DNA of 32,134 bases, taken from the NCBI RefSeq assembly GCF_001194135.2, contig NC_069005.1:27539518-27571651 (forward strand), given 5' to 3'. Made by a program: the position numbers and the translations under genes. Numbering within the stretch: the stretch's first letter is position 1; every line of letters begins with the position of its first letter. Below the pieces are notes generated by a model. That model was given only the letters and a program-made list of their open reading frames with translations. It searched no databases and was not told the origin of the DNA. Shown here piece after piece: positions 1 through 32,134 of this stretch. This DNA is from Octopus bimaculoides. Its lineage: Eukaryota.

Positions 1-379
1 CTCATTCTCCAACTTCCTCATTTTCTCACTCTCATATTCTCCGACTCCCTCATCCTCCGACTCCCTCATTAATAAAAAAATAAACAAACAAAGAAGCACA
101 GACAAACAACAAACAACAAGCAACGTAATAACCTTTGTACATTACCGGTGCATAAAAACCCAAAAGCATTTCAAGAGAAACAAGTTAAAGAATTAATAAG
201 AATCATAGAATCATAAGAGTATGTTCTTACCACAAAAGATGTTGACTACTGTGTGAGGGATGCTGGTGGAATGAGCGTTACTAGGGAAATAAAGGATAAT
301 ATTTCCCATCAGCTTGAGGAGTGTAGAACGTATCCAAAGTGGTTTGTCATTTATAAGGCATCGTCTCTTCGTACTGTTC

Positions 380-823
380 AGCGCAGGAACTGAGCTCATT
401 GTAAACTCTTCTCGTAAGTTTTATATTACGTTCACGACCAGGATCATTATCAAGCAAAAACTCGCAAGCCTTCCTGTATAAGTGCCAATCCTTTAGCAAT
501 AATTTTTGAAGTCAATTTAAGTGGTGTAGATTGAAACTTCAGTCGTTTCATCTGTATTCTCAGTTTGTTCATTTCCTCACAACATCATCTTCTTGTTAGA
601 TAAACTTTCTCCCTGGGACACTAGCAACTCAATAAAATCATCCACCCCCCATGACTTCTTCAAATCCTACACCCTTTGCAAGTGTCACAATCTCTTTGCG
701 AATTTGATGTAGACTTCCTACTGAAAGAGAACTTGTAATGTCAGGAATACGGTCTGGTCATATATTTTCCCACGTACTATTCAAAGCTGAAGGTTTCACT
801 TCATCCCGAAGCTATATTATCTA
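380..823 (-). mobile_element. Degenerate Tigger/pogo transposase, C-terminal part
   Basis: Minus-strand translation across stops and frameshifts gives DNIASG*/EVKPSALNSTWENI*P...IRKEIVTLAKGVGFEEV...DDFIELLVSQGESLSN...KLTSKIIAKGLALIQEGL...DNDPGRER, typical of the Tigger/TIGD1-like C-terminus. Confidence 0.7.
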
Positions 824-1258
824 CAGCATAAGGCTGGCTGGCAGAAACGTTAGCACGCCGGGCGAAATGTTTAGCGGTATTTCGTCTGCCGCTACGTTCC
901 GAGTTCAAATTCCGCTGAGGGTCGACTTTGCTTTTCATCCTTTCGGGGTCGATTAAATAAGTACCAGTTACGCACTGAGGTCGATATAATCGACTTAATC
1001 CCTTTGTCTGTCCTTGTTTGTCCCCTCTATGTTTAGCCCCTTGTGGGCAATAAAGAAATAAGAAACGTTAGCACGCCGAGCGAAATGTTTCGCGGTATTT
1101 CGTCTGTCTTTACGTTCTGAGGTCAGATTCCGCCGAGGTCCACTTTGCCTTTCATCCTTTCGGGGGACAGATAAATTAAGTACTAGTTGCGTACTGGGGT
1201 CGATCAAATTGACTTCCCCCTCCCCCAAAATTTCGGGCCTTGCGCCTAGAGTAGAAAA
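824..1258 (+). mobile_element. Dimeric tRNA-derived SINE (family B), inserted in the Tigger remnant
   Basis: Two tandem family-B monomers (head ctggcagaaacgttagcacgccgggcg, B-box gagttcaaattcc), junction near 1061. The pair is enclosed by the 12-bp direct repeat CTATATTATCTA at 812-823 and 1259-1270. Confidence 0.85.
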
Positions 1259-1270
1259 CTATATTATCTA

Positions 1271-1470
1271 GAACATCCATTATGTTGAATTACTTCTAGA
1301 AATCTCTAACATTAGGTTTATCTTCCCTGTCAGTTGCTTCGATAAATTGTTTGGATGTTCTCCTCATATAATATACCTTGAAGTTAGCTATCACATCTTG
1401 ATCGACTTGGATCTAGGTTAGAAACCGGTTCTTTCTGTATTGGCAAGAAATCTTGAAATACAACTGAATA
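1271..1470 (-). mobile_element. Degenerate Tigger/pogo transposase, DDD-domain part
   Basis: Minus strand reads DQDVIANFKVYYMRRTSKQFIEATDREDKPNVRDF*K*FNIMDVLDNI, resembling the pogo motif MDQGVIxxFKxYY. It joins the 380-823 piece once the SINE and one TSD copy are removed. Confidence 0.7.
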
Positions 1471-1769
1471 ACGGCATACACACACATTATGTACATTATA
1501 GATACGAGTGTATGTGTGTACATGTATGTATGTATGTATGTATGTGTATGTATGTATGTGTGTGTGTGTGTGTGTACGTATGTATGTAAGGCGATGATAG
1601 TTTTTCAAATCGTTAAGTATATACTTTCATCATAACTAAAACGCAAGTGGCCATTGAGATGAAAATGAAGTATAGTTTTAAATTGCTAACAATTTAAAAC
1701 TACGCGAACGGGTTTTCGGAAGAGCGTAATTACGTGACGTATCCCGAAACTAATAGTCAAACTTTACAG

Positions 1770-1827
1770 TGTCCGTAAGCGCGAAATGCCGTAACCCAAG
1801 ACAGCCGTAACGCGGGGGATGCCTCTG
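1770..1827 (-). mobile_element. Probable Tigger-type terminal inverted repeat (5' end)
   Basis: Reverse complement starts CAGAGGCATCCCCCGCGTTACGG, a Tigger-like terminus, upstream of the transposase remnant. The partner TIR is not found. Confidence 0.45.
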
Positions 1828-1923
1828 TGCGCACGCGCGCGTCTGTGTATGTATGTAAGTATGTATGTATCTGTGCGTGTGGGTTTTTCTGCCACCAGCA
1901 CTTGACAATTGGTGTTGGTTTGA

Positions 1924-2135
1924 AGGTGGTGAGCTGGCAGAAACGTTAGCACGCCGGGCGAAATGCTTAGCGGTATTGCGTCTTTCCGTTCTGAGTTCAA
2001 ATTCCGCCGAGGTCGACTTTGCCTTTCATCCTTTTGGGGTCGATAAATTAAATACCAGCTGCGTAGTGGGTCGATCTAATTGACTAGCCACCCCTCCCCC
2101 CCAAATTCCAGGCCTTGTACCTCGAGTAGAAAAGA
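1924..2135 (+). mobile_element. tRNA-derived SINE, family B monomer
   Basis: aggtggtgagctggcagaaacgttagc head, B-box, gcctttcatccttttggggtcgataaatt core, gagtagaaaag tail. Confidence 0.85.
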
Positions 2136-2307
2136 AAGAGGTATGTAAAAGATAATTTATTTTAATAGCATACTTTTTTGGTGCTGGGAATGTTTTTTCT
2201 TACGCATACGAACACACACACACACACACACACACGGTCTCACTTTGTTCGTTGGGTGTAAAAATTTAAATTACCATTTTGTTTTCGTTTTGTTGCTTAT
2301 AATGATA

Positions 2308-2648
2308 CTTTTTGGTTATCTCACCACCCCTATTAAAAAATTGGGTTATCACCCCACAACTAAAATAAATTGTTTAACCCTCAATAAAATCATTAAAAAA
2401 ATGAAAAAAATTAATAAACATCAAAGCGAAAAGATTAAACGTCTTGTTGAATCTGATAATATTTTTATAACAAATCATACCGTTCCTATTGAGAAGGCCA
2501 AAAGTCAGTAATGTGTTGAAGTATCGAATCAAAAAGATCTAACTCTTTTGATCCAATCTCTTGTCGCCACATTAACTCAATTTTTTAGTGGGGAGGTACC
2601 CAATTTTTTAATGGAAATTCTTTTAATGGGGGTAAGATAACCAAAAGG
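2308..2648. repeat. MITE-like segment with imperfect inverted repeats
   Basis: attaaaaaattgggt (2332-2346) is the exact reverse complement of acccaattttttaat (2598-2612). ctttttggttatct (2308-2321) is an imperfect partner of agataaccaaaagg (about 2635-2648). Confidence 0.45.
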
Positions 2649-2788
2649 TCCCCAATATTTTACCCAGCATCCAACAATTATAACCCACACGTGGGGTTAC
2701 TTCCGCATCATCATTCCAAAAAATGCGTTTATGGAGAGAAAAGTATTCTTTTCTACTATAGGCACAAGGCCTGAAATTTTGGGAGAGG

Positions 2789-2938
2789 GAGTTTCCGTCT
2801 ACCAAATCCACTCACAAGGCTTTGGTCGGCCCGAGACTATAGCATAAGACACTTGTCCAAGGTGCCACGCAGTGGGACTGAACCCGGAACCATGTGGTTG
2901 GTAGGCAAGCTACTTACCACACAGCCACTCCTGCGCCT
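2789..2938 (-). mobile_element. SINE family A, tRNA head and 5' body
   Basis: Reverse complement aggcgcaggagtggctgtgtgg (A-box) ... ggttcagtccc (B-box) ... ccttggacaagtgtctt. Confidence 0.85.

Positions 2939-3008
<70 letters not shown>
2939..3008. repeat. (AGAT)n microsatellite
   Basis: Direct reading. Confidence 0.95.
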
Positions 3009-3009
<1 letters not shown>

Positions 3010-3010
<1 letters not shown>

Positions 3011-3180
3011 CGTGGCCATGTTGAGGCACCGTCCTGAAAGATTTTAGTCGAACAAATTAAACGCAGTACTTAGTACTTTGTTATCTTTTTAAAGCCTGGT
3101 ACATATGCTATCGAATTCTTTTTTGCGCGAACTGCAAGATTACGGATCCGTAAAGAGGCCAACACCAGTCGTCAAGCCTT
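3010..3180 (-). mobile_element. SINE family A, degraded 3' half
   Basis: Reverse complement matches the family-A 3' body seen at 6810-7048 (cttgacgactggtgttgg ... gtaccaggcttta ... cctcaacatggccacg). Confidence 0.65.
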
Positions 3181-3379
3181 GCTAGGGAACAAACACAAAC
3201 ATGCACGCGCACACACACACACATGCATTGGGTGTGTGATTGCACGTCTGTGAACACATATTAATGGCGTATGAACACATACATAATTTGATTGCCTGTT
3301 TGTGAATAGCATAGGAATATCGATTTATATACTTCATCTTTTGATCGTTAACCTCTACTCTCTGCCTCTCCGTACTCAC

Positions 3380-3472
3380 CTGTGACTCTTGCGGTATATG
3401 CTTCCTACTACCTCCTCGTCTCCGTCTTCGACTGTCGCAATATCGGCGAACATATGGTCGACATATTGATAA
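3380..3472 (-). CDS. Candidate internal exon (93 nt, phase 2-2) of an unidentified minus-strand gene: YQYVDHMFADIATVEDGDEEVVGSIYRKSH
   Basis: Consensus donor CAG|GTGAGT (3374-3379). TAG acceptor (3473-3474) downstream of a (CT)n pyrimidine tract. Open frame, non-repetitive and GC-richer than the flanks. Product not recognised. Confidence 0.55.
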
Positions 3473-3544
3473 CTACGCACCGATGATGACCATGGCAACA
3501 AAAGGGAGAGAGAGAGAGAGAGAGAGAGGGACTCAGATTGAGGC

Positions 3545-3726
3545 TGGAAATGACAACCAAATCTCCCTCAAATCGCCGGTGACTTGTCTTGGTGGAGGGA
3601 AGAAGCACACTTGTAATAATGTAGTCCTAGATGCACCGTGTGATGAATAAAAACGACGGGCTCATTGCTGCTTGAATGTCTTCTGTATGAAGTGTAAACT
3701 CAACCAGATGAACAGACCTGGGGTTA
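3545..3726 (+). repeat. Interspersed repeat family F (aaatagcagccaaatctccctcaaatc...), degraded copy
   Basis: Shares ordered motifs with 9010-9165 (+) and 16318-16490 (-). Fragments also at about 3850-3905, 16165-16195 and 16663-16700. Confidence 0.6.
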
Positions 3727-3961
3727 AAAAATAGCAACAACAACAATAACCATGGTAACTGCAACAACAAATAGTAGCAGCTACAGTAACAACGACAACA
3801 ACAACAACAGCAATAATACACTACATGAATCAACGAGGTAGCACGATCTACGAGAAATAGCAGCTAAATATCTTTAAGGTCGCCGTCCACTCACTGTCCT
3901 GGAAGGCGGCAACATACATTAAATAATGAAGTTTTAGATATAAATAAAACAAACAAAACAA

Positions 3962-4154
3962 TACAGTTCTATATTTAAGAGATGAAGAATTACGTACATT
4001 ATTTACATTATTTACATTATTTACATTTGACGGATATTTGTCCTCATTTTGTTTGTTGTTAACACAACATTTCGGCTGATATACCCTCCAGCCTTCATCA
4101 GGTGTCTTGGGGGAAATTTCGAACCTGGGTTCTCATTCCTAAGGTATTTTTCGA

Positions 4155-4155
<1 letters not shown>
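3962..4155 (-). mobile_element. Penelope-like element fragment (pLTR-type sequence)
   Basis: Contains cctgatgaaggctg...cagccgaaa on the minus strand, the hammerhead signature known from Penelope-like pLTRs. No ORF present, so the class assignment is inferred. Confidence 0.5.
4061..4106 (-). ncRNA. Minimal type I hammerhead ribozyme motif
   Basis: Minus strand: GACAC-CUGAUGA-A-GGCUG-gaggguauau-CAGCC-GAAA-UGUU-GUGUU. Stem I GACAC/GUGUU, stem II GGCUG/CAGCC, core intact with an extra A after A9, loopless stem III. Confidence 0.7.
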
Positions 4156-4156
<1 letters not shown>

Positions 4157-4236
<80 letters not shown>

Positions 4237-4237
4237 A
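4157..4237. repeat. (ATT)n microsatellite
   Basis: Direct reading. It is the source of the poly-L and poly-I ORFs. Confidence 0.95.
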
Positions 4238-4255
4238 TATATGCATGTATGTATA

Positions 4256-4463
4256 TATTTGTGTTTTTATGTCTGCCCTCCCCACCATCGCTTGACAACC
4301 GATGTTGGTGTGACACGTCCTCGTAACTTAGCGGTTGGGTAAAGAGACCGATAGATTAAGTACCAGGCTTACAAAGAATAAGTCCAGGGGTCGATTTCTT
4401 CGACTAAAAAGGCAGTGCTCCAGTATGGCCACAGACAAAATGACTGAAACAAGTAAAAGAATA
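4256..4463 (+). mobile_element. SINE family A, 3' half
   Basis: catcgcttgacaaccgatg ... gcttacaaagaataagtcc ... gactgaaacaagtaaaaga. Confidence 0.85.
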
Positions 4464-4467
4464 TATA

Positions 4468-4629
4468 TACGACGGGATTGTCTCAGTTGCCGTTTAACAA
4501 ATCCACTCACATGGATCGGCCCAAGGCTATAAGCAAAAGACACTTACTCAAGATGCCACGAGGTGGGACTGAACCCGGAACCATGGGGTTGGTAAACAAG
4601 CTTCTTACCACACAGCCACGACTGCACCT
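4468..4629 (-). mobile_element. SINE family A, 5' half
   Basis: Reverse complement of the A-box/B-box head and body. Confidence 0.8.
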
Positions 4630-4634
4630 GTATA

Positions 4635-5554
4635 TCTACTACATATGTGGAAAATTCTGTCGGTGGACGTGTTTGTTTGTGGGGTTATTATCTAACCCCT
4701 CTTACATCATTTTATCGATTTTTATGAAACTTGACACGTGAGTAGAACTCATGTCTGGAAACCTCGTGACATACTTAGATTGTTGAAAAAAATCGATAAT
4801 AGGGTCCCTGGAAGGGATCCATATATCTACTGCATATAACAAATATATTTCATTTAAACATCCAAGGGAAATAGCCCGTTCGCTCCTGGAAGGGATCCTT
4901 AATATAGCCAAGGGAAATAACCCATTCATCTTCGTTAATTGTTTGGTATAAATCAAACTGCGTATACTTATTTCTTAGTATTTGAAGCGTTAGAGTTATT
5001 TTCGCAATTTATCCAGTACAACGCTTAAACAAGTAAATAGTATTTTCCTAAACGATAGATCCACTTATTTTGGTTAATGACTTATTCACGAATATACCAA
5101 CACTAGCGCCGCTGAGGGTAATATTCTTTGGGAACGCACAAAAGCCCTTTTCAGAGTTATTTACTATGAATTGTCATTATCTCATATCTGATTAGCCTGT
5201 TATTACTTAACATGCTTCACGATTTTAGTATACATACTTTATTAGTATTACCTCCTAAGTTCTATAAACTCTGGAAACGTATTAAAGCCCTTTTCGAGGC
5301 TACTTTATTTGAATTCTTAGTATCGGGTAACTAATTTCATGTTATAACATAACTGACTTCACAATTTAGGTATTCATAACTTATTAGGAAGTCCTAAGAC
5401 AAGATCATGTGTAAGACTGTTCGGTATCCTATATAAATGCACAAAAGCCGTTTTAAGGGCTACATACTTTGTATTGTTGTTAGCGAAACAATTTTGAGAA
5501 CGGAACAAAGGGATAAGCCCCGCTTTCCCGGGAATTACCGGGTATGTCAGCTAG
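4635..5554 (+). mobile_element. Non-autonomous Helitron (920 bp)
   Basis: 5' A|TC start (tctactacatatg). 3' CTAG|T end (5551-5554) preceded by hairpin cccgg-gaatta-ccggg (5527-5542). No TSD. The 5' region atcgatttttatgaaacttgacac resembles non-autonomous Helitron heads. Confidence 0.7.
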
Positions 5555-5570
5555 TATATATATATATATA

Positions 5571-5861
5571 TAGTGGCTGTGTGGTAAGTAGCTTGCTTAC
5601 GAACCACATGGTTCCGGGTTCAGTCCCACTGCGTGGCACCTTGGGCAAGTGTCTTCTACTATAGCCTCGGGCCGACCAAAGCCTTGTGAGTGGATTTGGT
5701 AGACGGAAACTGAAAGAAGCCCGTCGTATATATGTATATATATATGTGTATGTGTGTATATGTTGTGTATCTGTGTTTGTCCCCCCAACATCGCTTGACA
5801 ACCGATGCTGGTGTGCTTAGGTCTCCGTAACTTAGCGGTTCGGCAAAAAGAGACCGATAGA
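5571..5861 (+). mobile_element. SINE family A (runs into gap)
   Basis: A-box tggctgtgtgg, B-box ggttcagtccc, internal (TA)/(TG) tract, 3' body. Confidence 0.9.
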
Positions 5862-5990
5862 NNNNNNNNNNNNNNNNNNNNNNNNNNNNNNNNNNNNNNN
5901 NNNNNNNNNNNNNNNNNNNNNNNNNNNNNNNNNNNNNNNNNNNNNNNNNNNNNNNNNNNNNNNNNNNNNNNNNNNNNNNNNNNNNNNNNN

Positions 5991-6019
<29 letters not shown>

Positions 6020-6023
<4 letters not shown>

Positions 6024-6320
6024 GAGCGTCGGGCTCACAATCGCGAGGTAGTGAGTTCAATTCCCAGACCGGACTGTGTGTTGTGTTCTTGTTGCTCCAA
6101 TTCACTCAGCTGTAGAAATGAGTTGCAACGTTACTGGTGCCAAGCTATATCGGTCCCTTTGCCTTTTCCTTGGATAACATCGGTGGTATGGAGAGGGGAG
6201 GCTGGTATGCATGGCCGACTGCTTATCTTCCAAAAACAACCTTGCCCGGACTTGTGTCGCGGAGGGTAATTTTCGAGGTGTAATCCCATGGTTATTCATG
6301 ACCGAAAGGAGGCTTTTACC
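6020..6320 (+). mobile_element. tRNA-derived SINE, 5'-clipped by gap (related to the family E body)
   Basis: B-box gagttcaattccc followed by ttgtgttcttg...ctccaattcactcagctg, as in the family-E copies. Confidence 0.6.
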
Positions 6321-6596
6321 AACCAGCTCTGTATATATTAATGGCATATACACATATATAATGTGATCGTGTATTCATGTATAATGTATTGATATCGACT
6401 TTTTTTTTCCAAGAATTTTTTCCCAAACTGTGACCCGATTATAATCGAGGTTGCTAATAAAATATCTCGTTAATTTTCACTGTTTAACAATCAATATATT
6501 TTTCTCTGTTGGATTCTAAGTAAATTTTTTCCCCACACTAATATCTAATTTGATAATTTTCGATTTTCTAAAAAATTAAAAGTAAGTAAATATTAT

Positions 6597-7048
6597 AGGC
6601 GCAGGAGTGGCTGTGTGGTAAGTAGCTTGCTTACCAACCACATGGTTCCGGGTTCAGTCCTACTGTGTGGCATCTTGGGCAAGTGTCCTCTACTATAGCC
6701 TCGGGCCGACCAAAGCCTTGTGAGTGGATTTGGTAGACGGAAACTGAAAGAAGCCCGTCGTATATATGTATATATATATATGTTTGTGTATATGTTTGTG
6801 TGTCTGTGATTGTCCACCTTGCATTGCTTGATAACCGATGCTGGTGTGTATATGTCCCCGTAACTTAGCGGTTCGGCAAAGAGACCGATAGAATAAGTAC
6901 TAGGCTTACAAAGAATAAGTCCTGGGGTCGATTTGCTCGACTAAANNNNNNNNNNGAATAAGTCCTGGGGTCGATTTGCTCGACTAAAGGCGGTGCTCCA
7001 GCATGGCCGCAGTCAAATCACTGAAACAAGTAAAAGAGTAAAAGAGTA
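6597..7048 (+). mobile_element. Near full-length SINE family A
   Basis: Complete head, internal microsatellite, 3' body and (taaaagag)n tail. A 10-N gap is flanked by a short duplicated stretch. Confidence 0.92.
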
Positions 7049-7346
7049 ACTGATTAAGACTATATATTTTGTTTCATTATTTTGTTTCTAGTATTTAAAT
7101 AAAATGTAGCTTTTTTTTAGCTACCCCTTTTTTTCTGGCTAAAATTGTGTCTTTTTCCTCAGATACGAAAGAATACTAATTTAAGTCAGGCTCTGTCGGC
7201 ATTTGCAATCAGATTGCAAAGAGATGCAACAAAATGTACCGTGATTACGTCAATCGATAACCTAGAAAGATCACGTGTTTTTCATTAAACGCTTTAACTC
7301 AAAGGTCAGCATGTCCACGATGACTTGGGACGAGTTAACCTTTATA

Positions 7347-7778
7347 TTCTTTTCTACTCTAGGCACAAACCCCGAAATTTTTGGAGAGAGGGCCAGTCGA
7401 TTAGATCGACCTCAGTACGTAACTGTTACTTAATTTATCGACTATGAAAGGACAAAAGGCAAAGCCGACCTCGGCAGAATTTGAACTCAGAACGTAAAGA
7501 CAGACGAAATACCACTAAGCATTTCGCCCGGCGTGCTAACGTTTCTTATTTCTTTATTGCCCACAAGGGGCTAAACATAGAGGGGACAAACAAGGACAGA
7601 CAGAAGGATTAAGTCGATTACATCGACTCCAGTGCGTAACTGGTACTTAATTTATCGAGCCCCGAAAGGATGAAAGGCAAAGTCGACCTCGGCGGAATTT
7701 GAACTCAGAACGTAACGGCAGACGAAACACCGTTAAGCATTTCGCCCAGCGTGCTAACGTTTCTGCCAGCTCGCCGTC
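7347..7778 (-). mobile_element. Dimeric family-B SINE, second copy
   Basis: Same two-monomer order and same junction (aataaagaaataa/gaaacgttagc, about 7545) as 824-1258. Confidence 0.85.
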
Positions 7779-8525
7779 TTTGTCNNNNNNNNNNNNNNNN
7801 NNNNNNNNNNNNNNNNNNNNNNNNNNNNNNNNNNNNNNNNNNNNNNNNNNNNNNNNNNNNNNNNNNNNNNNNNNNNNNNNNNNNNNNNNNNNNNNNNNNN
7901 NNNNNNNNNNNNNNNNNNNNNNNNNNNNNNNNNNNNNNNNNNNNNNNNNNNNNNNNNNNNNNNNNNNNNNNNNNNNNNNNNNNNNNNNNNNNNNNNNNNN
8001 NNNNNNNNNNNNNNNNNNNNNNNNNNNNNNNNNNNNNNNNNNNNNNNNNNNNNNNNNNNNNNNNNNNNNNNNNNNNNNNNNNNNNNNNNNNNNNNNNNNN
8101 NNNNNNNNNNNNNNNNNNNNNNNNNNNNNNNNNNNNNNNNNNNNNNNNNNNNNNNNNNNNNNNNNNNNNNNNNNNNNNNNNNNNNNNNNNNNNNNNNNNN
8201 NNNNNNNNNNNNNNNNNNNNNNNNNNNNNNNNNNNNNNNNNNNNNNNNNNNNNNNNNNNNNNNNNNNNNNNNNNNNNNNNNNNNNNNNNNNNNNNNNNNN
8301 NNNNNNNNNNNNNNNNNNNNNNNNNNNNNNNNNNNNNNNNNNNNNNNNNNNNNNNNNNNNNNNNNNNNNNNNNNNNNNNNNNNNNNNNNNNNNNNNNNNN
8401 NNNNNNNNNNNNNNNNNNNNNNNNNNNNNNNNNNNNNNNNNNNNNNNNNNNNNNNNNNNNNNNNNNNNNNNNNNNNNNNNNNNNNNNNNNNNNNNNNNNN
8501 NNNNNNNNNNNNNNNNNNNNNNNNA

Positions 8526-8712
8526 AGGCGGCAAGCAAGCAGAATCGTTAACACGCCGGACAAAATGCTTAGCAGGATTTCATCCGTCTTTTTGTTCTGA
8601 GTTCAAATTCCACTAAGTTTGACTTTTGCCTTTCGTTCCTTTCGGAGTCGATAAAGTAAGTACCAGTCCTCTCCCACAAAAATCTCAGGCTTTGTACTTA
8701 GAGTAGAAAGAA
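8526..8712 (+). mobile_element. SINE family B monomer, degraded
   Basis: aaggcggcaagcaagcagaatcgtta head, gagttcaaattcc B-box, gagtagaaaga tail. Confidence 0.75.
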
Positions 8713-8802
8713 TTATTCCATTATAAAACTGCTCGATCTGAACTGACATAATAGGAACACTTAAAGTTTAACATCTCGTCCATTGAGTCTTTCATAAGTT
8801 AC

Positions 8803-8834
8803 CTTCCTTCGTGGACCTTAGCGTGGCGAACCAC
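8803..8834 (-). CDS. Candidate 32-nt exon (VVRHAKVHEG, phase 0-2) of the minus-strand gene
   Basis: Donor AAG|GTAACT (8797-8802). TAG acceptor (8835-8836) with a ccctgac branch-like motif. Phases bridge 10671 and 3472. A stronger upstream acceptor (8918-8919) gives a 115-nt exon closed in all frames, so coding status is uncertain. Confidence 0.3.
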
Positions 8835-9009
8835 CTAAGTCAGGAATTGTCAGGGCGAGGCTTTAGGTTTTCGGGGCAATGATGTCACCCTTGTGTGATT
8901 CCTGTATTGTTGGAATGCTGAATGAGAATATCAATCGTGTTAGTGAAACTTCGCAATTCTCTGGTTCGGAAAGCACTGCATAAGGGTCTAACTTTCTTTT
9001 AATCGATCG

Positions 9010-9165
9010 CTCAATCTGCTAAAAACAGCTGCCAAATTCCCTTAAATCACAACCTGCTATATTAAAAAGGGAAGGGCATTTTTTGAGAATGTAGTTCCTT
9101 GATACACAAAGATACTGGACGGTCACAGCTAGAATGCCTTTAATTATGTCTGTTTAATTAGGGCT
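9010..9165 (+). repeat. Interspersed repeat family F
   Basis: Reverse-complement similarity to 16318-16490 (attaaaggcattc, cttcccttt, tttggc(a/t)gct). Confidence 0.6.
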
Positions 9166-9203
9166 ATGTATGTACGTATGTATGTATGTATGTATGTATG
9201 TGT

Positions 9204-9464
9204 GGAGGTGCAATGGCCCAGTGGTTAGGGCAGCGGACTCGCTGTCATACGATCGCGGTTTCGATTCCCAGACCGGGCGTTGTGAGTGTTTATTGAGCGA
9301 AAATACCTAATGCTTCACGAGGCTCCGGCAGGGGATGGTGGCGAACCCTGCTATACTCTTCCACCACAACTTTCTCTCACTCTTACTTCCTGTTTCTGTT
9401 GTGCCTGTAATTCAAAGGGTCAGCCTTGTCACACTCTGTGTCACGCTGAATATCCCCGAGAACT
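9204..9464 (+). mobile_element. tRNA-derived SINE family C
   Basis: A-box tggcccagtgg, B-box ggtttcgattccc. Body closely matches the reverse complement of 17699-18029. Confidence 0.85.
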
Positions 9465-9659
9465 NNNNNNNNNNTCTATCTATCTATCTATCTATCTCTG
9501 TGTGTGTGTGTGTGTGTGTATGTGTGTGCTCAACTGGTACTTATTTTATCGATCCCGGAAGGAGGATAAACGAAGTCGATCATGGTTGAATTTGAACTTA
9601 AAACGTAAGAGACTATTACCGAATACCGCAAACCATTTTCTCCACCGCTCTTTACAATT

Positions 9660-10670
9660 CGACACTTATTTAGCACCACCATTTCTCTCTGTTTTGTTCA
9701 GCTTCCAGTTACCCCCCCCCCTCAAAAACAACAACAAAACAAACTAATTTCTCATCCTTTCTTCCCTATATCAGTGCTTTGTTTCTTCTTTCTTTCACTC
9801 CGACCTTTCTCCGCCAGTCGATATTTCTTTTTCTAGTCACACTTCACTTCCGTTGCTGTTTTTATTTCTCCTCTTTCACCTCTATCTTATTTATATCTCT
9901 TTATCTTTCTGAGTCCACTTTATCGCCATCTCGCCACTTTATTTCGTATTTCTTCCCTATTTTATTCTTCCCCATTATCGCTTTCATCTTCTCTTTTCAC
10001 TCAATCTCACTCACTCTCTCTTACATATCCCCCTCTCTTATATTTTTCTTTCTTTCTACTCTACGTCTCTTCATACCTTTCCCTTTACATTAACCCCCCC
10101 CTCACATTTTCTATATCTATCCTCTCCCTTTACTCTTCTCTCTCCTCCACGAATTTCTCTTCCTGACATTTCCGTTCACATTCCCTTTCCCTCTTTATAT
10201 ACCATTCATTTTTCTTCTCTCACCATCCTCCAATCCCCCTCTCTCTCACTCTCATTAATTTTTCCTTCCTGTCCTTCCCTCCTTCCTCTATATCTGCTTA
10301 CCACACACCCTCCCTCTCTATCTTTTCTTTTATCGTTCACTTTTTCTCCACCCTTTCTTTATCTTTTACTCTTTCCTTCTCATACTTTCCATTCGTCTTT
10401 CGCCGTATCTCTCCCACCATCCCCCAATTCTCCCTCTCTGCCACTCTTACTAACTTTTTCCTTATCCTTCCTCCTTCCTCTCTTACTTTATCATATCATA
10501 TCCCTTTCTTTATCTCTCTTCCCTTCTAACTTTCCTTTCATTTTCTTCCACGCCATCACTCCCACCATCCCCCGATCCCCCCTCTTTGTCATTCTCACTA
10601 ACTTTTTCTCTCTGTCCTTCCCCACCTTTCTCTATCCTATCTCTCTACTCCCTCTCATTCTATTCCTTAC
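9660..10670. repeat. About 1-kb aperiodic polypyrimidine (C/T-rich, G-poor) tract
   Basis: Direct reading. It is the source of the F/S/L-rich spurious ORFs. Confidence 0.9.
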
Positions 10671-10791
10671 TCGATCGTTTTCTCTTCTTTCTGTCAAATA
10701 ACGGCTCCAGGTTTCTGTCATGGCGCGGAGTTCAGAATACTTTTTCTCTTCCTCAAAGTCGCAAAGAAAATTAATATAACGGTATATATAT
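10671..10791 (-). CDS. Candidate exon of the minus-strand gene: ...YRYINFLCDFEEEKKYSELRAMTETWSRYLTERRENDR
   Basis: Donor CGA|GTAAGG (10665-10670), phase 0. Open frame with an internal gccATG in good Kozak context. The 5' boundary is uncertain, with only weak acceptors at 10792, 10804 and 10807. Confidence 0.4.
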
Positions 10792-11434
10792 CTATATATT
10801 ATTCTACTGTATACACACTAACTGTTTTTAAGGGTTTTCCTTGTTTCGCATACGTGTCAACAAGTAATCAACACACGTCTCTCTGTCTATTTCTCCCCTC
10901 TTTCTATTGTGTATTAACACATACATGACACCCGCATGCCCGTCTTTCTACAAATATGTAAGTATATACGTTTTGCATGTTTGTAAATATTATAAAACAT
11001 ATGTTTACATTATATTATAGACTTATTGTAGCGATCTAGGTATTGTACCGAAAGATGACCCTTATTGTTTGACTATAATGCTCTTTATGTTGCCGGAGGT
11101 GGTCTTATAATTTTCTGTAAAATATTATTTCATATTAAAAAAAACAACAATAACATATTTTTATATTTCCGTGTCTTCTCACACACAGACACACGAAATG
11201 ATCTGTAGTTAAGAAGTTCACTTCTTGCATAGATAGTTCCGTGTTCGATCGGGGTCTACTTCACATGGCACCACGGGCCAACAGCTGTAATTCTGCTAGT
11301 CTCGGGCTGATCACCAACGACCTATGAATGGAACTTGGTAGTTAGGGACACTAAACCGATGCCCATGTGTATGTATATATATATATATATATATATTCGG
11401 CGATCTTACGGTAAAGATCACCATATATTTTTTT

Positions 11435-11620
11435 ATTCTTTTACATGTTTCAGTTATTTGATTGCAGCCATGCTGGGGCACTGCCTCGAAGGGTTTTGTT
11501 TGTCGAACAAATCGACCCCAAGACTTATTTCATAATCCTTGTACTTATTCTGTCGGTCTGTTTCGCCGAACCCTCTAGATTACGGGACGTAAACACACCA
11601 ACACTTGTTGTCAAGCGGTG
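11435..11620 (-). mobile_element. SINE family A, 3' half
   Basis: Reverse complement of the family-A tail and body. Confidence 0.7.
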
Positions 11621-11751
11621 ATAGGGAGCGGGGGGCGGGGTGATGATGGCGAAAGTAAAGAATAAAGACACCCAGGATTAAGGTTAGGGTTAAGGTTTTT
11701 GTAACGCCGAAAACGAGTGGTGTGTGTATTCTTTACCTCTCTTGGGGAAAC

Positions 11752-11908
11752 AGGGCTTCAGTTTCCGTCTACCAAATCCACTTACAAGGTTTTTGTTAGC
11801 CCCAGGCTATAGCAGAAGACATTTGCCCAAGGTGCCACGCAGTGGGAATGAACCCTGGATCGTGTGGTTGGGAAGCAAACTTCTTACCACACAGCTAGAC
11901 TTGCACCT
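11752..11908 (-). mobile_element. SINE family A, 5' half
   Basis: Reverse complement of the head, with A and B boxes. Confidence 0.75.
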
Positions 11909-12243
11909 ATATATATAATATCTGCTTGTGTTTACGTTTGCTTATTCCGTGTACTTTTATATTGTATAACCTCGCTGTTCGACAAATGGTCTCTGATAAA
12001 ATAGGTTCTCGACGGAAATAAGTACTAGCATCGATCTGTTTGACTAACTCCTTGAAACCGGTGATACAGTATGGGCCCCAGTCCAACAACTGAGATCAGT
12101 AAAAGGTCTCCGTCCCTCCGTATAAATNNNNNNNNNNNNNNNNNNNNNNNNNNNNNNNNNNNNNNNNNNNNNNNNNNNNNNNNNNNNNNNNNNNNNNNNN
12201 NNNNNNNNNNNNNNNNNNNNNNNNNNNNNNNNNNNNNNNNNNN

Positions 12244-12378
12244 TTGTGGTAAGAAACTTGCTTCTTAACCACATACTTCCGGGTTCAGTTCCACTGTGTG
12301 ACACCTTGGGCAAGTGTCTTCTATTATAGCCTCAGGCTGACCAAAGCCTTGTGAGTGGATTTGGTAGATGGAAACTGA
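12244..12378 (+). mobile_element. SINE family A, 5' half, ending at the hairpin element
   Basis: ggttcagttcc B-box and ccttgggcaagtgtcttct body. Similarity stops at gaaactga. Confidence 0.8.
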
Positions 12379-12575
12379 TAGTCCCCTGAAGGGAATAATT
12401 CTACTCTTGGTTAGACCTAGGAAGCTGCACTGCTTTCTGTTGGCCTTGACACATTTCCTCTGTCCTCTCCCCCCTGTAAACATAAGGACACAGGAAATGT
12501 GTCAAGGCCGACAGGAAGCGGTGCAGCTTCCTATGTCTAACCAGCAGTAGTATTATTCCCCTCAGGGGACTGTCA
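12376..12575. mobile_element. Hairpin MITE-like element (91-bp arms, 18-nt loop)
   Basis: Arms 12376-12466 and 12485-12575 are reverse complements with 10 mismatches by manual alignment. Confidence 0.8.
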
Positions 12576-12699
12576 CATTAAGTTGACAGCATACAACTAC
12601 TTCATGAGCGAGATACTGTAGAAACTACTACTCTGTTCTCAGCAATCCTGGTTTGGATTAAGTTGACAGCATACAACTACTTCATTGTCTCACTACTGC

Positions 12700-13051
12700 A
12701 TAAATCTCTCTGAGAGATTTAGAAATGTATTATTTCTAAAATTTTGCTCATGGTTTTGGCATTATCTTGGAGAGTGCCATTTTCATCTATTGGAGGGCCA
12801 ACAGTGGAGACAGTGACCTTGTGTGTTTATGCTAAAGAGAACAACACCTTGGGGGTTGAGTTTGATTTTTTCATTGGCCCATTTCTCCTCAGCTGTTCTT
12901 TGGTTATTGATGATGGTCTTCCTGTATTGTTGGAAGTTATATTTTTCTTGATTCAAGCTGGATGATAGCCGTTGAATATATGTGTGGCTGTTGCCAGTAT
13001 TTTAGTTTGTTAATTTTTTTGCTTGTTCTTTTTATTTTTTTGATAATAGCT

Positions 13052-13056
<5 letters not shown>
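12700..13056 (-). mobile_element. Degenerate CR1/L2-type LINE ORF2 fragment (endonuclease-RT linker)
   Basis: Frameshifted minus translation EEKWANEKIKLNPQGVVLFSIN...TVSTVGPPIDENGTLQDNAKTMSKILE resembles the CR1-clade motif VGPLxDENG...MAEILN. Confidence 0.6.
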
Positions 13057-13094
<38 letters not shown>

Positions 13095-13096
<2 letters not shown>

Positions 13097-13368
13097 TGAG
13101 ATCATTGCCAGTGCCCCTGGACTGGCTCTTGTGCTGGTGGCACATAAAATACACCATCTTGAGCGTGGCCGTTGCCAGTACCGCCTGACTGGCCTTCGTG
13201 CGGGTGATACGTAAAAGCACCCACTACACTCTCTGAGTGGTTGGCGTTAGGAAGGGCATCCAGCTGTAGAAACTCTGCCAAATCGGATTGGAGCCTGGTG
13301 TAGCCATCTGGTTTCACCAGTCCTCAGTCAAATCGTCCAACCCATGCTAGCATGGAAAGCGGACGTTA
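13095..13368 (+). mobile_element. SINE family D, 3' part ((GAT)n-tailed family)
   Basis: tggttggcgttaggaagggcatccagc ... ccatgctagcatggaaagcggacgttaa. Confidence 0.85.
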
Positions 13369-13646
13369 ANNNNNNNNNNNNNNNNNNNNNNNNNNNNNNN
13401 NNNNNNNNNNNNNNNNNNNNNNNNNNNNNNNNNNNNNNNNNNNNNNNNNNNNNNNNNNNNNNNNNNNNNNNNNNNNNNNNNNNNNNNNNNNNNNNNNNNN
13501 NNNNNNNNNNNNNNNNNNNNNNNNNNNNNNNNNNNNNNNNNNNNNNNNNNNNNNNNNNNNNNNNNNNNNNNNNNNNNNNNNNNNNNNNNNNNNNNNNNNN
13601 NNNNNNNNNNNNNNNNNNNNNNNNNNNNNNNNNNNNNNNNNNNNNA

Positions 13647-14100
13647 TCATCATCATCATCATTTAATGTCTGCTTTCCATGCTAGCATGGGTTGGACGAT
13701 TTGACTGGGGACTGGCGAACCAGATGGCTGCACCAGACTCCAATCTGATCTGGCAGAGTTTCTACAGCTGGATGCCCTTCCTAATGCCAACCACTCCGAG
13801 AGTGCAGTGGGTGCTTTTTACATGCCACCGGCACAGGAGCTAGTCCAGCGGTACTGGCAACGGCCACGCTCAAAATGGTGTATTTTACGTGCCACCTGCA
13901 CAAGAGCCAGTCCAATGTTTTGTTCACATGCCACCGGCACGAGTGCCAGTAAGGCGAAGCTGGAAACGATCGTGCTCAAATGGTGGTCTTTACGTGCCAC
14001 CGGCACGGAAACGAGACCGCTGCTCTGGCAGTGATCCCGCTCGGATGGTGCTGTTAGCACTCACTGGCATGGGTGCCAGTCATCGAATTTGGTTCAGTTT
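13647..14100 (-). mobile_element. SINE family D, tail-to-tail with 13095-13368
   Basis: (atc)n tail then the reverse complement of the same body. Internal modules gtgccaccggcac repeat about 4 times. Confidence 0.85.
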
Positions 14101-14828
14101 CGATATTATAATGTATGTATGTACACATATATGGTGGCACCTGTTTCTCCTTCCTGCCAGCACAGTTGTCTAGTATGTAATAAAATGTGTAAAAGCTTGG
14201 CCGGGCTTAAAAGTCCATATAAGGGCATCACATGGCAACACTCGTGGATCATCTCAGTAAGTCTTCTTGGCAATGGATTTTCTTGTGTAACGAGGATGCA
14301 ACTGTGCCAACCACTTTACAGTGTGGACTGGATGCTTGTTACGTGGCACCAGCACTGACAAGTAATTTGCAAGATGAAGATTCTTTGAAAGGGGGAGGGG
14401 CCTTGGAAGAGGTGATCTTGTGCTAGATGATGAAAGGTTAGAGTGTGACAGAGAGAGAGAGAAACATGAGATGCTGTAGAGGAGATACATCGTTATCTGG
14501 CCAGAGAGAGAGAGAAAGAGAGAGAGAGGAAGAGTGAAAAAGAGAGATTATGATTTTTGCAATCTGTTTCCACATGAATGCTTTTGTTCCCTAAGGAAAG
14601 TTTTATTTTTTTGATGATGCTTGGTTTCACAATTCCTGTCATTCAGCTTAGCAGTCGCTGATTAAGTTGTAGTTTGGTAATGGAAGGTTAAGGGCTTCCT
14701 TGATGCCTGCCAGAGAAGCAAGTAGCTATCACCATCGAAGGCATCAAGGTGAAGAGTGCTTTGTGGAGGAGTGAGGTGTTGTCACGTAGAAGGTCTGTCA
14801 CGCAACTGCCTAACAAAGTGAAACTCAC

Positions 14829-14880
14829 TCTTTAAGTACCAGTTTTACTACGCATGCGCACTCGAGGGGCTTCCGGTGGT
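14829..14880 (-). other. Candidate first (non-coding) exon of the minus-strand gene
   Basis: Donor AGA|GTGAGT at 14823-14828, directly beside the promoter motif cluster. The TSS is not determinable. Confidence 0.35.
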
Positions 14881-14950
14881 GAAGTCCCCTGCGCATGCGC
14901 AGAATAGTACTTCCTCAATGGCGGCTATAATTTCGCGCCACTACACTTCC
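14849..14950. promoter_or_regulatory. Housekeeping-type, probably bidirectional promoter
   Basis: NRF1 palindromes tacgcatgcgca (14849-14860) and tgcgcatgcgca (14890-14901). ETS/GABP cttccgg (14870-14876). YY1-like aatggcggc (14917-14925). E2F-like tttcgcgcc (14931-14939). ZNF143/THAP11-like actacacttcc (14940-14950). Locally CpG-rich, unique sequence. Confidence 0.75.
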
Positions 14951-14999
14951 ATACCTGGAATATCTTGTTTTTTTACTTCTGTTGAAGATTTCACAATAA
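14900..14999 (+). other. Candidate first exon of TMCO4 (contains ATG 14918)
   Basis: Donor TAA|GTAGGT at 15000. The ATG-initiated frame (MAAIISRHYTS...DFTI) exits in phase 1, the phase required by exon 26857. The start coordinate is approximate. Confidence 0.45.
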
Positions 15000-15179
15000 G
15001 TAGGTTGTCAGAAAATAGTTGTTCTCTACGGCAACCAGTCTTAACTCTGTTATGGCTTGGAGGACCATTGATGTAGAAGAGGGGGACTAAGAACTAAACC
15101 CTGTCATACATGCAGTGTTCATTTTCAATCTTCCCTGAAAAAGGAAAATAAAAAAAAAGAACATGTTAATCCCAGGGGA

Positions 15180-15400
15180 AATATTGGTTTCAAACTTTGG
15201 TAGAAGGCCAGCAATTTCAGGGAGAGGGTAAGTCGATTACATTGACCCCAGTGTCCAACTGGTACTTCTTTGATCGATCCTAAAGGAATAAAAGGCAAAG
15301 TCGCCCTCAGCAGAATTTGAACTCAGAACATAAAGATGAGTGACATGCCATTAAGCATTTTGCTCTGTGTGTTAACAATTCTGCCACTTTGCTGCCTTAT
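15180..15400 (-). mobile_element. SINE family B monomer, degraded
   Basis: gaatttgaactcagaac and ggcaaagtcg motifs in reverse orientation. Confidence 0.75.
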
Positions 15401-15503
15401 CCCGATGGAAATATTACTTTGCTTGGACCTAGGCAGCCCATAATGCTGGTCAGATCTCATGTCCAACCAGCTACTGTATCCAGAATCTGGGATGTGTCTT
15501 GTT

Positions 15504-15690
15504 CATCATCATCGTTTAACGTCCGCTTTCCATGCTAGCATGGGTTGGACGATTTGACTGAGAGGACTGGTGAAACCGGATGGCTACACCAGGCTCCAAT
15601 CTGATTTGGCAGAGTTTCTACAGCCGGATGCCCTTCCTAACGCCAACCACTCCAAGAGTGTAGTGGGTGCTTTTACGTGTCACCCGCACG
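15504..15690 (-). mobile_element. SINE family D, 3' part
   Basis: catcatcatcgtttaacgtccgctttccatgctagc ... ggatgcccttcctaacgccaacca. Confidence 0.85.
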
Positions 15691-15704
15691 AAGGCCGATT
15701 TAAG

Positions 15705-15930
15705 AGCGTCAGCTTAAACTGTTTGGTTATGATTGCTTGATTGTCTGGGTCCCATCCTGTGTATTGTGCTCTCTTCTCTGAGGATCTGGCTGGGGTGATG
15801 GCTCATGTTGGTCAGTCACATGCATGCCACATGGTCACAGGAGATGAGGAAGTATCTCATAGAAATGGGGTCTGACTAGGACACTGGTCATGGGTTTCTC
15901 GGGATGACCTGAACAAATACTGATAAATGG
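15705..15930 (+). mobile_element. Heavily degraded RTE-clade LINE 3' fragment
   Basis: Broken translation QLKLFGY...SHPVYCALFSEDLAG...WSQEMRKYLIEMG resembles the RTE ORF2 C-terminus. Confidence 0.4.
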
Positions 15931-16509
15931 TGGATGCAGTGACGCGTTGCAATGGCGCATGCCTCCATACCTGACCTGGCACATGTAAGTGTTGGCAACA
16001 GGAAGGGCATCCAGTCTTAGAAAGATCTGCTTCAACGAATTCCGTCTGACCTATACAAGCATGAAAAAGTGAATATTAAAGAGATGATGATGATGTGTGT
16101 GTGTGTGTATATGCATGTATCTGTGTGTTTATGCGTGCACATGTGTATGCCTGTGTACTTTGAGGGAGATTTGGTTGCTATTTCTAGCAGGCTCAGTACC
16201 ACATTTAATTTCCCTTTCTAGCTCTGTAAGAAATACATATTCTCAGCCATTGGTCAGCTGGTGTCATGTGACTTGGTGGATCTGATTCAACATGGACAAG
16301 CATTTAGCTTTGTTGTTTAACCCTAGGTCAACCCTGATCAAGCAGACCTATGATTAAAGGCATTCCAGCCATGCCCAGCACTACTATCTCTTTGCCTGTA
16401 GCAAAACTAAGACAGATGGTGTATGTCTTCCCTTTCTCAAGACATTAAGATATTATTTGAGAGTAGTTTGGCTGCTATTTCTGTTAGGTGTGGCTTTTTT
16501 TTTTGTCAG

Positions 16510-16566
16510 TCTATTGCTGAGTCGCCTCTACATGTCACCTGCCTGATTGTGTTACCTGTTCGAAAG
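16510..16566 (+). other. Candidate 57-nt 5'-UTR exon of TMCO4
   Basis: Acceptor ctttttttttt-gtcAG, donor AAG|GTAAGA. Has a stop in the frame entering from ATG 14918. Confidence 0.45.
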
Positions 16567-16734
16567 GTAAGATATTTGTTCTCTTAACCTTTATCCCACA
16601 AACGGATGATTAAAACTTTGTTATGAGTCACTGAAGGTGTTTCTATGTGGTTGCTTGAAATCTTCTAGAAATAGCAGCTGAGTCTCCCTGAAATCACACC
16701 TTTCTGCAGTAATTCACCCCCTTGTTTTTGACTT

Positions 16735-16960
16735 TTATCTTGTACACGTTTCAGCCATTAGACTGTGGCCATGCTGGGGCGCTGCCTTGAATTTATAGAT
16801 GAATGCATTCACACCAGTACTGTTTTTTAAAGCCTGGTACTTATTCTATTGATCACTTTTGCTGAACTGCTATGTTATGGGGGACATGAACACACCAACA
16901 CCAGTTGTCAAGTAGGGGAGTGGTGGGGACAAACAAAGACACACATACATAGACATGTAC
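16735..16960 (-). mobile_element. SINE family A, 3' half
   Basis: Reverse complement of the family-A body and tail. Confidence 0.75.
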
Positions 16961-17082
16961 ATACATATATTTAAAGATATATGAAGGATATATGTCTTGA
17001 GCCTGAAATAAAACAAAACATGGTACAAGACTTCTGATGAGGGTACAAGACTCCAAGGCACAAAATTATTCATACACCCCTC

Positions 17083-17133
<51 letters not shown>

Positions 17134-17137
17134 TATA

Positions 17138-17170
17138 TAGGGTGGCCCAAAAGTAGGTTTACAGTTATTC
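17138..17170. mobile_element. Tc1/mariner-like terminal sequence in a (TA)n tract
   Basis: ta-gggtggcccaaaagtaggtttacagtt. The other end is hidden by the gap. Confidence 0.4.
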
Positions 17171-17509
17171 AACTATCTCTTTTGTATTCATATATTAACA
17201 GTTTAGATCTTAGTTATAAAAAAATATGAAACCATTATTCTGTGCTAATTTAGTTAATTGTAAGACAGAAATTTAAATGTAATAAAATGTTTTAAAAGAA
17301 ATTTAAAGNNNNNNNNNNNNNNNNNNNNNNNNNNNNNNNNNNNNNNNNNNNNNNNNNNNNNNNNNNNNNNNNNNNNNNNNNNNNNNNNNNNNNNNNNNNN
17401 NNNNNNNNNNNNNNNNNNNNNNNNNNNNNNNNNNNNNNTATATATATATATATTTGCCCTTAACTTGTTAGCAATGCAGTATTAAAATCAATAAGTACTG
17501 AGTACTGCA

Positions 17510-17630
17510 ATAATTGCCATGAGAGAACCTCTCATATGGGCTTTTGGTGCACATAAGCACTCTTGTTTATATGACTAGCAGGAGATAAATCACTGCCATG
17601 GCCACCACCAAGACTACCAGATCACATGAT
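17510..17630 (-). repeat. Unclassified interspersed repeat family G
   Basis: Reverse complement aligns to 28863-29045 and 29198-29400 (atcacatgatctggt...gatttatctc...gagtgc...gcaccaaaagcc.atat). Confidence 0.7.
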
Positions 17631-17698
17631 TTCATCTTTCCTTGGCCTTATCAGTGGTAGACGCCCAAAGCTAGACATAGCAGTGATACTTCTGTCAA

Positions 17699-18029
17699 TT
17701 GTTGTTGTTGGCACCCTGTCGCTTACGACGACGACAAGGGTCCCAGTTGATCTGATCAACAGAACAGCCTGCTCGTGAAATTAACGTGCAAGTGACTGAG
17801 CACTCCACAGACACGTGTACCCTTAACGTAGTTCTCGGGGATATTCAGCGTGACACAGTGTGACAAGGCTGGCCCTTTGAATTACAGGCACAACAGAAAC
17901 AGGAAGTAAGAGTGAGAGAAAGTTGTGGTGAAAGAGTACTGCAGGGTTCGCCACCATCCCCTGCCGGAGCCTCGTGGAGCATTAGGTGTTTTCGCTCAAT
18001 AAACACTCACAACGCCCGGTGTGAGAATC
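17699..18029 (-). mobile_element. SINE family C, 5'-truncated, (AAC)n tail
   Basis: Matches 9204-9464 and extends it to the 3' end. Confidence 0.85.
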
Positions 18030-18164
18030 ACTTCCGTCAGTAATATACCAAGAATCTCACTGTTAGTTTGGGGATTTGTGTTGTGAATAGCCTGTAGGCT
18101 TACTGAAAATAATTATGGGCAACAGAAGCAGTATTAATACCAAACGGTAATATTTATCCCCATC

Positions 18165-18328
18165 CACTACACTCTCTGAGTGGTTGGCGTTAGGAAGGGC
18201 ATCCAGCTGTAGAAACTCTGCCAAATCAGATTGGAGCCTGGTGTTGCCATCCGGTTTCACCAGTCCTCAGTCAAATCGTCCAACCCATGCTAGCATGGAA
18301 AGCGGACGTTAAATGATGATGATGATGA
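18165..18328 (+). mobile_element. SINE family D, 3' part
   Basis: Same body, (gat)n tail. Confidence 0.88.
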
Positions 18329-18454
18329 TTCAAAAGTGGATGCTGTGCTAGAACACAATAGTGCAGTAGTTAACCCTGAGAGAACCTTTGAGATGGGCTT
18401 TCGGTGCATTCAAACAACCTTGTTTATCTGTGTTATACCAATAAAGAGTCATTC

Positions 18455-18490
18455 TAGAATTCAGTGTGCACAATCAAACACTCCCTCACT

Positions 18491-18544
<54 letters not shown>

Positions 18545-18573
18545 TATGTTTGCTCAGTTTCTCTCACATATGC

Positions 18574-18627
<54 letters not shown>

Positions 18628-18783
18628 TGCTCTCTCTGCTCCTCTCAGATTCAGTGTATACTGACACACACGCAGAAATACTCTCAAATTCAATGCTTGT
18701 ACATACACACACACACACATGACACATGCACACACAAAGACACATTATACGCACAAATACTCATCCTTTTGAATTAGGTAGGC

Positions 18784-18828
<45 letters not shown>

Positions 18829-19119
18829 ACTGAAACTGACACACAGAAACACAACACACAAATCATTCTCAGAAATGCTTGTTCTTTTGAATTAGGTGGG
18901 TACGCACACACACACACTAACACACACACACTAACACACACACAAACACTCATTCTCTTGACTTCAGTATGCACAAATATGCACATACACTAACACACTC
19001 ACACACTCACACACACACACACACACACAAATATTCATTCTCTTCAATTCAGTATACACACACACACATATTCATTCTCTCTCTCTCTCACACACACACA
19101 CATTCATTCTTTTGAATTT

Positions 19120-19159
<40 letters not shown>

Positions 19160-19255
19160 AATACTCATTCTTTTGAATTCAGTACACACACACATGCACA
19201 CATACTTGCATGCACACACACACACACACATACACATATTCACTCTCTTGAATTC

Positions 19256-19297
<42 letters not shown>

Positions 19298-19430
19298 CAG
19301 TCTCTTGAATTCCATGCGTGTGCACACACACACACACACACACATACACACACAGAGTCAGTCTCTTAAATTCCATGCACGCTCATCCACACACACACAC
19401 ACACACGCACACATACACTCATGCTAACAC
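18455..19430. repeat. Compound (CT)n/(CA)n array with a recurring core of about 21 bp (ctcattctcttgaattcagta)
   Basis: About 10 recognisable core copies between 18760 and 19380, separated by variable (CA)n. Confidence 0.85.
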
Positions 19431-19450
19431 ACACTTTTTCTTTTTATTAG

Positions 19451-19495
19451 TCGATGACATTTCCACACTGAAATTCTTCTGTGCTTTTATGAGTG
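19451..19495 (+). other. Candidate 45-nt cassette exon of TMCO4 (5' UTR or N-terminal extension)
   Basis: Branch point CTAAC (19424-19428), U-rich tract, TAG acceptor, donor GTG|GTGAGT. Open in phase 1-1 (DDISTLKFFCAFMS). Confidence 0.45.
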
Positions 19496-19632
19496 GTGAG
19501 TTATTAGAACCATTAAAACGAAGGAGAAACAAACAGCTGTGATATTTAACTGAGGACCTTTTTTTCCATTCATTCCAAGTTCATCTCTCTCTCAGGTCAA
19601 CTTTGCTTTTCCTCCTTTTGAGGTAAGATAAC

Positions 19633-19800
19633 ATCATCATCATCATCGTCATCGTTTTGTTGTTTTAACATCCACTTCTCCATGTCTGCATGGGTCAGAT
19701 GGAATTCGTTGAGGTGCATTTTTTGGTTTTTTGCAGCTGGATGCCTTGCCTGTCACCGACCCTCACTTGTTTCCGACCAAGATAATATTTCCCCATGAGC
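19633..19800 (-). mobile_element. SINE family D-related, 3' part
   Basis: (cat)n tail, ttctccatgtctgcatggg, gcagctggatgccttgcctgtcacc. Confidence 0.65.
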
Positions 19801-19959
19801 AGGTGTATTTTTCCGTGGAATCGTTACAAACCGAACAAAGGATACAACTTGTGTGATGGTGACATTCATTCACAACTGTCATGTGATGTCAAGGCAAGGA
19901 GACCGTTACACACACATTTACACATGTGTGAGAGTGCATGTGTGTGTGTGCATGTGTGT

Positions 19960-20271
19960 GTATTTTCTTGTCTTGCAGGTTACTTGGTGACCCTGTCAGT
20001 GTATGGGCCACTTAAAAAGCATCCAGTCTACACTGTACAGTGGTTGGCATTTGGAAGAGCATCCAGCTGTAAAAACCTTGCCAAAACTGACCTCACCTGT
20101 GCTTTTGCCATGTAAAAAGCCCTGCCGGGTGGTTGGTGTTAGGAAGGGCATCCAGCCATAAGAATCTTGCTAAAACAGTCACAAAAGTCTGGTGCAAGCT
20201 TCTGACTGGCTGGCTCTTGTCAAACTGTCCCACCCATGCCAGCATGGAAAGTGGATGTTAAATCATGATGA

Positions 20272-20275
<4 letters not shown>
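19960..20275 (+). mobile_element. SINE family D, degraded, with duplicated ggttgg..ttaggaagggcatccagc module
   Basis: The module appears at about 20041 and 20130. Ends in a (gat)n tail. Confidence 0.7.
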
Positions 20276-20302
<27 letters not shown>

Positions 20303-20488
20303 NNNNNNNNNNNNNNNNNNNNNNNNNNNNNNNNNNNNNNNNNNNNNNNNNNNNNNNNNNNNNNNNNNNNNNNNNNNNNNNNNNNNNNNNNNNNNNNNNN
20401 NNNNNNNNNNNNNNNNNNNNNNNNNNNNNNNNNNNNNNNNNNNNNNNNNNNNNNNNNNNNNNNNNNNNNNNNNNNNNNNNNNNNNNNN

Positions 20489-20528
<40 letters not shown>

Positions 20529-20551
20529 TATATACATGTATGTGTATATAT

Positions 20552-20800
20552 CATCATCAACATGTAACATCCGTTTTCCATGCTGGCATGGGTTGGATGG
20601 TTTGAAAGGAACTGGCCGTACCAGGTTCCATTGTCGGTTTTGGCTTGTTTCTACAGCTGGATGCCCTTCCTAATGCCAACTAGTTTTTCATGTGCATACT
20701 GGGTGCTTTTCACGTGGCACAATCACCAGTGCTTTTTACATGACACAATCACCAGTGCTTTTTACGTGGCACAATCACCAGTGCTTTTTATGTGACACCA
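20552..20800 (-). mobile_element. SINE family D, tail-to-tail with the previous copy
   Basis: Reverse complement of the tail and body. Includes a 26-bp tandem repeat x3.7 at 20703-20798. Confidence 0.75.
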
Positions 20801-21045
20801 GTACCATTGCTTTTTGTGTGGCACCTTGGTTTTAGGATCTCAATTCTGTTGTGGTGGGCAGGTCTTCTGAAGTACAGCAATGTGCTACATATCTCAGTCA
20901 TCTGTCACAGTCGTAAAGCTCAGCGTTTTGAGATCAATTTTCAATATTTTGTCCCATGTCTTTCTGGGTCTCCCTCTTCCACAACTTCCTTCCACTTTAC
21001 TTGTTTGAGTCATATGACTGCAGCCATGCTGGAGCACTGCCATAT

Positions 21046-21403
21046 AGGAGTGGCTATGTGGTAAATAGCTTGCTTACCAACCACATGGTTCCAGGTTCAG
21101 TCCCACTGCGTGGCACCTTGGGAAAGTGTCTTCTACTATATATAGTCTCAGGTCGACCAAAGCCTTTTGAGTGGATTTGGTATAAGGAAACTGAAAGAAG
21201 CCCATCATATATATATGTATATGTTTGTGTGTTTGTATTTGTCCCCCCACCATTGCTTGACAACCGATGTTGGTGTGTTTACGTCCCTGTAATTTAGCAG
21301 TTCAGCAAAACAGACCGATGGAATAAGTACTAGGATTATAAAGAATAAGACCTGGGATCGATTTGTTTGACTAAAGGTGGTGCTCCAGCATGGCCGCAGT
21401 CAA
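21046..21403 (+). mobile_element. SINE family A, near complete
   Basis: Head with A/B boxes through ctccagcatggccgcagtc. Confidence 0.88.
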
Positions 21404-21562
21404 GTTATCATTAAGCTAGTGTTAGGAACATAAATTATGACCAAGGTTTGGTGGAAGATTTTAATTCAAAACTTTTGAAAACAAGACATTTGTACTACTG
21501 AACCAGAGCTGGGTTCAGCTGAATTGGTATCAAAAGGGTTAGAAATATCATGGTGACATTAA

Positions 21563-21762
21563 CCCTTTTGTTACTGTACTTCTGTTGAGATGCTCTATGT
21601 TTCTTTCAATTAATTTGAAATACAACAAAGAATTTATTAAATAAAATAGTTATCATTAAGCTGGTGTTAGGAACATATATTGTGAGTAAAGTTCAAACTT
21701 ATGAAAACAAGAATTTGTACTCAGAGCCAGAGGCAGTTTCATGTGGGTTGGCATCAAAAGGG
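21563..21762. mobile_element. piggyBac-type MITE (200 bp), with two partial sister copies
   Basis: TTAA|CCCTTTTG ... CAAAAGGG|TTAA (TTAA at 21559-21562 and 21763-21766). Right-end partial copies at about 21405-21541 and 21768-21934. Confidence 0.65.
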
Positions 21763-22808
21763 TTAACTATAACAAAGAATTTTGTAAAATAACTTAGTTA
21801 TTATTAAGCTAGTGTTAGGAACATAAATTCTGACTAAGGTTTAGTGGAAGATTTTAATTCAAAACTTATGAAAACAAGACATCTGTACTTCAGAACCAGA
21901 ACCGGTTTCAACCAGGTTGGTAATGAAAAGGTTTAATTCTTGTTTGAATACACACAACTGCATGATGGGCAGTGCATGTATGTTCCATTCTGGGTATAGT
22001 TTCTATTGTTGAACGCCTTTCCTAACTCTGATCTTTTTTTCACAAAGAGTTCAGAGTACAGTGTATTGTAACCACCAGCTTTAGTGAAGTTTTGCCTTCT
22101 GCATTTTCAATACTAACCAGTTTTCCATTCCACTCTTTCCTTTGTTCAGTACATTTCTATGAATCTGGGTTTTTTTGCTATTACTTCATGAATAAACATG
22201 GATTTATAAATATACCTTCCTTCTCCAAACGAATTTTGTTGGTTTCTTTTTTCTTTCTGTCCTTACCTTACCTTACCTGCCTTTCCTTCACCCTCCTGTT
22301 TCCTCTTTCCCCCACCTCTCACGTTCACTCTAAATATAAATATATATGTGCATANNNNNNNNNNNNNNNNNNNNNNNNNNNNNNNNNNNNNNNNNNNNNN
22401 NNNNNNNNNNNNNNNNNNNNNNNNNNNNNNNNNNNNNNNNNNNNNNNNNNNNNNNNNNNNNNNNNNNNNNNNNNNNNNNNNNNNNNNNNNNNNNNNNNNN
22501 NNNNNNNNNNNNNNNNNNNNNNNNNNNNNNNNNNNNNNNNNNNNNNNNNNNNNNNNNNNNNNNNNNNNNNNNNNNNNNNNNNNNNNNNNNNNNNNNNNNN
22601 NNNNNNNNNNNNNNNNNNNNNNNNNNNNNNNNNNNNNNNNNNNNNNNNNNNNNNNNNNNNNNNNNNNNNNNNNNNNNNNNNNNNNNNNNNNNNNNNNNNN
22701 NNNNNNNNNNNNNNNNNNNNNNNNNNNNNNNNNNNNNNNNNNNNNNNNNNNNNNNNNNNNNNNNNNNNNNNNNNNNNNNNNNNNNNNNNNNNNNNNNNNN
22801 NNNNNNNN

Positions 22809-22903
<95 letters not shown>

Positions 22904-23107
22904 ATATATAGTGTTTTAAGAGAGTATTCACTAATTAGCTATGTTAATTGTATTCATTAATTAGCTAAGGTCATTACATTCATACACATTGTGACACACA
23001 TACAGAAAATATTACACAAACACAAACTGATTATGCAGTAGCCATATAAAAATATTGTGACGGAACTCTTCACCTTGTGTGTGAGTATGTGTACATGTGT
23101 GTGTGTG

Positions 23108-23533
23108 TGTATTAGTTAGAATAGAGGCAGCTGACGAAGGATTAATTCCAAGTGGCTATCTGTTTTCCTATGTGTTCATTCTGTTGTCTGTAGTTCATTG
23201 TTCTAACGTCCTGTACCCTGATATGCATCTATATACACATGTAGATGTAAGTATGTACATATATGTGTGTATACATGTATATATATTCTTTGTATTATAT
23301 ATATATATATATATATATAGGGAAAAGAACCAAGGTTCATGAACTCATCGATGAAAATCCACTGTCACATATAGAAAAATTAATAATTAAAAAGCACAAT
23401 AAATGAGTATAATATAATACAAAGTAAATATCATAAGATAATGATAATAAAACGACTACACGTTTGAATTTAATTGAGTTTTTACCTGTAAATTTGGATT
23501 TTTATCCCTAATATTATTATATGTATATATATG

Positions 23534-23565
<32 letters not shown>

Positions 23566-23587
23566 TGCACACATATTTATGAAAAGA
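23108..23587. repeat. 480-bp block repeated identically across a gap (copy 1)
   Basis: Same sequence as 24132-24611. Probably an assembly overlap artefact. Confidence 0.9.
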
Positions 23588-24131
23588 NNNNNNNNNNNNN
23601 NNNNNNNNNNNNNNNNNNNNNNNNNNNNNNNNNNNNNNNNNNNNNNNNNNNNNNNNNNNNNNNNNNNNNNNNNNNNNNNNNNNNNNNNNNNNNNNNNNNN
23701 NNNNNNNNNNNNNNNNNNNNNNNNNNNNNNNNNNNNNNNNNNNNNNNNNNNNNNNNNNNNNNNNNNNNNNNNNNNNNNNNNNNNNNNNNNNNNNNNNNNN
23801 NNNNNNNNNNNNNNNNNNNNNNNNNNNNNNNNNNNNNNNNNNNNNNNNNNNNNNNNNNNNNNNNNNNNNNNNNNNNNNNNNNNNNNNNNNNNNNNNNNNN
23901 NNNNNNNNNNNNNNNNNNNNNNNNNNNNNNNNNNNNNNNNNNNNNNNNNNNNNNNNNNNNNNNNNNNNNNNNNNNNNNNNNNNNNNNNNNNNNNNNNNNN
24001 NNNNNNNNNNNNNNNNNNNNNNNNNNNNNNNNNNNNNNNNNNNNNNNNNNNNNNNNNNNNNNNNNNNNNNNNNNNNNNNNNNNNNNNNNNNNNNNNNNNN
24101 NNNNNNNNNNNNNNNNNNNNNNNNNNNNNNN

Positions 24132-24557
24132 TGTATTAGTTAGAATAGAGGCAGCTGACGAAGGATTAATTCCAAGTGGCTATCTGTTTTCCTATGTGTT
24201 CATTCTGTTGTCTGTAGTTCATTGTTCTAACGTCCTGTACCCTGATATGCATCTATATACACATGTAGATGTAAGTATGTACATATATGTGTGTATACAT
24301 GTATATATATTCTTTGTATTATATATATATATATATATATATAGGGAAAAGAACCAAGGTTCATGAACTCATCGATGAAAATCCACTGTCACATATAGAA
24401 AAATTAATAATTAAAAAGCACAATAAATGAGTATAATATAATACAAAGTAAATATCATAAGATAATGATAATAAAACGACTACACGTTTGAATTTAATTG
24501 AGTTTTTACCTGTAAATTTGGATTTTTATCCCTAATATTATTATATGTATATATATG

Positions 24558-24589
<32 letters not shown>

Positions 24590-24611
24590 TGCACACATAT
24601 TTATGAAAAGA
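24132..24611. repeat. 480-bp block (copy 2)
   Basis: Starts immediately after the N-run and is identical to copy 1 by eye. Confidence 0.9.
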
Positions 24612-24831
24612 TGTGTGTGCATGTATGTATATATACACATATATAGACATTCACACATGGTTACATACACTCCAATACATACTAAAAGGTTTGGTTAAGC
24701 CCTCCGCTCCGTCTAAATTTATGTCAAATTCCACAGTATACAACTACTGATGACCTTGGCACATATATGAATAGAACCACAGTGTGTGTGTATGTATGTA
24801 TGCATATATATATATATATATATATATATAG

Positions 24832-24936
24832 ACTGGAGCCTGGTGTTGCCATCCGGTTTCACCAGTCCTCAGTCAAATCGTCCAACCCACGCCAGCATGG
24901 AAAGCGGACGTTAAACGATGATGATGATGATGATGA
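24832..24936 (+). mobile_element. SINE family D, 3' end
   Basis: ttggagcctggtg-type body and (gat)n tail. Confidence 0.85.
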
Positions 24937-25794
24937 TATATATATATTCTTACAGATATAGGGTAAAAATTAATAATTAATTAGTAATTTTATCAAGTAG
25001 TCCGGTGTGTTAAAAAACCATTATCGGTAAACTTATATAAGCATAATTAAAATTACGGCCCAGCAAGAATTGCTTCACCACACACCGAAAATTAGAAATA
25101 GCAGTCAAAACTACTATTTCAATATCAAAATATAACTCCCAGAACAACAATACTCACAATAGTCTGAGCTGCTATATATNNNNNNNNNNNNNNNNNNNNN
25201 NNNNNNNNNNNNNNNNNNNNNNNNNNNNNNNNNNNNNNNNNNNNNNNNNNNNNNNNNNNNNNNNNNNNNNNNNNNNNNNNNNNNNNNNNNNNNNNNNNNN
25301 NNNNNNNNNNNNNNNNNNNNNNNNNNNNNNNNNNNNNNNNNNNNNNNNNNNNNNNNNNNNNNNNNNNNNNNNNNNNNNNNNNNNNNNNNNNNNNNNNNNN
25401 NNNNNNNNNNNNNNNNNNNNNNNNNNNNNNNNNNNNNNNNNNNNNNNNNNNNNNNNNNNNNNNNNNNNNNNNNNNNNNNNNNNNNNNNNNNNNNNNNNNN
25501 NNNNNNNNNNNNNNNNNNNNNNNNNNNNNNNNNNNNNNNNNNNNNNNNNNNNNNNNNNNNNNNNNNNNNNNNNNNNNNNNNNNNNNNNNNNNNNNNNNNN
25601 NNNNNNNNNNNNNNNNNNNNNNNNNNNNNNNNNNNNNNNNNNNNNNNNNNNNNNNNNNNNNNNNNNNNNNNNNNNNNNNNNNNNNNNNNNNNNNNNNNNN
25701 NNNNNNNNNNNNNNNNNNNNNNNNNNNNNNNNNNNNNNNNNNNNNNNNNNNNNNNNNNNNNNNNNNNNNNNNNNNNNNNNNNNNNNNNNNNNNN

Positions 25795-25859
<65 letters not shown>

Positions 25860-25994
25860 GATATATATACATACACACAAATACACATGTGAGAATATTT
25901 AGGCCAGATATGGTCAGTTTGAATGTTAAAGGGTTAAAATGATGTTAATATATGTACACATATACACAACACATACTTATAATTCTCTTTGCAG

Positions 25995-26099
25995 GTCAGC
26001 TGACCAGTGCATCACATGACAACTGATTTCTATGAGCATCTGATTACCAGAAGCAATGTGTTTGGAGAAAGAATATACTGTATACATATAGTTATCACA
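25995..26099 (+). other. Candidate 105-nt 5'-UTR exon of TMCO4
   Basis: Acceptor aattctctttgcAG, donor ACA|GTATGT. Stops in all three frames. Confidence 0.4.
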
Positions 26100-26234
26100 G
26101 TATGTAATTCTTTGAATTGCCCTTTTAATATTAACTGTACTTAAATATGATTGTGTGAGTATGAAACAACATATCTTTATTTTGACTGATCATAGCAAGC
26201 TAATTTTATCCGGTTTTGGTCTTCCATACATAGT

Positions 26235-26278
<44 letters not shown>

Positions 26279-26280
<2 letters not shown>

Positions 26281-26440
26281 GTGTGACTGTGTGATAAGAA
26301 GCTTGCTAACCAACCACATGGTTTGGGGTTCAGTCCCACTTCGTGGCACCTTGGGCAAGTGTCTTCTATGACCTCAGGCTGTCCAAAGCCTTGTGAGTGG
26401 ATTTGATAGAGGGGAAACTGAAAGAAGCCCGTTGTATGTA
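26279..26440 (+). mobile_element. SINE family A, 5' half
   Basis: B-box ggttcagtccc and ccttgggcaagtgtctt body. Confidence 0.82.
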
Positions 26441-26604
26441 TGTAGTCCTAGATATCATGTCATCACGAGATATGTTGTTACACAACTCAAAATATAAAGA
26501 AATACACGAAGCATTTTCCTGGTGCAATAATAATTGTGCCAATAATTGTTACTGCACCTTTGTTAATAATAATAATAACAATAATAATAATAATAATAAT
26601 AATC

Positions 26605-26804
26605 TTTTCTACTATAGGCACAAGACCTGAAATTGGGGGGAGGTGGGCTAGTTGATTATATCAACCCCATTGCACAAAACTGGTGCTTACTTTATCAACT
26701 CTGTGAAAAAGTTGACCTTGGCGGGATTTGAACTCAGAACATCAAGGCTGATGAAATGCTGCCAAGCGTTTTGTCAGGTGTGCTAACGATTCTGTCAGCT
26801 CACC
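26605..26804 (-). mobile_element. SINE family B monomer, degraded
   Basis: ggatttgaactcagaac and gtgctaacgattctgtcagctcacct in reverse orientation. Confidence 0.75.
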
Positions 26805-26856
26805 TGTTGTTTTTTTTCGTTTAATAACAATGTTTATTGGTTTTCTTTTTCACCAG

Positions 26857-27703
26857 GTGCCATTGGTTACGTTAAAGTTCTGACATCCGAGGTGTGGGCT
26901 TCGAACAAGAAACCTTCAACAGGGATGGCCAGCTGTACAGAGGCCAGTCCTACTGAGGCCAATTCTACTGAGACCACTTCTACTGAAGCCAGTTCTACTG
27001 AAGCCAGTTCTACTGAGGCCAGTTCTACTGAGGCCAGTTCTACTGAGGCCAGTTCTACTGAGGCCAGTTCTACTGAGGCCATTTCTACTGAGGCCACTTC
27101 TACTGAAGCCAGTTCTACTGAGGCCAGTTCTACTGAGGCCAGTTCTACTGAGGTCACTTCTACTAAGGCCAGTTCTACTGAGGTCACTTCTACTGAGGTC
27201 ACTTCTATTAAGGCCAGTTCTACTGAGGTCACTTCTACTAAGGCCAGTTCTACTGAGGTCACTTCTACTGAGGCCAGTTCTACTGAAGTCACTTCTACTG
27301 AGGCTAGTTCTACTGAGGTCACTTCTACTGAGGTCACTTCTACTAAGGCCAGTTCTACTGAGGTCACTTCTACTAAGGCCAGTTCTACTGAGGCCAGTTC
27401 GACTAAGGTCACTTCTACTGAGGCCAGTTCTACTGAGGTCACTTCTACTGAGACCAATTCTACTGAGGTCACTTCTACTAAGGCCAGTTCTACTGAGGTC
27501 ACTTCTACTGAGGCCAGTTTGACTGAGGTCACTTCTACTGAGACCAGTTCGACTGAGGATGTGCCCAAGGCAGACACTGGAGAAGATCTGAAGGCTAAAC
27601 CACTCACATCTACTCTCAAACAGATGACCGATGCCGGACAGTTCTCCTACTCCAGTATTTGCGCTCTGGCACTGAAGGTACTCTTTGATGACAGATGGCA
27701 TCA
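26857..27703 (+). CDS. TMCO4: TMCO4-like protein, first major coding exon (probable ATG 26925): S/T/E repeat tract, then LKQMTDAGQFSYSSICALALKVLFDDRWH
   Basis: Acceptor ttttctttttcaccAG, donor CA|GTAAGT, open frame. The 3' end aligns without gaps to the human TMCO4 stretch I recall (ELTEANRFAYAALCGISLSQLFPEPEH). Confidence 0.85.
26928..27557 (+). repeat. Coding minisatellite, 42 x 15 nt (gccagttctactgag / gtcacttctactgag)
   Basis: Counted from the ORF translation: 210 aa = 42 pentapeptides, no indels. Confidence 0.95.
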
Positions 27704-27820
27704 GTAAGTAGACATTGGGACGTGTATTTATATCTATATGCCTGTGGTCCATGTGTATATGTGTGCTTAGCTGTGTGTGTGTGTGTGTGTCTGTCCACAT
27801 TTATGTAAATGTGTGTATGT

Positions 27821-27975
27821 ATGAGGAAGTGCTGAAAAATGAATGTATTGCTAAAGTCCTGGCTGGAGGCCCAGCCTTCCAAGTTCTTTTACGGGGCTTA
27901 GAAAAACTGGAGGACTGCTGCAATAAGTGTGTGAATCTGAGAGGGGAATATGTTGAATAAAATCACACTGAACTG
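27821..27975 (+). mobile_element. Mariner-derived non-autonomous fragment
   Basis: Encodes RGLEKLEDCCNKCVNLRGEYVE*, like the mariner transposase C-terminus. A related 5' piece lies at 28058-28150. Confidence 0.65.
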
Positions 27976-28026
27976 ATCCTCCTGTATTTTCTTTTACCCA
28001 AAGCCAGGAACTTCTCAGCATCCCTT

Positions 28027-28062
<36 letters not shown>

Positions 28063-28232
28063 GGTGCTGAAAAGTTTCTGGGTTTAAGGGTATTGCGAAA
28101 GGCTTGGTTGGAGGCCCAACCTTCTGAGTTCTGTAAAAAAAAAACTTGGGAGATAAGACGATAACACTTGAATTTGTTTCATTATGTTAAAGATTTCAAT
28201 TATTATTATTATTATTTTTATTATTATTTTAG

Positions 28233-28290
28233 GTCATATAAAAATGATGCATTGACGAAAATCTTCAATTATTTTGATCAACCTAAACAG
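28233..28290 (+). CDS. TMCO4: TMCO4-like exon (58 nt, phase 2-0): SYKNDALTKIFNYFDQPKQ
   Basis: TAG acceptor and CAG|GTGGGT donor. Phases match both neighbours, and the length equals the corresponding stretch of recalled human TMCO4. Confidence 0.8.
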
Positions 28291-28435
28291 GTGGGTTTTT
28301 CAATTAAGCATTATATTATCTTCTTAATTACATAACACGATATTTTCTGGGTATTGCTGGCTATATTAAACATTAAATGATTATGGGGGTCCACCAGAAT
28401 TTTTTTTCTACCTTTTTCCTTTGCCCAAATTTCAG

Positions 28436-28580
28436 GTTCGTGTCAACATCAAAGCATTCTTGGAGGGTCATGGCAGCTATGAAGTTGACCCCTACATTGA
28501 AGTTTTGCTGCATGAAGAAGTCTTGAAAGAATCCCTATTACCACTGGTTGTTGAGCTTATACCGCTATTAATTAACAATG
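28436..28580 (+). CDS. TMCO4: TMCO4-like exon (145 nt, phase 0-1): VRVNIKAFLEGHGSYEVDPYIEVLLHEEVLKESLLPLVVELIPLLINN
   Basis: Strong polypyrimidine/CAG acceptor and G|GTAAAC donor. Resembles the recalled TMCO4 stretch AFASGLGGEGADVFVQILLKDPILKDD. Confidence 0.85.
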
Positions 28581-28862
28581 GTAAACTTACTCTTATGCAT
28601 CTTATTTCATGTTTCTCTTTTATTGTTTCAACATTCGTTTTTACCATTCCTGAACTGGCGGGATTACGTTGTTGTTTAGTTGTATGTTTCCTGGTCTTAC
28701 CTTGCCATTCCCCACTCCTTCTTATTTGTCAACTCCTGCTGGAAACATAGGGGCCACTTTCATGATATTTGGCATATCTGAGGCATTTTTTAAAACCAGG
28801 AAGAACCTATTCCTTTCACATGAGGTCAAGACAGTAACACACACACACACCTTTTCAAATCT

Positions 28863-29045
28863 AATCACATGATCTGGTGGTCTTGGTGCTGGGGGTGGCA
28901 GAGATTTATCTCCCTGCCAGTGATACAATCAAGAGTGCATTTTGCACCAAAAGCCAATATGAGAGATTTTCTCGTGGCATCTACCATAGTATAGTCTGTT
29001 CTAACAGAACATCCAGCTTTAAGTGGGGATAAATATTACCTCTCA
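28863..29045 (+). repeat. Repeat family G, copy
   Basis: Diverged tandem partner of 29198-29400. Confidence 0.75.
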
Positions 29046-29197
29046 GTATTAATACTGCCTCTGTTGTTAATATATATATTTTTAACAAGCTCACTGGGTT
29101 ATTTTGACACCAGCACCTGTTCTGGTACTGTTATTCTATATATCACTGTGCCTCTAGCGATCAAGTATCCATTATCGATGAGACAAAGGAAGATTGA

Positions 29198-29400
29198 AAT
29201 CACGTGATCTGGTGGTCTCAGTGCTGGAGGTGGTCTCAGTGCTGGAGGTGGTCGGGGATTTATCTCTCCACTAGTGATATAAACGAGTGCATTTTTGCAC
29301 CAAAAGCCAATATCAGAGTTTCTCCTGTGGTATCTGCTGCAGTATAGCTTGTTCTAACAGAACACCCATGTTTAACTGGGGATAAATATTATCTCTCTAT
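29198..29400 (+). repeat. Repeat family G, copy with internal 18-bp duplication
   Basis: ggtggtctcagtgctgga occurs twice. The remainder aligns with 28863-29045. Confidence 0.75.
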
Positions 29401-29469
29401 ATCAACCGGACTATCAGATGTTGTTATACACCTCTGATCACAATGCACTTTCTTGCATTGTTGTAGCTT

Positions 29470-29690
29470 TTCAACAATGCCATCCCACTGGTTGGGTGGA
29501 TGGGCCAACAGTCCTCTTGTACAGGGCCCCAGTCCACCACGGGGTTACCCATTCACAGCTCAGTAGAGCAGAGCAATGTGAAATGAAGCTCTTTGCTCAA
29601 GAACACAAAGACACTGCTGGGCTGGGAATCGAAACCACAGCCATGGGATTGTGGGTGCAACACCCTAACCTCTAGGCCACGTGCCTTTAC
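29470..29690 (-). mobile_element. tRNA-derived SINE family E, degraded
   Basis: gggaatcgaaacc (reverse B-box), caccctaacc...ggccacgtgcct head, ttgctcaagaacaca body. Confidence 0.75.
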
Positions 29691-29894
29691 ACACACACAC
29701 ACACACGGTTGATTAGTTTGCAGCGTTGCTCTGAAATCCTACCAGAAGTATAGATTAGCAGAGGATTACTCCTTCCTTCCTTCCTTTCTCCCTCCTTCCC
29801 TTTCTCCCGCCTGCCTGCCTTGCCTTGCCAACAGTATGACATGTTCGGTGTATAGGATTATAATAGGTGAGATTAGAGGAGATTAGAGGTCTTA

Positions 29895-30140
29895 GTGGTA
29901 GTAGTGAGAACGGTTGTAAATGTAAAGATGGTGGTGGTGACGCTGGTGTGGGTGGTTAGGGGGATATTTGTGGGTGGTAATGGTTGTGCACATGGTGATT
30001 GCGATGGTGGTGATGGAGGTGGTGGCTGGTTGGTTGTGGTGGTTGTAAATGTTATGATTGTGAGCATGAAGGAGATAACAATGACCACTACCACCACCAC
30101 TATTACCACCACACCACCACCACCACCACCACTGCCGCTG
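29895..30140. repeat. Degenerate (GGT)n then (ACC)n low-complexity tract
   Basis: Direct reading. It is the source of the V/G/T/P-rich ORFs. Confidence 0.85.
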
Positions 30141-30580
30141 CCGCCATCCTGTTGTCTCCACTTACTCATCCCTAAAAATTCTGCTTCAGTAATTTAGCAT
30201 TGAATCTGTCTGAAATGTAATGGAAAATAAGTCAGTTTCAAAACATTGATGTCCAGGTCAGAAAATCAAAGTTTAAAGAGAATAGTAGTGATTTCTTTTG
30301 ATTTCTAGATAGAAGCAAGCACCCCTTGAAAATTTTGAAAAATGGCTAATATTTCCTTTAAAATTTGCTTTCCTCAAGTTTGTCTCCACTTGGACAACGA
30401 AAAGCAAACTGAACTGTTGAGCTTATGACCCCTATACATATCCCTGTATTTATACTGTCATCTATGCCAGAACATTNNNNNNNNNNNNNNNNNNNNNNNN
30501 NNNNNNNNNNNNNNNNNNNNNNNNNNNNNNNNNNNNNNNNNNNNNNNNNNNNNNNNNNNNNNNNNNNNNNNNNNNNNNNN

Positions 30581-30990
30581 AACAAGACACACACTAGGCG
30601 TTCCATTCATTTCCTAGCTCAAAGGGGCGAGCCCCATTTTATGCTCAGGTCAAAGCATAGAACACAACCCCCAATATCAGCAGTGGGGCCTGACAGCATA
30701 TACTGGTTTACCCCCGCCGCATCATGCTGGTTCTGTACCCCTTTGAGCAACATCAAATTCACTCATTCATCCACAAACACTCTCCAAGCTCTCCTATCGT
30801 TTATAAACTCTCTTGCCTCTCTCACTCCAATACCTCTAACCAGCAAAGCTTTCCTCACTCCATCCATCCACACAAACCGAGGTCTGCCTCTGGTTCTGCT
30901 GCCTACCACTTCAGCCTTCATCACTCTCCTTACTATCTGCTCCTCATCCATCCTCTCCATGTGGCCAGACTGCCTCGACATTTGTTGAGT
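30581..30990 (-). mobile_element. RTE-clade LINE, ORF2 C-terminus and 3' UTR
   Basis: ORF 30763-30981: GHMERMDEEQIVRRVMKAEVVGSRTRGRPRFVWMDGV...DRRAWR, the typical RTE end motif (GHVxRM...RGRPRxxWxD...DRxxWR). Confidence 0.8.
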
Positions 30991-31134
30991 GAGAAAAAGA
31001 TAGCTGTTTGAAATGTTAGTGGGAAATCGGTCAGTTTCGAAACATTGATGTCCAGGTCACAAAAGCAAAGTTTGAAGGGAACAGTAGTGATTTCCTTTGA
31101 TTTCTAGATAGAAGCAAATAGGAAATAACACTTA

Positions 31135-31403
31135 AAATTTTTTTAAAAAATGCACCCTTTTAAAGCCTAGCCAGGCTCATGGGCCCGGTTTCCCGGTTTC
31201 AATGGCATATGTGTTTCCCCCAGCTGGACGGGACACCAGTCCATCGCAGCGTTACTCATTTTTGCCGGCTGAGTGGACTGGAGCAACGTGAAATGAAGTG
31301 TTTTGCTCAAGAACACAACGCGTCGCCCGGTCCAGGAATCGAAACCACAATCTTACGATCATGATGCTGACACCCTAACCACTAAGCCACGTGCCTCCAC
31401 ATA
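31135..31403 (-). mobile_element. Full-length SINE family E with target-site duplication
   Basis: A-box tggcttagtgg and B-box ggtttcgattcc on the minus strand. 13-bp direct repeat gaaataacactta at 31122-31134 and 31404-31416. Confidence 0.85.
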
Positions 31404-31588
31404 GAAATAACACTTACTGACCAAAAACAAAAAAAAAAATTAAAAAATGAATAAATAAATAAAATTTTTGTTACACAGTGATTGTGTAAAGTGTTTGTTT
31501 TGCCCTCTTTGAATACAGGACCCGTGCTTATTACCAGCAATTCACATTCCTATGCTTATGGATTTCTCTATTTACGGTGTTTGTTTAG

Positions 31589-31721
31589 GTAGATACGATG
31601 CTCGTTCGCGAGTGCTGGCCAAACATCTTGCTTGGTTGTTTCGTATTAACTGGGACGACATCATAGATTTTGAGAAAACGTTCTCCGAGCAGTTGAAGAC
31701 AGATGCCTACAGGGTATCTCA
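31589..31721 (+). CDS. TMCO4: TMCO4-like exon (133 nt, phase 1-2): (G)RYDARSRVLAKHLAWLFRINWDDIIDFEKTFSEQLKTDAYRVS; the gene continues beyond the window
   Basis: TAG acceptor and CA|GTGAGT donor. GRYDARSRVL matches the TMCO4/DUF726-family motif G(H/x)YDARxRVL. Confidence 0.9.
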
Positions 31722-31792
31722 GTGAGTAAACTTTCTGCTCTCTCTTTCCATTTTCACCTGTATATTTACATAGGTGTGTGTGTATGTGTGTG

Positions 31793-32134
31793 TTTCTTTC
31801 ATCTTTTACTTGTTTCACTCATTTGGCTGTGGCCATGCTGGGGCACCGCCTTGAAGAACTTTAGCTGAATGTATCAATCCTGTACTTATTTTTTTTTTAA
31901 AGCCTGGTACTCATTCTGTTGGTCTCTTTTGCGAAACAGTTAAGTTACGGGGATGTAAACATACCAACACCAGTTGTGAACCAGTGGTGGGGGATGAAGA
32001 TGCAAAGACACATGCACACAGAGATATATACCTATACATACATATATATATATATATACATGTATGTGTGTGTGTATGTATATACACATACAATGGGCTT
32101 CTTTCAGTTTCTGTCGACCAAATTCACTCACAAG
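31793..32134 (-). mobile_element. SINE family A (runs off the window)
   Basis: Reverse complement of the tail, 3' body, internal microsatellite and the start of the 5' body. Confidence 0.85.

Follow-up and report, generated by a model that had tools for sequence, protein, structure and literature searches.

A 15-nucleotide coding repeat at the start of TMCO4 in Octopus bimaculoides, probably a minisatellite enlarged in frame

Introduction

In Octopus bimaculoides, a tandem array of 15-nucleotide units stands at the beginning of an open reading frame that runs on into sequence resembling TMCO4. The locus raises the question of how such an array came to occupy the start of a gene, whether it is part of the protein, and what a tail of this kind may mean for its host. 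The window considered here is a stretch of 32,134 nucleotides (contig NC_069005.1, positions 27,539,518 to 27,571,651 of the forward strand), identical in sequence to GCA_001194135.2 CM046625.1. All features below lie on the forward strand and are numbered from the first nucleotide of the window.

The gene that carries the array

Four exons with GT-AG boundaries (26925–27703, 28233–28290, 28436–28580 and 31589–31721) encode exactly the first 371 residues of XP_052832600.1, a RefSeq protein titled 'transmembrane and coiled-coil domain-containing protein 4, partial [Octopus bimaculoides]', and residues 1–210 of that protein are exactly the array. UniParc has an older entry (UPI00071D8C59) with this N-terminus; the array-bearing protein model is already public in both RefSeq and UniParc. 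The second coding exon (28233–28290) lies between AG and GTGGGT sites, the third (28436–28580) encodes VRVNIKAF...LINNG in the spliced translation, and the fourth (31589–31721; RYDARSRV...RVSQ) is followed by a GTGAGT donor at 31722.

When only the residues that the window encodes outside the repeat served as query, an exhaustive HMMER search gave XP_052832600.1, a 661-aa protein, as its top match at 98% identity (over its residues 211–280), and the same query also matched TMCO4 from molluscs, echinoderms and a hemichordate. A search with the C-terminal part of XP_052832600.1 identified 1767 TMCO4 homologues. The protein matches the Pfam family DUF726 (PF05277) at 9.2e-87, with 291.6 bits against a cutoff of 22.6, and the O. 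sinensis orthologue matches it at 5.7e-127. The DUF726 domain is encoded 3' of the window, which holds the first four coding exons. In an alignment of 30 sequences, G551, S553, G555, D612 and H653 are invariant so that the GxSxG motif is kept together with the Asp and the His; S553/D612/H653 would correspond to S759/D817/H858 of yeast Mil1. Also invariant are Y330, D331, R333 and R335 of the N-terminal block (DAGxFSY..., YDARxRV). Judged by these comparisons, the array belongs to the TMCO4 orthologue of O. bimaculoides, as the original prediction held.

XP_052832600.1 departs from its orthologues in two places. It is without the exon for EE..KRxALIGLATVGGGTLIG (at residues about 371–372 relative to the orthologues), and an aberrant segment (SGYLKNRPKVAATKVWTVRRG) occupies residues 523–545 where the orthologues keep a conserved stretch. 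These two faults account for the 'partial' label and for low AlphaFold2 confidence in those places, and probably stem from assembly gaps 3' of the window.

The array exon is preceded by a polypyrimidine tract and an acceptor AG (26855–26856). It opens with a 68-nt leader (26857–26924) that contains no ATG and whose frame is open into the annotated start codon of XP_052832600.1 (26925–26927), which is placed inside a degenerate first repeat unit and has a good context (G at −3 and G at +4). The array follows to 27554 and is joined by a weakly constrained, non-repetitive linker of 23 codons (27555–27623; EDVPKADTGEDLKAKPLTSTLKQ) to the start of the N-terminal helical domain (27624–27703; MTDAGQFSYSS...), which is conserved in all TMCO4 orthologues. 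The exon closes at a GTAAGT donor (27704). The expectation that the array would sit in a properly bounded exon, in frame with TMCO4 sequence, was thus borne out.

Anatomy and composition of the array

Tandem Repeats Finder places the array at 26927–27558 (period 15, 42.1 copies, 84% matches, 0% indels, score 865) and ranks it as the top-scoring tandem repeat of the whole window. Counted in codons from ATG 26925, it forms a coding minisatellite of 42 x 15 nt, or 210 aa, at 26925–27554, with the pattern [E/K][A/V/T][S/T]ST and the consensus unit GAGGCCAGTTCTACT, encoding EASST. Both the repeat finder and the codon-register count agree with the 42 indel-free units seen originally; the register used at that time (26928–27557, [A/V][S/T]ST[E/K]) describes the identical array shifted by one codon. 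The main unit types are EASST (13 units in four spellings), EVTST (12) and KASST (6), and 59 of the 630 array bases depart from the consensus. With up to two mismatches allowed, the consensus occurs 38 times in the window, every time within the array, against 0.05 expected from shuffled sequence.

From 5' to 3', the array consists of four diverged edge units, a homogeneous EASST block, and a stretch in which EVTST alternates with K/EASST. This alternation in the 3' half creates a 30-nt higher-order period, and identity is consequently higher at a lag of 30 (0.90) than at a lag of 15 (0.84). The interior contains runs of identical units, with 11, 8 and 6 copies of three spellings, and the longest exact repeat inside the array is 64 nt. 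Unit composition differs between the two halves.

Ser and Thr make up 58% of the encoded residues and Glu 16%, the net charge is −27, and one residue in 210 is Pro. There are 33 S/T-x-x-D/E sites in 213 aa, in keeping with the earlier observation that most units form S/T-x-x-E, and the two N-S-T sequons noted before are located at aa 13 and 178. No hydrophobic stretch follows ATG 26925 (maximum Kyte-Doolittle 9-mer of 0.1 in the first 70 aa and 0.63 in the first 230), which agrees with the reported lack of a signal peptide, and by the same scale no hydrophobic segment was found before residue about 370. A Pfam search with the array matched no repeat family.

Comparison with other octopods and TMCO4 orthologues

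The window was compared with the orthologous loci of O. sinensis (L001, by way of isoform X1), O. vulgaris (L002) and Argonauta (L003). The acceptor, the 68-nt leader and an ATGGCC start are common to the three Octopus species. From this homologous ATG, homologous units number 42 in O. bimaculoides, 6 in O. sinensis and 8 in O. vulgaris (CAI9740779). The O. sinensis N-terminus (XP_029651124, XP_036369347) reads MATST EASST EASPT ETTSN EASST EASST and then KDVPN. The comparison across Octopus species called for in the original prediction therefore returned three unit counts for three species, and the length variability that it anticipated is found between species. Its notion of an array grafted onto TMCO4 has to be replaced: a short repeat is present at the homologous start codon of the congeners and is enlarged in O. 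bimaculoides.

In Argonauta hians (L003 6001–6065), the ATGGCC start is followed by (ACC)n, encoding MA and a run of approximately 19 Thr/Ser. The repeat is absent in two Logan transcript clusters and a Sepia-like model (MEGESE...), and it is absent in the aligned TMCO4 orthologues of other molluscs, echinoderms, arthropods and vertebrates. The array is accordingly lineage-specific, as first suggested, being present in the three Octopus species, with (ACC)n in its place in Argonauta, and absent outside the octopods. From ATGGCC to the conserved Met there are 37, 52, 62 and 233 codons in the four octopods, in frame every time.

The tail was defined as the residues before the conserved DAGxFSY block and was measured in the 143 Met-start sequences of a 150-orthologue alignment. 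Its median length is 35 aa (5th–95th percentile 13–120), and the O. bimaculoides tail, at 235 aa, is the second longest of the 143. Periodic tails occur in octopods only. The chimpanzee tail is 35 aa, consistent with the short N-terminus that the original prediction gave for human TMCO4. The possibility that the array is general in TMCO4 orthologues, which would have denied its novelty, was also looked at; sequences of the squid/cuttlefish type and about 140 further orthologues have short tails without a repeat. Octopod tails are the most Ser/Thr-rich of 132 orthologues, with fractions of 0.62, 0.54 and 0.36; the median of the family is 0.16.

The flanks of the array allow its rate of change to be judged. 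O. sinensis and O. vulgaris are identical over the 68-nt leader and the 149-nt unique part of the exon and differ in the number and order of units; array turnover is therefore faster than point substitution. The edge units of O. bimaculoides match congener units, with ACA followed by GAGGCCAGTCCTACT at the 5' edge and a common 3' junction of AGTTC[A/G]ACT followed by [A/G]AGGATGTG. Since the edge units are homologous to those of the congeners, amplification took place in the array interior. O. bimaculoides and O. sinensis are separated by 2 synonymous and 7 non-synonymous codon differences within the unique exon part. Five of the seven are in the linker, where 5 of 23 codons are non-synonymously different, which points to low constraint in the tail. 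Among distinct unit variants, 11 non-synonymous and 5 synonymous changes stand against 11.3 and 3.7 sites, a ratio of approximately 0.7 that is indistinguishable from neutrality.

Predicted structure and cellular location

AlphaFold2 was run on an alignment of 30 sequences. Residues 1–226 were predicted without secondary structure (pLDDT approximately 30) and the linker also scored poorly (pLDDT < 50), while the array directly precedes a helical domain at residues 231–365 modeled with high confidence (pLDDT = 90–97). The array is thus predicted to be an acidic, intrinsically disordered tail of about 21 kDa, and the acidic disordered tail proposed at the outset is upheld by both the net charge and the pLDDT values. 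A PDB search identified no relative of the array and none of the TMCO4 profile.

TMCO4-EGFP has been reported to be diffuse and to be recruited to the ER by RAB18, and the authors of that study considered TMCO4 an orphan lipase that is soluble in part (PMC10641524). In yeast, Mil1 carries a Ser-Asp-His triad and associates with membranes peripherally (PMC4751606). By analogy with these family members, we infer that O. bimaculoides TMCO4 would be cytosolic and peripherally associated with membranes.

Origin of the array

The array is probably an in-frame coding minisatellite of the first coding exon that was enlarged by slippage or unequal exchange and is tolerated in the least constrained part of TMCO4. 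A short seed of about 4–8 units would already have been present at the TMCO4 start in the genus Octopus. Units would then be gained and lost by replication slippage and unequal exchange, 15 nt at a time and in the 3' half also 30 nt at a time, as the anatomy of the array suggests; a step of 15 nt, being divisible by 3, never breaks the reading frame. Amplification of the seed in its interior would have led to the 42 units of O. bimaculoides. The product would be a Ser/Thr/Glu-rich, polyanionic, disordered N-terminal tail of approximately 21 kDa, placed right before the conserved helical domain in a DUF726 serine hydrolase that is cytosolic and recruited by RAB18. Constraint in the TMCO4 family is lowest in the N-terminal tail, so that a long one would be tolerated there, and the expansion was most likely neutral or nearly so. 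It is possible that the O. vulgaris/O. sinensis lineage contracted its array instead, the comparison having no outgroup inside Octopodidae.

Since most units carry a CK2-type S/T-x-x-E site, heavy CK2-type phosphorylation of the tail on Ser and Thr is plausible as a side effect. A stronger reading, which we consider unlikely, is that the tail is a selected polyanionic brush, multiply phosphorylated by a CK2-type kinase or modified by O-GlcNAc, whose length would tune solubility, RAB18-dependent recruitment or hydrolase activity. The density of putative sites, the high net charge and the position of the array next to a folded N-terminal domain in the AlphaFold2 model are in its favor, as is the origin of the family's most Ser/Thr-rich tails from two different repeat types, which could reflect selection for Ser/Thr-richness and not neutrality. 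Set against this, sister species differ freely in the number and order of units, the unit variants are without clear purifying selection, and a non-repetitive tail of about 35 aa suffices in most orthologues. The more specific proposal that octopod TMCO4 has been selected for a modifiable Ser/Thr-rich tail, one that arose independently in Argonauta out of (ACC)n and in Octopus out of the 15-nt unit, with the 42-unit allele as a length-tunable phospho-brush, would seem a rather improbable one. If true, the brush would alter RAB18-dependent recruitment of the orphan lipase TMCO4 or its function at lipid droplets and the ER, and the 42-unit allele could be polymorphic among individuals.

Start of translation

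The openness of the array says little by itself about its translation. The array is open in four of six reading frames; ORF length, lack of stops and lack of indels are therefore not coding evidence by themselves. The absence of stop codons was rejected as evidence for the further reason that a stop-free state is expected even without selection: of the 45 possible single-base changes to the consensus unit, only 1 gives a stop in the coding frame, and approximately 27% of neutral arrays with 59 changes would also be stop-free. Two long antisense ORFs (26867–27619 and 26916–27800) are by-products of the array. Elsewhere in the window, compound (CT)n and (CA)n microsatellites extend over about 1 kb (18495–19435), and the long 'ORFs' there are low-complexity artefacts.

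Translation of the array is supported by conservation and by gene models. The repeat is placed in the CDS in four octopod genomes that were annotated separately, O. bimaculoides and O. sinensis by RefSeq and O. vulgaris and Argonauta by the submitters. From these we infer that the array would be translated from ATG 26925. Exact look-ups of the genomic array-exon ORFs from the three Octopus species gave no match in the collection searched. An alternative, to which a fairly low probability is given, is that the main product starts at the in-frame ATG 27624 (M234), reached by leaky scanning or through an acceptor at 27623/27624 (...tctcaaacag/ATG), which would leave the array as 5'UTR or as an optional isoform segment. 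This ATG is conserved in cephalopods and stands at the very beginning of the conserved domain. Directly before it, a pyrimidine-rich stretch ending in CAG (27600–27626) is kept in O. sinensis and could be a cryptic acceptor giving an array-less isoform. The uninformative openness of the array leaves room for such a start. However, ATG 26925 is the first ATG in the exon and its strong context compares with a weak one at ATG 27624 (C at −3 and A at +4). The ATGGCC start is moreover kept in four octopods with every length difference preserving the frame, and the four annotations agree in treating the repeat as coding.

Upstream exons and the leader

The 68-nt leader (26857–26924) differs at one position from O. 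sinensis and O. vulgaris, as compared to a divergence of approximately 12% in the flanking intron and SINE (binomial P about 0.002). The single change is synonymous in the leader frame that opens into ATG 26925. The leader does not align with that of Argonauta. It may be coding sequence upstream of the ATG, or an element of the 5'UTR kept under constraint.

The O. vulgaris TMCO4 model splices into the same acceptor and has two additional upstream coding exons (L002 6001–6063 and 45391–45441). A candidate homolog of exon 2 of that model (KQCVWRKNILYAYSYQS) was found in the window at 26051–26101 (tblastn, 88% aa identity). It is followed directly by a donor (CACA/GTATGT), is in frame with the leader, and may belong to the 5'UTR or extend the coding sequence upstream; if the acceptor at 25995 is used instead, the frame is shut by an in-frame TGA at 26033. 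The other O. vulgaris upstream exon (MSARWLAIGAEKYLEEFGVGV) is situated 41 kb upstream in that species, which falls outside the window. If the O. vulgaris extension is real, the array may be internal and not N-terminal in the protein model; it is in the CDS under either model. A Pfam search with the upstream-extension peptides gave no match.

A TMCO4-like model from a chiton (Liolophura) also has the heptapeptide SARWLAI in its N-terminal extension, for which chance is unlikely. SARWLAI may represent a first exon, or a uORF peptide, that has been conserved.

Copies of a SINE-like element abundant in octopus (recurring translation ...LLTNHMVPGSVPLRGTLGKCLL...) lie at 5437–5664, 6593–6817, 21046–21403, 26650–26800 and many more places. 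The copy at 26650–26800, which immediately precedes the polypyrimidine tract and acceptor of the array exon, is kept in O. sinensis and O. vulgaris.

Copy number and topology

The count of 42 units comes from one short-read, gap-rich assembly, with 12 N-runs in the window. A 480-nt block is duplicated at 100% identity at 23108–23587 and 24132–24611, on either side of the N-run 23588–24131, and is almost certainly a gap-flank assembly artefact. It is conceivable, at a low probability, that the repeat is real and its length wrong, either inflated by the joining of two haplotypes or collapsed. The gap-rich assembly, the exact duplicate flanking a gap 3 kb upstream of the array, and the derivation of both array-carrying database proteins from one and the same assembly all point in this direction. 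Against an error of this kind, the longest exact internal repeat of 64 nt is below typical read length, the two halves are unlike in unit composition and do not suggest a simple haplotype duplication, and no N-run lies within or adjoins the array. Short-read assemblers usually collapse such arrays instead of expanding them, which counts against an inflated copy number.

A mucin-like, O-glycosylated extracellular or luminal stalk, one of the two forms of tail envisaged in the original prediction, is very improbable. Tandem repeats with 58% Ser/Thr and two N-x-S/T sequons speak for it and the single Pro against it, and it was rejected on topology: no signal peptide or hydrophobic segment occurs before residue about 370, and the family members are soluble, cytosolic or peripheral proteins binding cytosolic RAB18 or AP-1 (PMC10641524, PMC4751606), so that the sequons are irrelevant.

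Relation to known repeat systems

With a period of 15, a multiple of 3 in the annotated frame, and a copy number that differs among close relatives, the array has the properties of a coding minisatellite. It belongs to a well-known kind, the intragenic variable tandem repeat, and does not reveal a new mechanism. Such repeats have been described in yeast FLO1 and HPF1 and in Candida glabrata adhesin genes (PMC3899988, PMC2566889, PMC7263189). As in those genes, head-to-tail units of a multiple of three nucleotides lie within an ORF and give a Ser/Thr-rich disordered product. As in intragenic minisatellites generally, copy number outpaces point substitution, interior units are homogenised and edge units have diverged. 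Unlike the yeast proteins, which are mostly secreted to the cell wall or surface and whose repeat number changes adhesion, the host in this case would be a cytosolic hydrolase.

The host itself shares with other TMCO4 proteins and yeast Mil1, which are alpha/beta-hydrolase-like, a DUF726 domain with the GxSxG Ser, Asp and His, a Gly/Ala-rich hydrophobic segment and a conserved N-terminal helical block. It differs from other members, with their non-repetitive tails, in the length of its tail and in being alone strongly periodic.

CK2-phosphorylated acidic Ser/Thr clusters occur in the disordered proteins Nopp140 and treacle. The array is similar to them in its dense S/T-x-x-E sites and in being an acidic, repeated, disordered segment of a presumably intracellular protein. 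In contrast to both, it shares no sequence homology with them, its unit is a strict pentapeptide, and its phosphorylation is predicted from its sites. With the PTS domains of mucins it has in common Ser/Thr-rich tandem repeats derived from a variable minisatellite; unlike them, it is nearly devoid of proline, lacks a signal peptide, and belongs to a protein that would reside in the cytosol.

Significance

For annotation, the lesson is that both the copy number and the true N-terminus (the RefSeq start as opposed to the upstream-extended O. vulgaris model) should be treated as provisional. ASSTEVTSTK and ASSTEVTSTEVTSIK are recurring tryptic peptides of the array. The array is also a potential hypervariable marker for Octopus populations. 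It presents a clean case of a coding minisatellite quickly remodelling a protein terminus, with 6, 8 and 42 units in three congeners and flanks that are identical in two of them, and it provides a natural length series for asking if the N-terminal tail of TMCO4, a poorly understood RAB18 effector, matters.
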